A DNA stretch of 64,000 bases, taken from an uncultured archaeon. Lineage in GTDB: Archaea; Micrarchaeota; Micrarchaeia; Micrarchaeales; CABMGC01. Positions 1-64,000 of the stretch are shown here, piece by piece. How positions within the stretch are numbered: the stretch's first letter is position 1; every line of letters begins with the position of its first letter. The position numbers and the translations under genes are program-made. Under the pieces are notes generated by a model. It searched no databases. It was not told the DNA's origin and saw only the letters and a list, made by a program, of their open reading frames with translations. The DNA is taken from contig CAWBCT010000005.1 in the NCBI GenBank assembly GCA_963787445.1, positions 224,001-288,000 on the forward strand. The letters are read 5' to 3'.

Positions 1-736
1 TCACAAGGAGATGTTCAAGAGGGAGCCGCCTATTTTCTACAAGTATGGCTTCATTCTGGTCAATGGCAAGAAGGCCTCAAAATCAAAGGGCAACGCAATC
101 AGTGCGGCGGATGTGCTGAAGCTCATCCCTCCGGGAATGCTGAAATACAAGCTGATAGAGTCGAACCTCGAGCAGGACAAGGACATAGTACCAAGTGGAG
201 ATGCCATGATCGCCTTGTACGAGGACGTCGAGAAAATTTCAAAGACGGAAAAGCCTGAGGAGAGAGAACTGCAGAAGAAGCGTCTCGCATTCAATATCGC
301 CATCGGCAAGCTTCCATGGAAGGCGCCGTTTGTGGACATTCTCCTTAACTACCAGATATATCGGGACTGGGACAAGGTCGGAAAGGTCGTGAATGACCCT
401 GAAGGCGCGAAATATCTTTCAAAGTACATAGAGGCCTGGCTCGCTGCAGGCTACGCTCCGGACAGGTACAACTTCGCGGTCAAGGAGACAAAGATAGGCA
501 GCATGAAGAAGGAGGTCGCCTACTTCTCAAGCCTCCTCAAGGAGGGGATGTCCGACGTTGAGATCCACAATCTCATCTACGAGACTGCAAAGCAGCAAAA
601 CGTGCCTCCGATAGAGTTCTTCAAGGCACTCTACACCGCAATGATAGGAAAGGACAACGGCCCAAGGCTAGGAAAGCTGATCGGAGCCATAGGCGTAGCT
701 AAAGTGAAGAAGATGCTCGCCTACGCCGTAAGCTGA
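1..736 (+). CDS. lysS: Class I lysyl-tRNA synthetase, C-terminal part (gene begins before the window)
   Basis: KMSKS-like motif KASKSKGN; C-terminal anticodon-binding domain FFKALY...GKDNGPRLG typical of LysRS1. Confidence 0.9.
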   Translation, partial: HKEMFKREPPIFYKYGFILVNGKKASKSKGNAISAADVLKLIPPGMLKYKLIESNLEQDKDIVPSGDAMIALYEDVEKISKTEKPEERELQKKRLAFNIAIGKLPWKAPFVDILLNYQIYRDWDKVGKVVNDPEGAKYLSKYIEAWLAAGYAPDRYNFAVKETKIGSMKKEVAYFSSLLKEGMSDVEIHNLIYETAKQQNVPPIEFFKALYTAMIGKDNGPRLGKLIGAIGVAKVKKMLAYAVS

Positions 737-749
737 TTTAGAATATTTC

Positions 750-1013
750 TCAGCAATCCAGTTGGTTCTGTGCGGTGAGAGGAGTTTGGGCTTCAGCCTT
801 AGGCCGACTTTCTATCCTCATCAATGAGCCCAAATCTATTCCCGCATCAAGCGTGTGCGCTATTGTTGAGATCTCAACAGTCTGCAATAGAGTTCGATCT
901 CTTACAGGTATTGCCCTGAGCGCTTCAAGACGTTCTGAAGCAGAAACGAAACTCTTTTCCGTACTTTGAACGGGTGCCTTTACTTCCTTCCTAAAAAATT
1001 TTATGATGCCCAT
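750..1013 (-). CDS. Small hypothetical protein (87 aa)
   Basis: ATG-started ORF filling the gap, AT-rich promoter-like region upstream; no recognisable motif. Confidence 0.5.
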   Translation of the reverse strand: MGIIKFFRKEVKAPVQSTEKSFVSASERLEALRAIPVRDRTLLQTVEISTIAHTLDAGIDLGSLMRIESRPKAEAQTPLTAQNQLDC

Positions 1014-1103
1014 AATATAACCGGGTAATCCTTAAGCTAGATTAGATATAAGAAGCTTTTCTTTAGAAAAAAGGTTTTAATTTGGCGGAACTCTCAGAGT
1101 AGA

Positions 1104-1829
1104 TTACCGCTTTCCTCTCACTTCGCACTTCTGCACCAGCGAGAGCTTGAGTATCCTGTCGCACAGCCGGTCCAGCTCCTCGATCTTGTAGGGCACGGTG
1201 TTCCTTAGGTTAGGATCCAGAGTCTTCTGAGTCCTGAACTGCTGCAGGTAGTAGGCCTTTGAGTCCTTGATTGCGTTTGCTATGCGCAGCACGTCCTCCG
1301 GCTCGACAAGACCGGGAACAACGGTTGTCCTGAACTCGTAGTCGATGCCCGAGTCCATCAGGATCCGGATGGAGGTCTTTACGTTATCCAGCAGGCGGCT
1401 CCTGTTTAGCCCGGTTCCTGAGGCGTTCCCGTACTTCTCCTGCTCGAGGGGCGCCTTTAGGTCCATGGCCACATAGTCGAGCTGGTGGGCAAGCAGTAGG
1501 CCGCCAAGAGTTAGAGGGTTAGAGCCGTTGGTGTCGAGCTTTACAAGGAATCCCATCTCCTTGCAGGATTTTATGAACGGGGCGAGCCTGGGCCAGAGGG
1601 TTGGCTCCCCGCCGGTGATCTCCACAGCCTCAACGAAACCCCTGCTTTTCTCGAGCTTTTGGAGTATCTCGCTCTCTTCGTAAACCTTGAGCTTGCCGTA
1701 CTCCTCGAAGACGAGCTCGGGGTTGTGGCAGAACGGGCAGCGCATGTTGCAGCCGCTGATGAAGACTACGGAGCAGATCTTGCCGGGATAGTCTATCAGG
1801 CTGACACGCTGGAACCCGCAGATCTTCAT
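1104..1829 (-). CDS. nrdG: Anaerobic ribonucleotide reductase activating enzyme (radical SAM)
   Basis: Starts MKICGFQRVSLIDYPG; CNMRCPFCHN (CxxxCxxC), ITGGEPT, KLDTNG, YEFRTT; directly downstream of nrdD. Start moved to the ATG at 1829. Confidence 0.93.
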   Translation of the reverse strand: MKICGFQRVSLIDYPGKICSVVFISGCNMRCPFCHNPELVFEEYGKLKVYEESEILQKLEKSRGFVEAVEITGGEPTLWPRLAPFIKSCKEMGFLVKLDTNGSNPLTLGGLLLAHQLDYVAMDLKAPLEQEKYGNASGTGLNRSRLLDNVKTSIRILMDSGIDYEFRTTVVPGLVEPEDVLRIANAIKDSKAYYLQQFRTQKTLDPNLRNTVPYKIEELDRLCDRILKLSLVQKCEVRGKR

Positions 1830-1834
1830 AAAAT

Positions 1835-2020
1835 CTATCGCTGTTCGGCAGTCTGTTGGTCGTAGGTCTTGCGGTCCTTGAACTCCTCGTTCTTGCCCGC
1901 ATTCCACTGCGCCACAGGCCTTAGGTATCCCACTATGCGCGAGTATACTTCGCAGCGCGTCCTCTCGGACTCGTAGGCCTTCAGTCGTTCATTTCTCTCT
2001 TCTTCATCCATATTTTTCAT
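1835..2020 (-). CDS. Stand-alone NrdD C-terminal glycyl-radical domain (61 aa)
   Basis: RCEVYSRIVGYLRPVAQWNAGKNEEFKDR is the class III RNR glycyl-radical loop; ATGA overlap with the nrdD stop (2017-2020); AGGTGA Shine-Dalgarno-like motif just upstream. Confidence 0.88.
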   Translation of the reverse strand: MKNMDEEERNERLKAYESERTRCEVYSRIVGYLRPVAQWNAGKNEEFKDRKTYDQQTAEQR

Positions 2021-4032
2021 GCAGTCACCTTATTGAGTATCTTCTCATCGCACTTGTAGCAGTACTCGTGCTCGCCCTCCAGGTAGCCATGCGTCGGGCA
2101 GATGCTGAAGGTTGGCGTGAGCGTGTAGTACGGCAGCCGGAAATTCTCGGCTATCTTCTTCACCAGCCTCTTCGTCGCTTCCGGCGAGTTTATCGCCTCC
2201 CCCAGGAAGGCGTGCAGCACTGTGCCTCCGGTGTACTTCGCCTGAAGGTCGTCCTGATGAGTTAGCGCCTCAAAGAGGTCGTCGGTGTAGCCCACCGGCA
2301 GGTGGGAGGAGTTCGTGTAGTATGGTGCAGCGCCGCGCTTGTATGCGGCCTCGTTGGCGACTATTATCTCCTTGAACTCTGCCTTGTCCTTCTTCGCGAA
2401 CGAGTAGGCGGTGCTTTCCGCGGGAGTAGCCTCAAGGTTGTAGATGTTGTTGGTCTCTGCCTGGTAGGCCTCGAGCTTGGTGCGCATGAAGTCAAGCACT
2501 CTCATCATGAAGGCTTTGCCCTTCTCGCTCGCTATCGAGGTCTCAAGCAGGTTGAGGCAGGCCTCGTTCGCCCCCACCACGCCTATGGTGCAGAAGTGGT
2601 TCTTCCAGTAGCCGCCGTAGGCCTTCTTTATTCCCTCCAGATAGAACTTCGAATAGGGGTATAGGCCGAGCTCGGTGAAGTGCTCAATCGTCTTGCGCTT
2701 GGTCTCAAGCCCTTCCTTGGCTATGTCCATGAGCCTGCCGAGGCGTTCCAGGAACTCGGCCTCGCTCTCGGAAAGGTAGGCGAGGCGAGGAAGGTTTAGC
2801 GTGAAGACTCCAATGGAACCCGTAAGCGGGTTGGCCCCGAAGAGCCCCCCGCCGCGCTTCTTAAGCTCGCGCGTATCGAGGCGGAGCCTGCAGCACATGC
2901 TGCGCGCGTCCTCTGGCTTCATGTCGCTGTTCACGAAGTTCGAGAAGTACGGTATTCCGTATTTTGCGGTCATGTCCCAAAGGGGTTTGTACGCGGCATT
3001 GTCCCAGTCAAAGTCTTTGGTTATATTATAGGTGGGGATTGGGAATGTGAAGACTCTGCCAACCGCATCCCCTTCTGACATGACTTCCGCAAACGCGATG
3101 TTTATGAGATCCATCTCCTTCTGGAAGTCGGAGTAGGGCGTGTCCGTGAGCTGGCCGCCGACTATGGCCGCCTCGTTTTTCATGTGCTCCGGCACCTTGA
3201 GGTCCATGGTGAGGTTTGTAAAGGGCGTCTGGAAACCCACTCTTGTTGGAACATTCATGTTGAAGACGAACTCCTGCATCGCCTGCCTCACAGCAGGATA
3301 GTCGAGCTTGTCAGCCCTCACAAAAGGCGCAAGATAGGTGTCGAAATTTGAGAAGGCCTGGGCGCCTGCGCTCTCGCCCTGAAGCGTGTAGAAGAAATTG
3401 ACTATCTGCATCAGCGCCGTCCTGAGGTGTTTCGGCGGATTTGATGCAACCTTGCCGCCCGCTCCACGGAAGCCCCTGAGAAGGAGATCCTTCAGGTCCC
3501 AGCCAACGCAATAAGGCCCTAGGAAGTTAAGATTGTGTATGTGGAAGTTGCCGTTGAGCTGCGCCTCCTTGACCTCCTTTGGGAAGATCTTGTTCAGCCA
3601 GTAGGAGGAGATCATGTTTGAGTTAAGGAAGTTATTAAGTCCCTGGATTGAGTAGTCCATGTTGGCGTTCTCCTTCACCTTCCAATCGGTTCTCTGCAGA
3701 TACCGGTCGATCAGCCTGACGTCCTCGGTTATGGAGGCCATCTCCCTGAGATCCTGGTGCTGCTTTCTGTATAGTATGTATGACTTGGCAAGCTCGGTGC
3801 TCCCCGTCTCCATGAGCACGCGCTCCACTACGTCCTGTATCTGCTCGATTGAGATCTTGTCCGTTGTGGGAAGTTCTGCGAGCACCTTCTCGGTCAGAAG
3901 CCTTGACTCTTTTTCAGCGGAATCGGCGTAGAGGCCGGTGCCGTGCATCGCCTTGAGTATCGCCTTCTCTATCTTCTCCTGCTCAAATTTTACTATCCTT
4001 CCGTCCCTTTTCACCACATTTTTAGCAACCAT
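2017..4032 (-). CDS. nrdD: Class III (anaerobic) ribonucleoside-triphosphate reductase with N-terminal ATP-cone, lacking the C-terminal Gly-radical loop
   Basis: ATP-cone VVKRDGR...KIEKAI; SMCCRL finger loop; YNLEATPAES; terminal CPTHG...CYKC zinc site. GGAGGT upstream of the ATG at 4032. Confidence 0.93.
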   Translation of the reverse strand: MVAKNVVKRDGRIVKFEQEKIEKAILKAMHGTGLYADSAEKESRLLTEKVLAELPTTDKISIEQIQDVVERVLMETGSTELAKSYILYRKQHQDLREMASITEDVRLIDRYLQRTDWKVKENANMDYSIQGLNNFLNSNMISSYWLNKIFPKEVKEAQLNGNFHIHNLNFLGPYCVGWDLKDLLLRGFRGAGGKVASNPPKHLRTALMQIVNFFYTLQGESAGAQAFSNFDTYLAPFVRADKLDYPAVRQAMQEFVFNMNVPTRVGFQTPFTNLTMDLKVPEHMKNEAAIVGGQLTDTPYSDFQKEMDLINIAFAEVMSEGDAVGRVFTFPIPTYNITKDFDWDNAAYKPLWDMTAKYGIPYFSNFVNSDMKPEDARSMCCRLRLDTRELKKRGGGLFGANPLTGSIGVFTLNLPRLAYLSESEAEFLERLGRLMDIAKEGLETKRKTIEHFTELGLYPYSKFYLEGIKKAYGGYWKNHFCTIGVVGANEACLNLLETSIASEKGKAFMMRVLDFMRTKLEAYQAETNNIYNLEATPAESTAYSFAKKDKAEFKEIIVANEAAYKRGAAPYYTNSSHLPVGYTDDLFEALTHQDDLQAKYTGGTVLHAFLGEAINSPEATKRLVKKIAENFRLPYYTLTPTFSICPTHGYLEGEHEYCYKCDEKILNKVTA

Positions 4033-4249
4033 GCAAGAACCTCCGATTTTGCGTAAAGTTGTTTGAAGCGTGTGTGTATTTAAGCAGTTTTGCGTTTGGA
4101 AATGAAGAAAGTGTAAAGAAATTTTAGGGTCGGTGTAATAACTTGGCAGTGACCTTTTCCATACCGCCACCTATTTAGCTGATAGCGGGTAGTGGTATCA
4201 AAATGGAAAACTATTTATTGGTTTAACCGCCATTTGCAATTGTGTTCCA

Positions 4250-4630
4250 ATGGCCAACAAGAACGAGTGCCCAACTCTCATCATGACGCACATACTTGGG
4301 AAGAAGTGGACGATACCCATAGTGGAGGAGGTTTACTTCGCGGATGGGAAGGCGCAGTTCAACACCATAAAGAGATCGATAAACAACATAACAGCCAAGA
4401 CGCTAAACGCCTCGCTGCGCGAGCTCTGCAGCATGGACGTGTTGGAGAGGCATGCGTTCAGGCACAACAACGTAAAGTACACAAAATACACGCTTACCGA
4501 GAGGGGCAGGATAATCGAGCAGCTGATACAGGGCACTAAGAAGCTCGGGGTCTGCTGGTACGGGCTGGAGAAGGGCTGCGCCACAAAGAAGTGCGGCAAC
4601 TGCCCGCTTTTCACAGGAAAGGGCAGGTAA
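4250..4630 (+). CDS. HxlR/DUF24-family winged-helix transcriptional regulator with Cys-rich C-tail
   Basis: CP...ILGKKWTIPI...FNTIKRSINNITAKTLNASLREL...YTLTERG pattern; tail CATKKCGNC. Confidence 0.85.
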   Translation: MANKNECPTLIMTHILGKKWTIPIVEEVYFADGKAQFNTIKRSINNITAKTLNASLRELCSMDVLERHAFRHNNVKYTKYTLTERGRIIEQLIQGTKKLGVCWYGLEKGCATKKCGNCPLFTGKGR

Positions 4631-4708
4631 TACCCGATAATGGGCATTATCTGGACGGGACAGAGCAAGTTTTAAATAGTAATAAGGGTAAACTATTAGC
4701 ACGTGTAC

Positions 4709-4717
4709 TTTTAAACC
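4709..4717 (+). promoter_or_regulatory. Putative archaeal TATA box for tRNA-Ser and the rps13 operon
   Basis: TTTTAAAC about 30 nt upstream of the tRNA 5' end at 4743. Confidence 0.5.
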
Positions 4718-4742
4718 TTACCGGAGCATATATATGCAAACT

Positions 4743-4869
4743 GCCAGGGTGGCAGAATCCGGTTAACGCGTACGCCTGGAAAGGGAACCTGTCAGCGTAT
4801 GGCTCTTCGAGCCATCTGGGTTCAAAAATAAACATCTTCGTGAGGTTTATGAAAATCCCAGCCCTGGCG
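4743..4869 (+). tRNA. tRNA-Ser(GGA) with two introns (37/38: 4782-4793; T-loop 59/60: 4827-4855)
   Basis: Acceptor GCCAGGG/CCCTGGC+G; anticodon stem TACGC/GCGTA with CT-GGA-A; long variable arm GGCTC-TTC-GAGCC; T-stem CTGGG/CCCAG. The cloverleaf forms only after removing a 12-nt and a 29-nt insert. Position upstream of rps13 is a common archaeal arrangement. Confidence 0.9.
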
Positions 4870-4892
4870 TTTTAAGTAAACGGTGAAATTGA

Positions 4893-5465
4893 ATGGATGC
4901 GAGAAAAGGAGGAAAGCCAGAGACCAGCATCATACGTATGGCTGGGCGAGACATCAACGGTAGTTACAACATTGTCCGAGGACTGGGACAGATAAAGGGG
5001 ATCGGCTACAACCTGGCGAGGGCGCTCGCAAAGTGCTACACGGTCAAGTACGGGATAGACGAGAAGACAGAGATAGGGACGCTCGAGGATGCGCAGATAG
5101 CACAGCTAGAGGCGATGATAAAGGAGCCGGCCAAGGCCGGGGTGCCGTTATACATGCTTAACAGGAGAAAGGATTCGGAGACGGGCGTGGACATGCACGT
5201 CATCGGAACCGACCTGATCGTAAAGATAAGGCAGGACGTCGACATGGGCATAAAGATGCAGACCTGGATCGGCTCCAGGCACCAGTACGGGCAGAAGGTA
5301 AGAGGACAGAAGACCAGGTCCACGGGCAGAACCGGAGCGACGGTCGGAGTCATCAAGAAGTCAGCCCAGGCAGCGGCCGCGCCGGCCAAGGAAGGAGGCG
5401 GCGGGGCAGGAAAGCCAGCGGCAGAGAAGCCTGCGGCAGCCCCGGCAGCCGCGCCGGCAAAGTAG
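4893..5465 (+). CDS. rps13: 30S ribosomal protein S13 (uS13)
   Basis: IKGIG, NRRKDSETG, RHQYGQKVRGQKTRSTGR motifs; Ala/Pro/Lys-rich tail. Confidence 0.97.
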   Translation: MDARKGGKPETSIIRMAGRDINGSYNIVRGLGQIKGIGYNLARALAKCYTVKYGIDEKTEIGTLEDAQIAQLEAMIKEPAKAGVPLYMLNRRKDSETGVDMHVIGTDLIVKIRQDVDMGIKMQTWIGSRHQYGQKVRGQKTRSTGRTGATVGVIKKSAQAAAAPAKEGGGGAGKPAAEKPAAAPAAAPAK

Positions 5466-5472
5466 TGAGTGA

Positions 5473-6036
5473 ATGGGAGCACCGAAGAGAAACCAGAAGA
5501 AGTTTGACCGCCCGTCAACGATGTGGAACAAGCAGAGAATCGAGGAAGAGCGCAAGCTTGTGAATGATTACGGACTTAAGAACCACCGCGAGCTCTGGAA
5601 GGCCACGAGCGAGATAAGAAGGATAAGAAAGAATGTGAGAGAGGTTCTTTCGGGCAGCGCGGAGGACCAGGTAGGGAAGGACGTGGTGGCAAGGCTCGCA
5701 AGGCACAACATAGTGGCGGACGGGGCAATACTCGACGACCTCCTGGTCATAACTCCTTCAGCGATTCTGGAAAGAAGGCTGCAGACAGTGGTCTACAGGA
5801 AGGGGATGGCGAAGACGCTCAGCCAGTCAAGGCAGTTCATAGCGCACGGATTCATAGCGATAAACGGGAGGAGGACGAAGTCGCCCGGATACCTGGTAAG
5901 GAAGTCCGAGGAGGCAGCAATCACCTACTACAAGCCGATAAAGATGGAACAGCCATTGCCGACAACGGCGGCGACAGCCGCAGGGACTGCCCCGGCGGCA
6001 GCGCCAGCGGCTCCGGAGGAGCCTAAGGGAGAATAA
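5473..6036 (+). CDS. rps4: 30S ribosomal protein S4 (uS4)
   Basis: [39 protein letters not shown]. Confidence 0.97.
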
Positions 6037-6038
6037 TC

Positions 6039-6575
6039 ATGCCAGCGAAAAAGGGCGGAAGCGCCCCAGCAAAAGGGAAGAAGACAGACAACAAGCAGGC
6101 AGCCGAGCAGCAGCAGGCGCAGGACAAGAAGAAGGGAGACGTCTCCTACGAAACAGACGTAATGGCGGCGCAGGAGAAGTTCAAGCAGAAGGGGACAAGA
6201 TGGGGAGTGGCGCACATCCTCTCATCCAAGAACAACACAATTATCACGCTTACAGACCTTTCGGGGGCAGAGACCATCGCCATAGGAAGCGGCGGGATGG
6301 TGGTCGACACGGACCACGAAGAGGGCTCGCCCTACGCAGCAACGCAGGCAGCCTACAAGGTTGCAGCTCTCGCCATAGAAAAGGGGGTCACGCACATCAA
6401 CATAAAGATAAGAGCGCCAGGAGGGCACAACTCAAAGACTCCGGGACACGGCGCCCAGGCAGTGGTCAGGGCGCTGGCGCGTTCAGGATTCAGGATAGGG
6501 AGCATAGAGGACGTTACTCCGATGCCTACCGACACGACCAAGAGGGCCGGCGGACGGCGCGGAAGGAGAGTCTAA
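6039..6575 (+). CDS. rps11: 30S ribosomal protein S11 (uS11)
   Basis: [48 protein letters not shown]. Confidence 0.97.
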
Positions 6576-6579
6576 TTAA

Positions 6580-7053
6580 ATGAAAAAGGCAAAAAGGAAC
6601 GAGTATCTGGTCCTTCTCGCTTTTTGCGTTCTCGCGGTAATCGCTGCTTTTGCTTATCTTCAAACTACAGTACAGAGGCCATTATCAGCATACTACGGCC
6701 AGGGCCAGATAAGCGTTTACAACACCGGCTGCGCTTCCTGCTCACCGACAAACATGAGCGTCTGGCTTGCATACACGCCAACGCAACAGGCGACGGGAAT
6801 GATGTTCAGGAAGAGTTTTGAGGGGGCACAGGGGATGCTTTTTGTGTATACTTCTGAGCAACCGCTGTGTTTCTGGATGGAGAACACGGAGATTCCTCTA
6901 AAGCAGGTATGGATAAACGCGGCGGGAAGCGTCGTGGCAGTCTATAACGCAACCCCCTACAGCACAAATTCGGTTTGCAGCAATGGGGAGTATGTGCTGG
7001 AAACTTTGCCGAACTCCAGCATCGGCCTGGGATACAATATTATGGCAAAATAG
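6580..7053 (+). CDS. DUF192-family membrane-anchored protein
   Basis: N-terminal TM helix; GMMFR...GMLFVY...FWMENTEIPL...YVLE signature. Confidence 0.85.
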   Translation: MKKAKRNEYLVLLAFCVLAVIAAFAYLQTTVQRPLSAYYGQGQISVYNTGCASCSPTNMSVWLAYTPTQQATGMMFRKSFEGAQGMLFVYTSEQPLCFWMENTEIPLKQVWINAAGSVVAVYNATPYSTNSVCSNGEYVLETLPNSSIGLGYNIMAK

Positions 7054-7062
7054 CGATTTGCA

Positions 7063-7704
7063 TTAGTACCGCAGCAAGCTAACAACCATGCTGCGAACTT
7101 GAATAACTTTGTCTAGGGATTCCTGGTGGAAAGGATGGCTGTTTTCTGCCGTAGTTAAGAGTCTCTTCGCCATCTCTTCGGGCGTTTCATAATAATCAGG
7201 GTCCTCGTTTCGCAAATGAATACTTGCGCCTTTTTCGCGCAGAAGCCTCACGAAATTTACATCGCCATTGCCCACGGCAATATGCAGCGGCGTGTCGCCG
7301 TATAGGTTCTGAACATCAACTTCAACATCCAGAGCCAGCAGCGCCTCCGCTGCAGATTGTGCATGCTTTCGTGCCGCAGGATGCAATGGAACTTCATTGA
7401 GCGCATCCCTCTGGTTAGGGTTCACTTCAAGTTCTGCCAGAAGGTTAATGGCACGGGCGCTATTACCAACTGCCGCATAGTGGATTGCGTTGCATTTCTC
7501 CCTGTCCAAAGCCTCTGGATCGGCACCGAGCTCAACCAGGGCCTTAATCGCCTCTATCTCTCCCTTCCAAGAAGCGCGGTGGATGGGCCTGACAGACCGT
7601 AGATTCTGGGCGTTAAGATCAAACCCAAAGCTAGCAATGGTTCTGATGGCCTTGACGTCCCCTCGCCCAGCGGCCTCATGCAGCCTCATGCTCCTAGTCA
7701 TCAT
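7063..7704 (-). CDS. Ankyrin-repeat protein
   Basis: About five repeats such as LHEAAGRG, PIHRASWKG, AIHYAAVG, PLHPAARK, GDTPLHIAVGNG. Confidence 0.9.
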   Translation of the reverse strand: MMTRSMRLHEAAGRGDVKAIRTIASFGFDLNAQNLRSVRPIHRASWKGEIEAIKALVELGADPEALDREKCNAIHYAAVGNSARAINLLAELEVNPNQRDALNEVPLHPAARKHAQSAAEALLALDVEVDVQNLYGDTPLHIAVGNGDVNFVRLLREKGASIHLRNEDPDYYETPEEMAKRLLTTAENSHPFHQESLDKVIQVRSMVVSLLRY

Positions 7705-7764
7705 ATGTTAATATGCGGGCTGTATCAGATATAAATAATTGTCGTACAAAGCCCGTCTCTATTT

Positions 7765-8673
7765 CTAAACTACGATTGCGATGATCGTGGTGAGCAGCAG
7801 GGAGACGCTGAAGTTGTCATCCATCGGGAGTGGAAGGCTCTCCACGAATGCGGCTAGTGCCGCCAATGGCAACGCCCAATAACCTACAATAAAGTAGGAT
7901 ATTATTAGCACCGGGACAAAGTACGCAAGCGATCCGGCTATGCTCTTCTTGTTGTTGTACGGAAGTTTTATGTGACCATATCTAACCCCTATCAGGGTCG
8001 AGAATGAGTCCCCGATGAAGATTGCGGCGAAGATAGGGATTGCTAGCGTTGGGCCAAGGAACGCGGCAGCGAACAAGGCACCCATCCCAAGCCAGACGGC
8101 ACCGTAGCCCATGTAGAAGCCCTGGCGTTCCATGCTGGACAGTCGGCCGGATAGCCTGCTGTTCGGGTTCCTTATGGCGTAATCAAGAAGTATTATGCCA
8201 ACTAGGAAGAGGGAGAGCAGCAGGGTCTCCGAGATGGCCGTCCTGATGAATATGAAGAGAAGGATCAGGAAGACTCCAGACACTATCTGGAAGATGTTGC
8301 GTGGGCGCTCGACGCGCATCTTCGCCTTTCCAAGGTTTGGTCTGGCATAGGGAACTGTTGCGCTAAGCGCGCCGATCACGGCGGCCTGAAGCACCAGCGG
8401 GGCGCTTGTTCCCAGAGTCACGAAGATGAAAAAGATTCCAGCAAGGATATACAGGATCCCGAGCCTTTTGCCGTAGGAAGCTAATATCGCGTTGAAGATG
8501 ATGACCCCGCTAAGAAGCGAGTCGCTGACTATCCCCTCGTGCAGGAAGATCAGGTAGGCCGCAGCAAGAAAGATCAGAAGCAGACCAGGCTCCCTCATGT
8601 CGCGGGTTGAAAATAACTTGTATACGAAGACCAGGAGACCGACAAGCAGGAGTAGGGTAGGAAGATAGTCCAT
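7765..8673 (-). CDS. Dolichol/phytol kinase-like membrane protein (SEC59/DGK1/VTE5 family)
   Basis: Polytopic; GDSFSTLIGVRYG...KKSIAGS...VESLPLPMDDN motif. Confidence 0.8.
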   Translation of the reverse strand: MDYLPTLLLLVGLLVFVYKLFSTRDMREPGLLLIFLAAAYLIFLHEGIVSDSLLSGVIIFNAILASYGKRLGILYILAGIFFIFVTLGTSAPLVLQAAVIGALSATVPYARPNLGKAKMRVERPRNIFQIVSGVFLILLFIFIRTAISETLLLSLFLVGIILLDYAIRNPNSRLSGRLSSMERQGFYMGYGAVWLGMGALFAAAFLGPTLAIPIFAAIFIGDSFSTLIGVRYGHIKLPYNNKKSIAGSLAYFVPVLIISYFIVGYWALPLAALAAFVESLPLPMDDNFSVSLLLTTIIAIVV

Positions 8674-10512
8674 CTAAACCACGTAGATCGCCCAGATGGC
8701 GATTATGAAGAATGTCGCGATGAGTATCGGCAGGCGCCGCTTTCCGAGGTGTATGACGTCCCTGCTGACCTTCATCAGCTTGTCTTCGGAGCCGCCGCCC
8801 CAGATCCTGAACCGTTCCATCAGAAACTCACTGTAGGAAACCTGTGTCTTGGACATGCCCGCCAAGGACTTTGAGATGAGAGCGTCGAGCTCGGGTATTA
8901 TCTCCTCCACAGCTGTAACCCGCCCCAGCACATTGCTGACGGACATGGAAAGGGAATTTACCGCGTGGGTGTCAGTGGTGTAGACCTCGGCGTCAAGCTT
9001 GAACTTCTTCTTTATGTGCGAGAGCACTGCTGCGCGGAATCCTGGAAGCATATTATTCGCATCAAAGTAAACCATGCAAAAACGGGACTTGCCGAATGAG
9101 AAAATGCCAACGCTCAGGAACCCGTTGCCGATGTCCTTGTGGTGCAGCTTTGTGTTTGGCCTTGAGGAGCAGGAGCCGAAGTTCAGGGTAACCGGCGTAG
9201 ATCTTGAAAGGCCGGCCATCGCGTTCTTTATCGCCTGCTCATACAGCCCAACATACCTGCTGCCAGGATAGACTCCCTTCAACTCCTCCTTTGATGCGGA
9301 CTCGATGCGCGAGTTGTGCGCATCAAGCAGTATGACGTTCGGGACGTACTTCTTCACGAGCGAGGTGAAGCCTACGCCTACCTCTCGGTCTATGTCTTCT
9401 GTTATAAGTGGTGCCTTACTCAAGGTAAGTATACATAGGTCGTTTATCTTTATCGCGATGGCCCTGCAGGATCCTGCCGTTCCTACCGAGATGTTTCCTT
9501 TTGCGTCATCGAATGAGGAACCGCGGAGCTTCTGGAGTCTATCCACAACGGCCGAGGAGAGCTGCGTGACCTGCGTATGGCTGACCGGATTGTCCTCTAT
9601 GTTGACTGCGCCGTGCATCACAAAGGGTGTGGCTCCGGCACTGGAGAGCTGGGCGCCCAGGTGCTCGGTCGTCCCGCTGCCGCCCACCCCCACAAGCGGG
9701 CCGTAGTGTATGTCGGGCTTGACCATGACCGTCTTGCCGCCATTTGCGCCGCGAAGGGTAAGCATGTGGACGGGAACGTCCCGCTCGACCCCTGATTCGT
9801 TGAGTATGTTGTGGTCCTTGACGATGTCGTACAGCCACTGGTTTATCATCGCAGACATCAGATCAACGCCGCTGAAGTTGAACTCGCGCTTGGACGGGCG
9901 GTCCATCACGTAGAGTATCGCGTAGCCGCACAGCATGAAGACGACCATGCCCGCCCAGAGCTTTAGCAGCACGGTCTGGAGGGGAAGCATCAGGGCGAAG
10001 ATGAAGGTGCCGGAGGGGATGTAGATGAGTATGTTGAGCACCGGCTGCAGGGCAGCGGTGAGTATCTGGCTCCTGTGCTGGTTCATCACCACGCGGTTTA
10101 TCATGAACCAGTAGCCGTAGATGAATGCGTTGCCGAGAAGCAGGACCACGTTTGCGAACACATAATTCCCTGTGAATCGGATAATCAGGGCCCCGGCTAG
10201 GACAAACAGGACGTAGACCAGCGTTATGGCAAGGACCGCGAAGAACGCATGTTTCAGCTTCAGCCTGCGGTTCATCGCCTTGACCAGGAGCGCGGTGAGT
10301 ATGGCGGGCAGAGAGATTACGGCGATGCCTGCGCTTCCACCGTACACGAGCAGGTAGTAAAGGTCCAATGCGCCTGGATGGATTATGAGGTTGGCGGCGA
10401 TCCCGATGATTGCACCAAGTATTATAAGTGCCAGCGCGAGGTGGGACGCCCTTGGGGCATTTAGATTGAAGTAGCGAGTCAAGCGCGTAACGTCCCGTTT
10501 TCCATCTGGCAT
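8674..10512 (-). CDS. DUF2070-family membrane protein
   Basis: N-terminal TM bundle; conserved IHYGP, HGAV, DAHNS, DANNM, TTDTH motifs; next to uppS. Start set at MPDGK. Confidence 0.8.
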   Translation of the reverse strand: MPDGKRDVTRLTRYFNLNAPRASHLALALIILGAIIGIAANLIIHPGALDLYYLLVYGGSAGIAVISLPAILTALLVKAMNRRLKLKHAFFAVLAITLVYVLFVLAGALIIRFTGNYVFANVVLLLGNAFIYGYWFMINRVVMNQHRSQILTAALQPVLNILIYIPSGTFIFALMLPLQTVLLKLWAGMVVFMLCGYAILYVMDRPSKREFNFSGVDLMSAMINQWLYDIVKDHNILNESGVERDVPVHMLTLRGANGGKTVMVKPDIHYGPLVGVGGSGTTEHLGAQLSSAGATPFVMHGAVNIEDNPVSHTQVTQLSSAVVDRLQKLRGSSFDDAKGNISVGTAGSCRAIAIKINDLCILTLSKAPLITEDIDREVGVGFTSLVKKYVPNVILLDAHNSRIESASKEELKGVYPGSRYVGLYEQAIKNAMAGLSRSTPVTLNFGSCSSRPNTKLHHKDIGNGFLSVGIFSFGKSRFCMVYFDANNMLPGFRAAVLSHIKKKFKLDAEVYTTDTHAVNSLSMSVSNVLGRVTAVEEIIPELDALISKSLAGMSKTQVSYSEFLMERFRIWGGGSEDKLMKVSRDVIHLGKRRLPILIATFFIIAIWAIYVV

Positions 10513-10519
10513 CGGACCA

Positions 10520-11218
10520 CTATTTGCCGAAACGTCTATGTCGCTTGTTGTAGTCAAGGAGCGCAGTGTGAAGGTCCTGCTTTGTGAAGTCCGGCCAGAG
10601 CTTCTTTGAGAAGTAGAGCTCGGAGTAGCTGGTCTGCCAGGGCATGAAGCCGGAGAGGCGGTGCTCGCCCGAAGTCCTTATAATCAGGTCAATCTCGGGC
10701 ATGGCACCAGATATGAGGTACTTTCTGAACAGCGCGTCGGTTATAACCGAGGGGTTCTTTACGGTGCCGACCATCTTCTTCACTGCGTTGAGTATGTCGT
10801 CCTTGCCGCCGTAGCCGATCAGCATGTTGATGACTCTGCCCTTGTAGTGCTTTGTCTTGTTCTCAACCTTCTTCAGCGCCGCAAGCAGATCAGGGGGCAG
10901 AAGCTTCGTGTTGCCGACAACCTTCAGGCGGGTCTGGTTCTTCTGGAGGCGGGCGAGTATCTCCTTGTCATTGGCGGCCCGCTTGTATATTTTGAAGAGC
11001 TCCTTGACCTCCGTCTTGTCCCTCGAGAAGTTCTCTGTGGAAAATGCCCATACGGCTATGCTATCTATGCCGTAGGACTTGCACCACTCGCTGAACTCGA
11101 TGAACTTCTTGACGCCGAGGTCGTAGCCCTTGGCTACTGAAAGCACATTTGCCTTCGCCCAGCGCCTGTTCCCGTCCGGAATCAGGGCTACGGTCTTAGG
11201 AAGATTTTTTATCGTCAT
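10520..11218 (-). CDS. uppS: cis-prenyltransferase (polyprenyl diphosphate synthase)
   Basis: IPDGNRRWA, FSTENFSR, GYGGK, IRTSGEHRLSGFMPWQTSYSEL, WPDF. Confidence 0.95.
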   Translation of the reverse strand: MTIKNLPKTVALIPDGNRRWAKANVLSVAKGYDLGVKKFIEFSEWCKSYGIDSIAVWAFSTENFSRDKTEVKELFKIYKRAANDKEILARLQKNQTRLKVVGNTKLLPPDLLAALKKVENKTKHYKGRVINMLIGYGGKDDILNAVKKMVGTVKNPSVITDALFRKYLISGAMPEIDLIIRTSGEHRLSGFMPWQTSYSELYFSKKLWPDFTKQDLHTALLDYNKRHRRFGK

Positions 11219-11283
11219 GAAATCGGTCTTTTTCAAGGCAAAACTTAATAATATAATGAAATAAAGGTATAAATACATTGATA

Positions 11284-11844
11284 ATGGCGGACAATATGGC
11301 GTTTAATGAGTCAATTTCGGCGGAGGATATGGAGGCCCTTATTGGACACATAAGGGATGTGCCCGATTATCCGAAGAAGGGCATACTGTTCAAGGACATA
11401 ACTCCGCTGCTGAAGAGCCCTGAAGCCTTCAAGAGCTGTGTGGACTCTCTGGCGCACATGGTCTCGGGCGTGGATTTTGACTATGTTTTGGGGGTGGAAT
11501 CGCGGGGCTTCATACTCGGAAGCGCCCTTGCGTACAAGATAGACAAGGGCTTTGTGCCGGCGAGGAAGAAGGGCAAGCTGCCGTACAAGACAATAAGTCA
11601 GGAGTACGCTCTTGAGTACGGAACCGCGACGCTCGAGATGCACATAGACGCCGTTGAGAAGGGGAGCAGGGTGCTTATAGTCGATGACCTGCTCGCAACT
11701 GGCGGAACGGCAAAGGCAACTGCGCAGCTGGTGGAGAAATTGGGTGCGACAGTTGTAGGAATAGCATTCGTGATTGAGCTAGGATTCCTTGAGGGAAGGA
11801 GCAAACTGACCCCTTACGAGGTCTGCTCACTCATAAAGTATTAG
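11284..11844 (+). CDS. apt: Adenine phosphoribosyltransferase
   Basis: PDYPKKGILFKDITPLL, ESRGF, RKKGKLP, YALEYG, VDDLLATGGT. Confidence 0.95.
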   Translation: MADNMAFNESISAEDMEALIGHIRDVPDYPKKGILFKDITPLLKSPEAFKSCVDSLAHMVSGVDFDYVLGVESRGFILGSALAYKIDKGFVPARKKGKLPYKTISQEYALEYGTATLEMHIDAVEKGSRVLIVDDLLATGGTAKATAQLVEKLGATVVGIAFVIELGFLEGRSKLTPYEVCSLIKY

Positions 11845-12869
11845 TTCAGGAACTTTATTGCTCCGTCTGCAGAGACTTTCGACTTGAATACCACAAAACC
11901 CTCCTTTTCCAATGCCTCTTTGAGCTTCTTAGTGCCGCTTTTCACCAATACAACAGCGATGCCCCCACCACCTCCGCCGCTTAGCTTTGCACCAAGAGCC
12001 CCGTTGCTTACCGCAACCGAGACGCATCTGTCAAGGCCGTCGCTGGAGACTCCAAGTTGCTTCAGCAGTGCCTGATCTTCCTGCATTATCTTTCCGAGTT
12101 CCCTAAGATTTTTGTTGCCCAGAGCAACAAGCCCTCTCCTGGAGCAGTCCTCAATCTTATTCAGCATCGTCTCTGTCTCCTCTTTACGCTCTTTGTACTG
12201 TGCGGCTATGTGACCCACTGTTTCCGCTGTTGATCTCTTAGGACCGGTATTTACAAGGAGAAGTTTTGGCTGGACTCCGTATGCCTCTTTCTTTACGCCC
12301 TGCTCTTGGCTGTAACTCACGTACCCGCCGTAAAATGAGGTGTTGATGTCTATCCTTCCTGCCCCTTCGTTGGTGTGGGAAACCCGCTCGCCGTCCCTTG
12401 CAACATCCACTATCTGTTCCTCGGAAAGCCTGGCTCCTGCAACCTTTATCAGGGCTACCGTAAGTGCTGCGGAGTAGGCTGCGCTGCTCGCTAGGCCGCT
12501 CTGTTCTGGTATGTTTGATTTCATGCGCACCGACTGCCCAATAACAGGGACATTGAACTCCTCTTGAAGCCTTGCTGCAATAGTAGCAAAAGCCAGAATG
12601 TATTTGTTTATCTCTGCATTCTGGGCAACGTAAGAGGCAGGGCTCTCCTTTGACTTGTAACTCGCATATAACCGGGAAAGCTCTTTTGACGAAAATCGGG
12701 CAGGCTTGTCTACCCAGGAAGACTTTATGGTGAGTTTCTTGCTCTTTGTTGATCTGATGGACACCTGCGCGTAAAGGCTTATGGCTGCGGCAACGGAAAG
12801 CTTGCCGTAGACCACAGCGTGCTCACCAAGAAGCTTTACAACGCCAGGCGCCTTAACCAGAATAGTCAT
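11841..12869 (-). CDS. mvk: Mevalonate kinase
   Basis: APGVVKLLGEHAVVYG, PEQSGLASSAA, GAKLSGGGGGG GHMP motifs. Confidence 0.9.
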   Translation of the reverse strand: MTILVKAPGVVKLLGEHAVVYGKLSVAAAISLYAQVSIRSTKSKKLTIKSSWVDKPARFSSKELSRLYASYKSKESPASYVAQNAEINKYILAFATIAARLQEEFNVPVIGQSVRMKSNIPEQSGLASSAAYSAALTVALIKVAGARLSEEQIVDVARDGERVSHTNEGAGRIDINTSFYGGYVSYSQEQGVKKEAYGVQPKLLLVNTGPKRSTAETVGHIAAQYKERKEETETMLNKIEDCSRRGLVALGNKNLRELGKIMQEDQALLKQLGVSSDGLDRCVSVAVSNGALGAKLSGGGGGGIAVVLVKSGTKKLKEALEKEGFVVFKSKVSADGAIKFLN

Positions 12870-13990
12870 TAGATCATCTCCAAATTCAGTATCCCGAGTT
12901 CCTTTCTTGCATTCCAGAATTGCTTTAGTCTTGCGCCATCCTGGTCAGTAAGGTATATTGCCGCTATCGCATCCTTTCCGCCGGCGCCAGGGAGTTTTGA
13001 TACGAAGGCACCGTTGCTGTTTGTCGATTCTATCAACTCCGTGCAGTCATCGGGCTCGACAGAAACACTGCTGAGAACGCCGAGCTTCTTGAGCAGCTGC
13101 CTTCCGGCGTTGAATGCGCGCTTGAACTCGCCCATGCTTGCGAGGTCGCCCTTATTGATGCGTCTAAGCGCTTCGATTGCGGCAACGTTCTCCCGGTTTA
13201 GCTCGGCCATCAGGGAATTGTACTGCGCGGAGTCCTTTGCCTTGAAATCGGAGACACTGCCGATCGCTTTGGTGGTTATCATTGCCTCGCCAACAAAGTT
13301 GGCGAAGAGGAGTTTGAACTGCTTCGGCAGGCTGAACGGCTCGGCGGTGTAATCCCATTTAGAATCGATAAGCTCTCGCAGCTGCTGGTTTGTATATTCT
13401 GCGGGTAGCATCTTGACTATCTCTGGAGAGTAGCGGGTGTAGATTATGCTGCCGTAGGTTGCAGCTGCGATGTCGAAACCGCTGCCAATCTTGCCAGTAG
13501 CTATGCTGTGGGCGGTTTGGGCGAGCTTGTGCACTATCTCGCTGTCGTACTTCACAGGCTGTGAGCCTAGAACAGCCTTCACCACTGCAACCGTAAGGGC
13601 AGCGCTGCTTCCGAGGCCGCTTTTTGCGACCTTACCGCTTGCAATGGTGTAAGAGAATTGCGAATCATTGTCAGTCGTTACGCTAACACCGGTTATCATG
13701 GTTCCGAGCGAGGAGGCGTATCTGAGCGAAACCTCAACTGAAGTCTTCATGAGAAGAAGCTCCTTGGGCAGGTTCATGATTGAAATCCTGCCATCGGCAT
13801 CAATTGTGCCTTCAGATCTCATTTTTAGCGGTATCGCGTTAAGCACTACCTTATTATCAAGCGACTCTGCCTTCGCCCTTACGTATGCGTTTACGGCGCT
13901 GACAAAGCTTATGTTAGGCCTTTCAAGCACCGAATAACCGCCTATCCAGAGGATTTTTCCTGGCGCTTTGGCTTCTGTAACTAAACCCAT
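12869..13990 (-). CDS. Phosphomevalonate kinase (ERG8-like GHMP kinase)
   Basis: APGKILWIGGYSVLE, KSGLGSSAA, GKIGSGFDIAAATYG, PGAGGKDA; lies between MVD and MVK. Confidence 0.88.
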   Translation of the reverse strand: MGLVTEAKAPGKILWIGGYSVLERPNISFVSAVNAYVRAKAESLDNKVVLNAIPLKMRSEGTIDADGRISIMNLPKELLLMKTSVEVSLRYASSLGTMITGVSVTTDNDSQFSYTIASGKVAKSGLGSSAALTVAVVKAVLGSQPVKYDSEIVHKLAQTAHSIATGKIGSGFDIAAATYGSIIYTRYSPEIVKMLPAEYTNQQLRELIDSKWDYTAEPFSLPKQFKLLFANFVGEAMITTKAIGSVSDFKAKDSAQYNSLMAELNRENVAAIEALRRINKGDLASMGEFKRAFNAGRQLLKKLGVLSSVSVEPDDCTELIESTNSNGAFVSKLPGAGGKDAIAAIYLTDQDGARLKQFWNARKELGILNLEMI

Positions 13991-15063
13991 CATAAAACCT
14001 TCGGGGATAACTTTTTGCTGTCGATTAACGAGTAGGAATTGCTGTCCAGCAGCTTAGGTCCCGATCCTACCTCGGATATTTTTACGTCCATTATCGCTTT
14101 GGACGCTATCAAAGGCTTCAGCACTTTCAGCACTGTTTCCTTGTGCTCCTTGAGCGTTATTATATTGCTGTTAGGACCAGCATCAAAGGTGTATGCTGCG
14201 ATATTTTTGCTTGCTGCTGCATTTAGCTCTTCTATGGCGTCCATGATTGCAAAGGAAGTCGGATTAAGGTATCTGATGGATGGGCATGTGCTTAGCATGA
14301 GTGCGTGCATCTCATTGCTGTCAGCCATTATCTGCTCCGCAAGCGCGTTGAAGTCATGTTCTTTGTAGGCTTGGATCGCCAGGTCTACTCTTTTTTCAGC
14401 AGACGCGGGTCTCGATTTGAATAGCGGGTTTGTTGCGACCGTCTGCTTCATTCCAGCCCTGGATGATGTCTTCTTCTTTTCCTGTGAAACAATGGAGATC
14501 ACATCGATGATCTCGGGCCAGTATCTCTCGTCAAATATCTGTTCTGCGTCTGAGTCGCTTCCATCCGACTTTACTCCTTTGTTCCATCTTACTATCCCGC
14601 CGAATATGCTTCGGCAGGCGCTACCGCTGCCCTGCCTTGCAATCTTGGACAACTCGGTGGGAGTAAGTTTAAGTTGGAGCGCGGCGTTAGCAACGTAGGC
14701 CAATGTTGCTATGCCTGAAGCGCTTGAAGCGAGACCGCTTGCAGCAGGAAAATCATTCTTTGAGACAATTAGGACCTTTGCGCTGGTTTTTGACATTTTT
14801 CTTAGTATATTGATCATGCCAAACCTCTCCTGAACATCTTTGTCTGAGAGGTCCTGCTTTTTCCCATCTATGTAGATGGCGTCCTCCTTAAGTCTTTCTG
14901 AGAACATTATGCTGGTCGTTGTATGCAGCACATCGCGGCTAAGAGTCATGCTCAATGAAGAGTTCCACGGCAGTATGAGCTTCTCATCCCGCTTCCCCCA
15001 GTACTTTATGTAGGCCATGTTTGGCGAGCCTTCAGCGGTAAAGACAGTATCAAGTTTGACCAT
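13990..15063 (-). CDS. mvaD: Diphosphomevalonate decarboxylase
   Basis: PNMAYIKYWGKRD, NSSLS, SGLASSASG, GSGSACRS, AYTFDAGPN. Confidence 0.93.
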   Translation of the reverse strand: MVKLDTVFTAEGSPNMAYIKYWGKRDEKLILPWNSSLSMTLSRDVLHTTTSIMFSERLKEDAIYIDGKKQDLSDKDVQERFGMINILRKMSKTSAKVLIVSKNDFPAASGLASSASGIATLAYVANAALQLKLTPTELSKIARQGSGSACRSIFGGIVRWNKGVKSDGSDSDAEQIFDERYWPEIIDVISIVSQEKKKTSSRAGMKQTVATNPLFKSRPASAEKRVDLAIQAYKEHDFNALAEQIMADSNEMHALMLSTCPSIRYLNPTSFAIMDAIEELNAAASKNIAAYTFDAGPNSNIITLKEHKETVLKVLKPLIASKAIMDVKISEVGSGPKLLDSNSYSLIDSKKLSPKVL

Positions 15064-15124
15064 CCAAGCACAATATTAATTCCGGATTGTGGTATATAAA
15101 CACCTATGTGAAGGGGCGTTTATA

Positions 15125-16336
15125 TCAGAAGGTCTTGTACTTTCCTAGCGCAATCTGGGTGCTCAGCTCACCAATATTCTCGAGCATGGAGTCGGCAAGG
15201 TAGTCAACCTTGGGCTTCAGCTTCGCGAACTGCTCCTTCTTGCCAAGTATGAGGTTGATGTTCAGGTTGTGCGGCTGGCTTATCGGCTTCCCTATCTGTG
15301 AAAGTATGGCGATGTCGCACTCCTTTATCTCAGGGTGCTCGGCAGTTATCTTCTGGGCCATCTCATTCGCCAGTATGTTGTAGATCTTCCCTATGTGGCT
15401 TACAGGGTTCTTGCCTGCTGCGGCTTCAAGGCTCATGTGGCGGAAAGGCGTTATGAGCCCGTTTACACGGTTGCCCCTGCCCACCGATCCGTCATCACCC
15501 GCTTCGCAGCTTAGTCCCGATTTCGTAAGGTATACGTCCCCACCCTCTTCATCGTCGCCAGTATTTATGTGAACGGTTACCTCTTTCCCGGTCACCTTCT
15601 TTGCATTCTTCAGTATGTCCTGCCTTATCCGCTCCTTGTACTCCTTGTAGGCCTCAATGTCCTTCACGTGCTGAGCAACGAAGGCGATTGCAACGGTCAA
15701 GGAGATCTTGCTACCATCCCGCATTCCCATCACCTTGATGTCCTCACCGACAGCGGGTATTTTCCGCTTGTATTCTTTCGAATTGAGATAGTGCTCGGTC
15801 TCGAGCACGAGTCTCTCGGTATCTGAGAACGGGGCAAAACCTATTCCGAAGGAGGTGTCATTCGCAAGGGGCACGCTGCCCTTCGCCCTCTGGAAGATGT
15901 TGCCAAGGTCCGCACTTCCCTTGGCTATCTTGGAGTTGATCAAAACCTCGTTTTCTATGTCTAGGAAGCGCGTGTTCTCCTTGAGGTACCTCGCCGTTAC
16001 CTCCTTCGCAATCTCGTTCACGTCTATCTTCCTCCCGTTTGCCTCGCTGGTCGCCCTACCCGTAACTATGACTTCAATCCGCTTGGTTATCGCGCCGCTT
16101 CCGAAGCTCGCGCGGGATGCCCCTCCTATGATTAGTCCCTTGTCCACGTTGTGGTGAAGTATTGTTCCAAACTCCTCCAGATAGCGCCGTGAGAGCTCGT
16201 GGCTCGTCTCGTCCACTATCCCGTCTATCAGGCTGTCCGGATGCCCCAGGCCCTTTCTCTCTACAAACTCTGTGTTCTGCTCTGCTATTGCCGCATAGTT
16301 CAATCGGTTCACTGAGATGTTCTTCATTTGAGCCAC
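15125..16336 (-). CDS. mat: Archaeal-type S-adenosylmethionine synthetase
   Basis: VERKGLGHPDS, HHNVDK, ANDTSFG, GEDIKVMG, GDDGSVGRGNR, EAAAGKNPVSHIGKIYN. Confidence 0.96.
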   Translation of the reverse strand: MAQMKNISVNRLNYAAIAEQNTEFVERKGLGHPDSLIDGIVDETSHELSRRYLEEFGTILHHNVDKGLIIGGASRASFGSGAITKRIEVIVTGRATSEANGRKIDVNEIAKEVTARYLKENTRFLDIENEVLINSKIAKGSADLGNIFQRAKGSVPLANDTSFGIGFAPFSDTERLVLETEHYLNSKEYKRKIPAVGEDIKVMGMRDGSKISLTVAIAFVAQHVKDIEAYKEYKERIRQDILKNAKKVTGKEVTVHINTGDDEEGGDVYLTKSGLSCEAGDDGSVGRGNRVNGLITPFRHMSLEAAAGKNPVSHIGKIYNILANEMAQKITAEHPEIKECDIAILSQIGKPISQPHNLNINLILGKKEQFAKLKPKVDYLADSMLENIGELSTQIALGKYKTF

Positions 16337-16421
16337 TCTATGTCTGAAAATAAGCCTGCAAAGCTATTTAAGTGCTTTTGTTTATAATAAATAATTAGAT
16401 AAAAATTACTGCTGGTAATAT

Positions 16422-17018
16422 ATGGAGGTGCCTCTGGAAAACCTTGAATCTGTGGGGAGAACCATCCGCAACGCCCGACGTTCCCTTGGAATAAGCCAGA
16501 AGGAGCTGGCGGGGATGTGCAAGCTGAGCCAGAGCACGATAGCCAGGCTGGAGACCGACATAGTGAAGTTGAACCCCAGCTACGGTGTTGTCTACAACGT
16601 CATGGAAAAGCTTGCGAAGGAGGGCACCGCAGTGAGCAGGGCGCGCCTGGCGGGCAAGGTGGCTGAAGACATAATGCACAGGAACGTGGTAACGATAAAC
16701 GAGAACGAGACACTTGAAAAGGCGATAAAGATAGTGAGAAACTACGACTTTGCCTACGTGCCTGTGACGAACGCGAACAAGGACGTGGTTGGCACGCTCA
16801 ACCAGAAACGCCTTCTCGACGCGGCAACCCAGCATCCGGAGCAGGTGTCAAGCATCAAGATAGAAAAGATCATCGAACCGGCCCTGCCGCAGGTTCACAA
16901 GGAAACAGGGATCATACTGCTAAAGCCGATATTGGAGGCGTTCGGCGCCGTTCTGGTTACCGAAAAGGGGAAGATTGTGGGGATAATAACTATCTACGAC
17001 ATGCTTAAGCTGATCTGA
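16422..17018 (+). CDS. XRE-HTH plus CBS-pair transcriptional regulator
   Basis: IRNARRSLGISQKELAGMCKLSQSTIARLE HTH followed by two CBS domains ending GIITIYDML. Confidence 0.88.
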   Translation: MEVPLENLESVGRTIRNARRSLGISQKELAGMCKLSQSTIARLETDIVKLNPSYGVVYNVMEKLAKEGTAVSRARLAGKVAEDIMHRNVVTINENETLEKAIKIVRNYDFAYVPVTNANKDVVGTLNQKRLLDAATQHPEQVSSIKIEKIIEPALPQVHKETGIILLKPILEAFGAVLVTEKGKIVGIITIYDMLKLI

Positions 17019-17019
17019 C

Positions 17020-18048
17020 CTATTTCAGCTTGAACCCCGCAGCCACGAGTATCGGGAAGATTATGCTCGCCTCTCCCCAGACCTTCACGTTGTTCTGGTC
17101 GGGCGCGGCCTTCCCCCAGCTCTTCGCTTCCTCGGGATTTGCTCCGGCATTGCTCCCCTCTCCCTCGTTTCCGGTATTTATGTATACGGTGTAGTCTGCG
17201 CCTTCGCGGAGCATCAACGCATTCATTATGTGGTGTTTGGGCACAGAGCCTCCCAGTAGTATCGCGCCGGTCTTGTCGGCATTGAGAACAGTATCGTAAA
17301 GCAATACTACTTCCTTTGAAAGTTCTATACCGAAGTCAGGATGGTCCTTCTTGAAGAAGTAGAGGTGGTCGCCTACAGCTCCATCAGCAAGAGGCACGCA
17401 CAGGAGCGGAATCTTGTTCTTGTAGGCCCAGTAGGTGAAGCTCTCCTCCTTGTTCTTGCTGCTCTCCAGGGCCTGACCCATCTGCTTGACGAACTCGACG
17501 CTGTCGCACATCTTTCCAGTCTCCTTTTGCTTTGCGTAGGTCTTCTTTATCAACTTCGCCATGAACTCCTCGAACCAGACATATCTCTCGTTTGGCACGA
17601 AGATGTTGCCGCTCCGATTGACCCCGTTCTTCCTGAGGTAGGCGCCGTCAGCGTCAAACGAGCCGTGCAGGAAGCTGCCGTGCGTCTTTATCACGTCCTC
17701 CTCAAGTCCGCCGGTGGTGGTCACAAGAAAATGCACCATCCTGTTCTTCACAAGATAGGTAATGATGTCCCTCAGCCCGCTGGTCGAGATGTTCGAAGTG
17801 AATCCAAGGAAGATCGTGGCCTTCTCGGCCTGCATGCGCTTTACCAGGTCGATCGCTTTTGCAAGGTTCGTAGCCTGGAATCCCGTGGCCTTGTAGGAAG
17901 CGAAGAAGGCCTTTGCGTCGAACGCCTTCTGGAAGTCGTATCCCTGGACCTTGCCTTCGCCAAGCTCAATGCTCTTCCTGAACAGCGCCCTTCTAGGGTC
18001 TATCTTCTTTATTTGAACACCGGTACTTTTATCTCGCAGAACTTTCAA
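17020..18048 (-). CDS. dys: Deoxyhypusine synthase
   Basis: TGFQATNL, TTGGLEED, NRSGNIFVPN, GGSVPKHH, EAKSWGK active-site Lys; TTG start. Confidence 0.95.
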   Translation of the reverse strand: MKVLRDKSTGVQIKKIDPRRALFRKSIELGEGKVQGYDFQKAFDAKAFFASYKATGFQATNLAKAIDLVKRMQAEKATIFLGFTSNISTSGLRDIITYLVKNRMVHFLVTTTGGLEEDVIKTHGSFLHGSFDADGAYLRKNGVNRSGNIFVPNERYVWFEEFMAKLIKKTYAKQKETGKMCDSVEFVKQMGQALESSKNKEESFTYWAYKNKIPLLCVPLADGAVGDHLYFFKKDHPDFGIELSKEVVLLYDTVLNADKTGAILLGGSVPKHHIMNALMLREGADYTVYINTGNEGEGSNAGANPEEAKSWGKAAPDQNNVKVWGEASIIFPILVAAGFKLK

Positions 18049-18093
18049 AAGAGTATCGTTTCCAACTATTCCGCAATCAAGATGGATTATAAA

Positions 18094-19261
18094 TCAGTAG
18101 TTTAAGTACATGTCCAACCTTAGGCCGTGTGATTGCACATTCAGAACCGGTACAAGCTTCCAATGATTTATCTTGAATCCTAGACCCATCCCGCAGTAGG
18201 TGGAGTTGACATTAGGTTCCACGCCTGCGTCAGTTCCTATGTTCCTCATTACTACGTATTGTGACAGGATTAGGTCGTTGTGGCCTCCAAGGCTTATCAT
18301 GACTGCGTTGTCTACAAAACCGCCGTCAGCATTGCTTTTCTGCAAATCGTAGGTGACGTTTGCCCGGAGCACATCACTCACTCTGCTCTTTGGCTCTAGA
18401 AATGCCCAAGCTGGAAAGACATAGGTATAATCTGAATCGGTGACAGACCTGTCAGTTAATATTATCTGCTCCTTCAAGACGCCTTTCATAACATAAGGGT
18501 CGATTGGCTTGTTCCCGAAAGAGAGTATGTTGGCCGTGAAAAGGGAGTGGTTATCTGGATTGTAGGATAAAGTCATCCGCACGCTTGAAGTGGAAAAGAA
18601 ACCTGTGAGAGTCGGCGTGCTGCCGCTTGCATAATTTGCCATTAGTGCGAAGAATCCTAGCCTCGTGTCAGAGAGATATCCGATTCTGTATTTACTGCCA
18701 TTTTCTCGGTCAGAGTATAGGGAACAAACAATCCGTATTGTTGATCTTTATTTCTGGGCCTATTCCGAAGTCGGTACTTACAGGTGAGTTGGTAGAAACA
18801 TAGGACACATCACCAAGAAGTGAGAGCTTGCCGTTAATACTGGTCTCGGTATCAAAACCCTCTGAGGTTTTAAGATTTCCTACCAGGTCTCGATCATAGC
18901 GCACAGTGACCCTGAAAAGGCTCTCTCCATCTTCATATTTTACCCCAAGGTCACCGGAATTCGTAGCAAAGCCTTGATTGTACTCCCCAGCAACTATTGT
19001 GACCTGCCGCTGGTTGCCAAAGTCAAGAAACGTCTCGTCTAGTGTAGATTCCAGATAACCACTTCCAGTTACACTCGTGTTGAATGCCATCCCGTTCACC
19101 TTTACGGGGTTTTCATTAGGAAGTTCATCAGCCTTGGCGGAGCGAGAAAGGGGGTACAAGGAGAGCGCTGCGGTGGCTGCTATGAGGGTTCCCTTGCGAA
19201 AAGCCGAACGCAAGAGTCTGGTCGCCTCAGACCTAGTAAATTTGGGTTTTAATCTCTGCAC
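18094..19261 (-). CDS. Secreted beta-strand-rich hypothetical protein, probably one gene split by a frameshift near 18710-18745
   Basis: ORF 18710..19261 has a signal peptide ending SAKA; the frame of ORF 18094..18642 is open back to about 18747 (LYSDRENGSKYRIGYLSDTRLGFFALMANY) and overlaps it. Confidence 0.6.
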
Positions 19262-19345
19262 GTTAATCCCGGAAGCGAATAGTCTGTTCTTTTTCCTGAT
19301 TTTTATGCTTTTCTAGGTCTTTAGAATTAGTACCTTGCCTTCCAG

Positions 19346-20098
19346 TTATATCAAATTGACTAAGAACCCGATTAGGAAGCCGAGGAAGATCCCGGCATAG
19401 ACCACCTTCTGCTTCATCGGGTCGATGTTCCTGAGCATGCTTTTTATCATGGGCAGTATCACGTACAGTATCGCGCCGATCGCAAGCCCGTCAAAGAAGA
19501 TGTTGAAAGCTGTAGAGCTGAAGAAGAATCCCGCAATCCCGCCTATTATCGTAGGTATACCACCCACAAGGAAGAGCATGATTAGGGGCCCAATTTTCCT
19601 GTCCTGGCTGTTTAGGAATGGCGAGGCTATCGGGAACCCTTCGGTTATGTTTTGCAGCGTGAAGCCCACAAGCACGACCAGCGCGACTCCGGAGAAAAGT
19701 CCGAGCGTGACAGACAATGCGCCGAAGACCAGGCCCTCGGTGAGGTTCTGCAGGCCTATCCCTGTCGAGATCATGAGGGAGGTCATGGTAGGGGTAAGCC
19801 CTTTCTTGGACCTGTTCTCGAAGTAGTAGAGCATGAAGAATCCGATCGTGAATGCCGCTGCGAACACCGCGCTCAGGAACGGGTCTGCCCCGTAGCCGTA
19901 CAATGCCCCCGTATACAGGCTTGGCGCCACGTTTGAGAAGACATCGGCCAGGAGGAAGAGGAGTATGCCAATCGCAACCGCATTGAGCAACGCCGTAGTG
20001 TGCTCTCCGGGCCTTTTGCGCAGGACTATGGGCAGGGAGATAAAAATGGAGAGGCCCATAACCAGTGAGAAGAGCGCTGTGCCCAGAAAGTCAGCCAT
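19346..20098 (-). CDS. ZIP-family metal transporter
   Basis: About eight TM helices; GIGLQNLTEGL and LQNITEGF ZIP-like motifs (usual His replaced by Gln). Confidence 0.85.
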   Translation of the reverse strand: MADFLGTALFSLVMGLSIFISLPIVLRKRPGEHTTALLNAVAIGILLFLLADVFSNVAPSLYTGALYGYGADPFLSAVFAAAFTIGFFMLYYFENRSKKGLTPTMTSLMISTGIGLQNLTEGLVFGALSVTLGLFSGVALVVLVGFTLQNITEGFPIASPFLNSQDRKIGPLIMLFLVGGIPTIIGGIAGFFFSSTAFNIFFDGLAIGAILYVILPMIKSMLRNIDPMKQKVVYAGIFLGFLIGFLVNLI

Positions 20099-20171
20099 GT
20101 CTAAACCAATTTAACTTTTGAAACTCAGTCTTATAACCCAGTTATATATTTAAATGCTCTGTTATTTTCCC

Positions 20172-21227
20172 TTAAACGTTTCCGCCGGAGATTATCGCGA
20201 CCGCCTTCTCGTGGTCTCCCAGCCGCAGCTTCCCGTAGGCGGCCATCGGGGCCACGCCGGCAAGCTCTGCTATTATGCCATATTCGTCGTAGAAGCTCTT
20301 CTGCTCCGTCGCCATCTCCTTGTCGCTCACCGTTAGGACAGAGCCTCCAAGTGCGCGAAGATCGGCTATGGCCCGCTCCCCGAAGGTGGGCAGGCCGACA
20401 GCGATGGCATCGGCCTTTGTTCTTGGGATTACGTACTCAACTGGCCTGTTTATTGTGAACGCCTTTGCGAGCGGCTTGCAGGAGCTCGCCTGGACCGCTA
20501 TCACCGAAGGCACGTGCGCCTTGGGCTCGCCCTCCTTGATGTTGCGGAATACCTTGAGTATGCCGCTCAGAAGGGTCGCATTGCCAACAGGAACAAAGAC
20601 GTAGCGCGCGTCGGGCAGCTGCGCCAGGAGCTCATGGGCGATGGTGCTCTGCCCCTCCTTCCGGTAGCAGTAGTCCCCTGCCAGGAAGGCGTCATTCCTC
20701 TTTGCGTACTGCTCGGCAAGGCGCTGGGCCATGGTGAAATCTCCCTTGACGTGATTTATCTTGGCATCGTGGGTCTCGCGGATCTCCCGAAGCTTGTCCC
20801 TGTTTGCATCCTTGCTGATGAAGATGGTGGCCTTTATCCCGTAGAGCTTTGCGTAGTAGGCCACCGAGTAGGCCATGTTTCCGGTGGAGGCACACACAAC
20901 CTCTTCGTAGCCGTACTCGTGTGCTTTCGCCACCTCCACAACCGAGCCGCGGTCCTTGAAGGAGTGGGTGGGATTCTGGAGCTCCATCTTCAGGTAGAGG
21001 CTGCTGTCATGCGTGTGCGCGAGCCTTGTGAAGCCGACTTCGTAGTGGCGGTACTTGCCGCTCGGAAGAAGGTGCTCGTAGTCCCAGAAGCTGTGGTTTT
21101 GCTGGGCCTTCGAGGCCGAGCCGTGGTAAGCAACCTCGAGTATTCCGGAGCAGGCTGCGCAGAGCTGCGAGTCGTACGTAGAATCATACTTCCTTGCGCA
21201 GCCAGTACATAAAAGTGAGTATTCCAT
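20172..21227 (-). CDS. thrC: Threonine synthase-like PLP enzyme
   Basis: N-terminal CxxC...CxxC; NPTHSFKDRG PLP lysine; CASTGN; VPVGNA; IISGGN. Confidence 0.8.
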   Translation of the reverse strand: MEYSLLCTGCARKYDSTYDSQLCAACSGILEVAYHGSASKAQQNHSFWDYEHLLPSGKYRHYEVGFTRLAHTHDSSLYLKMELQNPTHSFKDRGSVVEVAKAHEYGYEEVVCASTGNMAYSVAYYAKLYGIKATIFISKDANRDKLREIRETHDAKINHVKGDFTMAQRLAEQYAKRNDAFLAGDYCYRKEGQSTIAHELLAQLPDARYVFVPVGNATLLSGILKVFRNIKEGEPKAHVPSVIAVQASSCKPLAKAFTINRPVEYVIPRTKADAIAVGLPTFGERAIADLRALGGSVLTVSDKEMATEQKSFYDEYGIIAELAGVAPMAAYGKLRLGDHEKAVAIISGGNV

Positions 21228-21237
21228 GAAATAGCGC

Positions 21238-22737
21238 TCATGCCACGTTGATAGCAAACCATCTCATTGTTTTCTTGATGAATATATAGTATGAACTGCT
21301 GTTCCTCTTGACATCTTTTATCAGGGCCTTGTACTTTTGCTTCTCGTCAGGGCTTAATTTGCCCTCCTTTACGGTTGTCTGCTTCTTGCCATCGATTATC
21401 TGGGTCTCGGTCTTGCTGATTATGCTCTTTCGCACCATCGAGTACCATTCATCAAGCGTGTTGCCGTGCGTCTTGATCATCTTGATGAAGTCCCTCATCT
21501 TTATCTTTCTACGCTTGCCGGTTCTATCTTCCTCTGCAGCGGGTATCAGGGCTGCCTTGTCGCAGATCTCTTCTATGTCTGCCTGCGAGAAGCCCATGGT
21601 TGCGCGGGCGAGCCTACCGAAGTTTACGTCCCACGCAAGCGGCATCTTTCGGGTGTTGTATACGAATGCGTGCTTTCGGGTCTTGTAGTTAGGCGGTGGG
21701 ATGTAGATGGTCTCGCCGAAACGCTTGCTGCGCTTGAGCGCGGGATCGATATCCCAGGGCTGGTTCGTTGCGCCGATTACGAAGATGCCCTCCGGGTTCT
21801 TCTCTATACCGTCCATCTCCTGAAGGAACTGGTTGACTGCCATTCTCATAAAGCTTGACTGTTCCCCGCCACCACCACCGCTGTCTCTCTTCTGGCCAAG
21901 GCCATCAATTTCGTCGAAGAAAACCACGCAAGGGGTGTTCTTTCGGGCCTGTTCAAAGATAGCGTGCATGTTCTTTTCAGTGTTGCCCGCGTACATGTCC
22001 ACAATCTCGTTTATTGCAGCGATTATGACGTTGGATTTTGTCTCCCCACCTATGGCATTGACCAGGTAGGTCTTTCCATTGCCAGGAGGACCATAAAAAA
22101 TTACTCCAAGTCCGAGCTTCTTGCCATAGGCACGGAGAAGTTCCGGCTTCTTTATCGCAAGGATTATGTTCTCGTAAATCAGCTTCTTCTGCTTCTCCAT
22201 TCCGACTACGTCCTTGAAGGTTATCTTGGACTTATGCCAGCGCACCTTCTTTATCTGGCCCTCTGAAATCTCGGTGCCCTTCTCTTCTGGGCCTCCAACT
22301 TTTGAAAGCGCTGCTGGTGTTCCCTCTTCGTTGATCTTGCCCTTCAGCTGGTCGAGGCGAGCCTTGGCCTGCTCGTAGTTCGGATTTCTGGCAAGCGCCT
22401 TGTCGTACCACTCCTTGGCCGCCTTGTAATCGTGCTGATATTCCGCGATGATTCCCATCACGTAGGGAGCGTCATAGCTCTCCGGCTCCATCTCAAGGAC
22501 TTTGTTTGCGTCTTTGGTGGCTTCGGCGTACTTGTTTACTATCGCGTAGGAGAGCGCCCTGTTGAAGTAGGCGCTTGCATAGCCGGGATCTTCGCGTATC
22601 GCCCTAGTGTAAAGTGTTATCGCCTTCTCGAACTCGTTCTGCTCGAAGGCCTTGCCGGCTTCTGTATAAAGATCCTTGGCGGTCTGGCTGGTCGTCCCCT
22701 GACCCTTGAACTCCTGCTTGTCGCCCTCTTCTGCCAT
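21238..22737 (-). CDS. TPR-domain AAA+ ATPase
   Basis: Three TPRs, then Walker A GPPGNGKT, Walker B VFFDEID, SRH GATNQPWDIDPALKR. Start set at MAEEG. Confidence 0.9.
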   Translation of the reverse strand: MAEEGDKQEFKGQGTTSQTAKDLYTEAGKAFEQNEFEKAITLYTRAIREDPGYASAYFNRALSYAIVNKYAEATKDANKVLEMEPESYDAPYVMGIIAEYQHDYKAAKEWYDKALARNPNYEQAKARLDQLKGKINEEGTPAALSKVGGPEEKGTEISEGQIKKVRWHKSKITFKDVVGMEKQKKLIYENIILAIKKPELLRAYGKKLGLGVIFYGPPGNGKTYLVNAIGGETKSNVIIAAINEIVDMYAGNTEKNMHAIFEQARKNTPCVVFFDEIDGLGQKRDSGGGGGEQSSFMRMAVNQFLQEMDGIEKNPEGIFVIGATNQPWDIDPALKRSKRFGETIYIPPPNYKTRKHAFVYNTRKMPLAWDVNFGRLARATMGFSQADIEEICDKAALIPAAEEDRTGKRRKIKMRDFIKMIKTHGNTLDEWYSMVRKSIISKTETQIIDGKKQTTVKEGKLSPDEKQKYKALIKDVKRNSSSYYIFIKKTMRWFAINVA

Positions 22738-22816
22738 CGCGTCACTGCTATCTCTTGTTAACATTTGGCTATTTATATTTAGCCGATTGGGGGCCATTTC
22801 AAAATAGGGTGAGGAA

Positions 22817-23242
22817 CTAGGCCTTGTTGCCCGCCATCTGGTCCAGCAGCTCGTTTAGCGCCCTGTCCACGCCCGCGATATAGGCGTTCTCGCGCGGGAG
22901 GCTCTTTATCTTGAAGCTCCTGAAGCGGGAGCTGTACTCCTGCGCCTTGACCTTCAGCTCGCGGAGGTTTTTGTCCTTCGTCATGAATGAGCCGCCCATC
23001 TGCCTCGCCATGAGCACGCTGTCCGTGAAGGCCTCCACATCGCAGTCGTAGCCGTAGAGCTCGGCGACCTTCGCGAGGGCCGCCAGAAGGGCCAGGTACT
23101 CCGCCTGGTTGTTGGTCTTTATCCCGTTGTAGAAGGCGTACTGCAGGAGCTGCTTGTGCGACTCGTCGAAGATTGCGTAGCCCGAGGCGCTCTCTCCGGG
23201 ATTGCTTCGCGATGCCCCGTCGGTGTAAACATTTATCAGCAT
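22817..23242 (-). CDS. rnhA: Ribonuclease HI family protein
   Basis: YTDGASRSNPG, TNNQAEYLAL, TDS, PRENA...D. Confidence 0.9.
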   Translation of the reverse strand: MLINVYTDGASRSNPGESASGYAIFDESHKQLLQYAFYNGIKTNNQAEYLALLAALAKVAELYGYDCDVEAFTDSVLMARQMGGSFMTKDKNLRELKVKAQEYSSRFRSFKIKSLPRENAYIAGVDRALNELLDQMAGNKA

Positions 23243-23246
23243 CTAA

Positions 23247-23996
23247 TCATCTAATTGAAGCGGATCTCAGTTCTCCTACTCTCCCAAAGGATAAAGTCTC
23301 ATCGCTTCCGATGCAGAACGCCTCCATCCTGGAGAGATTGGCCTGGCTCTTGAATACGGGCGCCAACCGTTCTACATTCTCAAGATTAACGCTGATGCCA
23401 GAGGCGAAGAAGCTCATAGCAGGAAGTACAATTAGTTCACGGCCACCTTTCATCTCTCCGTAGAGGAAGCACCTGAGCTTCTCGCGGGCACCGATCAGGG
23501 AGTCAAAAGAGATGGAGGGGTGAATGTGGCCCATCACCAGAACATTTCCTTCACCTTTTGGCATCTCCTCACCATGGAAGAACAAAAAGTCATCGATGGA
23601 GACCTCCTGCTCGTGGACCTCAAGACGCGGGTTTGAAGTGACGCGGTTTATGAAATTGTCATGGTTCCCCTTTATCAGTATGATTTTCTTGAGCTTTAGT
23701 TCATCAAGCAGAAATTTCTTAAGATCGGCGAACTCGTTCAGCTCCTCGTCGTGCACTTTTGAGAACTCGTTCTTTATGTCACCGTCTATTATGATGTTTT
23801 CGGCTCCCGTTTTGACTACTGCCTTTTTGATAATCTTGGTTATGGACTGCAGATTTACCTTGGGCATGAAGACCCCCTGGTCGGCCATCACGCCTTCGTA
23901 TCCAAGATGCAGGTCAGAGCAGACGATCGCTGAAAGCTTCTTTATGTACAGTATAGGAAGGCCGTCAAGAGCTTCAATACCTTGTGCCAGTTTCAT
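23247..23996 (-). CDS. Metallophosphoesterase (Lhr-associated type)
   Basis: SDLHLG, GDIK, KGNHD, FHG, GHIHP calcineurin-like motifs. Confidence 0.9.
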   Translation of the reverse strand: MKLAQGIEALDGLPILYIKKLSAIVCSDLHLGYEGVMADQGVFMPKVNLQSITKIIKKAVVKTGAENIIIDGDIKNEFSKVHDEELNEFADLKKFLLDELKLKKIILIKGNHDNFINRVTSNPRLEVHEQEVSIDDFLFFHGEEMPKGEGNVLVMGHIHPSISFDSLIGAREKLRCFLYGEMKGGRELIVLPAMSFFASGISVNLENVERLAPVFKSQANLSRMEAFCIGSDETLSFGRVGELRSASIR

Positions 23997-24008
23997 AACA
24001 CTGCCCCG

Positions 24009-26666
24009 TCATCTCCCTTTCTTTATCTTGTCCAGCACCTGCTTCCGCAGTTCGCGGATGTGCTGCCTGCGGTCCTTCATCATCAGCGAGTCTGACTCGC
24101 CATTCGTGATCATCATGTGTGAGAACGGCGAGGGGATGCCCGTCTCGATTATCTTGTACGCAACCTCGCCCTTGCTTATCCTCTTCAGCAGGGCATTTGC
24201 GCGCGGAAGGTCCATGACATCCTCAAATATCTCTCTGTACGTCTCCTTTATTATAGGGAAGTTCGGGCTAATTTCCTCCGCCAGCTTCAATATCGCCTGC
24301 GCATTTACGTGCTGCTTCCTTACGCCAATCTTTATCCCCTTGTAATTTCTGAGTATCATGAAGCTGCGCGCCGCATTGTAGCGGAAGCGGCGCTTCATCA
24401 TCTCCGTCCTGCGTATGTTTGCCTTCAGCATGCGGACTGTGTCGCTAGTGCTGGCCTCGATTATGATCTCCTCGATGTCCTTCTTCGTCGGCTTGTTTTC
24501 AATCGGCACCGCAAGGACGAATCCCACGTCGCTTATGTTTATCCCAACATCGGAGTTCGTCCTGGCAGCGAGCAGCAGCGCGAACACTCTGGAAAGCGCA
24601 TCGATTATCCTGCGCCCGTAGAGTGCATGGAAGATTATCAGGCTCTTCTCGCCGTCGTCGGAGACGCTCTTTTCGACAAGCAGCAGGCGGTCGTTGGGTA
24701 TTACTTTCGTGTAGAGTAGCTGCTCGGCAAAATAGATGAAGATCGAGCTCTTCGCATAGTCGTCAATGGGCATCGTGTCAAGAACCGCCAGGCTCTCCTT
24801 GTTCGGCTTCATCGTGTGCGCCATGAGTTTCGCGATTGAGCTGGTCTTTATTTTTCCGGCGGTCACTGCCTTGGCCATCTGCTCCCGAAATCGTCCAATC
24901 TCTATTGCAAGTTCGTAGGTGAGCGGCAATTGTTCAGAGTACCAGGGAGGTATCGTAGGAACCTGGCCAGGCGCCTCGGTGACATAGCACTTCATTATGC
25001 GCGCATAGTCAAAACGGAAGATCTTCCCTCCCAGCGCGAAGATGTCGCCCGGTTTGAGGCGGGAGAGGAACTCCTCCTGTATGCTGCCTATCCATTTGTT
25101 TTCCTTTGTTACTACGTCTATCGCAACCTCGTCCGGTATGGTGCCGATGTTGAGGAAGTAGATAAGTTTGGTGAGCTTGCCTCGCCTTCCGAATGCATTC
25201 TCCTTCTCATCGTACCACAGCTTCGCGTACACTCTCCTGCTCTCAAGGCCAACATACATTCCCGAGAGGTACTCAAGAAGCGCGATGAAGTCCTTCTTGT
25301 CAAGCGTGTGGTAGGGATACGCGGTCCTCACCATCGCATAGGCCGAGTCGACGTCCCAGCGCTTGTTCTGCGACATCCCGACCAGGTGCTGCGCAAGCAC
25401 GTCGAGCGCGTTGTGGGGTATGCTGAAGGTGTCGATGTGGTGCTTCTTCGCCTCGGTCAGCATGACGGAGCACTCAACCAGGTCGTCGCGGTTTGTGACT
25501 ATCACTTCGCCGCGGGCGGTGTCGTTGAAGCTGTGGCCGCTTCTCCCGAAGCGCTGGACCGCCCTTGCCACGCTCTTGGGCGAGCCGATCTGAATCACGT
25601 TGTCGATTGTTCCTATGTCTATCCCGAGTTCGAGGCTCGTTGACGAGACTGCAACCTTGAGCTTGCCCTTCTTGAGCATGTCCTCAACCCCCAGGCGGGT
25701 CTCCCTGGAAAGCGAGCCGTGGTGGGCTGCAATGTGCTCCTCCGCATACTTGAACCGCTTCATCAGGTTGTACACGACGCGCTCTGTGCCGCTGCGGGTG
25801 TTTGTGAAGACGAGGGTGGTCTGGTTGGCCTTGATTATCCGGTCGATGTCCTTGTAGATTGCGTTGTCGATGACCTCGTCCTTCTCGTTCACGATGTCGC
25901 TTACAGGGCTCATCACCGAGAACTCCATCTTCTTGTCCCAGGTCGCATCGACTATCTTGCAGTCGCGCTCCGTCCGCTCGTCTTTCATTCCGACAAGGAA
26001 GCGTGCCGCCTCTTCTAGAGGATTTAGAGTCGCGCCAAGACCTATCCTTGTGAAATCAGAACCCACCATGTCGCGAAGGCGCTCGATTGAGAGCGAGAGG
26101 TGCACTCCGCGCTTGTTGTTCGCAAGCTCGTGCAACTCGTCTATCACGACATACTTTAGCTCCTTCATGTTCTCTAGGAACTTGGGCGAGTTGAGTATTA
26201 TCGCAAGGCTCTCAGGCGTTGTGACCAGTATGTTTGGGGGATTGCGAAGCATCTTTTGGCGATCCTTCTGTGGCGTGTCCCCGGTGCGGACCCCCACAGT
26301 TATCTTCTTTACCGGTATCGCTATCTTTGAGAAGATTTGGTCCAGCGGCTCGCTCAGGTTTCTGTATATGTCGTTGTTGAGCGCGCGGAGGGGCGAGACG
26401 TACACGCAGTATATTTTCTCCTCAAGCGTGCCGGCTATGGACTTGTCCATCAGGTGGCTGAGTATCCCGGTGAATGCGGAGAAGGTCTTCCCGCTGCCCG
26501 TCGGTGCGGTTATGAGGATGTTCTTGTCCTCCTTTATCAGCTTGAAGGAGTACCTCTGGGGCGGAGTTAGGCCCTTGTACTTTGAGGTGAACCACTTCCT
26601 TATGAATGGGTTGAGCGAGTCCAGGCTCTCCTCTACGGTAAACGGCTCTTTGCAGAACTCTATCAT
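24009..26666 (-). CDS. lhr: Lhr-like ATP-dependent SF2 helicase
   Basis: APTGSGKT, SPLRALNND, RTGDT, DELH, HHGSLS, SLELGIDIG, QRFGRSGH, GTIPDE. Confidence 0.95.
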   Translation of the reverse strand: MIEFCKEPFTVEESLDSLNPFIRKWFTSKYKGLTPPQRYSFKLIKEDKNILITAPTGSGKTFSAFTGILSHLMDKSIAGTLEEKIYCVYVSPLRALNNDIYRNLSEPLDQIFSKIAIPVKKITVGVRTGDTPQKDRQKMLRNPPNILVTTPESLAIILNSPKFLENMKELKYVVIDELHELANNKRGVHLSLSIERLRDMVGSDFTRIGLGATLNPLEEAARFLVGMKDERTERDCKIVDATWDKKMEFSVMSPVSDIVNEKDEVIDNAIYKDIDRIIKANQTTLVFTNTRSGTERVVYNLMKRFKYAEEHIAAHHGSLSRETRLGVEDMLKKGKLKVAVSSTSLELGIDIGTIDNVIQIGSPKSVARAVQRFGRSGHSFNDTARGEVIVTNRDDLVECSVMLTEAKKHHIDTFSIPHNALDVLAQHLVGMSQNKRWDVDSAYAMVRTAYPYHTLDKKDFIALLEYLSGMYVGLESRRVYAKLWYDEKENAFGRRGKLTKLIYFLNIGTIPDEVAIDVVTKENKWIGSIQEEFLSRLKPGDIFALGGKIFRFDYARIMKCYVTEAPGQVPTIPPWYSEQLPLTYELAIEIGRFREQMAKAVTAGKIKTSSIAKLMAHTMKPNKESLAVLDTMPIDDYAKSSIFIYFAEQLLYTKVIPNDRLLLVEKSVSDDGEKSLIIFHALYGRRIIDALSRVFALLLAARTNSDVGINISDVGFVLAVPIENKPTKKDIEEIIIEASTSDTVRMLKANIRRTEMMKRRFRYNAARSFMILRNYKGIKIGVRKQHVNAQAILKLAEEISPNFPIIKETYREIFEDVMDLPRANALLKRISKGEVAYKIIETGIPSPFSHMMITNGESDSLMMKDRRQHIRELRKQVLDKIKKGR

Positions 26667-26764
26667 GTGGGGTCACCAACGTAAAATAAGCAGTATCCTT
26701 TAGGCTGTAGCATATTAATAAATACCCTCTCACTTGTAAATATTGCGATATAACGTTGTTTTAG

Positions 26765-27070
26765 ATGGGGAAAAAGGCAGGAAGTGGCAGCCGCTCGAAG
26801 AGCGCCGGGAAGATAGAGGCGCTGAGGAGAGCGCAGCAGATAAACGAGCTCCTCATGCGCAGCACCATCGAGAGCGAGGCGCTGCAGAGCAGCAGCGATG
26901 ACAGGCCCGTGGGCGAGCAGCACATCTTCGACCTGCTCGACCAGGACAGGAGCGAGAGGAGGCTGCAGAACGCGGTAAGCAAGAACCTGGGCAAGAGAAG
27001 GCCAAGCATGCACAGAAAAGCAGTGCACAAGGCCAAGCCGAAGAAGGCAGCCAAGAAGCGCCGACGCTAA
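26765..27070 (+). CDS. Small basic hypothetical protein
   Basis: ATG after an AT-rich divergent promoter region; Lys/Arg-rich tail HKAKPKKAAKKRRR. Confidence 0.6.
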   Translation: MGKKAGSGSRSKSAGKIEALRRAQQINELLMRSTIESEALQSSSDDRPVGEQHIFDLLDQDRSERRLQNAVSKNLGKRRPSMHRKAVHKAKPKKAAKKRRR

Positions 27071-27094
27071 GTTCTAATTATAAACAGTCAGCTA

Positions 27095-28336
27095 TTACTC
27101 GCCCTTACCGCCGGAGCCCTTCCCAACCGAGAGCCTTACGCCATCGTCGGGATCGCGGGTTATGGTTATGTCCAGGCTCTCGCTCCCGAGCATGTGGCGG
27201 AGCTCCTCGTAGGTGTAGGAGCCGATGTCGCGCTCCGGCTCGCCCTTGTCCTCCTTGTTCTTCAGAACCTCGGCACGGCGTTCCATCAGCTTGCTCTTCT
27301 CTATCGTCTTGTAGGTTATGCTGAGCTTCGGCTTGTCCGCGCCATATATGTCGTCTATTCCAAGCTCTATCGGCTTGTATCCCTCGCTCTGGTATATGAA
27401 TGGAAGCACTGCGTTGAACTCCGACTGGATGTCAGACACAGCCCTTGCAACGGTCTTGCCATCGCCGGCTATGACGAAGTCGTCGCCGTTTAGGAAGCCG
27501 ACAAAGACATTGCTCTCCTCCTGCTTGGGCTGCAGCTCGCTGACATTGTCCTGGAGCAGCTGCGACACCAAGCGCAAGACGGTTATGCCGGAGAAGTTGC
27601 CATACTTTTCTGCAAAACGGGCAAGGCCTTCCACTTGAACCTTTCCAATCTCATAGTCTTTCTCCTTGGCCTTCAACGCCTTTTCAACCGCATCTGAGAT
27701 CTTCTCTTCGTTCGGCAGATCAATGAGAGGGTCGAACTTCTTCCCCTTCTTCTTCAGGAAGATTGTTACCAGGCTGCGGAGTTCAGATGGCTCGAACGGC
27801 TTCTTTATGTAGTAGTCTGCACCGTATTTTATTCCCTTGAAGCGGTTAGAGGTTGCGTCCATCGCGCTTACTATGATTACAACTGTGTCCTTGAGCGCGG
27901 GGTCCTTCTTTATCTTTTGGCAGATCTCTAGGCCGTCCACCCCCGGAAGCATAAGGTCAAGGACGATAAGGTCGGGCTTCTCGAAGCGTATCTTGCGGAG
28001 GGCCTCCCCGCCGTCGTATACCTGTGTTATGTCAAATTCTTTCCCTATCGAGCGCGCCATGAGCAGGTTGATGTTCTTCTCGTCTTCTACTATCATTATC
28101 CTGCGGAGCGCCTGCTTTTCCTGAAGCATGTAGTATGTGCGCAGTCCGCCGCTGCTGCGCGAGGCTATGGCGGTTGCCTTCTCCAGCTCCTTGAGGCTCT
28201 TGTCAAGAATCTCAGGGCTTATCTCTGATGATGATGCGAAGACCTTGAGCTCGTTGTAGGTGATCTCCTGCCGGTCGTTGAGGGCCGAGAGGATGTCTGA
28301 CTCGGCGTCTTCTAAGCTTTTCATGCCAATCGCCAT
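27095..28336 (-). CDS. Response regulator: wHTH-like N-terminus, REC domain and degenerate GGDEF-like domain
   Basis: REC: IMIVEDE, DLIVLDLMLP, VSA, KKPF; then FDPLIDLPN...KYGNFSG...VGFLNGDDF. Confidence 0.85.
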   Translation of the reverse strand: MAIGMKSLEDAESDILSALNDRQEITYNELKVFASSSEISPEILDKSLKELEKATAIASRSSGGLRTYYMLQEKQALRRIMIVEDEKNINLLMARSIGKEFDITQVYDGGEALRKIRFEKPDLIVLDLMLPGVDGLEICQKIKKDPALKDTVVIIVSAMDATSNRFKGIKYGADYYIKKPFEPSELRSLVTIFLKKKGKKFDPLIDLPNEEKISDAVEKALKAKEKDYEIGKVQVEGLARFAEKYGNFSGITVLRLVSQLLQDNVSELQPKQEESNVFVGFLNGDDFVIAGDGKTVARAVSDIQSEFNAVLPFIYQSEGYKPIELGIDDIYGADKPKLSITYKTIEKSKLMERRAEVLKNKEDKGEPERDIGSYTYEELRHMLGSESLDITITRDPDDGVRLSVGKGSGGKGE

Positions 28337-28473
28337 ATCCAGTATGAAAGCAAAGGATATATTCCTTTTGAGGATTTTGTGCTACGCTTGTAAGCGGCGG
28401 GGGATTTTGGGGGTGAAAAAGCGTAACCGCAATCATAGCAAACTTTTTAAGCTCTTCATGATATAACCTTAGC

Positions 28474-29511
28474 ATGGCAGTAACTGAGATGCATCCAATT
28501 CACAGGCATCGCCGCAGGCACCGGGGCGTTTACGTACTCGGAGTGATACTCATACTTCTATTCATAGGAATCGCATGGATAGCGCTCGTTGGCACCGGGC
28601 CTGCAAAGCTTACTTCAGGAACAACATTCAACCTTGGTGTCGGCAGCGTGGCAAGCTACACGCTTCAGAACAACAGCAAGAGCTTCGCGATATACCTGCA
28701 CAACAGCTCGGCGGGATACGCAGGGATTGACGTAGCGATGTACCCTGTGCTGGCCAACCCGACAGTGGCCATCTACGCGGCAAACGGTTCTGCATACAAC
28801 ATAAGCACATTCGGCCAGGGCAACGCGGATGTGAATATTAGGATAGTGAGCAGCAACGCCACCTCTGCAAGGCTGCAGCTTACGCCGATACCTGTCGGCT
28901 TGAGCTTTGGAGTCAGCCCTGGCGTCATGGTACTTCAGCCTAGCCCCATTCCAACAGGCCTACAAACGGTTACCACAGTAGCTTCGAGCGGGGCAACAAC
29001 AGTGAGCACAACCATAAAGGCAACAACCACCGTTGCTTCGGGAAGTGGCTCTACAACGACCGTTGCACCAACGACTACAGTTGTTGCAGGAGTGCCAGCT
29101 TCCATATACAGTACAATCAATGCAAGCTACCTGGGGTCATTGATGGTGAAGCTCAACAAGCTCTACATCGCAGGGCAGGCATGCACTCCGCCGCTTTACA
29201 ACCAGACCATGCTTCAGATTGGACAGCCGGTCGTGATTGGCAATGATTTCGCAAATGTCACGCTCTTCACACCAAAGTACGTAACGCTAACGGCAACGGA
29301 TGTGTCCTCTGGATACGAGGCAATATACAACATAACAACGCCTTCATCGCAGACCTCCGGAGTCATCCTTACTTTCGGGATAACATCGCTTGGCACAATA
29401 AGCAATGTGACATTCAAGGGATTGTGGACGGGAGTGAACTACACCCAGCTCGCTACTGGCTACCAGACCCAAAGCGTTGTAACCAATGCCTGCGCAGCCT
29501 ACATCCCGTAG
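28474..29511 (+). CDS. Membrane-anchored surface protein with Thr-rich linker
   Basis: His/Arg-rich N-terminus, one TM helix, TTVASSGATTVSTTIKATTTVASG linker, many N-x-S/T sequons. Confidence 0.75.
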   Translation: MAVTEMHPIHRHRRRHRGVYVLGVILILLFIGIAWIALVGTGPAKLTSGTTFNLGVGSVASYTLQNNSKSFAIYLHNSSAGYAGIDVAMYPVLANPTVAIYAANGSAYNISTFGQGNADVNIRIVSSNATSARLQLTPIPVGLSFGVSPGVMVLQPSPIPTGLQTVTTVASSGATTVSTTIKATTTVASGSGSTTTVAPTTTVVAGVPASIYSTINASYLGSLMVKLNKLYIAGQACTPPLYNQTMLQIGQPVVIGNDFANVTLFTPKYVTLTATDVSSGYEAIYNITTPSSQTSGVILTFGITSLGTISNVTFKGLWTGVNYTQLATGYQTQSVVTNACAAYIP

Positions 29512-29593
29512 CATCGTTGCGGGGTTACGGGGTTCTAGACGGAGTGCACAGCAACAATTTTAAGCTTGCTATGGTAGATTATACTGTGCTTGA

Positions 29594-30373
29594 ATGAGGA
29601 CATTAGGCGTATTTGCATTTGCGCTATTATCTCTGCTGCTCGTCTCCAACGCCTATGCCTATTACAACATAACCTACACCAACACGACAGTGATACTTAA
29701 CAACAACCAGAGCGCGCACGTCATAGAGCAGTTCTCTCTGTTTGTCAGCAACGCGTCGCTTTCTCAGTACGCCAGCAACAGGAATGCAGTAGGGGTCAGC
29801 CTTAGCTACTGGCAGAAGATAATCTACACGAGCACGCTGCAGGAGCACATCGTAAGCAGCGCGCACAGCATATACGGCTTTGAGTTCCTTCCGGGCCCCC
29901 TGGTCACGATCGGGAACAACGGCTCCGCGGTTCTGACGATGAACTATTATATAAACAACATAACAAGCGTGATGAACACCGCGCCGCGCAAGTTCGAGTA
30001 CTCGTTCAACAATACCTTCTTCAACTTCGAGAACACAGCAAACGGCCAGACGCTGCCGTACAACACAAGGCTCAACCTAATAGTGTCAAAGGGCGATCAG
30101 GTGGTGACGCTTTATCCTCTTCCTGATAGCCCGGGCGCCGGCTTCGCAGGAAACTATACGAACGTCACGGAGTTCTCCTGGTACTCAGGGGAGCCACTCT
30201 CAAGCTTTTCGTTCAGCTACATAACAACGCAGTCGTTGCAGAACGAGGTGGTGAGTTACTTCACAGGCATCTATACTAACTACACCACGCTGGTGTACAT
30301 TGCGGTACTGGCAATAATCGTCTTCGTGGGAGTGTACATATACCGCAAGACGATTTTCCAGAACCTAACGTAG
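29594..30373 (+). CDS. Secreted protein with C-terminal TM anchor (putative surface glycoprotein)
   Basis: Signal peptide ending NAYA; many N-x-S/T sequons; C-terminal TM followed by YRK. Confidence 0.75.
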   Translation: MRTLGVFAFALLSLLLVSNAYAYYNITYTNTTVILNNNQSAHVIEQFSLFVSNASLSQYASNRNAVGVSLSYWQKIIYTSTLQEHIVSSAHSIYGFEFLPGPLVTIGNNGSAVLTMNYYINNITSVMNTAPRKFEYSFNNTFFNFENTANGQTLPYNTRLNLIVSKGDQVVTLYPLPDSPGAGFAGNYTNVTEFSWYSGEPLSSFSFSYITTQSLQNEVVSYFTGIYTNYTTLVYIAVLAIIVFVGVYIYRKTIFQNLT

Positions 30374-30389
30374 GGATGCGGTCTTCGAA

Positions 30390-33191
30390 TTAGCTTCTTC
30401 CGTGTTCTGACAAGAATGCAAGATACCTACCAATAACAGAAGGGGGAGCTGAGGGCTTCGAGTTCTTTATTATCTTCAATATGTCAGCGGTGCTTATCGG
30501 CTTTGCTGATGGCGCGGTCGGATCGTCGCTCGCCTTTTCGTCTATTGAGTTCTCAAGCGCCTGGGTCTTCGCCTCCCTGCAGATGTTCGCGATGTCTGCG
30601 CCGGTGTAGTTCTCAGTGACAGCAGCAATCTTCGAGTAGTCCAGATCCTGGTCGACAGGGCACTTGGTCAAATTGAGCTTGAAGAGCTGCAGGCGGGCAT
30701 CCTTGTCAGGCGGCCCTGCATAGATCAGCTTGTCCATCCTGCCCGGTCTTATCACCGCGCTGTCTATCGCGTCGGGCCTGTTGGTCGATCCGACTATGAC
30801 CACGCCCTGGCTCTGCTTTGCCGCGTCGAAGGCGCGCAGGAACTCGGCGGTGAGCTGCACCATCCCCTCACTCGAGTTCTCCCTGCTGGGGACAAGCGAG
30901 TCGATCTCGTCTATGAATAGTATGGAGGGGGTGTTTTCCTTCGCCCTGAAGAAGCTCTCCTTCAGCTTCGTGAGCGCGGTCTCGTAGCCTTCCTTCACCA
31001 GGTCTGCGCCGGAGACGCTGATCAGGGTAAGACCCTCTATGGTGTTCGCAACAGCGTTTATCAGCATGGTCTTGCCCGTTCCCGGAGGGCCGAAGAGGAG
31101 TATTCCGCTTATGCCATGGATATCGTACTCTTTCATCAGCTCGGGATGGGTCAGCGGGATGGTTATCGCCTCGTGGAGCGCCTTCTTTGCATCGCTGAGT
31201 CCCACTACTGCATCAAGGTTGAACGGCTTGTCCTGCACCTCTGCCGGCTCTCCGTTGAGCCTGCGCTCGTAGTCCAGCCTGAAGGTCTCGTACTCCTCGA
31301 GCTGAGCGTACGAGGTTGAGGGCTTTGTCGCCTTTATCACCGGAAGGAGGTCGTCTATGTCTATCTTGAGCACGTGCGAGTGCTTTATCGCCTCTGCGCT
31401 GACCTTTGTTGCGGTCTCCCTGCAGATGTTCGCGATGTCTGCGCCGGAGAACCTGGTTGTGAGGTTTGCCAGTTTGTCGTAATCTATGTCAGAGCTCAGC
31501 GGGTACACCTTGGCGTAGTGCTTGAAGATCGCCACCCTGCCTGCCTCATCGGGCAGCGGCATGTAGATCACGCGGTCAAACCTGCCGGGCCTCATTATGC
31601 TGGGGTCGATGAGGTTCGGCACGTTCGTCGCGCCGACTATCACTACCCCCTCTATCTTCTGGAAGCCGTCCATCTCGGAGAGGAGGGTTGAGAGCAGCTG
31701 CACGCCTCCCTCGCTGTTTGAGGCGTCGCGCCGCCTCGCTATGCCGTCCAGTTCGTCGAAGAAGAGCAGGGCAGGGGGATGGGCCCGGGCTGTGGTGAAT
31801 ATCTTGGAGAGCATCTGCGAGCTCTCGCCGTAGGCCGATGAGAGGATTGAGGAGGACTTTACGTAGAAGAAGCGGGCGCGGATCTCGTTGGAGAGGGCGC
31901 GCATCATGAGCGTCTTGCCCGTTCCCGGGGGCCCGAAGAGTAGGATCCCCTTGGTCGGCTTTATGTTGTAGGCGCCTGCGACCCCCTTGTGCTCTATGGG
32001 CGCGAGGATCGCCTCGCGGAGCTCCTCCTTTGTCTGCTCGTAGTTGCCTATGTCGTCCAGGGTCTCGTGGGTGCCGGAGGTGAGGTCCTCAAACGCATCG
32101 CCGAAGGTGCTGATGAAGTCCTGCTTCATCACGTCCAGCGCGCGGACTATGTCTATGCCGTTTATCTCAAGCAGGAAGAGCGCAAGGGGCGTTATCACGA
32201 AGCCGAGCACCACGTAGTTGCTGAACGCCTGGCCGGTGAGCAGGGTCAGCCCGAAGTACACCCCCAGTATTATGAACGAGAGGAGGCTGGCGCCGGAGCC
32301 CTTGAACCCGGAGCGGCTCTTTATCGCGAAGCTCACCATCGCGAAGACGGTCACGAGCCAGACGGCCAGCTGCACCGCGACGGTTGTGAGGTTGAGGGTG
32401 AGGGCAAGGGCGCAGAGGTAAAGCAAGTAAGGGATCTGGGCGGGCAGGGAGAGGAAGCTGATGAACGACTGGCCAAACGCGGAGGGGAGCGCGCCCAGGG
32501 CTGGAACCGCCTTGAAGCCCGAGAGGTATGGGGAGAGGGTCGAGGCCCCGACTATCTTGGCGAAGCCGGCGACGTTGTAGGCTATCGGCGCAGCCAGGGG
32601 GAGGTTTGTGAGGGTTGCAAGGACCGGGAGCACGACTATCGCCACGGCGACCGCCAGGGCACCGCGCTTCAGGCCTATATACAGTATGCCTATCACGAGC
32701 GCGGGTATCTCAAGGAAGAAGCCGAGGAAGGAGAAGGGCAGGGCTATCAGCGCGAAGGCGAGGGTGATGAAGCGGTAGTGCTTGTAGCCGAAAACCAGGG
32801 AGAAGGTGAGGAACAGCACGTAGAGCAGCGCGAGCAGCGGGGCCTGGAAGATGAGCGGAGGCAGTGAGATGAACAGCAGGGCCATCAGGCCGGCGAGCGG
32901 GTGGAAGCGGGTAAGCAGGAAGGCGATGACTGCCAGGACTATTATTACATAAATAGGATAGAACGGGAAGGCGATGCAGACGCTTACGAGCGCGAAGAGG
33001 ACGAGGATCGAGTCGGGAAAGTACTTGTTGCTGGCGAACTCCTTGAGGGTCTCCTTCAGCCAGTAATAGGTGAGGGGGGTTGAGATTGCCTGCTTTCTTC
33101 TCTTGGTCAGCTCCTCATCGCTGGGTGCTTTTTGCCCTTTCTTCTGCACTGCGGCCTTGGCGCTCCCGCCAGAAGCTGGTTTTCCGGGCAT
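30390..33191 (-). CDS. Polytopic membrane protein fused to tandem CDC48-like AAA+ domains
   Basis: About 300 aa of TM helices, then two AAA modules (GPPGTGKT twice; FFDELD and FIDEID; RPGRFD and RPGRMD). Start set at MPGKP because the upstream part of the ORF overlaps tRNA-Tyr. Confidence 0.88.
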   Translation of the reverse strand: MPGKPASGGSAKAAVQKKGQKAPSDEELTKRRKQAISTPLTYYWLKETLKEFASNKYFPDSILVLFALVSVCIAFPFYPIYVIIVLAVIAFLLTRFHPLAGLMALLFISLPPLIFQAPLLALLYVLFLTFSLVFGYKHYRFITLAFALIALPFSFLGFFLEIPALVIGILYIGLKRGALAVAVAIVVLPVLATLTNLPLAAPIAYNVAGFAKIVGASTLSPYLSGFKAVPALGALPSAFGQSFISFLSLPAQIPYLLYLCALALTLNLTTVAVQLAVWLVTVFAMVSFAIKSRSGFKGSGASLLSFIILGVYFGLTLLTGQAFSNYVVLGFVITPLALFLLEINGIDIVRALDVMKQDFISTFGDAFEDLTSGTHETLDDIGNYEQTKEELREAILAPIEHKGVAGAYNIKPTKGILLFGPPGTGKTLMMRALSNEIRARFFYVKSSSILSSAYGESSQMLSKIFTTARAHPPALLFFDELDGIARRRDASNSEGGVQLLSTLLSEMDGFQKIEGVVIVGATNVPNLIDPSIMRPGRFDRVIYMPLPDEAGRVAIFKHYAKVYPLSSDIDYDKLANLTTRFSGADIANICRETATKVSAEAIKHSHVLKIDIDDLLPVIKATKPSTSYAQLEEYETFRLDYERRLNGEPAEVQDKPFNLDAVVGLSDAKKALHEAITIPLTHPELMKEYDIHGISGILLFGPPGTGKTMLINAVANTIEGLTLISVSGADLVKEGYETALTKLKESFFRAKENTPSILFIDEIDSLVPSRENSSEGMVQLTAEFLRAFDAAKQSQGVVIVGSTNRPDAIDSAVIRPGRMDKLIYAGPPDKDARLQLFKLNLTKCPVDQDLDYSKIAAVTENYTGADIANICREAKTQALENSIDEKASDDPTAPSAKPISTADILKIIKNSKPSAPPSVIGRYLAFLSEHGRS

Positions 33192-33213
33192 AATTTTTAT
33201 AGGTAACATATCC

Positions 33214-33224
33214 TTATATATAAA
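33214..33224. promoter_or_regulatory. Putative bidirectional TATA element between the AAA gene and tRNA-Tyr
   Basis: TTATATATAAA lies about 25-35 nt from both the minus-strand ATG (33191) and the tRNA 5' end (33251). Confidence 0.5.
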
Positions 33225-33250
33225 TGTTTTGAGTAGAATATCGACATAAA

Positions 33251-33356
33251 CCCGCTGTAGCTCAATGGCAGAGCGATCGACTGTAGTCTGTGAAGCTTCT
33301 TGCAGTTTTTCAAGAAGGATATCGATAGGTTGGGAGTTCAACTCTCCCCAGCGGGA
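33251..33356 (+). tRNA. tRNA-Tyr(GTA) with a 34-nt intron at 37/38 (33287-33320)
   Basis: Acceptor CCCGCTG/CAGCGGG+A; D-arm GCTC-AATGGCA-GAGC; anticodon stem ATCGA/TCGAT with CT-GTA-G; T-arm GGGAG-TTCAACT-CTCCC. Confidence 0.92.
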
Positions 33357-33373
33357 GACATAAAAACTAGTTT

Positions 33374-34054
33374 TCAGGAGCCGAAGCGCTTCTTGAGCAT
33401 CAGGAGACCTATGTTCACACCATAGCCCAGCTTCGACTTCGCCAGCTTCGAGACTCCGTGCCCCCTTTCGTAATATTCTATGCCTATCTCGCGCACATCG
33501 TAGCCGCGCTTGGCCAGCTCAATGGCAAACATCCCGCTGCCGGCGCGGTAGGCGGCCACGTCGCGCATGTCGTTGAACGCCTGCCTCGTCATCACAAAGA
33601 GCCCGGTGAGTATGTCGTGCATGCGCGCGCCGTAAAGCATGCTGAAGATTCCGCTGATAGCCGCGTTGCCGAACTTCAGGTAGGGTGACATCGACCCTTC
33701 CTGCAGGCCCGCAAGCCTGTTGCCCATCACCAGGTCAGCCTTCCCTGATTTAACCAGCCTGACTGCTTCTGTCAATCCCTCCAGCTCGTGGGTGTCATCC
33801 GCATCTATGCTCATCAGGATCCTGCCCCTGGCGCTGCGGAAGCCCAGCATCAGCGCGTTCTCCACCCCGCGGTCCTTCTGCCGCAGTATCGTCACGCCGG
33901 TCGCCTTGAGCCTCCGGTAGTAGGCCTCGCCGCTCTTGTCAACAATTATTATCTCAAGACCCTTGCCGAACATCGTCCTCAGCCTGCCTATCATCTTGAA
34001 AAGGCTCTCCTCCTCTATGTTTGGGATCACGATGCTTAACTCTGGAGATGGCAT
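33374..34054 (-). CDS. GT2 glycosyltransferase (DPM1-like)
   Basis: SIVIPN.EE, IIVD, IDADDTH, DLVMGNR, EIGIEYYERGHGVSKL. Confidence 0.88.
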   Translation of the reverse strand: MPSPELSIVIPNIEEESLFKMIGRLRTMFGKGLEIIIVDKSGEAYYRRLKATGVTILRQKDRGVENALMLGFRSARGRILMSIDADDTHELEGLTEAVRLVKSGKADLVMGNRLAGLQEGSMSPYLKFGNAAISGIFSMLYGARMHDILTGLFVMTRQAFNDMRDVAAYRAGSGMFAIELAKRGYDVREIGIEYYERGHGVSKLAKSKLGYGVNIGLLMLKKRFGS

Positions 34055-34100
34055 TTAATCACTGATACATGGTTGCATTCTTTTTTATACGTTGCCGAAC

Positions 34101-34661
34101 CTACGGAAGTTGGGACTTGAGTGATTGGGCGAACTCCTCGAGGCGTGTCCCGACCAGGACCGCGTTTGCACCTCCCTTTATGTCCTTGACGGTGCTTAGA
34201 TAGCTCGCCTGGCAGAGCCACCCGCCCCAGATCTTCCTCGCCTCCTCAAAGAACTCCTCCTTGGGAAAGCCCGTGTCGATGTTTCTCTCGTTCCAGACCG
34301 CCTTGGTGTCTCGCGGGAGCTCGCTAAGCTGCTGGAGGGTGTTCGGCTCTATCATCAGCATATCAGGATAAATCTGCGGAACCCTTCCCACCACAAGAAC
34401 GTAGTCTGCGCCCGCCTTCACCGCCCGTATTATCTCGCTGTCGTACTGGTGGATGCCCTTGGCGAGTATCGGCTTGTTTGTCATGCCCTTTGCCTTGCTT
34501 ATCAGGTCAAAGGAGCCCTCCCATCTCGGGTCGGTATGCACGGAGATGATATCGCCTACCTTGTTCGCAATCTCGAATAGCTCCTCCCAGCTCTTTTCGG
34601 AGTGGTATCCGTAGGGCGAGGCGGTCTTGACCTCCGCGATTATGGTTATCCTGCCGTACAT
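34101..34661 (-). CDS. Short indole-3-glycerol-phosphate synthase (TrpC)-like TIM-barrel protein
   Basis: IIAEVKTASP, ISVHTD, PILAKG, AGADYVL, NERNI, AVLVGT; only 186 aa. Confidence 0.7.
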   Translation of the reverse strand: MYGRITIIAEVKTASPYGYHSEKSWEELFEIANKVGDIISVHTDPRWEGSFDLISKAKGMTNKPILAKGIHQYDSEIIRAVKAGADYVLVVGRVPQIYPDMLMIEPNTLQQLSELPRDTKAVWNERNIDTGFPKEEFFEEARKIWGGWLCQASYLSTVKDIKGGANAVLVGTRLEEFAQSLKSQLP

Positions 34662-34670
34662 AAGCGTGAT

Positions 34671-34838
34671 TTACTCTTGGGGGATCGAGTATCGGTTTGC
34701 TCCGCCCCCTCTGTGCTCCTTTCTTTCAGCGCAGGTGCATCCGCAGGAGCAGTTGACTTTGCATTTGCAGCCGCCGTAGCAGCCACAGCTGCATCCGCCG
34801 CCGCATTCGCAACCTCCGCCTCCACCTTGATTTGCCAT
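34671..34838 (-). CDS. Cys-rich metallothionein-like microprotein (55 aa, 11 Cys); absent from the ORF track
   Basis: Manual translation MANQGGGGGCECGGGCSCGCYGGCKCKVNCSCGCTCAERKEHRGGGANRYSIPQE*; fills the gap between two co-oriented genes; GGGG upstream of the ATG. Confidence 0.75.
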   Translation of the reverse strand: MANQGGGGGCECGGGCSCGCYGGCKCKVNCSCGCTCAERKEHRGGGANRYSIPQE

Positions 34839-34886
34839 CTTATCCCCTACAATAATACCAGGTTAGTCTTTTTCAGGCTTTCGGAT

Positions 34887-35750
34887 TCACTCGGTTTTCG
34901 CGTGGATTATCCCCACATACATTGCGGCTCCGCTTTTGTAGTAGACCTTTCGGGGCCTTGTATGGGTGACCCTGAAACCCGCGTCGGTTAGCTTCTTCTC
35001 AAGGTCAAGGTAGCCGTAGTGATATTCTATCATCATCGAGTCGAATCGTTTCAGCACGCTTGCTTCCGAATTCAGTAGCGCCTGGTACTCGTAACCTTCG
35101 CAGTCCATCTTCAGGACCAGGCCTTTTCTGCTGCCCGCAATGCTTTTCAGGCTCAACAGTTCAATCCTTTTCCCGCCTTTCTTGTACTCGACGGCATTGC
35201 CGCCGAAGAAGCTTTTGGATTCATCGACGGACATTACGGAGTCCCTGACGGCTATCCCTTTGTTGTACAGGCTTACCCTGCGGCCCAGATTGTTCAATTT
35301 GATGTTCTTTTTGGCCACGCCGTAGGAGTAGGGATGTGGCTCATAGGCATCGACGTGCCTTGCCCCGTTTAGGGCGAAGTATATCGCCGTGTCGCCTATG
35401 TTTGCGCCTATGTCTATCACGTCCTTGCCATGAACATCAAGCCCGGCATACTCGCCGCCGCGCATGAAGATCTCGCTTATCGCATAATAGGTGCTTTGGA
35501 GCTGGTTCTGCGAGTCAACATGGAATTTGATGCTGTGGTTTTTGAACCTGACAAGAACGGTTTTGCCGCTTATCTTTATTCCTGGATGCTCCCTGAGCCT
35601 GAGGGTGGTTTGTTTTGCCAGCCCCAGCCTCCCGAACACTATGTCATACCAGTTCTGATACGCCCACATCAGGTTTTTTAGGTCCCCTAGCTTGTTGAAG
35701 GGCGCAAATAGGCCATCCAACTGGGAGATGTTCGGCTGCGGATTTGCCAT
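34887..35750 (-). CDS. FkbM-family SAM methyltransferase
   Basis: VIDIGANIGD, AYEP, LKMDCEGYE, IEYH. Confidence 0.9.
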   Translation of the reverse strand: MANPQPNISQLDGLFAPFNKLGDLKNLMWAYQNWYDIVFGRLGLAKQTTLRLREHPGIKISGKTVLVRFKNHSIKFHVDSQNQLQSTYYAISEIFMRGGEYAGLDVHGKDVIDIGANIGDTAIYFALNGARHVDAYEPHPYSYGVAKKNIKLNNLGRRVSLYNKGIAVRDSVMSVDESKSFFGGNAVEYKKGGKRIELLSLKSIAGSRKGLVLKMDCEGYEYQALLNSEASVLKRFDSMMIEYHYGYLDLEKKLTDAGFRVTHTRPRKVYYKSGAAMYVGIIHAKTE

Positions 35751-35763
35751 GCTATCCCATCAA

Positions 35764-37002
35764 TCAGACGTATTTCAGAAGCCCGTTCACGGTGCGGTAC
35801 TCGAGCTTGTCCTCCATCACCTTCACCGCCATCTCATAGAGGGAGTTGGGCTTTATCGCCTGCAGGCAGAGGTTGTTGGTGCAGCGGGACTCCTTGTGGT
35901 TATACGCCGAGATGCACGGGCTGCAGTGATAGTAGCTGTAGGCTATAACGCAGTTGCCCAGCGGGCCGTACATGGTCGGGGCGTCGGTGCTGAAGAGCGC
36001 TAGCGTCCTGGTGCCCGTGGCCGTCGCAAAATGGGCGGCGCCGCTGTCGTTTGTTATCAGAAGGTCGGACATGCTGAGCAGCTCGAAAAGGTCTGACATG
36101 ACTGGCGTGTCGCCGCAGAAGTTTGCGCACCTCTCGTCGCCCACTTTGTCAACAATATAGGATGCGGTCTCACGGTTTCCCTTGGTCCCTATCAGAAGGA
36201 CTCGCGACTTTGGATACTTCGCAATGAGCTTCCTTATCACATCGACGAAGCTGTCGCGCGGGTAATTCCTCATGCTGAGGTTCTTGCCAACGTCATGTGA
36301 AACTAGTATCAGCTTCTCTCCCGCCTTGAGGTGCGCCTTCTCCATCAACGCCTTCCTTGCGGCAGGGTTGGATTTGTAGGTCGGCACCACGAGCTCGCTG
36401 TTCTCCACCCGCCCCTTGTAGTTCGGGTACTCGTGCTCCACTTTCACTGCGGTCTTCGTGAGCCCCAGGAAGTTCTTCGCTATGTGCGTGTTCTGGTTGA
36501 ACTGGCACCGCTGGGAGTAGAAGTCCCCTTTGTACAGCCCCTCCATCTCGTAGCCCCAGAAGCCCGCCTTGAATTTTGCGCCTATCATCCCCGACATCAC
36601 GGATGAGATGCGCATGAACAGCTCATAATCTATTATCAGGTCCATCCCCTGGGCGCGCAGCCGCGCCATGGCCGAGAGGCCGGTGCGGATGAAGCTCCAC
36701 AGGTTGGTGTCGTCTATGGTGTAGATGTTCTCCTTGGGCACCAGGCCGAGCATCTCCCAGGTGCTCCTGATGCTCTTGGCGGTCAGGCAGTAGAGCTCGC
36801 ACTCCTTGACATTCTTCTTTATGTACTGCAATGAAGGATACAGCATGATGGTGGCGCCCATCTCAAACAGCTCGATCACGAGCACCTTCTTGATCCGCTT
36901 GTCACGCGGCTTGGGCACGAAAAAGTACGCTCCTGAGAGCAGCAGGCAGGCTGGGATGCCAACGACACGGTCCAGCATCCTGAGCGTGTGCGAGCTTTTC
37001 AT
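35764..37002 (-). CDS. Glycosyltransferase family 9 (heptosyltransferase-like)
   Basis: KVLVIELFEMG, DLLITNDSGAAHFATATGTRTLALF, CSPC...C...CLQAI tail. Confidence 0.85.
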   Translation of the reverse strand: MKSSHTLRMLDRVVGIPACLLLSGAYFFVPKPRDKRIKKVLVIELFEMGATIMLYPSLQYIKKNVKECELYCLTAKSIRSTWEMLGLVPKENIYTIDDTNLWSFIRTGLSAMARLRAQGMDLIIDYELFMRISSVMSGMIGAKFKAGFWGYEMEGLYKGDFYSQRCQFNQNTHIAKNFLGLTKTAVKVEHEYPNYKGRVENSELVVPTYKSNPAARKALMEKAHLKAGEKLILVSHDVGKNLSMRNYPRDSFVDVIRKLIAKYPKSRVLLIGTKGNRETASYIVDKVGDERCANFCGDTPVMSDLFELLSMSDLLITNDSGAAHFATATGTRTLALFSTDAPTMYGPLGNCVIAYSYYHCSPCISAYNHKESRCTNNLCLQAIKPNSLYEMAVKVMEDKLEYRTVNGLLKYV

Positions 37003-37108
37003 GGTTATCTTCTTTTAATTATAATCGCAGCCTTATAAGGTTTTGTGTGCCCGAATTCCGGGTTTAGACGAAGCAAAGTTGTTATATGTTCACTTCCTAT
37101 CTTTTGCC

Positions 37109-37993
37109 ATGAACCATCTGGTCATGGCCGTACCCAATGACCCGGAGCTTGCGGCGTGGATCGGCAAGAAGGGCAGCGTGAACGGCATCACTTTCTACAA
37201 CCGGAGGCTGGAGGAGACGATCCTTACCGTGCTTACGCCTACGAGCCTGGAGGATAAGTTCTACGCGCTTCCAGAGGTGATCAGCCTCGGCGGGGTGGTG
37301 GTGATAAGCACCAGGGAGATCAACGCGAACTTCGGGGAGGCGGTCATCGCGGTCGACGCTGATGAAGAAGCGCGTCATCCTGACGGACGACAACGACGTC
37401 AGCGGCATCATAGGGAAGCTGGGCCTAAAGTACGAGGTAATGAATCGGAGCGGGATGCTGGAGGCGCTGCTCAAGGCAGCAGGGAAGAGGGAAAGGGCGA
37501 GCTTAGGATAGCTATTGACAAGGCGTTTCCGGTCAAGGGAGTAGGCACAGTGCTTCTGGGAGTAGTCCAGAGCGGGATAGTCGGCGCGCATGACAAACTG
37601 TTTCTGGGCAGCGGGAAGGAGCTGCAGGTGCGCTCGATACAGGTGCAGGATGAGGACTGCCAGTCCGCGGCAGAAGGCGCGCGCGTCGGGCTTTCAGTGA
37701 AGGGGGTAGACGACAAGGACCTGGAGAAGGGGGAGGTGCTAGCAAAGCACCCGATAAAGCCGGTCGGCGAGTTTAATGCATCCCTTGCCCTGAGCCCCAT
37801 GCAAAAGGAGATCTCGGCCGAGACCCAGTACACCCTGGTGACCGGCTTCGCAGATGCGCCGTGCAAGCTCCTGAAGGAGGGAGACCGTTACGTTGTAAAG
37901 CTGGGGAAGCCCATTCAGATGGAGAAGGGCCAGCGATTCATAATCATCAGGGAGAAGAGCCCGCGCGTACTGTGCGGCGGAGAGGTTTTGTGA
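37109..37993 (+). CDS. Archaeal SelB-like (aSelBL-type) EF-Tu domain II/III protein; two compensating frameshifts at about 37355-37485
   Basis: IGKKGSVNGITFYN N-terminus; IDKAFPVKGVGTVLLG, VRSIQVQD, ARVGLSVKG; an alternative frame gives a more plausible LMKKRVILTDDNDVSGIIGKLGLKYEV segment. Confidence 0.8.
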   Translation: MNHLVMAVPNDPELAAWIGKKGSVNGITFYNRRLEETILTVLTPTSLEDKFYALPEVISLGGVVVISTREINANFGEAVIAVDADEEARHPDGRQRRQRHHREAGPKVRGNESERDAGGAAQGSREEGKGELRIAIDKAFPVKGVGTVLLGVVQSGIVGAHDKLFLGSGKELQVRSIQVQDEDCQSAAEGARVGLSVKGVDDKDLEKGEVLAKHPIKPVGEFNASLALSPMQKEISAETQYTLVTGFADAPCKLLKEGDRYVVKLGKPIQMEKGQRFIIIREKSPRVLCGGEVL

Positions 37994-37997
37994 GTCC

Positions 37998-39577
37998 ATG
38001 AGCGGAGAAGCAAAAGAAAGGGAGCGGCCTTCTGTTCAAGATTGCGCTACTAATGATTGCCTGCTATTTCGTCTACTTTGCCTTCCTCCTCGCGCACCTG
38101 TACGGCGTATTCCATGAGTACAGCGACTTCGGAATAGCGGTCACAAGCCTGTACTTCAACACCCACCTGCCGCAGATAGCGCACGGTTTGCAGCTTCTCA
38201 CCCTAGGCGAGCATCTCTCTCCAGATGCGTTGGCAATCATGGGCATGTACTACCTCGCATCCTCGCCGATAACGCTGCTGATTGTTCAGGATGCGGTAAT
38301 CTCCCTGACCGGCCTGCTGATCCTTCTGGCCGTGAGGGATCTCACCAAGAATGACGTCCTCGCCTTCGCCTTCTGCCTGGCCTTCCTGATAAATCCAGGA
38401 ACATTGGGGCAGCTGCTGTTCGACTCGCACATCGAGTTCCTGATAACTCCATTTTATGTACTCACATTATACTATTACCTCAAGGGCAGTCTCAAGGGAT
38501 TCATCATCTCCGCTATCCTACTGCTGGGCACCGCCGATGTGACGCCGTTCATAGCCCTCACCTTGGGCATTGGGCTCATTCTTTACGAATTTATCTACAA
38601 CAGGAAGAGACAGATAACACAGAGCGACGTCCGTCTCGCCGTCTTGCTTGTTGTGTTTTCGTTGGTGGCCATAGGTTTATACGCTGCAGCCACCTCGACG
38701 CTTGCGCAGAGCTATGCAACAGCGTACCCGGGACTGCCGCCTGACCTATATGTCACCAACGGCGCACAAAGCCTGATTGGCCCATCGCTTACGTCGCTGC
38801 TGCATAACCCAATCGGCCAATTGGGCGGCGAGATTAAGCCTGTACCTGACAAGCTACAAGGTCGAGCTTATTTATGCGGTACTGCTGGTGGTCTTCGCGT
38901 TCGGCCTGACCGCCATAGCCGACCCGCTGGTTGCCGTGGTGCTCTACATCCCATGGCTCGCCGGCGCATTCGTCGTCGGATTCCCCGCTTTCCTCTTCCC
39001 AACATCCCAGTACTTTGGGTATGCGGTGGGCCCGGCATTCGCAGCCTCGCTGATAGGCCTGATGATAGTCTGGAACAAGAAGGGATGGGTGTGCAACCTG
39101 CTAAAACAGGTTAAGTGGAATACTGAAAAAGTTATAATGATAACCGCGGTTGTCCTGCCGATTTTATTCTCAATCGTCGGCCCAGCGGCCTACCTGCTGG
39201 TCTCAACGCCCCTCAGCGCGTACCACAGCATAAGCACGAGCAACGTGGGCCAGCTGCTGCTCTTCGAGTCAAACTCTTCGCAGGCGGCGGCCTACGCGCA
39301 GCTATATTCTGTGCTTGCGCAGGTCCCGCCCAATGCCTCAGTCCTGACGAACTACTTCATCGTCGCGCACCTGTCCGAGCGGGGCCAGGTGGAGAATTTG
39401 GGCGCCGGGGCATACTACTTCAACCCAGACTACATCCTTGCGGACGAGAACCTGAACATAAGCAGCAATGCCTGCAATGCAGCGCTCGACAACTGCACCG
39501 AGTTGAACAGCATCATGAGCCACCGGGAACTACACCACATATTTCAGGAATGGAACCGCAGTTCTTTACAAAGCTAA
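37998..39577 (+). CDS. DUF2079-like polytopic membrane protein (possible GT-C fold), frameshifted
   Basis: SDFG, GEHLSP, LLIVQ, FDSHIE, VPPNASV...HLSER motifs spread over overlapping ORFs 38053..39114 and 38777..39577. Confidence 0.7.
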
Positions 39578-39607
39578 GTGACTTTACTTATTTGCTTGTG
39601 CAGTTTT

Positions 39608-40003
39608 TTAAATTAATCCTCTAAACAACTTCCTTATTGGACCAATTCTTTCCGTTTTGGTTTGGTTGTCACTTGTATATACCACAACCTTCACAAACGC
39701 AACATCGATGTCGGGTTTGTCGCTGATGAGTAGAGCAGATCTTGGGCTAACCATCATGGACAGAGCATCTCCTTCGTTATTGCCTACTTTAAACCATCTC
39801 CCCACAATTGAATTGAATTGGTTAGGATTTTCATTAAATGCTGCTTCGATTTCTGATTTAGTTAGCAATCTACCCCCTCGGGACTCTGCAAACTCATTTG
39901 ACTGCTTAAAATCTATGTGCATTCCGCGGGGCAACTCCCCTATTTCTATCTTTAATGCCCCAGAACTACTAATTTCTCTTCGAGCAATTGTTTTAGTTAC
40001 CAT
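39608..40003 (-). CDS. Hypothetical protein (AT-rich)
   Basis: 131-aa ATG ORF with AT-rich upstream region; no motif recognised. Confidence 0.55.
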   Translation of the reverse strand: MVTKTIARREISSSGALKIEIGELPRGMHIDFKQSNEFAESRGGRLLTKSEIEAAFNENPNQFNSIVGRWFKVGNNEGDALSMMVSPRSALLISDKPDIDVAFVKVVVYTSDNQTKTERIGPIRKLFRGLI

Positions 40004-40154
40004 ATTACCACTAAATATTATTTATGGGTTTTATGATATATATGCTTAATCTTTAGGTTGTACTTTAGTACGTATTTGATGTCTTTTTCTTACAAATCCG
40101 GTCTGTTTTTAACGCTTAAATATCTGAAAAACGATAATTTAATACAGATATTAA

Positions 40155-40841
40155 ATGGCAACTGTGGCACGCAGTAAGAGCATAATCATCGGCCCTGACG
40201 AAGGGGTAAACTTCGATGGCAGACAGACGCCAAGCGGAAGGCTGGCCGTGGAGAAGGCCGTAGAGGTCTACCGGAAGGGAAGAGGCGAGGTCATACTCTT
40301 CTCGGGTTTTGGAAACCAGCATGCTTTGGACAGGGTCAAGGTAACAGGTGCCATGGCATCAAAGCAGTACGCGATAGAGCTAGGGGTGAGACCAGAGGTC
40401 ATATGGACTGATGAGCAGGGGAAAGACGCTCTGGGCGAGGCATATTTCTGCAAGCAGGTCGTTGCGCCTATGGGTTTCCGGAAGATCACACTGGTTGCCG
40501 GGCCGTGGCATATGGAGAGGACCGCCTACGTATTTGAGATGGCTTTCGGTTCAGGTTACGATATAACGCAGGTGACATCGGACCGGAACGGCTTCCGGGA
40601 GTCAGAGATTGCAGACTTGTTTAAGGCAGAGAAGGTCTCTTTGGAGCTGTTAAAATCTTACTTTAGGGAGTTTGAAGTACAGCCTGGGGACGAGGCGGGA
40701 ATCAGAAAGGTATTCGAGAGGAAATATAAGATATACACGCCAAACCCGCAGCTCACAGAGGAGCAACAGAAGATGATCGCGGAGTTGGGGCCGTTAAGAA
40801 GGAGGGTGCCTTTGGTGAGGGAAAGTTCAGCTAGCTGGTAA
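40155..40841 (+). CDS. YdcF/DUF218 (ElyC/SanA)-family protein
   Basis: ILFSG, AIELGV, DEQGKDALGEAYF, LVAGPWHMER. Confidence 0.8.
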   Translation: MATVARSKSIIIGPDEGVNFDGRQTPSGRLAVEKAVEVYRKGRGEVILFSGFGNQHALDRVKVTGAMASKQYAIELGVRPEVIWTDEQGKDALGEAYFCKQVVAPMGFRKITLVAGPWHMERTAYVFEMAFGSGYDITQVTSDRNGFRESEIADLFKAEKVSLELLKSYFREFEVQPGDEAGIRKVFERKYKIYTPNPQLTEEQQKMIAELGPLRRRVPLVRESSASW

Positions 40842-40862
40842 GGCTAGTGCAGCTAATTTTGA

Positions 40863-41846
40863 TTAAAGCATCAGGACTTTCATGAAGTTCTTCACGTCGA
40901 AGAGCTGCACATTGTCATTGCATGCGCTGATAAACTCCGGCTCCTTGCCAGGGTTTACCGACTCAAGCTGCCGTAGATCGTACGCACCATTGTTCTGGCG
41001 TATGTTGGCGCCTAGGAAGTTCCAGTCTATCGCAGGATAGATGTTCCCGAAGTTGTCTAGAAACAGGACGCGCTTGAACGGCTTGTCCTCAAAGGCGCGC
41101 TTGCCCGTTTTTATGAAGTGCCTTAGCATCTTGAAGTACATTACCTGTGCGATGTCCAGGGCGTTTGTTGCCGGGCCCCTGCGCTTGGTGTACTCCCTAA
41201 GCTCGGTGAGCGAGAGCTCCTTGTCCGGCGCGAGGTTCGTCTGCTCATTGTAGTAATAGATGTCCGAGTTCTGGAACAGGTTTATGTGGAAGCGCTTGTA
41301 ATCGATGAACGGCAAAACCTTCTTGGCCTCCTCGATAGTCTCAATCAGGTGGCCCTGGTTCGTCTTGGTCATGGTGTAGCCGAACATGAAGTGAAAGTTC
41401 TTGTATTTCGCCTCCATCTCGCGGAACGCAGCGCCGAGCTCTGTCGCGCGCTTGAAGTGGTCCGGGATGCCGCGCTGGATTGCGTCGATTGCGGGCGGGC
41501 CATCAAGGCTGATGGTAACATAAGTGTAAGGGATCTTCAGCTGGGCTATTTCATCAAACTTCCTTAGGTAGAGCTCCTTGCCCATAAGGCTGTTTATCGT
41601 GGTGTTGTAGTACTTGATCTTGTTGTACTTCTGGAATATCTTCAGTATCTCTACGTGGTCAGACCTTAGGAACGGCTCGCCTCCGGAGAGGTCTATCCAG
41701 TTGAACTGCCCTGCGTTAGCCTTGGCGAAGTTCTCTATCTCCTCTAGCGTAAGCTCATTCTGTGGGCGGAGCTGCCAGATGTTGCAGTGAGTGCAGCGAC
41801 TCTGGCACTTCTGGGTTATGCTGAATACTATCTTCTTCATTGGCAT
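40863..41846 (-). CDS. Radical SAM protein
   Basis: CQSRCTHC, LSGGEPFLR, ISLDG; reduced C-terminal Cys content. Confidence 0.88.
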   Translation of the reverse strand: MPMKKIVFSITQKCQSRCTHCNIWQLRPQNELTLEEIENFAKANAGQFNWIDLSGGEPFLRSDHVEILKIFQKYNKIKYYNTTINSLMGKELYLRKFDEIAQLKIPYTYVTISLDGPPAIDAIQRGIPDHFKRATELGAAFREMEAKYKNFHFMFGYTMTKTNQGHLIETIEEAKKVLPFIDYKRFHINLFQNSDIYYYNEQTNLAPDKELSLTELREYTKRRGPATNALDIAQVMYFKMLRHFIKTGKRAFEDKPFKRVLFLDNFGNIYPAIDWNFLGANIRQNNGAYDLRQLESVNPGKEPEFISACNDNVQLFDVKNFMKVLML

Positions 41847-41977
41847 GCTTGATTCCCTCCTATTAATAATCACTATTCTGGTTTATAAAGCTTTCAGGAG
41901 GCCTGGTTTAGGGCATTAGAAACAATTATATTGGTACTACGGCAAGATTAAGACAAATAGAAGCAGATGCGGATTTT

Positions 41978-42994
41978 ATGAAAATTATCCAGATCGGCAT
42001 CCAGCACGGGAGATACGACAAAAACCTGTACGAGAACACAAAGGACAATGATCAGGGCATCTCCATATCGCGTATCTCGATGGGGCGTTCATCGGTACTT
42101 GGCGGGGCGCTTCCTCTGACATTCAGGACGTTGCTTAGAAGGTTCGGAGAGTATGACATAGTGCATAACCTTTCCGGGTACCCATTTTTCCCTCTGAAAA
42201 CAGGGCCCGTCTTTGCCTCAACTGCTCATGAGATGCAGGTGGTCCTGTACCCAGAGCTTACGCCGTTGCTTACAAAATCCTTCAAGGACCTCCTGTGGAA
42301 CAAACTGATAGTCGACATCGGGCTCCACACTCAGCTTGCATGCGATTACATATTCGCGAACTCGCAACTAACTGGTGAAGGTCTTGTGAAGGCGGGCTTT
42401 CCCAGGTCCAGAATATTCGTGACACCGCTTGGGGTTGACAGGAGGTTCATGACGCCGGTGAAAAAACACAAAGAGGGTAGGATATTCACGGTGGGATCGT
42501 TGGGGGGCCTTAGCGTGCAGAAGAACGCGGCACTTGCGATAGCAGGATTCAGGAAAGTGGAGGATCGTAACATAAGAATGGAGGTGTGGGGGAGGAACTA
42601 CTACGGCGATGCCCTAAATGGGATGGTCGGTGATTCTCCGCAGATAAAGGTCATGGGTCCGGCACCTGAAGATAAGCTTGTCAGCATCTACGATTCATTC
42701 GACGCGTTCATGTTTACTACGAGGTTTGACGGATTTGGGCTGCCGATACTTGAAGCGAAGGCGCGCGGGCTTCCAGTGATAGTATGGAAGCATGGGCACC
42801 TCTCACCCGAAGTAAAGCGATACTGCATTGAGGCTGAGGACGAAGAGCACATTGCACAGATTATAGAGGAGTTGAAGCAGAACGGCTACAACGAGAAGCA
42901 GAGAAAGAAGGCCATGGATGACGCAAGGAGCTTTACCTGGGAAAGAATGGCAGACCAGACGCTTAGGGCATACAAAAAGATGTACAGCGCGTGA
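41978..42994 (+). CDS. GT4 glycosyltransferase
   Basis: TPLGVD, KN, DGFGLPILEAKARGLPVI, FTWE. Confidence 0.9.
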   Translation: MKIIQIGIQHGRYDKNLYENTKDNDQGISISRISMGRSSVLGGALPLTFRTLLRRFGEYDIVHNLSGYPFFPLKTGPVFASTAHEMQVVLYPELTPLLTKSFKDLLWNKLIVDIGLHTQLACDYIFANSQLTGEGLVKAGFPRSRIFVTPLGVDRRFMTPVKKHKEGRIFTVGSLGGLSVQKNAALAIAGFRKVEDRNIRMEVWGRNYYGDALNGMVGDSPQIKVMGPAPEDKLVSIYDSFDAFMFTTRFDGFGLPILEAKARGLPVIVWKHGHLSPEVKRYCIEAEDEEHIAQIIEELKQNGYNEKQRKKAMDDARSFTWERMADQTLRAYKKMYSA

Positions 42995-43716
42995 TTACTT
43001 TTGCCTTTCAGCATAGATGAAGCCGTGCTTGTCGTACGCCTTCATTACTTCCTTCCTGACGCTGAAGCCCTTTGAGCGAAGAGTCTTCTCGACTATCTCG
43101 GCGCAATTTGGCACCTCGCCATGATATTCTATTTGAAGCAGGTATACCTCGCTAAGGTCTGCATTATTGAAGATGTAGGACTCGGCACCCTCGCAATCCG
43201 CCTTTATTGCGACCCTCTTCTTTCCTTTTAGAACCTCATTCAGAGGTATTACGGATACGCCCTTACCCTCCTTTATTTCTAATGGCGAAGTCCATGGGGT
43301 GCCTTGCGATTTCTCAGACACTGAGATCTCACCCTGCTTGTCCGAGATGGCGCTGTTAAAGAGCACTATCTTGTCGCCGTATGGGGAGAGCGCTATGTTC
43401 TTCTTCGCCTCCTGGTAGGTTGTGGTCATCATCTCGTAGGCATAGATCTTGTGCACGTTATCTGATGCCCCGAAGTATATTGCAGTGTCCCCAACATAGG
43501 CGCCTATGTCTATGATGGTTGTTCCGGGCTGAAGTTTCTTGTACATCCATAGGTACTGCTGCTCTATGAACACCTCTTTGAAGACAGAGTAGTCCAGGTA
43601 GTTTCTCCTGATCCCAGGACCGTGAAGAACTGCTCCGTTATCATGTGGGGTATCGCCAGTGTTATGAAGTTGTATATGTTCTCCGCATGCAGTTTGTCCT
43701 TCAAAGGCCTCGTCAT
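42995..43716 (-). CDS. FkbM-family methyltransferase (N-terminus frameshifted)
   Basis: IDIGAYVGD, IKADCEGAE, IEYH; likely ATG at 43716 overlapping the upstream stop. Confidence 0.8.
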
Positions 43717-44348
43717 TTCTTCACCAGTTTAGAGATCTTCCTTATGTTCTTGGTTATGTCATCGCCGTAAAATAACTCCATGTTCGGTCTATCACCGACT
43801 TGGCAGATTCCACCACTTCAGCTTCTTCAACGCATCCCTTGTCTTCTTGTCGAACCTGAAGTAAAGCAGCTTTGCAGGTGATCCGCCGTATACCCCGTAG
43901 TCCTCAAGCCTCTGCTTTGAGGTGACCAGGCTCTTCGCGCCAGCACTACGCCATCCCCTATGGTGCACCCTCCCAAGAGCATGACATCGCTGCCGATCCA
44001 GCAGTCGTTGCCTATGCTTATGTCGCCGACCACAAAAGATTGATCCGGCGAAAGTTTACGGAATCTTCGGAACGGGTAGGTGGAGATTGAATCGGCCCTG
44101 TGTCCTGAAGACATCATTATCTCGAGCCGGTGGCCTATGCTCGTGTACTTTCCGATCTTCAGGGTCTGTCCCTTGTTCGCCACAACGCTTATTATGCCCG
44201 AGTAGGTGCCCTCTAACCAGGACCCTGCAGCTGGGCTTGTCCGAGAAGTACACATAGGGCCAGCTGCCTAGCGCAGCTTGTAGCTCAGCGATTCTGAGAG
44301 TATGTGGGCTCTTCGCCTTACCGCGTCAAGGAGTTCTCTGTGGCTCAT
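43713..44348 (-). CDS. CatB/Vat-type hexapeptide O-acetyltransferase, multiply frameshifted
   Basis: KIGKYTSIG, ISTYPF, IGNDCWIGSDV, TIGDGVV. Confidence 0.75.
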
Positions 44349-44391
44349 CTTATCAGGTATGAAGTAATCGTTTTATTGCTTTATATGGCTT

Positions 44392-45302
44392 TCAGTCGGC
44401 TTCAGCAGATGCCCAGACCGGCGTGACTTCTTGAACTTGTAATCGAAGAGTATCCTGCTCAGAAGCCCGCCGCGTCCCCCGCCTCGCTCAGGCCGCCGAA
44501 GCTTCCGCTGATCTTCGAGCCTATCTTGAACTCTACGTACTTGCTGCGCGCCTCTGTGAGCATCAGTGAGAGCGAGGCATTTCGGACAATTTATGAATAT
44601 CTCATCGTGTATTTTGCCCTTGGCGAAGGTGCTGGCGATGAACTCCCGGACAGCACGAAGAAGTCCTCGGTATCGATGAACCTCTTTTCATTCTTCATGA
44701 ACAGGGATCATGCGGGGGCTTGAACGGCCCTACAGAAGCACGTAGTCGACGCCGAACCTGCAGAGCGTTTCGTAGACTTTCTTCTTGAAAGGACCCTCAA
44801 GAATGCGCAGTACTCCGAGGCTGGCTCATCTAATCAGATGTATGTAATGGCAGTGGTGTTGCTCCGGCTCCGGGTTAATCCAGACAACATCGACCTTGTC
44901 TTCTTCGGTCTTTAGCAGTTCGTCCTTGAGGATCTTGGGGTCGTCTATCTCATACATGTCATCATTCGCCACTATTATCCACTTTGGCGAGTGGCGCATG
45001 GCGGCGGCGACCCCAGGTTCGTATTATGCGCATAGTTGAATAGCGGATCGCGGCCGCTCTCGACCATCACGATATGGAATCCGGCAAAGATCTTCCTGAA
45101 GTTCTTGGCGTGCTCCCCGTTCCGGTCTATTACAGGTACCACGGCTATGATGCTCTTGTCGCCCTCGAACTCTACTACCTAGGTTCATTGTGGGTGCTCT
45201 TTTTCGAGAACTCAATCAGCTCCTGGTGGTTTTGAACTTGGAGTAGAAGGTGAATATGTCCTTAGGGTCCTTGCTGGTGTACAATACCTCGTTTTCATCC
45301 AT
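44392..45302 (-). CDS. GT2-like or hypothetical glycan-island protein, multiply frameshifted
   Basis: Manually read fragments IAVVPVID, DPLFNYAHN, KWIIVANDDMYEIDD. Confidence 0.55.
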
Positions 45303-45306
45303 TACA

Positions 45307-46431
45307 TTACTGCCTTGCTGCTTTCTTGTAAGATTTCAGTGTCTCCTTCACCACGTTCTCCCAGGTGAACCCGCGGGCCTTATGAAGCCCTTCTTTTTGA
45401 GCAGCTCGCGCTTCTTCTTGTCTTTCGACAGCTCGTAGACCTTCTTCGCCCACTCCTTGAGTCTGCGGGTTTGTCAACGAGCAACGCGGCCCCGCCTGCA
45501 GCCTCAGGGAGCGCGGATGCCCTGGAGGTTATTACAGGTGTGCCACAGGCCATCGCCTCTATTATCGGGAACCCGAGGCCTTCGTATATGGAGGGATAAA
45601 CTGAAAGAAGGGCACAGCCGTAGAGAAGCTGGAGGTCCTTGCCGTACACCCAGGTAAGTCCGATAACGTCCTTTCCTTCCTCAAGCTTCAGCTCCTTGAG
45701 CCTGGGCGCCAGCTTGACCATGTCGACGCGCGTCAATACCAATGGCATTGTGGAGTTGTACTTGTGTTTTAGTATGGACCACGCGCGCAGCATCGTGTCG
45801 GTGTTCTTGTTGGAGGCCATTCCTCCGCCAACATATATGACGTAGTCCGATGGTCCGAGCTTGTATCTCTTCCTTACGTACGCAGGACCTGTGCGTCTGT
45901 CCTTCGCGTTAACCGGGTGGAGGCTTCAACCCCAAAGTATGTGACGTCGATGCGGTTGAGCGGGAAGCCGTACTTCTCGTGGATCTCGTGGCGCTGCGTG
46001 TCGGATACGGAGATTATGCGGTCTGCAAAGCGGGCAGCGGTCCTATAGTTCAACAGCCAGTAGGCGGTCTCCTTCAGAGAGAAGTTGAAGTACTCCGAGT
46101 GGAGGCCGTGGAAGGTTGAGACCAGGGCCACCTTGCGCAGTGACTTCGGCACCAGCGGCAGCGTGTAGGCCATGGAATGGTACACGTCTATCTTGTCCCG
46201 GTCCAGCAGGTCGGTAAACAGCTTGGTTCGCCAAAGGGGATAGGAAAGGTTTACCTTTCGCACCGTATAGTTGCCGGTGAAATTGAGCTTCGGGACCTGG
46301 TTCTTGTTCACGTATATGACGTACTCGTTCTCCTTGTCATTTTTTAGCAGATGCTCAGTGAGCTCGAAGGAGTACTTGACTATGCCGCTGCCCGGCTTGA
46401 GGAAGATTCTGCCGTATAGGCCAATTTTCAT
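45307..46431 (-). CDS. GT4 glycosyltransferase, frameshifted
   Basis: STFHGL, ISVSD, YPSIYEGLGFPIIEAMACGTPVITS, FTWE tail. Confidence 0.8.
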
Positions 46432-46610
46432 CTTATTCACATTCAACAAAGTGCGCAGAAAGGCAAGTGCGCCATAATCAAATAATAAGTATGAGGCAGT
46501 ATTTATTAATTACTTCGCAATACCCGCAGTTCCGACGACTATGGTGGTTAAGTTTGTGTATAAAAAGGTTTAGTTGCTAGTTATTATCATAAAAGTGTTG
46601 GACGATTCAA

Positions 46611-47570
<960 letters not shown>

Positions 47571-47580
47571 CAGGAGTTCG

Positions 47581-48805
47581 CTATTACCTCGCAGGTAAGC
47601 GAGTTTACAGGCCTGCCTCCCTTTTTGAGATACCAACTCATCTTCTTCTTTTTCCGTAATCCATATTAGTTCCAGGCTCCGACTATCAGGTAGTCGGGCA
47701 TGTCGCTTCTGATGAACCGCTCGTGCTTTACGAGTATGTTCGCCTTTGGGATGTGGCGGCCTATCTTCGCAGGAGTGTAGTCATATGCATACTCTATCTG
47801 CTCGTTGGTTATCTCGCAGAAGTTAAGCAGCGTGGCGATCTTTGCCGGCGCCATCCAGATGGAAACGCGCTTCCCGTTCCTGTTCAGAGAGCCTATCAGC
47901 TTCCTGATCTCCCGCTTTCTCTGGTCGGCCTGTTTCTGGAGCCCCCTTCATCGTCTTGAGATCGTATAATCCGGACTGCTTCTCCAGCAGCATGAACCTT
48001 TTCAGCGGGCCCTCCTTTCCGTGCTTCCTTCCGGAGCACGCGGACCGAGCCGCCGAGCTGCTTCGGAAGGTACCTCACATCCACAATCTTGAGCCCGCAG
48101 CTGTGCGCAAGCCTGGTAAACGCCCTGATGTTCGCAAGACGTAGTAGTGCTCGGCGTAGATGGTGTCTATCTGGAAGTTCTTGACGAAATCCTTCAGCCA
48201 GTGGACCTCTATGGAAATGGTTCCCGTCTCTCCCGCAAGCCTCTTCATCCCCAGCAGCATGTCCCGGGGATCTGGGATATCGGCAAACCAGTTTGTTCGC
48301 CATTACAAGGTCTGCCGTGCCGTACTTGGTCGCCATGGAATCAGCCAGCTCGCTGCCGAAGAAGCTGTTTATGGTCTTGTGACCGTTGCTGTTGGCAAGC
48401 CGGGCCATGTTCTTCGTGGGTTCCACACCTATGACCTGCTTGAATCCTCCATGTTTCTTGAGCAGTGCTATCTCTGTGCCATCTAGTTGGAGCCCACCAC
48501 CACCGCAAACTCTCTGCGCTTCAGGTTCTTCTTCATTACAGAAGCCAGCGCCTTGAGATGATCAACTCGGGGCGTTATCCTTGATACTGAATAGGTGTAG
48601 TGGCTGTTGAATAGTTCTGACCTATCCACCAGCTCGGCCTGCTGGAAAAATGTGCAGTCTTTGCACCAGTAGCACACCAGCGGGTAGCTCTTCACCCTCT
48701 TTTAAGCTGCTGCTTGGTGAGAAACCCGTTGGCATTCGGCATGCTGCCCAGGTCGAGCACCTTGACCAGATTGTTGCTGCCACATACTTTGCACGAGTAA
48801 TCCAA
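47581..48805 (-). CDS. NDP-hexose C-methyltransferase-like protein, multiply frameshifted
   Basis: CKVCG...LDLGSMPNANGF, CYWCKDC...Q, VGSN, EPTKN, DTIYAEH, PAK...LLNFC, PDYLIVGAWN. Ends approximate. Confidence 0.75.
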
Positions 48806-48815
48806 AATATCACAT

Positions 48816-49371
48816 CTATGCTTCAGTCTCTGCGTCCTGAAGCTTCGGCCAGCCTTTGTCCGAATAAGACAGTACCGGTTCGGCCAGAAGAGGAGCACGG
48901 TTATTCCCAATGCGGGGTCATTCCCCAGTACTCCCCTGCTCCACTCCTTTGAGTACTCCTTTGTCGTCCTATAAAGGATGGCCGTGTTGTCTTCAAGAGC
49001 CATGAAGCCATGCGCAAATCCTTCCGGGACCCACAGCATCCGGGGCTTGTCAGATGAAAGCCCCACTCCCTATCCATTTTGAATATGTTGCAGAGCTTTT
49101 CCTGATATCAACCACGACGTCGAATATGCTTCCGGAGAGAACCGTAACCAGCTTTCCTTGCTGCGCCGGTTTCAGCTGGTAGTGCAGACCGCGCACCACA
49201 TTTTTCCTTGACTTTGAGATGCTCTCCTGTGCAAAAGTCTGGGAAATGCCGTTGGCTTCAAACTCGGAGTGCTTATACATCTTCGATAAATGAGCCCTTG
49301 TTGTCAGGATGCGAGTCGCAGTCCACCAGCAGCACATCAGGGATGCCCAGTTTGGTGAATTTAAGTGTCAT
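48816..49371 (-). CDS. rfbC: dTDP-4-dehydrorhamnose 3,5-epimerase, frameshifted
   Basis: SKSRKNVVRGLHYQ, QGKLV, DVVVDIR, LWVPEGFAHGF. Confidence 0.88.
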
Positions 49372-50135
49372 CTACTCGTGCTCACTTTTGCGACTTTTGG
49401 TAGATACATGTTCTTTGCCAGCTCATTGGCTTTGAACAGGGACTCAAACGTCCCAGTTGTCACGTCCACTCGGATTCTATTATCTTGTAATCAAGCTTCC
49501 CTTCATTAAGGTACATATTTATGAGATCGGTCATCTCCAGCTCTCCGCGCGCAGATGGCTTCAGCTTCTTTATCCTGCCGAATGCAGTATCATCGATCAG
49601 ATACATGCCGGTGAGCGCATAGTTCGACTTTGGCACCTTGGGCTTCTCCTCGAACGCAACAATCCTATTGCTTCCATCAAAGGCAGGAACACCAAAGCGC
49701 GCAGGGTTCTCCACCTGCTTGAGGAATACCATTGCACCCTTCTTTTTCTCGAATTCGGCGATGCTTGAGCGTATCATCTCAAACTCTGAATCGGTGAAAT
49801 TGAATATGTTGTCACCCAGAATAACTACCACATTCTCTCCTTTGAACACGCCAAGCGCAAGACTGAGCGCATGTGCTATGCCAAGAGAACCTTCCTGAAC
49901 CTTGTAGGTGATATTGACCCCAAACTCGTGTGCCACTTCCCAGCAATCCTGCAAAACTTCCGGTGTGATCCTTTCCGGTAACCACAAGAAGGTCGGTTAT
50001 CCCAAAACTTGCCAGCGCTGCTATGGCGTAGTAGATCATGGGTTTGTTGAATATGAGATTAAGGTTCTTGTTGGTCACTTTTGTTATTGGACGCAGGCGC
50101 GTGCCTTCTCCTCCCGCAAGTACTACTCCTTTCAT
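49372..50135 (-). CDS. rfbA: Glucose-1-phosphate thymidylyltransferase, frameshifted
   Basis: VLAGGEGTRLRPIT, LGDNIF, EEKPKVPKSNYA, KPSARGELE. Confidence 0.88.
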
Positions 50136-50209
50136 ATTTAACCCCAGAATACCTCATTTTTAGATTGGATTACGCTGATATTTAAACGTAATGCTCGTAT
50201 AAATCCAAC

Positions 50210-51086
50210 ATGGACAAGCTGCTTGTTGTAGGGGGTAGCGGCCTTCTTGGAAGCAAGCTTTTGGAGCGCTGCAAAGGCACGTTTTCCGTGTTATCCACCT
50301 ATAAAAACACACGCGTTGGAAGGCAAAGGCTCATTCATGCTGGACGTGACTGACAAGGAAGCAACCGCAAAGCTGATTGGGAAGATTAAGCCCGATTATG
50401 TCATAGATACGCATGCGCTGACGAATTTGGACTACTGCGAGATGCACAAGGAAGAGGCCTGGGAGGTCAACGTCGTGGGTGCGCAGAACATGGCCAAGGC
50501 GTGCAAAAAACTCGGTTCCAAATATGTCTTCCTCTCGACTGACTCGGTGTTTGATGGCAAAAAGAAAAGCTATGTGGAGGAGGACAGTACCAACCCGTTG
50601 AACTATTACGGGAAGACGAAACTTGCAGCCGAGCAGGCGATAGAAGCAACCTGGGAGGATTGTATCATAGCCAGAACCTCGGTCATTTACGGAAAAGGAG
50701 GCATGAACAAGGTGAACTTTGCTTCGTGGCTTATCGAGAAGCTATCCAAGGGCGAACGGGCAAATATCGTCGTTGATCAGTATAACAATCCTACCCTGGT
50801 TGATAACCTGGCTGACCTCCTGTTGAGGCTCATTGAGAAGGACGCAACGGGCCTGTTCCATGCCACTGGAAAGAATTGCATCAGCAGGTATGATTTTTCC
50901 TTGCAGATAGCAGACACCTTCGGCTTAAATAAGAAATTGATAAACTCCATCACCACATCGGAACTGAACCAGATAGCAAAAAGGCCGCTGAGGGTGGATA
51001 TGTGCGTCACAAAGGCAGAGCAGTCCTCGGGGCTAAAGATGCTCACTACTAATCAGGGTCTACGGGAGCTAAGGAAACAGAAGTAG
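50210..51086 (+). CDS. rfbD: dTDP-4-dehydrorhamnose reductase (N-terminus frameshifted)
   Basis: MDKLLVVGGSGLLG from 50210; STDSVFDG, YYGKTK, DQYNNPT, AKRP. Confidence 0.88.
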
Positions 51087-51114
51087 GCACTTCTGCGCAC
51101 TATTTTCAAATGGT

Positions 51115-51902
51115 CTAGGCAGTCCTATGGCAAAACAGGTTGCCGCCGGCTTTGTCGACTATGTGCATATTGTCTATTGTGAAGCCAGAGTCCGTTATCT
51201 TCTTTAGGAGCTCTTTCCCGGCGCTGGGATTCTTTTGGATTATGTCTGAATTGTACTCCACCACCAGGTACCTGCACCGGGCAAGGGTGCTTTTTGCGCC
51301 GTTTATAGCATCAAGTTCAGAACCCTCAATGTCCATCTTATTATGGTGATGTCCAGTCCGTTATTAGGTTGTCTAGGGTGTTGGTCTTCACCGATTGAAT
51401 TGGCTTGCGGCCGTCTGAAATGAGGGAGTTTGCGCCGGCCCATTCCTGATCACCATACAGATGGCGCGTGCTCTCCGTGGACGAGATTGCAGACGGGCTT
51501 AGCACAACATTCTTGCAGTTGTTTCTCTTTACTTCCTCTTTAGTATGGCCCTGGTAGAATCGTTTGGCTCAAATGAATACACTTTATTTGCCAGTTGGGA
51601 CATTAGCACGGTAAAGTAGTCAATGTTTGCGCCGGCGTCTATGGCAACGCCCTTGTGCTTGTGAAGCGCATCTGAGATGGATTTTGGAATATCAGGCTCG
51701 TAGATGCCCCCGCTCCTTAAAAAAGAAAGGCTATCGTGCTCGTCTATTTCAAGGGCCGCCCCATAATCTGTTGTAATTATTTTGCCTTTGGCTAAGCTGC
51801 TCACCCATTTCTCCGCGCCTTTTCCACCATTGGGATATTGCCCAGCTTGGAACCTTCCAGTGAATTGTACAAGAAGTTGTAGATCTTTTGTGAAATGCTC
51901 AT
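51115..51902 (-). CDS. FkbM-family methyltransferase, frameshifted
   Basis: IDAGANI, YSFEPN, KMDIEGSE, VVEY across fragments. Confidence 0.75.
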
Positions 51903-52020
51903 TTACTCACTTTCCCGTTGGCGTGGCTTTCGCCGTTGCCACACTCCGTCAAACCATAGCGTGCAATAATATATACTATGAGGTTTTTATAGTGTGGCGA
52001 GCGAGTCGCCTTAGAAAATC

Positions 52021-52815
52021 GTGGTTAATTTGAACTTCATCCAGAGAAGCAGCAAGGTTATGCGTGAAGAGGGGATTGGCGGGTTCCTGCGCAATATCTA
52101 TGCGTATGCAACATCTGTGGCATTGCAGACGTACGACGCTCTCGTGCTAACCGTTGCAACACCGCAAGTCATCGCCTCTTTCAAGACCCAATCAGAACGG
52201 GTTAGGGGCCTAAAGGGGCTGGTAGAATTCTCATACAGATTCAGCTTCCTGGGCTTTTCGTTCAAACCAGTACAGTTGCGCAGCGAGATAACTGAACTGC
52301 TCAACATCCTTCAGAAGCGCAACATTCACGCAATGCTTGAAATAGGCACGGACAGTGGCGGGACACTATTTCTGTTCTCCCACGTCTCAGCACCAGATGC
52401 AAAAATCATAAGCATCAACCTCCCATGGAGCACGCTTAATGAGTACTGCATGCGATACCGCAATATTCTCTATAAGAATTTTGCGACTCAAAGGCAGCAG
52501 ATGAACTTGCTTACCGAGAATTCTCACGAACAAGCCACCCTAACAAAAACGCACAAGCTTTTGAAGGGGAATAAATTGGACTTCCTGTTCATAGACGGCG
52601 ACCATAGCTATGACGGTGTGAAACAGGACTTTGAGATGTATGCACCCTTAGTGAGGAAAGGAGGGGTCGTGGCGTTCCATGACATAGCAATGGCGCCGGA
52701 GAGCAAATCCAACCCAGTGTATAAATATTGGATGGAGCTTAGGGCGAAGCACGGGAACAGGAGTTCGGAGATAGTGCACAGTGACAGGTACGGGATCGGG
52801 GTCATTTATCTCTAG
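52021..52815 (+). CDS. Class I SAM methyltransferase (Methyltransf_24-like)
   Basis: LEIGTDSGGT, LDFLFIDGDHSYDGVKQDF, GGVVAFHD. Confidence 0.85.
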   Translation: MVNLNFIQRSSKVMREEGIGGFLRNIYAYATSVALQTYDALVLTVATPQVIASFKTQSERVRGLKGLVEFSYRFSFLGFSFKPVQLRSEITELLNILQKRNIHAMLEIGTDSGGTLFLFSHVSAPDAKIISINLPWSTLNEYCMRYRNILYKNFATQRQQMNLLTENSHEQATLTKTHKLLKGNKLDFLFIDGDHSYDGVKQDFEMYAPLVRKGGVVAFHDIAMAPESKSNPVYKYWMELRAKHGNRSSEIVHSDRYGIGVIYL

Positions 52816-53852
52816 CATGCAGCCGGTGGTATCGTTCTATAATCAGTTTAATCAGCAGGTCTATGCCTTGTTTTTTCTTTCCATACTTTTCGTTTAGCGA
52901 AACTATCGTGCTCTCCTTGTCCAGAGACAGAAACTCGGTTATCCCGATATCATTCACTATTTTCGAGATCTCGAACTCTTTCGCGCTGTCCGGTCTCTTT
53001 TTTAGTCGCTGCATTCGTTTAACATAGGCATTGACGCCAGCCGGAAGCGCAGGCAGGGTTTGGATGCTGCGCAGGGTAAATATGTACCCAAGGGTCTTAA
53101 CGTAGCAATATACCCAATAATCAAAGCTTGAGAGCTCCTGATCCGGCTGTTTGGATGAGACCTGTTCGTAAAATCCAGTACAGAAAGTACTATCCTGCCC
53201 CTCAGCGTGCTTCTCACCTGGGCACTGTCCTTGACAGAGATCTTTGCCAGGTATTCCAGCATGCGCTCGTTGTACATGCCGTAGCTGAGCCGGTCGAATC
53301 GCTCTATTTGGGAGTATTCGGCTGCGCTCTTCGTCCTGAGCTCGTTTCGATGCTCTAGGTGGTATGGCTCCTCGAGCTTTTCGGTCACTCCGCTAACGAT
53401 CGGCTGCTCGTGCAGGAGGCCCTTGTAAAGCACCTTTGACTTCCTGAAAAGGCGCGTCTGCCAGGTGAACACGTTGCCTCTGCCCTCAGAGCTCACCAGC
53501 TCGTAACGCCTTATTGCAAAAGCATCGCATTTTCTTTTTATTATTGAGGAAAGGTCTTCCTTGAAGCTCTCGCACAGACGTTCGTCCGTATCAACCAAAA
53601 AGACCCATTCGTTCTTGCACTTGCTGAGCCCGTACATGCGGAGCGGGTCCGGATATCCGAGAGCCGGAACCCTGTACACCTTAAGGTTTGCAGGGCCCTT
53701 GGCCTTCATCTTCCTGAGCATCTTGTCATGCAGACGGAATTGCTGGAATCCATCAGGATTATCTCGCCCGCTACCGTTTTCATCTCCTCAATCAACGACC
53801 ACGCGTTGTCCAAATCATTTCTTGAGAATATGAGAAGTGAGATTTTGTCCAT
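52802..53852 (-). CDS. GT2 glycosyltransferase, frameshifted
   Basis: ILMDSS, EWVFLVDTDERL, RLFRK, LHEQP. Confidence 0.75.
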
Positions 53853-53930
53853 TTCTACACCTATACGGAGTCAAGCATGCGTCTTATCCTGGCGACTATT
53901 ACCTTGTCAGAGTACGCCTTGAGCACATAG

Positions 53931-55048
53931 CTACTAATCTTTCCCCTGAGCCTCTCGTATGCCTTCCTATCCGAATGCCATAGATCATAATAGTTCAGTA
54001 CCGAACGGGCGAAGGCCTCAACATCGAATGGGCTGACAAGTGCGCCCTGAAAACTCCTTCTTCATGATATCCTTAGGACCCTTCACATTAAAGGCAACGA
54101 CTGGCAGGCCATAGGCTTGGGCCTCTATGAGGGACAGCCCGAAGGACTCGAACCTTGAAGGGAACACCAGAGGCTGGCCGAGTTGTACTCCTTGCTTAAT
54201 TCATTGTCATCAAGGAAACCAGGCCACGCAACATTGCCGTGATGCCTATCAACAATAGACCTGACAAGCTCCTCACCGTCTCCACCGGAACCAAAAATTC
54301 GAAACTTTATCTTGTTGTTCTCCGAAAGCACCCTGTCTATGACCTTATTGAGCAGGTCTATGCCCTTATGATTCACATTGAGTCTTCCGGCAAAGACCGC
54401 TACAAAACTCTTGTGGTTTAATTGCTTCTGCTTTTGATGGATCACAAAGTTAGGTATTTGATAAACTCTGGCGTTGGGATAGTTGCTTCTAACCAGCCTC
54501 GCGTCCTCATCGTTTATTACGTGAAAGGCCTTGACCTTGCGCAAAGAGCTCTTGTACCTTGCCGAAAGGTGCCCATAGACACCCGGCTGACTCTTGAAGA
54601 TGTTCGCGAAAAGCGGGTTGTGGGCCCCGAAAATCAGCTTCTTGTTCATCTCCGCCGCGAATCGCACTGAAAGCGTGAAGAGAACCGGATTAAAGCTAAG
54701 CAAATATATAACGTCCGCCTCGCTTATCGCCTTTCTGAGCCGCAGGATAGAGCCAGGCAGAAGTATTGCCAGGGTGAAGGGTTCCTCTCCGAAGGCAGTC
54801 CGCGTTAACCCGAGACCCTTGAGCGTGATTATCGATTTTGGACCTAGGCCGTACTGCTTTGCTATGTACTCCTGGGTGATCCGGCTGGTGCCGTGCTGGG
54901 AGACATAGTGCAGCATGCTTATCTCGTACGCCTTGCCGAGCCGCTTCGCTGTCTCTAGGGCCCACCTCTCCCCTCCCCCAAAGGAGTAGAGGGTGTTTGT
55001 TATGAAAAGCACGCGCTTTTTGCTCGGCAGAAACAACACCTTGTACAC
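53931..55048 (-). CDS. GT4 glycosyltransferase, frameshifted near the C-terminus
   Basis: FGGGE, FAGRLNVNHKG, PSRFESFGL...QAYGLPVVAF in a shifted frame. Confidence 0.8.
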
Positions 55049-55151
55049 TAGATATCAATATCAAGTTTTATAAGCAGTTGCGATTTCCCTCTGCTCGCCA
55101 CTTTCTGCGCAAAGTCCCAGCCCACCAAAACACATATAATATAATGTTTTG

Positions 55152-55167
55152 TAATGTTATAACATTA
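55152..55167. promoter_or_regulatory. Perfect 16-bp palindrome TAATGTTATAACATTA, putative operator
   Basis: Lies in a divergent intergenic region with extra half-sites on both sides. Confidence 0.45.
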
Positions 55168-55184
55168 TATAACATTGTGATTGC

Positions 55185-55862
55185 GTGGAACTGCTCATCG
55201 TGCGGCATGGCGAGACGGTCGCGAATACGAAGAACCTCATCCAGGGCCAGACCCACGGGAGCCTGACGGAAAAGGGCGAGGCCCAGGCGAGGCTGGTGGC
55301 GAGAAGGCTGAGGAGGAAGAAGATAGATGCGATCTTCTCGAGCGACCTGAAACGGGCGAGGGACACGGCTAGCACCATAGCCGAATACCATGAGACACCG
55401 GTGTACCACATCACCTGGCTGCGGGGAAGGGCCTCGGGCAGGTATGAGGGGATGCGGTGGGAGGATGTGGTTGCCGAGCTTGGCCAGGAGAGGGCGTTCA
55501 ACAACACGAGGTACAGGTTCGGCGAAGGCGGGGAGAGCCTGCTGGACATGAGGAAGCGGATGCACGCTTTCGTAAATGCGGTCAAGAAGATCAACCCGGA
55601 CGGCACCGTGGTGGTCTGCACCCACAGGCACTGCGTCATGATACTCCTGAGCGTAATCTTCGATGTCCCGCTAAAGCAGGTGCTTGCCGAGATGAGGAAT
55701 GTGAAGGACGCGCAGATCATAGAAAACAGCGGCGTTGTCCGGATACTGCTGGGCGAGGGCGGGGCGAGATATACCGGAGGCAACGTAACCATAAAGCGGA
55801 TAGCGGCCCTTGGGAGGAGCCATCGGAGGAGCCAGCGTGCGCTCTCGCTGGATAGTCTATAA
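55185..55862 (+). CDS. Histidine phosphatase (PGM) family protein
   Basis: IVRHGET, SSDLKRARDTA, GGES, VVCTH. Confidence 0.9.
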   Translation: MELLIVRHGETVANTKNLIQGQTHGSLTEKGEAQARLVARRLRRKKIDAIFSSDLKRARDTASTIAEYHETPVYHITWLRGRASGRYEGMRWEDVVAELGQERAFNNTRYRFGEGGESLLDMRKRMHAFVNAVKKINPDGTVVVCTHRHCVMILLSVIFDVPLKQVLAEMRNVKDAQIIENSGVVRILLGEGGARYTGGNVTIKRIAALGRSHRRSQRALSLDSL

Positions 55863-55901
55863 ACTTTGCCGTAATAAGCTAATTGTCGAGAAGTGTAGAG
55901 C

Positions 55902-57008
55902 ATGCGCATCGCATTTGTTTATGACGTACCATACCCCTGGCACAAGGGAGGGATAGAGCACATCCTCGCCACAGAGGCCCAGGAGCTCGCCAAGGAGCAC
56001 GAGGTCCATTTCTTCACGCTTCGCTGGCCGGGCATGGAGCGTTCATTCGTTTACAAAGGGGTGCATTACCACACCTTTGGGGAGGCCAACGAGGCCAACA
56101 CCTACAGGCACGGGCGCCGCTCGATCAGGGAGGCCCTTATGTTCGGGATCTACTCGTTCTCGATTTTCGGCTCAAGGTTCGATGCCATCATAACCGACGA
56201 GTTCCCGGTCCTGCACCTTCTCCCCATCCGCATCTACGGGCTGCTTGCCGGATGCAAGTTGGTAATACGCGTGGACGAGGTATGGGGCAGGGAGTATTGG
56301 GTTAGTTACCTGGGCGGCATTTTTGGCGGGATAGCCGCATTCTACTCAAATTTGGTGCTTAACTCAAAAAAGGCATTCTACGTGACAAACTCAAGCGCAA
56401 CATCGCGCAAACTTGGCGAGGTTGGGATCTCCAGGGACAGGATCAGGATCTTTGCGCCGGTATTGGAAAACAAAACGCTCGCCGGCATAGTGCCAAAAGC
56501 GCAGCGGAGAGTAATCTTCTCGGGGCGTTTCATAAAGGAGAAGAGACTTGACAAGTGGCTTGGCGTATTCAAGAAGGTATCCAGATCTGACCACTCGGTC
56601 AGGGCACTTCTGGTGGGCGACGGTCCGGACAGGGCAAACATAGAGGCGACCGTTAGGAAGCTTGGGTTGCAGGGTCGGGTGAAGATAAGGGGATTTTATG
56701 ACAACAAGAAGGAGCTTTATTCTGCAATCGCAAACTCCTCCCTCTTTTTGCACATGTCAGAACGGGAAGGGCTAAGCATAATCGCGCTTGAGAGCCTGGC
56801 CCTGGGCACACCGGTGGTGCTGCCGGACTATTCGCCCATACCATCGGAGGTGAGGTCCATGTGCATCGTCGCCACTGAAGGGCAAACAGCGTCAAGGGTG
56901 GCAGCAATCCTGAAAAGCGGCGACAAGGCTAGGTACATTAAAAATGCCCGGAACCTCAGAATGTTCTCATCAGAAGGAGTCAGGGAGTTCTACAGGGAGA
57001 TACTTTAG
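55902..57008 (+). CDS. GT4 glycosyltransferase
   Basis: YPWHKGGIE, SGRFIKEK, SEREGLSIIALESLALGTPV. Confidence 0.9.
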   Translation: MRIAFVYDVPYPWHKGGIEHILATEAQELAKEHEVHFFTLRWPGMERSFVYKGVHYHTFGEANEANTYRHGRRSIREALMFGIYSFSIFGSRFDAIITDEFPVLHLLPIRIYGLLAGCKLVIRVDEVWGREYWVSYLGGIFGGIAAFYSNLVLNSKKAFYVTNSSATSRKLGEVGISRDRIRIFAPVLENKTLAGIVPKAQRRVIFSGRFIKEKRLDKWLGVFKKVSRSDHSVRALLVGDGPDRANIEATVRKLGLQGRVKIRGFYDNKKELYSAIANSSLFLHMSEREGLSIIALESLALGTPVVLPDYSPIPSEVRSMCIVATEGQTASRVAAILKSGDKARYIKNARNLRMFSSEGVREFYREIL

Positions 57009-57797
57009 CTACTTCCCCTTTCTGGGCTCCTGGAAGTGCTTCGTATCAGCGAGTATCATGTGGTGGTCGTTGTCGAACCCTATCGCAGCCTTGAACGCAT
57101 CATGGTCGATGGTTATCGTGTTGTCAGAGTAGGGGTCGTTGATGTAGAACGCATCCTTGTCGTAGCCCTTGACCACAACCCAGTGGGGTGACGGGTCCAA
57201 ATATGAGTTTATGAGGTTCGCATTCACCAGGACTATCGGGACATAGCTGGCAGAGAGAGCCTTCTTGATCGACTGTGTAGAGATCGTGTTGTGCTCCTCT
57301 TCTACGCCTAGCTCCAGAGACCTTCCCTTTACCTCGTTGTAGGATGAGGTTAAAGTATCAAGATTTACGTTCTCGTAGACTGCTATCTTGCGGTCGTAGC
57401 CCTCGTCCTTCGTGTTGCTTACGATGCCGACCTTTGCTCCGCGCTTTGCCAGGGAGTAGGCGACCCCGTACTTTGAGCCGTGCCAGACGCTGCCGCTTAC
57501 CGCCTCCTGCCAGATGCTGTACTCGGTCTCCTTCTTAAGCTTGAATTCAGGGCTTACGTACTTCAAAACCATCATTGCGCATGCGGCCGAGCTGGTGAAG
57601 TCCTCGCTCTGCGGGTAGTGAGGGATCTCGAACATCGCCTTGTCCTTCATCTTTATCTTCTTGAGCCTGCCCAGGAACTTGTTCTTCTGGGGTGCAGCCT
57701 TGGGCCTAGACCTAGCTTTCGCCTTTGCCTTGTGCTTCGCCTTGCTAGCTGTCTTTAGTCTCTTAGTCGCCCTTTTCTTGTTTGAATTTTTTGCCAT
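57009..57797 (-). CDS. Peptidase C39-like (DUF3335-like) protein with Lys-rich N-terminus
   Basis: YPQSEDFTSSAACAMM, IWQEA, PHWVVVKGYD, YINDP. Confidence 0.75.
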   Translation of the reverse strand: MAKNSNKKRATKRLKTASKAKHKAKAKARSRPKAAPQKNKFLGRLKKIKMKDKAMFEIPHYPQSEDFTSSAACAMMVLKYVSPEFKLKKETEYSIWQEAVSGSVWHGSKYGVAYSLAKRGAKVGIVSNTKDEGYDRKIAVYENVNLDTLTSSYNEVKGRSLELGVEEEHNTISTQSIKKALSASYVPIVLVNANLINSYLDPSPHWVVVKGYDKDAFYINDPYSDNTITIDHDAFKAAIGFDNDHHMILADTKHFQEPRKGK

Positions 57798-57817
57798 TTA
57801 CTGCACCATTTTTGATG

Positions 57818-57915
57818 TGCAGGGGGAGAGATTTGTTCAGTTTTATTGAACTCCCGTAGGCCTAAGCCAACAGATCTTGAGTCTGTCGCATTTGACCAGG
57901 CTCTGCCACCCCTGC
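57818..57915 (-). tRNA. tRNA-Leu(CAA) with a 13-nt T-loop intron (57833-57845, about position 58/59)
   Basis: Acceptor GCAGGGG/CCCCTGC+A; anticodon ACAGA-CT-CAA-GA-TCTGT; variable arm GGC-TTAG-GCC; T-stem GGGAG/CTCTC around a 20-nt loop that reduces to TTCAAAT. Confidence 0.88.
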
Positions 57916-58141
57916 AACATCTACTAATTGCAACATATTACATATTAAAACATATGATATACAATGTAAGATAATTTATCCTGATATTTAAAGGTATCGT
58001 TATTTGTTTTACGATGATATAATTGATTTTTGACGTCGGTGGGATTTGTACTTGCGTTGCCGACTGCGAAGATTTTTACATATGTTCAGACCATATTCAC
58101 TGTGTAATCGAGCATTGTTACGTAAGGCTTTAGATGGTAGG

Positions 58142-59581
58142 ATGGAGATCTCAAAGATATCTGATGTTAAATTTTCAATAGCGAAGGGAGCCCAGCCCGG
58201 AATGAATGGCGGAGTGGTCGTCTATGCCACGGAACCCATGCTGGAGAAGATGAAGGGAGATACTACACTTCAGCAGGCGATGAATGCGACAACCCTTCCG
58301 GGACTTATTGGAAACGTCTTGGTGATGCCCGATGGCCACCAAGGCTACGGCTTTCCGGTCGGTGGAGTTGCGGCATTTGATGCGGAAAACGGGATAATCT
58401 CACCGGGAGCGGTGGGCTTCGACATCAATTGCGGCGTACGCCTGATAAAGACAAACCTTACGGAGAAGGATTTGAAAGGAAATATCACTCAACTCTCCGA
58501 TGCACTCTTCAAGAATGTGCCAACGGGCGTTGGCAGCAAACTAAACCTAGGATTCACGCAGAGCGACCTTGAGAAAGTTGCACACGAAGGGGCAGAGTAC
58601 GCCATAGGCAAGGGCTTCGGGATGGAAAGTGACACGGAAAGCATAGAAGAGAACGGAAGACTTGCCGGGGCGGACTTCAAGGAGGTTAGCAAAGAGGCCA
58701 AGTCAAGAGGCCTGAACCAGTTGGGAACCCTAGGCGCAGGCAACCACTTTCTAGAAGTCCAAAAAGTAGAGAAGATATTTGATGAAAAGATTGCAAAGGC
58801 GTACGGGCTTGAGGAAAACCAGGTAGTGATAATGGTGCACACCGGCTCTCGCGGCTTCGGGCACCAGATCTGCAGCGACTTCCTGCGCACCCTGGTAACC
58901 TACCAGCAGGAGCACAACATAAGCATCGTTGACAAGGAGCTGAGCTACGCGCACATCGGCAGCAAGGAGGCGAACAGCTACATAAAGGCGATGAACTGCG
59001 CAGTCAACTTCGCTTTCACCAACAGGCAGATGATAACCCACCTCGTAAGAAAGAGTTTCTCGGAAGTGTTCGGCAGGAGCGCAGACGCGCTTGGCATGGA
59101 GCTGCTTTATGACGTTGCGCACAATATCGCAAAGCCCGAGATGCACACTTTTGAAGGAAAGAAGCGCATGCTTTACATACACCGCAAGGGCGCCACGCGC
59201 GCGTATCCAAAGGGCCTGGCTGAGGTACCTAGGAAATACCGCGCAGTTGGGCAGCCGGTCATAATACCGGGAAGCATGAGCACCGGAAGCTACGTCCTAT
59301 GCGGGATGGAGGGCTCGATGACGGAGTCTTTTGGCTCTGCCTGCCACGGTTCCGGCAGGGTGATGTCTCGCCACCAGGCGATGCGCGACATTCCGGCATC
59401 AAAGACATTTGAGTCGCTCAAGGCGAAGCACATTGAGATAAGGGTAAAGACACGGAAGCTCATAAGCGAGGAGGCGGAGTGGGCCTACAAGAACCCGGAT
59501 GACGTGGTCAGCGTCGTTGAACGGGCGAATCTTGCAAAGATCGTGTCAAAGAACAAGCCGATGATAGTGATAAAGGGATGA
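58142..59581 (+). CDS. rtcB: RNA-splicing ligase RtcB
   Basis: MPDGHQGYGFPVG, DINCGVR, GTLGAGNHFLE, HTGSRG, HNIA, HRKGATRA, HGSGR, EEA..AYK. Confidence 0.97.
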   Translation: MEISKISDVKFSIAKGAQPGMNGGVVVYATEPMLEKMKGDTTLQQAMNATTLPGLIGNVLVMPDGHQGYGFPVGGVAAFDAENGIISPGAVGFDINCGVRLIKTNLTEKDLKGNITQLSDALFKNVPTGVGSKLNLGFTQSDLEKVAHEGAEYAIGKGFGMESDTESIEENGRLAGADFKEVSKEAKSRGLNQLGTLGAGNHFLEVQKVEKIFDEKIAKAYGLEENQVVIMVHTGSRGFGHQICSDFLRTLVTYQQEHNISIVDKELSYAHIGSKEANSYIKAMNCAVNFAFTNRQMITHLVRKSFSEVFGRSADALGMELLYDVAHNIAKPEMHTFEGKKRMLYIHRKGATRAYPKGLAEVPRKYRAVGQPVIIPGSMSTGSYVLCGMEGSMTESFGSACHGSGRVMSRHQAMRDIPASKTFESLKAKHIEIRVKTRKLISEEAEWAYKNPDDVVSVVERANLAKIVSKNKPMIVIKG

Positions 59582-59585
59582 CTGG

Positions 59586-60419
59586 TCAAAGGGCTGTCTT
59601 TTCCTTGAACCCCTTTATGCTTCTGAGCAGATAACCGCTCATTGGCATGTTGATGCTGGTCGAGAGTGCTTCGAGTATTGTTATTGCATCGTCAAACTCC
59701 TTTTTCTGCGCCAGCATTCTGGCCGCGTAGTAGGCCGCGCCGGGTTCGCCGGCATTCAACAGAGGCCGTATGAACTGGATTGAATCGGGGCTCTTTGCGT
59801 TTACGGCATAGGCCATATTCGCATAGGACCTGGCAAGCCCTCCGGTCTGTATCTTATTGAGCTGCTCTAGGGCCCCGTGGGCTTGGAACATCCGGCCTAA
59901 TTTAATGTTGCAAAGGATATCCGTGTACACTAGAGAGGTGATGTCTTCTGCGTGGTCTACGTGCTGAATTACGTCAAGCGCCTTGTAGAAGTACTCCTTT
60001 GACTTTGATGCGAGGTCCAAGGATGCGCGGATGTTGTCTGAGTTCTGCTCCATGAAATCTTCAAGCGCGTAGTTGAGTCCTGCATACTTTGATGAGGATG
60101 CAGCCCAGTAAAGAGTTCCAATGCCGTAGAACACCAATGGATTTGGTGCTTTACTTTTTGTCTCATCCGCAAAGGAGTCAATAGCTTTGGTTTCACCTTT
60201 AATCGCCTCGGCATTAAGGGTCGCCATATTTTTGGTGCCATCTGCAGAGACTTTAGACTTTTGGAAATAGGATTCGCAGAAGTTGCAGACCGTCTCATCT
60301 GGCAGAACGCCCATGCTGAATGCGCCGCAGTAGGGGCAGGCTGTGCCGTAGGCCTTTCTGACCGCCTCGATCTGGTCCAAACACTGCTTTACAAGGCTTT
60401 GCAAATACTCATCCAACAT
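59586..60419 (-). CDS. Hypothetical protein with Zn-ribbon and TPR-like helices
   Basis: CPYC...CNFC followed by a helical repeat-like region. Confidence 0.65.
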   Translation of the reverse strand: MLDEYLQSLVKQCLDQIEAVRKAYGTACPYCGAFSMGVLPDETVCNFCESYFQKSKVSADGTKNMATLNAEAIKGETKAIDSFADETKSKAPNPLVFYGIGTLYWAASSSKYAGLNYALEDFMEQNSDNIRASLDLASKSKEYFYKALDVIQHVDHAEDITSLVYTDILCNIKLGRMFQAHGALEQLNKIQTGGLARSYANMAYAVNAKSPDSIQFIRPLLNAGEPGAAYYAARMLAQKKEFDDAITILEALSTSINMPMSGYLLRSIKGFKEKTAL

Positions 60420-60420
60420 T

Positions 60421-61080
60421 TTACTCTTTTTTGAAAACGACAAAACTGTGCATCTTGTCAAACGGCTCTATGTTTATCTGCTCCACCTGCCTGAGCTCCC
60501 TGCCCACCTGGTCGGTAAATTCCCGAAAAACCTCCTGGGGCCTTCTGGAGACATCAATGCTCTGTGATTTTATCGCAACGTAGGCATAGCCGCCCTTCTT
60601 TAGCAGAGTTGCATTCCTCAGGAACATCTCGGCCTGGTCCGGCGCTGAGACGTCCTGGTAGAGTATGTCCACGGTTCCGACGTCGTCGGCGTAGGCCTCT
60701 ATCTTCCTCGCATCTTCGAAGATGGGAAACATGTTCTCCCTCTTTTCGCAGACGTTGAGCAGGTCCCGCATGCTGCGCTTGGAGATCTCCACACAGTAGA
60801 CGCTGCCGCTCATCTGGACTATGTCGCTTACATGGCTTGAGGTGGTGCCAGTGGCTGCACCAAGGTAAAGCACTGAAGAGCCTCTCGCTATCTTCATGGT
60901 CTTCAGTTTGTTCGACAGGGCGGCGGCGAGCTTGCTCCGGTAGGGATTCCATAGACGGTACTCCGTTCCACCCACTGTCTTGAGCTCCTCATCGTACACC
61001 CGGTTGCCCGGCACAAGGTTCCTGGTGGCCAGCTTGCCGTCCAGCTTGAATACGCCATCGAAGAGTTCTGTCAGGGTCAT
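60421..61080 (-). CDS. flpA: Fibrillarin-like rRNA 2'-O-methyltransferase
   Basis: YRLWNPYRSKLAA, LYLGAATGTTSSHVSD, QDVSAPDQ, KSQSID. Confidence 0.96.
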   Translation of the reverse strand: MTLTELFDGVFKLDGKLATRNLVPGNRVYDEELKTVGGTEYRLWNPYRSKLAAALSNKLKTMKIARGSSVLYLGAATGTTSSHVSDIVQMSGSVYCVEISKRSMRDLLNVCEKRENMFPIFEDARKIEAYADDVGTVDILYQDVSAPDQAEMFLRNATLLKKGGYAYVAIKSQSIDVSRRPQEVFREFTDQVGRELRQVEQINIEPFDKMHSFVVFKKE

Positions 61081-61145
61081 ACGAACACAAGTTTTTATAG
61101 TTGATATCCTTATGGAGTTATTGAATATTCCATTCTGGTAATAAA

Positions 61146-63396
61146 ATGCTTTCCGTTGAGGCGATTCTGGAGCACATGCTTAAGATAAGCAGCGACGCCT
61201 CCGGCACCGCCCCTCTCATAAGCGGCTTTGCGGCGCAGCTGAAGGACTCCCTGAAGGCGGACGAGGCACGCTCCAACGGTCTGGACTCGAAGGGCAGCAA
61301 GCCAAACGTCGCGGAGGCCTTCGCGCTGAACACCGGGAAGCCCTACCTTGACAACAGCCTGAGCGGCTACTCCGCCTTCCCGGAGCTGATAAACTACTTC
61401 AACAACGGGTTCAGGAGCTGCCTCCTGATACCGGTGAAGTCGGACAGCAAGGGATTCGGCGCGATAACCCTTCTTTCGCGGAACGAGGCCTTCTTCAGGG
61501 AGGACGAGGTGGCGACGATACGTTTCCTGAGCAACCTGGTCGGGAGGGAGTGCGAGACGGTGAGTGAGAGGGACAGGAGGATAGCGCTCGCGCAGTACTT
61601 CGACGCCTCCTTCGAGAGCGCGGCGCCGCAGTGCGTCGTGGACAGGCAGGGCACGGTCATCCGGGCGAACAGGAGCCTGCTGAACCTGCTGGGCCTGGAG
61701 GGGAAGCAGCTGGAGGACGAGAAGCTCACCCACTTTCTTGACTTCAAGGCGAGCATGCTGGAAAAGTCGGAGGGGTCGCCTATCGAGGTCTCGAGCAAGT
61801 TCGGCAGGAGGCTCTCCATAAACTCAAAGGCCATAAACGGCGAGCTGTTCCATCTCCTCGTAAGGGACGTGACGGAGCTGGGCACCCTGAGGGGACGCGA
61901 GGCCTTCTTCTCCTACGGGACAGAAGAGGGCTTCCTGCTTCTCGATCCCAGCACAAGGATATACTGGGCAAGCCCGAACATGGCAAGGGCGTTCAGATGT
62001 GGAGCCCGACTATCTTGTCGGCAAGAAGCTCCTTGACCTGGTGAAGAATAGGGAGGTCCTCTCTGGACTGGGCGCCATCGGCGCTGGTCAGCCTCCGACC
62101 TACGAGCTTGACATCAAGCTTGCAAACGACATCAACGCCAATGCGAAGGCGACCATCCTGAAGAACGAGTACGGCTTTGGAGTTATACTGGCAAGAAACA
62201 ACGAGCGCTTCGTGAGCAACATGCGCCGCGGCCTCGACGAGCTGATGCGCGTCTCGAGCGACATGGTGATGATACTCGACAGCCTAGGCTACATAAGGAG
62301 CATAAACCGGAGCGCCGAGAAGCTGCTCAAGTACAAGGGGGAGGAGCTGAACGGCCTCTCGATCTCCTCGCTGTGCGCCGACTCGGAAAGCCAGATGCGC
62401 ATAAGCAACGGCCTGAACATAGCGAGGACGAGCGGGATCGTCACGGACATCTTTGTGAACTGGAACGCGAAGGGCGCGCCGGCGCCGCTTCCGGCTCAGC
62501 AGAACATACGCCCGATGTACGACGAGTCGAACCGGCTTTCGGGCTACATGCTGGTCGGGAAGGAGCTGGCGACGAAGAACACCATAGCGAGGCTGGAGGA
62601 GCTCTCGGGGAAGAACGAGAAGGACATGAGGAAGTACAAGGAGGAGAGCGAGCGCAAGACGGATTTCATAAACAGCATCTCGCACGACCTGAAGACCCCG
62701 ATAACCAGCATCTCGGGCTTTGCGAAGCTGATGCTCGAGGACAGCTCCTACGGTAAGCTAAATGAGGAGCAGGAGAACACGCTGAAGATAATAATAGACG
62801 AGGCGAAGAGGCTCTCCTTGCTGATAGAGCGCATACTCGACGTGGCGAAGCTCGAGGCGAACAAGATAAAGCTTGACCTGCAGCAGGTCAACTTCAACGA
62901 GCTCAGCCAGAACGCGGGCATAAAGTCGTTGGAAGGCGCGGCCACGCAGAAGGGCCTGTACTTCAGGTTCATCGTAGAGTACGATGTGCCGGTGATAGAG
63001 GCCGACCCGAACCGCCTGATACAGGTGTTTGTGAACCTGGTAGGCAACGCGATAAAGTTCACGGAGAAGGGCGGGATAACAGTGCACGTCACCAGGAACG
63101 GGAAGAAGAGCAAGAGGGTGAGGATCGGCGTGAAGGACACGGGCATAGGGATAAGCAAGGAGGACAAGGCGAGGCTGTTCAAGAAGTTCTTCCAGATAAA
63201 CAAGGACGAGGCGCTGAGAAGGGGCGGCTCGGGCACAGGGCTGGGGCTCACGATAGCGAAGGAGCTGGTGAACCTGCACGGAGGCAGCATAGGCATAGAG
63301 GCGGAGCCGGGCAAGGGGAGCGAGTTCTGGTTCACGCTGCCGGTAAGCGGCCCGAAGAAGAAGGGCGCGCTGGCTTCGGAAGCCAAGGCCGCGTAA
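61146..63396 (+). CDS. Cytoplasmic GAF/PAS sensor histidine kinase, one frameshift near 62000
   Basis: GAF-like and PAS segments; ISHDLKTP H-box, NLVGNAIKFT N-box, DTGIGI, FKKFFQ, GTGLGL. Confidence 0.88.
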
Positions 63397-63525
63397 AACA
63401 AAAACCTATTTATTTTCGGGCCGACACTACCGCATGCTGCTTGGAGTAGAAGGGACTAGTGCTGCTGAGAAAAGATTCCTAGGAGAGGTAAAAAACGGGT
63501 TCATCCTGGAAGAGGAGAATCCGAG

Positions 63526-64000
63526 CTACAGCTTCTGAAGCTTTATCAACTCATCGGCCACTGCGAGAATCTGCCTGGGCTGCATCTTGAAGACGCGCTC
63601 ATTATCGGGAAGGCGCCCCAGGAACTGCCTGAGCTTTGGCTCTCCGATGTTTAGGCCGTGGCGCGCATCGTGCAGGGCGGTCTTGAGGGTCTTCTTCTTG
63701 TGCTGCATTATCAGGTTTATCACTTCGTCCTGGGAGTGTGACAGGCCTTTCCCTACGGGCTTCATGAAGATTACGGCGGAGTCGATGGACGGGGCAGGCC
63801 TGAAGTACCTCCGCGGCACCTTCATTATCTCGACTATCCTGAAGGAGAGGGCGCAGGTGACGCTGAGCCTTGAGTAGCTGTCGCTGCCTGCGGGCGCCAT
63901 CATGTGCTCAACGAACTCCTTCTGCAGGCAGAGGACGGCCTCCTTGTTGTTGTCACGGAGCCAGCCGATGGTCTTGCTTGAGAGGCTGTAGGGAATGTTG
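63526..64000 (-). CDS. rsmA: 16S rRNA m6,2A dimethyltransferase KsgA/Dim1, C-terminal part
   Basis: NIPYSLSS at the window edge; LQKEF, YSRLSV, F.PAPSIDSAV, HKKKTL. Confidence 0.9.
   Translation of the reverse strand, partial: NIPYSLSSKTIGWLRDNNKEAVLCLQKEFVEHMMAPAGSDSYSRLSVTCALSFRIVEIMKVPRRYFRPAPSIDSAVIFMKPVGKGLSHSQDEVINLIMQHKKKTLKTALHDARHGLNIGEPKLRQFLGRLPDNERVFKMQPRQILAVADELIKLQKL

What the first reader, a model, noticed from the sequence alone, without database searches (positions are those of the whole stretch)
1835..4032. Split class III RNR with the glycyl-radical domain on its own 61-aa gene
Seen: NrdD stops just after its Zn site (CYKCDEKILNKVTA*) and the radical loop YSRIVGYLRP is in the next ORF, coupled by an ATGA overlap and preceded by AGGTGA. 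A forced fusion would need a linker of about 30 aa between CYKC and the loop, longer than usual. Known: O2 cleaves glycyl-radical enzymes at the radical Gly, and E. coli YfiD/GrcA is an autonomous spare glycyl-radical domain for PFL; I recall short NrdD-tail proteins being annotated in some bacteria, so the split may not be unique. Inference: a replaceable radical cartridge, so oxygen damage costs 61 aa rather than the whole enzyme.
Basis: partly seen in the sequence, partly recalled or inferred. Interest (0 to 1): 0.7.

Follow-up and report, generated by a model that had tools for sequence, protein, structure and literature searches.

The report
Two-gene anaerobic ribonucleotide reductase
An archaeal anaerobic ribonucleotide reductase carries its radical-bearing tail on a separate 61-residue protein, a natural split that proves common in uncultured microbes and could show how such oxygen-sensitive enzymes are kept working.

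Summary
On the minus strand, nrdD (4032-2017, 671 aa: ATP-cone, barrel, Zn ribbon) stops 10 residues after its CxxH...CxxC site. A 61-aa ORF (2020-1835) starts in an ATGA overlap behind AGGTGA and carries the glycyl-radical loop. nrdG follows 5 nt later.

It is not an assembly slip. The window's protein sits in a well-supported clade of 21 proteins (itself included), 20 of them split, with a conserved 10-14-residue tail. Of the 120 most similar large subunits listed, 106 lack the radical domain. The protein search found 330 free-standing small proteins. In seven genomes, one a cultured Halanaerobium, nrdG lies between the two genes. On trees the split/fused state changes at least 6-7 times. 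A fold of large plus small chain passed its controls (0.81 against 0.00).

So this is a real, obligate two-chain class III RNR. It is widespread, but I found no description of it in eight literature searches. Related loci hold true extra copies next to intact NrdD, orphan copies, and one in an archaeal virus.

The parts
2017..4032 (-). nrdD core gene, 671 aa plus the TGA stop. It encodes the ATP-cone, the NRDD barrel and the Zn ribbon, but no glycyl-radical loop.
   Evidence: Pfam NRDD E 6e-177 (profile positions 1-531 of 562); NF006126 1029.6 bits against a cut-off of 548.
3754..4020 (-). ATP-cone (residues 5-93)
   Evidence: PF03477, E 3e-21.
2890..2895 (-). Finger-loop cysteines C380 and C381 (SMCCR motif)
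   Evidence: The sequence is. Both residues are invariant in the 75-row alignment A2. The T. maritima SCCR motif is described in PMC4493059 (passages read).
2050..2100 (-). Zn ribbon: C645-x2-H648 ... C658-x2-C661
   Evidence: C645, P646, H648, C658 and C661 are invariant in A2. T. maritima NrdD binds Zn through a Cys/His/Cys/Cys motif at the same place (PMC4493059).
2020..2049 (-). 10-residue tail DEKILNKVTA after the Zn site
   Evidence: The 20 closest large subunits end with the same kind of tail, 10-14 residues long. In the fold, residues 661-662, 665-666 and 669 touch the small chain.
2025..2030 (-). AGGTGA, a Shine-Dalgarno-like site 4 nt before the small ORF's ATG
2017..2020 (-). ATGA: the start codon of the small ORF overlaps the stop codon of nrdD
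   Evidence: L013 has the same -4 overlap.
1835..2020 (-). Small gene, 61 aa plus TAG: the glycyl-radical subunit
   Evidence: NRDD profile positions 531-562 of 562, E 1.3e-10; 330 free-standing relatives.
1928..1930 (-). Codon of Gly31, the predicted radical site within SRIVGYLRP
   Evidence: G31 is invariant in the 34-row alignment A1. It aligns with the Gly of the RIVGY motif of T. maritima NrdD; that paper numbers its radical glycine G621. The match of the two is by motif, not by chain numbering.
1952..1954 (-). Codon of Cys23, just before EVYSR
   Evidence: Invariant in A1 and present in 115 of the 117 small proteins that carry the motif. In the fold it touches C645 and C658.
1104..1829 (-). 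nrdG activase, 241 aa, starting 5 nt after the small gene
   Evidence: TIGR02495 NrdG2, 200.8 bits against a cut-off of 131.15. Radical_SAM.

Best explanation
This is a genuine three-gene operon, nrdD-core, radical subunit, nrdG. It encodes a class III ribonucleotide reductase whose catalytic subunit is made of two polypeptides.

- The 671-aa chain holds the ATP-cone, the barrel with its finger-loop cysteines, and a complete Cys/His/Cys/Cys Zn ribbon.
- The 61-aa chain holds the buried glycine loop (Gly31) and the surface tail that normally end the same polypeptide.
- The small chain is made from its own AGGTGA/ATG, and the ATGA overlap couples its translation to the end of nrdD.

Inferred mechanism:
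1. NrdG abstracts the hydrogen of Gly31 on the small chain.
2. The small chain docks on the large chain. Its TRCEVY strand pairs with the TFSIC strand beside the Zn ribbon. Its N-terminal helix (M4, R9, R12, L13, Y16) packs on the 10-residue tail of the large chain. Its glycine loop enters the barrel.
3. The radical then passes to the finger-loop cysteine, as in single-chain NrdD.

The split arose at the base of a clade of archaeal (Micrarchaeota-like) sequences and has been kept there. Similar splits arose independently at the same variable linker in other lineages.

The radical-bearing piece is not covalently attached, so an oxygen-cleaved piece could in principle be swapped for a new one. 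That consequence is inference. I put it at about 0.3 as the reason the split is kept.
For: Anatomy and homology
- Anatomy.
- The Zn ligands are all in the large chain: C645, H648, C658 and C661 are invariant in 75 truncated large subunits.

Conservation of the split
- In the 78-row tree the window sits in a clade of 21 rows (SH-aLRT 95), the window included. 20 rows are split and 1 (P0254) is fused and nested. The neighbouring groups are fused.
- The 20 closest large subunits are 601-677 aa (19 of them 669-677; P0250 lacks its N-terminus). All end 10-14 residues after the Zn site, with tails like the window's.
- Nine large/small pairs have the same longest-contig length to the base. I infer that each pair lies on one contig.

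Prevalence
- Of the 120 listed best matches to the large chain's last 201 residues (the window's own protein included), 106 end 4-112 residues after the Zn site (median 20) without a radical loop; 14 are fused.
- 330 of 330 candidate proteins of 33-107 aa match the small ORF at E <= 1e-3. Of the 120 listed, 117 carry the motif, and all 117 start with Met.
- A profile search gave 5049 cluster representatives at E <= 1e-3. All of the best 150 are 48-149 aa.

Genome loci (best 80 of at least 596 confirmed)
- 19 have nrdD-core, small gene, nrdG in that order.
- 7 have nrdD-core, nrdG, small gene, including Halanaerobium saccharolyticum strain MA284_T2 (L045). A frameshift cannot produce that order.
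- Shine-Dalgarno-like sites precede the small gene in most non-CPR (Candidate Phyla Radiation) cases.

Fold of residues 101-671 plus the small chain plus Zn
- Score 0.81 (median of three runs) against a best control of 0.00.
- That mark was reached by 116 of 157 solved complexes and by 2 of 215 mismatched pairs.
- The runs agree in at least 89% of contacts, and the partner's pLDDT is at least 77.
- NrdD structures with the domain in cis are solved, so the pass may come from likeness to them. It shows that the two chains can rebuild the known fold, not that they bind.

Other
- Only one copy of each gene lies in the window.
Against: - No reads, transcripts, peptides or biochemistry are available.
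- The fused relative P0254, nested among split ones, shows that a single small change at the overlap can toggle the state.
- The same window holds a stretch (43.8-50.2 kb) where sugar and glycosyltransferase genes survive only as fragments of their profiles. Either gene decay or local assembly error therefore occurs on this contig.
- Whether the rest of the genome holds an intact nrdD is unknown.
- The nearest relative among the 80 genome loci (L019) is fused.
- The 80 loci and the protein lists are ranked by likeness to split forms, so their proportions are not prevalence estimates.
Confidence: 0.82

Rival explanations
1. Replaceable radical cartridge. The split is kept by selection because oxygen cleaves only the 61-aa chain, which is then exchanged for a fresh, NrdG-activated copy, sparing the 671-aa enzyme.
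For: - Established knowledge: oxygen cleaves glycyl-radical enzymes at the radical glycine, and YfiD/GrcA and T4 Y06I rescue cleaved PFL (passages of PMC13450708 and PMC8683613).
- The split/fused state changes at least 6-7 times on well-supported branches, and the split is kept within clades.
- Other genomes carry extra free radical domains beside an intact NrdD (L031-L033) or at unrelated places (L014, L029, L038, L048, L078). The archaeal virus ANMV-1 also has one. This suggests a demand for the domain in trans.
Against: - The ATGA overlap points to about one-to-one synthesis.
- No second copy lies in the window.
- The predicted interface is extensive, with the glycine loop buried.
- Exchange has never been shown for any NrdD.
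- Nothing here ties the split to oxygen exposure.
Confidence: 0.3
2. Neutral gene fission. The Zn-ribbon-to-loop linker is variable and tolerant. A stop/start pair arising there costs nothing, because the tail docks anyway. The split then persists without any repair benefit.
For: - Linker length in fused relatives ranges from 4 to 30 residues.
- The splits all fall in this one linker.
- Junction geometry varies widely, from a 20-nt overlap to a 194-nt gap.
- Many carriers are small-genome CPR and DPANN lineages (record titles).
- A re-fused form, P0254, is nested among split ones.
Against: - Recurrence, long retention and the relocated small gene behind nrdG (7 loci) show at least that the two-chain form works well.
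- In the window's clade the tail and the small chain's N-terminal helix are conserved rather than drifting.
Confidence: 0.45
3. Easier activation. A free radical domain can be presented to NrdG without the large conformational swing-out that a tethered domain needs, and is loaded afterwards.
For: - In P. copri NrdD the radical domain is highly mobile, and the buried glycine must leave the barrel to be activated (passages of PMC11226230 and PMC4493059).
- PFL activase installs a radical on free YfiD (PMC13450708).
Against: No data here bear on NrdG kinetics. Fused forms with the same type of NrdG are common.
Confidence: 0.15
4. Artefact or pseudogene: a sequencing or assembly indel, or recent decay, broke a single-chain nrdD.
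For: - Fragmented genes occur elsewhere in the window.
- L054 shows that broken nrdD genes do occur in assemblies: its nrdD lies in several frames while its relative L077 is fused.
Against: - Within the window's 21-row clade, 20 rows (the window included) are split.
- The identical small protein is recorded on 5 contigs.
- The fusing indel would have to fall within 12 nt that hold no homopolymer, and a start codon and AGGTGA are in place there.
- The linker equivalent is 33 residues, not the 4-15 of the neighbouring fused groups.
Confidence: 0.03
5. Recoding: a single fused protein is made by stop-codon read-through or a programmed frameshift.
For: The small ORF lies in the -1 frame relative to nrdD, and the two overlap.
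Against: - Reading TGA through continues as WKIWMKKREMND and meets a second TGA, out of frame with the radical loop.
- No X-XXY-YYZ slippery heptamer lies before the stop (read).
- In other loci the small gene is 15-194 nt away or behind nrdG.
Confidence: 0.03

Closest known systems
Single-chain class III RNR NrdD of the Thermotoga maritima type (PDB 4COI, 4U3E)
   Same: - Same family and lineage: the NRDD barrel, a double-cysteine finger-loop motif, a Cys/His/Cys/Cys Zn ribbon, then the RIVGY glycine loop.
- The small ORF aligns to chain residues 611-648 of 4COI.
- A NrdG activase lies next door.
   Different: Here the chain ends 10 residues after the Zn ribbon, and the glycine loop with its surface tail is a separate gene product. 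The solved relatives are distant (E 1e-31 for the core, 0.17 for the tail).
GrcA/YfiD of E. coli and Y06I of phage T4 (autonomous glycyl-radical cofactors for pyruvate formate-lyase)
   Same: A small free-standing protein made essentially of a glycyl-radical domain, presumably activated by the parent enzyme's activase and inserted into the parent barrel.
   Different: - GrcA is related to the PFL C-terminus; the small ORF here matches only NRDD.
- GrcA backs up an enzyme that still has its own domain. Here the core enzyme has none, so the small protein is an obligate subunit.
- The review PMC13450708 (June 2026, passages read) says spare parts are known only for formate lyases.
Split class II RNR NrdJa/NrdJb of Pseudomonas aeruginosa
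   Same: An RNR catalytic subunit encoded as two consecutive genes, with the C-terminal functional module on the second chain (PMC9669993 passages; PMC4520616 seen in search listings only).
   Different: - Different class: B12-dependent, with no glycyl radical.
- The separated module there is an IscU-like plus zinc-finger domain with the reducing cysteines, not the radical site.
Free-standing Zn-ribbon plus radical-domain proteins of about 85-145 aa found here (L031-L033, L014/L029/L038/L048/L078, ANMV-1 virus AJP62049.1)
   Same: The same NrdD-type radical loop (EVYSR.VGY.RPV.QWN), encoded as a small separate gene.
   Different: - They bring their own CHDC...KC..C Zn ribbon.
- They sit beside an intact NrdD (L031-L033), at unrelated loci with no nrdD within 4 kb, or in a virus.
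- They therefore look like true spares, whereas the window's protein has no ribbon and follows a core that lacks the loop.

Membership tests
Class III RNR catalytic subunit NrdD (PF13597 / NF006126) | NRDD barrel domain above the curated cut-off | tested here: met
   590.1 bits against 26.2. NF006126 1029.6 bits against 548.
Class III RNR catalytic subunit NrdD (PF13597 / NF006126) | Finger-loop cysteine(s) that receive the radical | tested here: met
   The SMCCR motif is at residues 378-382. C380 and C381 are invariant in A2. This is a sequence test only.
Class III RNR catalytic subunit NrdD (PF13597 / NF006126) | Zn ribbon between the last barrel strand and the glycine loop | tested here: met
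   C645, H648, C658 and C661 are invariant. The T. maritima motif lies at the same place.
Class III RNR catalytic subunit NrdD (PF13597 / NF006126) | Glycyl-radical loop at the C-terminus of the same polypeptide | tested here: not met
   The large ORF covers NRDD profile positions 1-531 only. Positions 531-562 are in the next ORF.
Class III RNR catalytic subunit NrdD (PF13597 / NF006126) | Cognate radical-SAM activase NrdG encoded nearby | tested here: met
   TIGR02495, 200.8 bits against 131.15. The gene lies 5 nt downstream.
Class III RNR catalytic subunit NrdD (PF13597 / NF006126) | Glycyl radical formed and ribonucleoside triphosphates reduced | not testable with these tools
   Needs anaerobic reconstitution, EPR and an activity assay.
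GrcA/YfiD autonomous glycyl-radical cofactor | Small protein consisting of a glycyl-radical domain | tested here: met
   61 aa; residues 20-53 match the NRDD C-terminus.
GrcA/YfiD autonomous glycyl-radical cofactor | Sequence relative of the PFL C-terminal domain | tested here: not met
   Pfam and NCBIfam scans at E <= 0.01 return only NrdD models for the small ORF.
GrcA/YfiD autonomous glycyl-radical cofactor | Parent enzyme keeps its own radical domain (spare, not sole copy) | tested here: not met
   The adjacent NrdD has no radical loop, and no other copy lies in the 64 kb. The rest of the genome was not seen.
GrcA/YfiD autonomous glycyl-radical cofactor | Restores activity to the oxygen-cleaved enzyme | not testable with these tools
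   A bench experiment.
Split-intein or 'fractured' gene | Intein halves flank the break | tested here: not met
   No intein family matches either ORF. The tail is 10 aa and the N-terminal extension 22 aa, too short for intein halves. Inteins in relatives lie elsewhere, at positions 175, 268 and 380 of the window protein.
Split class II RNR (NrdJa/NrdJb) | Class II (B12-dependent) catalytic domain | tested here: not met
   The best models are all class III. Class II models match only the ATP-cone.

The most novel reading that the evidence does not exclude
Free NrdD-type radical domains are a general, exchangeable protein cofactor of class III ribonucleotide reductases. NrdG charges them off the enzyme, they plug into the core, and they are swapped after oxygen damage. 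They would come in three grades:
- obligate subunits (this window and its clade, CPR bacteria, Halanaerobium);
- extra copies beside an intact NrdD (Moraniibacteriota);
- orphan or virus-borne spares with their own Zn ribbon (Desulfobacterales, ANMV-1).

This would be the first spare-part system for a glycyl-radical enzyme other than pyruvate formate-lyase. It would also be a second case, after T4 Y06I, of a virus carrying such a part.
Probability: 0.3. Interest if true: 0.85.

Novelty: new variant of a known kind. Interest (0 to 1): 0.7.

Why it matters
All textbook and structural work treats the class III RNR catalytic subunit as one chain whose C-terminal domain carries the radical. A natural enzyme with that domain on a 7-kDa protein of its own changes what a minimal NrdD is.

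- It offers a small, separately labelled substrate for studying NrdG activation and radical transfer.
- It bears directly on a question a June 2026 review leaves open: whether spare-part proteins exist for glycyl-radical enzymes other than PFL (PMC13450708, passages read).
- It matters for annotation. Truncated large subunits are named as complete reductases, the small ORFs are often unnamed, and a 144-aa viral fragment was read as a whole reductase (PMC4372165, passages read).
- Surveys that keep only sequences of 400-1100 aa (PMC9531940, passage read) would retain the truncated large chains and not see what they lack.
- A cultured carrier, Halanaerobium saccharolyticum, makes bench tests feasible.

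Tried and rejected
- Sequencing artefact: rejected on clade conservation.
- TGA read-through: rejected. Programmed frameshift: no slippery site.
- Split intein: rejected.
- An inter-chain Zn site needing Cys23: not supported as a requirement, because the large chain already has four invariant ligands and T. maritima uses the equivalent four. The fold does place Cys23 against C645 and C658, so a role near the metal stays open.
- PDB sequence search with the small ORF: only a weak T. maritima match (E 0.17).
- Phage collection, searched with the small ORF: 2 of 50,697 records matched. One is a fused 802-aa NrdD (L082). The other is the ANMV-1 free domain.
- ARAGORN found no tRNA in the window, although Rfam finds two.
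The profile search lists only its best 150. No unbiased prevalence could therefore be computed.
- Literature: eight searches and passages of ten papers gave no description of a split NrdD or an NrdD spare part. Subscription journals are not in the library, so an earlier mention cannot be excluded.
Full report
**What is there.** The minus strand of 1104-4032 holds three tightly packed genes.
- nrdD starts at ATG 4032, with GGAGG 7 nt upstream, and ends at TGA 2019-2017 (671 aa).
- A 61-aa ORF starts at ATG 2020-2018, inside the letters ATGA, with AGGTGA at 2030-2025. It ends at TAG 1837-1835.
- nrdG starts at ATG 1829 (241 aa).

**Homology of the three genes.**
- Large ORF: an ATP-cone (E 3e-21) and an NRDD domain covering profile positions 1-531 of 562 (E 6e-177). 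It matches NF006126 over 3-656 of 684 (1029.6 bits, cut-off 548).
- Small ORF: it matches the missing ends, NRDD 531-562 of 562 (E 1.3e-10) and NF006126 649-683 of 684.
- Third gene: NrdG2 (TIGR02495, 200.8 bits against 131.15).

The window itself is archaeal: it holds fibrillarin, RtcB, deoxyhypusine synthase, an archaeal-type AdoMet synthetase and a class I LysRS. It holds one copy of each of the three genes.

**Where the break falls.** In 75 truncated large subunits, C645, P646, H648, C658, C661 and D662 are invariant. T. maritima NrdD binds Zn through a Cys/His/Cys/Cys motif placed between the last barrel strand and the glycine loop (PMC4493059, passages). The Zn ribbon is therefore complete in the large chain, and the break lies in the linker between the ribbon and the glycine loop.

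That linker is variable in fused relatives. I counted 4, 9, 15 or 22 residues between the last Zn cysteine and EVYSR, and 30 in P0254. The window's equivalent is 33 (10 + 23).

**Is it an error?**
- In the small ORF's frame a TAA lies four codons before the ATG. Only an indel within about 12 nt, which hold no homopolymer, could fuse the genes.
- Reading the TGA through gives an unrelated peptide and meets a second TGA.
- No slippery heptamer precedes the stop.
- The identical 61-aa protein is recorded on 5 contigs.
- The decisive argument is comparative. I searched with the last 201 residues of the large chain. The 20 closest proteins (P0242-P0261 without P0254; 69-74% identity) are 601-677 aa, 19 of them 669-677. 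All end 10-14 residues after the Zn site, with tails such as DEIILKGVSK, DEILLNKVKK and DADLMLKKVVK, like the window's DEKILNKVTA.
- Nine of these share their longest-contig length, to the base, with one of the closest small proteins. I take this to mean that each pair lies on one contig.

**Tree of the window's relatives.** I built a tree of 78 cores cut at the Zn motif (IQ-TREE quick, LG+G4). I left out six fragments under 590 aa.
- The window lies in a clade of 21 rows (SH-aLRT 95), the window included. 20 are split and one, P0254, is fused and nested inside.
- The neighbouring groups are fused: P0136; P0132/P0134, the latter identical to L019; and the P0264 group. NCBI names P0136, and the record title names L019, as Micrarchaeia or Micrarchaeota.

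**How common is it?**
- Of the 120 listed best matches to the large chain's C-terminal part (8000 scored; the window's own protein included), 106 lack the radical loop and 14 have it.
- All 330 candidates of 33-107 aa match the small ORF at E <= 1e-3. Of the 120 listed, 117 carry the motif, all 117 begin with Met, and 115 have the Cys before EVYSR.
- A profile of 34 small proteins finds 5049 cluster representatives at E <= 1e-3 among 1.84 billion. The best 150 are all 48-149 aa.
- These lists are ranked by likeness to split forms, so they show abundance, not proportion.

**The 80 genome loci.** My classification is below.

| Class | Loci |
|---|---|
| Fused only | 39 |
| Fused, with an additional small gene | 3 (L031-L033) |
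| Cut by a contig end | 3 (L003, L027, L044) |
| nrdD-core, small gene, nrdG | 19 (L006, L008, L010-L013, L022, L028, L037, L040, L041, L052, L058, L062, L063, L069, L071, L074, L079) |
| nrdD-core, nrdG, small gene | 7 (L002, L004, L005, L009, L025, L045, L067) |
| Small gene with no nrdD within the locus | 8 (L014, L029, L038, L048, L078; L023, L035, L042) |
| nrdD broken over several frames, probably damaged or mis-assembled | 1 (L054) |

- In six of the seven loci with nrdG in between, the large match ends at residue 662-664 of the window protein. The seventh, L067, is interrupted by a run of N.
- That group includes the isolate Halanaerobium saccharolyticum MA284_T2 (L045). Its four members with complete large ORFs (L002, L004, L025, L045) form one clade (SH-aLRT 99). 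No frameshift can produce that gene order.
- In the 63-row tree (18 loci left out: 15 without a usable large ORF, and L054, L063 and L067) the split/fused state needs 9 changes, at least 6 of them on well-supported branches.
- In the 78-row tree it needs 9 changes, at least 7 on well-supported branches.
- Junctions range from a 20-nt overlap to a 194-nt gap. L013 repeats the ATGA overlap. Shine-Dalgarno-like sites precede the small gene in the window and in L006, L008, L011, L012, L013, L037, L040, L041, L052 and L071.

**How the two chains would fit.** I folded residues 101-671 of the large chain, the small chain and Zn, each protein with its own alignment.
- The score was 0.81 (median of three runs) against 0.00 for the best of three controls.
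- That mark was reached by 116 of 157 solved complexes and by 2 of 215 mismatched pairs.
- The runs agree in at least 89% of contacts, and the partner's pLDDT is at least 77.
- NrdD structures with the domain in cis are solved, so this pass may be likeness from memory. It shows the two chains can rebuild the known fold, not that they bind.
- The surest contacts pair small-chain residues 21-26 (TRCEVY) with large-chain residues 641-645 (TFSIC), 654-658 and 661, beside the Zn ribbon.
- Small-chain M4, R9, R12, L13 and Y16 face tail residues 661-662, 665-666 and 669.
- In 10 of the 11 closest small proteins that I inspected, a Leu lies 10 residues before Cys23, with Ile in the eleventh. The tail keeps its hydrophobic pair and Val. 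This fits a small helix-helix clasp replacing the covalent link.
- Gly31 is invariant and aligns with the Gly of the RIVGY motif of the T. maritima enzyme.

**Function.**
- Shown: a conserved, widespread two-gene architecture with every sequence feature of an active NrdD, apart from having two chains.
- Inferred: NrdG makes the radical on the small chain, which docks and passes it to the finger-loop cysteine.
Nothing here tests it.
- The overlap implies coupled, near-equimolar synthesis, and the predicted interface is large.
- A neutral fission at a tolerant linker explains the window equally well.
- A third idea is that a free domain reaches the activase more easily. It draws on the mobility of the radical domain in P. 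copri NrdD (PMC11226230, passages).

**Comparison with what is known.** It is a member of the NrdD family in all but one defining feature, the radical loop on the same chain, which was tested and not met. It works like GrcA only in being a free radical domain. It is not a GrcA relative, and it is not a spare (membership table). The nearest architectural parallel is the split class II NrdJa/NrdJb.

**Literature.** Eight full-text searches and passages of ten papers gave no mention of a split NrdD.
- The large RNR phylogeny kept only sequences of 400-1100 aa. It would have retained the truncated cores without noticing the loss.
- Subscription papers could not be searched.

**Verdict.** A real feature, correctly seen. 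It is one member of a large, apparently undescribed variant of class III RNR. The adaptive story is open, and with a cultured carrier it is directly testable.

Noticed in passing
L031 4225-4479; L032 4216-4461; L033 4232-4486 (small ORFs between nrdD and nrdG): Three Moraniibacteriota/Parcubacteria genomes have an intact NrdD with its own radical loop. 101-117 nt after it comes an 81-84 aa gene with a CHDC...KC..CH Zn ribbon and a second radical loop nearly identical to the enzyme's own, and nrdG follows. This looks like a true GrcA-style spare for NrdD.
   Followed up: partly
L014 3617-4117, L029 3737-4114, L038 3737-4117, L048 3770-4105, L078 3620-4102; proteins P0137-P0237 of about 108-135 aa: A well-conserved family of about 115 aa in Desulfobacterales. 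It has an N-terminal helix (..ERLHELF..), a CHDC...KC..CF Zn ribbon with an insert, and an NrdD-type radical loop. The genes lie between AsmA-family and S1-domain genes or other unrelated genes, with no nrdD or nrdG within 4 kb.
   Followed up: partly
L081 2722-3156 (KP703175.1, ANMV-1 virus, protein AJP62049.1): An archaeal virus encodes a 144-aa member of that same Zn-ribbon plus radical-loop family and no full NrdD nearby. The record and its paper (PMC4372165, passages read) treat it as a whole oxygen-sensitive reductase. It parallels phage T4 Y06I for PFL.
   Followed up: partly
P0018, P0085, P0103, P0111, P0116; L035 4001-4174; L006 and L037 small ORFs: A subfamily of free radical domains has a conserved N-terminal stretch, REDEN.NLVLEDGTVIP, before the loop. 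In L035 (Caldisericum) the gene is not next to nrdD, and an nrdG lies on the opposite strand 0.6 kb away.
   Followed up: no
Small proteins; truncated large subunits: 16 of the 117 small radical-domain proteins end in a Cys pair (C-x0-3-C). 17 of the 106 truncated large subunits carry an extra CxxC in the tail after the Zn ribbon. The window's own pair has neither. These pairs could be a second metal site or a redox shuttle.
   Followed up: no
L002, L006, L020, L022, L024, L040; proteins P0136, P0178, P0191, P0205: Many NrdD genes of this lineage carry inteins (Pfam PF14890, PF14528). They are inserted at positions matching residues 175, 268 and 380 of the window protein, the last inside the finger-loop CC motif. 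None lies at the split site.
   Followed up: no
window 33251-33356 (+) and 57818-57915 (-): Rfam finds two tRNA genes of 106 and 98 nt (59.2 and 42.7 bits) that ARAGORN did not call. They are probably intron-bearing archaeal tRNAs. The RtcB ligase gene lies at 58046-59578.
   Followed up: no
window 43800-50200: A sugar-nucleotide and glycosyltransferase cluster survives only as short ORFs that cover parts of their Pfam profiles. Examples are GT4 and GT1 halves at 45877-46449 and 45383-45820, an epimerase covering positions 132-270 of 332, and an NTP-transferase covering 59-226 of 245. This is either gene decay or local assembly error.
   Followed up: partly
window 4893-6572: Ribosomal proteins S13, S4 and S11 carry Ala/Pro/Lys/Gly-rich low-complexity extensions: C-terminal on S13 and S4, N-terminal on S11.
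   Followed up: no
window 4250-4627 (+): An HxlR-type helix-turn-helix regulator ending in a Cys-rich tail is transcribed divergently from nrdD, about 220 nt upstream. It may regulate the operon.
   Followed up: no
L054 2016-4105: In this Saccharicrinis assembly the nrdD lies in three frames, while its relative L077 is intact and fused. It is an example of a broken nrdD that should not be counted as a natural split.
   Followed up: partly

Follow-up and report, generated by a model that had tools for sequence, protein, structure and literature searches.

A cysteine-rich microprotein family of Micrarchaeota as a candidate metallothionein of Archaea

We describe a family of small, cysteine-rich peptides in Candidatus Micrarchaeota, first noticed in a 64,000-nucleotide stretch of DNA from an uncultured archaeon (contig CAWBCT010000005.1; hereafter the window, meaning the whole of the stretch that was analyzed). 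The 55-residue peptide encoded there is probably a new, cytosolic metal-thiolate peptide of the metallothionein type, non-homologous to those already known. A fuller proposal may well be right: that this is the first metallothionein family of Archaea, that it arose de novo within a single order of Ca. Micrarchaeota when a CxC-x3-CxCGC unit was duplicated in tandem, and that it would act both as a free metal buffer and as the tail of an HD-domain hydrolase.

The first-pass annotation had picked out a minus-strand open reading frame (ORF) for a protein of 55 residues with 11 cysteines in residues 10-36, all in CxC spacing, and the translation bears this out. The ORF opens with ATG and closes with a TAA that ends at 34671; the N-terminus of the peptide reads MANQGGGGGCEC. 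The gene and its parts lie as follows.

34671..34838, minus strand: coding sequence of the Cys-rich peptide including the TAA stop (ORF list and sequence; median dN/dS of 0.13 in relatives)
34731..34811, minus strand: Cys-rich core, residues 10-36, with 11 Cys (all invariant in alignment A1, 19 sequences, and alignment A2, 42 sequences)
34779..34811, minus strand: repeat unit 1, residues 10-20, CxC-x3-CxCGC (translation; consensus CECGGACxCGC)
34737..34769, minus strand: repeat unit 2, residues 24-34, CxC-x3-CxCGC, with xC following at residues 35-36 (translation; consensus CxCKxxCxCGC-TC)
34824..34838, minus strand: conserved N-terminus M-A-N-Q-G (M1, N3, Q4 and G5 at least 90% conserved in A1 and A2)
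34844..34847, minus strand: GGGG run, a candidate Shine-Dalgarno-like site (sequence; 6-9 nt before the ATG)

The cysteines occupy positions 10, 12, 16, 18, 20, 24, 26, 30, 32, 34 and 36. Their spacings are CxC and Cx3C only, and each belongs to at least one of seven overlapping CxC motifs. Cysteine thus accounts for 11 of 55 residues (20%) overall and 11 of 27 (41%) in the core; its share is 0.9% in the 35 ORFs of at least 250 aa in the window. No other frame in the window has more than three CxC motifs, among 859 stop-to-stop frames of at least 40 aa. Glycine supplies 15 of the 55 residues, the aromatic and histidine residues are Y21, Y50 and H42, and neither a hydrophobic segment nor a signal peptide was found in the translation, in keeping with the few hydrophobic residues that had been remarked on. 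Codon usage is likewise as annotated: ten of the 11 Cys codons are TGC and one is TGT, matching the GC3-rich usage of the window (106 TGC versus 13 TGT and a GC3 of 0.705 in the same 35 ORFs; overall GC 52.6%). The GGGG run noted ahead of the start codon is also present. It may serve as a Shine-Dalgarno-like site; it is not conserved in the homologous loci. Across those loci we found no conserved upstream cis-element. TATA-like runs stand 13-45 nt before the ATG in many of the AT-rich loci, not in all, and several copies start 0-8 nt behind an upstream gene. A scan for sigma-70 promoters and intrinsic terminators was uninformative for an archaeal host.

Homologues of the peptide were found at about 50 loci in total and range from 41 to 60 aa in length. 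Matches at E ≤ 1 turned up in 22 of the 61 related genomes searched (G000 included). Eighteen matches, in 17 genomes, reached E ≤ 4.3e-9 and all of these are open frames; one weak match (E 0.186) fell in G050, a genome flagged as unpublished. The same peptide design is encoded at 19 of 19 loci with E ≤ 3.2e-4. In alignment A1 the 11 cysteines, E11, G14, G19 and R39 are invariant. In alignment A2, which takes in called proteins and one divergent member, the 11 cysteines, E11 and G19 are still invariant, and M1, N3, Q4, G5, G7, G9, G13, G14, G33 and R39 are at least 90% conserved; histidine is not conserved in the 42 sequences. The residues between the cysteines are free to vary (M, R, S, L, I, V, K, T, D, E, F and Y all occur), with Cys and Gly fixed.

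Selection was analyzed on the core motif, which is present in 39 of 43 loci and gives 34 unique nucleotide cores; the four loci without it are two weak matches (L002 and L021), the divergent L020, and L029. Variable sites at codon positions 1, 2 and 3 number 19, 16 and 39 of 39, respectively. Among the 34 unique cores, mean pS is 0.71, with synonymous sites near saturation, and mean pN is 0.17. Of the 561 pairs, 197 are saturated; the 364 for which dS is finite have a median dN/dS of 0.13. These cores were selected by a pattern that requires cysteine, and the invariance of cysteine within them is therefore there by construction; independent support for it comes from A1, A2 and the 19 loci. Alternative frames are open in 18-33 of 41 padded cores, and none is open in all 41. 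A search for homologues that conserve the ORF, together with an estimate of dN/dS, was the check proposed when the ORF was first described, and on its outcome we judge the ORF to be a genuine coding gene under strong purifying selection.

Some copies depart from the common form. The start position is ATG in 17 of the 19 loci, ATA in L006 (1635, minus strand) and TTG in L007 (1501, plus strand), and no canonical in-frame start codon was found upstream in L006. In L029 (2363-2512) an in-frame TAA takes the place of the codon for Gly19, a residue invariant elsewhere, and the Cys pattern is intact downstream; this is either a recent pseudogene or broken copy, or an assembly error. At L022 (297-440) and L054 the Cys-rich ORF lies in frame, with no intervening stop, behind a Lys/Arg/Glu-rich ORF, forming an open frame of 127 aa. 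L046 and L047 have a similar upstream region but with a stop directly before the ATG.

The family follows one design: MANQG-x-G-x-G, then CxC-x3-CxCGC, a three-residue linker (mostly xGG), a second CxC-x3-CxCGC, xC, x-E-R-(K/R) and a variable charged tail. Since the unit recurs along the A1 and A2 consensus, the core is an internal duplication in which two 11-residue units stand in tandem, 2 x [CxC-x3-CxCGC], with xC at the end. An AlphaFold2 model built with 42 sequences had a mean pLDDT of 60 and no secondary structure apart from a short helix at residues 36-42. A low-confidence model of this kind would be expected of a fold that needs metal.

The family has a narrow distribution. A scan by pattern and tblastn with one genome per species, covering 185,579 prokaryotic species, returned 22 loci, 20 of them in records titled Ca. 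Micrarchaeota or Micrarchaeales and two in one metagenome-assembled genome (MAG) titled 'bacterium'. Every match in a record that names a phylum is to Ca. Micrarchaeota, which NCBI taxonomy (as Microcaldota) places within kingdom Nanobdellati, the DPANN group. The flanks of homologous loci also hold the archaeal genes TFIIB, aIF5A and eRF1, and the original attribution of the DNA to a DPANN archaeon is thereby supported. As to the 'bacterium' record (isolate LSA4.bin48), its two copies (L023 and L026) are flanked by Amidohydro_2 and Laminin_G_3 genes common to Micrarchaeota loci; the label is probably too coarse or wrong. The accessible main text of a paper on DPANN archaea from acid mine drainage (AMD) sediment (PMC12153355) does not contain the terms 'MAS1', 'LSA4', 'metal resistance' or 'cysteine'.

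Within the phylum, 36 of 401 sampled genomes had a match at E ≤ 0.001. Two families of a single order account for 35 of them, with 26 of 82 genomes in one (f1) and 9 of 94 in the other (f3), or 35 of 176 together; in all other families the gene was found in 0 of 224. These counts are samples in which many genomes are incomplete, and they are to be read as 'not found' rather than 'absent'. One of the f1 matches is in an unpublished genome (G219), two of the f3 matches are weak (4.4e-6 and 5.2e-4), and G017 and G196 have two matches each. As sampled, the family is small and patchy, it is confined to two families within a single order of Ca. Micrarchaeota, and it behaves as an accessory gene. Metagenome contigs contributed nine further loci. 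Viral contigs yielded 101 pattern matches, with no relative among them. The window also contains another, weak match at 20848..20955 (E 0.017), which was rejected as a paralogue, as it lies off-frame inside a 361-aa ORF.

Protein databases hold little of this. A profile search of 1.84 billion representative proteins gave seven matches at E ≤ 0.001; six of these belong to the family (48-76 aa), and the seventh is a repeat protein of 702 aa that is not related to it. Only nine family members occur among 5.8 billion called proteins, and the peptide of the window is not one of them; those that carry a name are all 'hypothetical protein', and none has a Pfam domain. With nine called members against about 50 loci at the DNA level, gene callers evidently miss the family.

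Classical metallothioneins are proteins of less than about 10 kDa with a high content of Cys in CxC, CxxC or CC motifs, few or no aromatic or histidine residues, metal-thiolate clusters and, often, metal-responsive expression. The archaeal peptide falls within the size range (55 aa, with homologues of 41-60 aa) and has the cysteine content (20% Cys, seven overlapping CxC motifs, invariant in 42 sequences). As for expression, none of six sequencing runs listed as carrying the stretch is recorded as RNA, which speaks neither for nor against it. Its small size, Cys share and CxC motifs, together with the lack of a hydrophobic segment and of a confident metal-free fold, fit the metallothionein class. 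By composition the peptide is accordingly of this class, and it belongs to no known sequence family. The annotation of the peptide as a metallothionein has thus held in part: the ORF is conserved, its cysteines are invariant and the class features are there, but no known metallothionein model recognizes it.

Searches of Pfam and NCBIfam with the peptide of the window at E ≤ 1 returned no family, no known metallothionein model was matched above its gathering score, and PF02069 (Metallothio_Pro, the SmtA/BmtA family) had no match in the source genome at E ≤ 1. When the 42 members were compared with Pfam at E ≤ 10, Metallothio_5 was touched by 8 of 42 (best E 0.97) and Metallothio_2 by 1 of 42 (E 2.3), non-significant leads in both cases; no other Pfam models were touched. 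A 19-sequence profile run against 177,635 distinct PDB chains produced nothing significant (best were a conotoxin, E 0.67, and osteomodulin, E 1.3), and no solved metallothionein chain was matched. Neighbors in ESM-Atlas at 0.78-0.81, which are leads only, were three unnamed clusters (47-49 aa, one from Microcaldota) and a Metallothio_5 cluster, the top named one at 0.81. On these searches we regard the family as new and as having no detectable homology to known metallothioneins.

The closest likeness in kind is to the CxC-rich metallothioneins of eukaryotes (fungal Cu-thioneins, the N-terminal beta-domain of animal proteins, Metallothio_5 of Diptera and Metallothio_2 of plants), which, like the archaeal peptide, are short and built on CxC and Cx3C. 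They are rich in Gly, Ser and Lys, have nearly all of their Cys in these two spacings and show modular duplication of Cys motifs. The archaeal peptide differs from them in its fixed 2 x [CxC-x3-CxCGC]+xC arrangement, its MANQG start, its invariant Glu11, its archaeal host and the lack of a significant match. The resemblance is most likely convergent, one of kind. SmtA and BmtA share with the archaeal peptide a prokaryotic host, small size, patchy distribution and richness in Cys, metal binding by the archaeal peptide being our proposal. SmtA, however, combines Cys with His ligands in a zinc-finger-like fold, whereas His is not conserved in the archaeal family and PF02069 finds no match. MymT is a mycobacterial, lineage-restricted peptide of about 50 aa that is often missed by gene callers and binds several Cu(I) ions; we liken the two by description rather than by sequence comparison, and their hosts belong to different domains of life.

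We next consider the genes around the peptide. In the window it stands in a co-directional run of genes for a GT9 glycosyltransferase, an FkbM methyltransferase, the Cys-rich peptide, an ORF resembling indole-3-glycerol phosphate synthase (IGPS), a GT2 glycosyltransferase and an AAA ATPase. The last of these (30390..33341, minus strand) is a 983-aa ORF whose translation has two GPPGTGKT Walker-A motifs, as in a CDC48-like double AAA ATPase, preceded by a long, hydrophobic, multi-pass N-terminal region. The next gene does begin 9 nt downstream as described, the TAA ending at 34671 and the following ATG lying at 34661. This neighbor (34101..34661, minus strand; 186 aa) had been called TrpC-like, which is right only in a weak sense: residues 4-94 match the Pfam IGPS model (E 1.1e-8, 35 bits), but they align to positions 47-141 only of a 254-position profile, and the NCBIfam TrpC models score 15-36 bits, far below cut-offs of at least 258. 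Trp_syntA was not found in the source genome, which is 82% complete. The 186-aa protein resembles an orphan barrel protein that has been shortened; its gene lies in a run of glycosyltransferase and methyltransferase genes, and it probably has no part in making tryptophan. Genes like the IGPS-like, FkbM, GT2 and GT9 neighbors were not found by tblastn at any of 41 other loci, and an operon with the TrpC-like gene was rejected on this ground. The implied link between the two genes is thus not conserved, and since none of the neighbors recurs, their adjacency is particular to this genome.

For the wider context we scanned 56 of 127 listed flanking ORFs, the nearest on each side, at 33 non-redundant loci, having dropped seven loci that were the window's own or duplicates. 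Clustering of the flanks revealed only partial, clade-limited neighbors, with no cluster in more than nine loci. A HerA-like ATPase gene is found at nine loci in all and is convergent at six same-genus loci, and an Amidohydro_2 gene is convergent at seven. The 56 ORFs include no metal transporter, metallochaperone or metal-sensing regulator.

The Cys-rich module also occurs as part of a larger protein. Two proteins of 240 and 241 aa (P0012 and P0013, 61% identical) begin with an HD_3/YfbR-like domain (residues 18-153) and continue in frame into the full Cys-rich module, complete from MANQG through the tail, at the C-terminus of the HD-domain hydrolase. In the DNA of L038 (4001-4147) and L053 (1006-1728, minus strand) there is no stop between the two parts, and a near-identical module stands free in L041. 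HD-domain hydrolases use a bound divalent metal. The fusion shows that the module, as encoded, would act intracellularly, as one domain of a larger enzyme. Fusion to a cytosolic enzyme speaks against secretion or processing of the peptide, and a role in metal handling would be compatible with it.

The fusion also lends itself to another reading, in which the module is a metal-structured (probably Zn) adaptor or metallochaperone, a folded Cys-cluster that serves a specific partner enzyme rather than a general metal sink. Besides the in-frame fusion in the two 61%-identical sequences, the conservation of MANQG, E11 and R39 at 90% or more speaks for it, and at L037 (3834-3980) and L042 (4001-4147) the gene is embedded in a 2-oxoacid dehydrogenase operon, with the E2 gene (2-oxoacid_dh) on one side and the E3 gene (Pyr_redox_2) on the other. 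N3, Q4, G5, E11 and R39 are conserved more strictly than in most metallothioneins, which may be a sign of a specific partner or of a defined fold. Against such an adaptor, no neighbor is conserved across the 33 non-redundant contexts, AlphaFold2 gives no defined fold, and most genomes of the two families yielded no copy (matches in 26 of 82 and 9 of 94), so that any partner would have to be dispensable. We consider this reading possible but unlikely.

A thiol redox buffer, an oxidant scavenger or a store of cysteine or sulfur, for which metal binding would be incidental, is a more doubtful alternative still. DPANN cells with reduced genomes often lack pathways for low-molecular-weight thiols, and a core that is 41% Cys would suit such a role. 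The gene adjoins one for an E3-like pyridine-nucleotide disulfide oxidoreductase at four loci, among them L030 and L032 as well as the two dehydrogenase operons. These four, however, are out of 33 contexts and come from related genomes, and a simple store would have no need of the exact Cys spacing and Gly positions that are invariant in the family. We regard a role of this sort as improbable.

Many cysteines in a short, Gly-rich peptide might equally suggest a miniature iron-sulfur peptide, acting as an electron carrier or scaffold, and a gene for a Rieske protein lies upstream of the peptide at one locus, L007, only. The spacing is not of the CxxCxxC type found in ferredoxins, and neither a CxxCxxC...CP motif nor a ferredoxin model matched: ferredoxin and Fe-S families gave no Pfam or NCBIfam match at E ≤ 1 with the peptide of the window and no Pfam match at E ≤ 10 with the 42 members. 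Genes for Fe-S assembly are absent from the 56 flanking ORFs. An iron-sulfur function is, on this evidence, very unlikely.

A ribosomally synthesized and post-translationally modified peptide (RiPP) precursor or a secreted, disulfide-rich peptide had been named as the alternative to a metallothionein, and this idea is much weakened. The peptide is Cys-rich and about 50 aa long, as are the SCIFF/ranthipeptide precursors (about 45-50 aa, many Cys), and its best PDB profile match, at the non-significant E of 0.67, is a conotoxin. SCIFF/ranthipeptide precursors, to our knowledge, always lie beside a radical-SAM maturase. The archaeal peptide does not: among the 56 ORFs of the 33 contexts there is no radical-SAM, YcaO, lanthipeptide or other maturase, no peptidase-transporter and no immunity gene, and no NCBIfam precursor family matched. 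Conservation extends over the whole core and the N-terminus, with no split into a leader and a variable core; a secreted peptide would be expected neither to lack a signal peptide and hydrophobic segment nor to recur as the C-terminal domain of a cytosolic enzyme. We hold this alternative to be extremely unlikely. Finally, a chance ORF, or a Cys-rich leader peptide controlling the TrpC-like gene, as the short length and the same-strand gene 9 nt downstream might suggest, has next to no chance of being correct given a dN/dS of 0.13, an ORF conserved across about 50 loci and window neighbors that recur at 0 of 41 other loci.

We return to the metallothionein-type reading. Counting against it are the 56 flanking ORFs with no metal gene among them, the lack of a significant match to a metallothionein model or, in the profile search, to any PDB chain, the strict conservation of the non-Cys positions N3, Q4, G5, E11 and R39, the aromatic residue (F or Y) at position 21 in 10 of 34 unique cores and the internal TAA of L029. 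Under this reading, the apo-peptide would be largely unstructured, and the thiolates of the 11 invariant cysteines, in two tandem units and the terminal xC, would wrap a polynuclear metal-thiolate cluster, for which the conserved glycines may supply the tight turns. If the archaeal peptide behaves like the CxC-rich fungal Cu-thioneins, it would hold more Cu(I) than divalent ions. In the domains of animal metallothioneins the ratio is about one divalent ion to three Cys, with 12 Cys for 4 Cd, three ions in the beta1 domain and 14 Cys for 5 Zn (PMC9781358). At that ratio, as given there, the peptide would hold about 3-4 Zn or Cd ions.

In the cell, the peptide would buffer or sequester Cu, Zn or Cd alongside few other metal-handling genes, and in one sublineage the module would provide an HD-domain hydrolase, itself metal-dependent, with its C-terminal tail. 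The source genome has a single E1-E2 ATPase match, outside the window (G000:C5, about 68.0-69.2 kb), in an 815-aa frame with an HMA domain; this P1B ATPase is predicted to be a heavy-metal pump of the CopA/ZntA type. The Cation_efflux (CDF) family had no match in the source genome at its 82% completeness. With one HMA-bearing P1B ATPase and no CDF transporter found, buffering in the cytosol would be useful.

Metallothioneins are known from eukaryotes and from some bacteria. The searchable literature, which leaves subscription journals and supplements outside, has no paper with the phrase 'archaeal metallothionein(s)' or 'metallothionein(s) in archaea', and the papers that name both Micrarchaeota and metallothionein appear, to judge by titles and the opening lines of abstracts, to be unrelated. 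Metal-response studies of T. gammatolerans and H. mediterranei report that no metallothionein was found in those archaea (PMC3407056, PMC9240420). Within the searchable literature, a metallothionein-type protein is thus of a kind not yet described in archaea. Should our reading hold, convergence would have brought metal-thiolate cluster peptides into all three domains of life. For bioinorganic chemistry, a conserved archaeal family would offer a minimal module of 11 Cys in 40 residues to characterize, and the few means of handling metals known in ultra-small symbiotic archaea would be joined by a sequestration mechanism.
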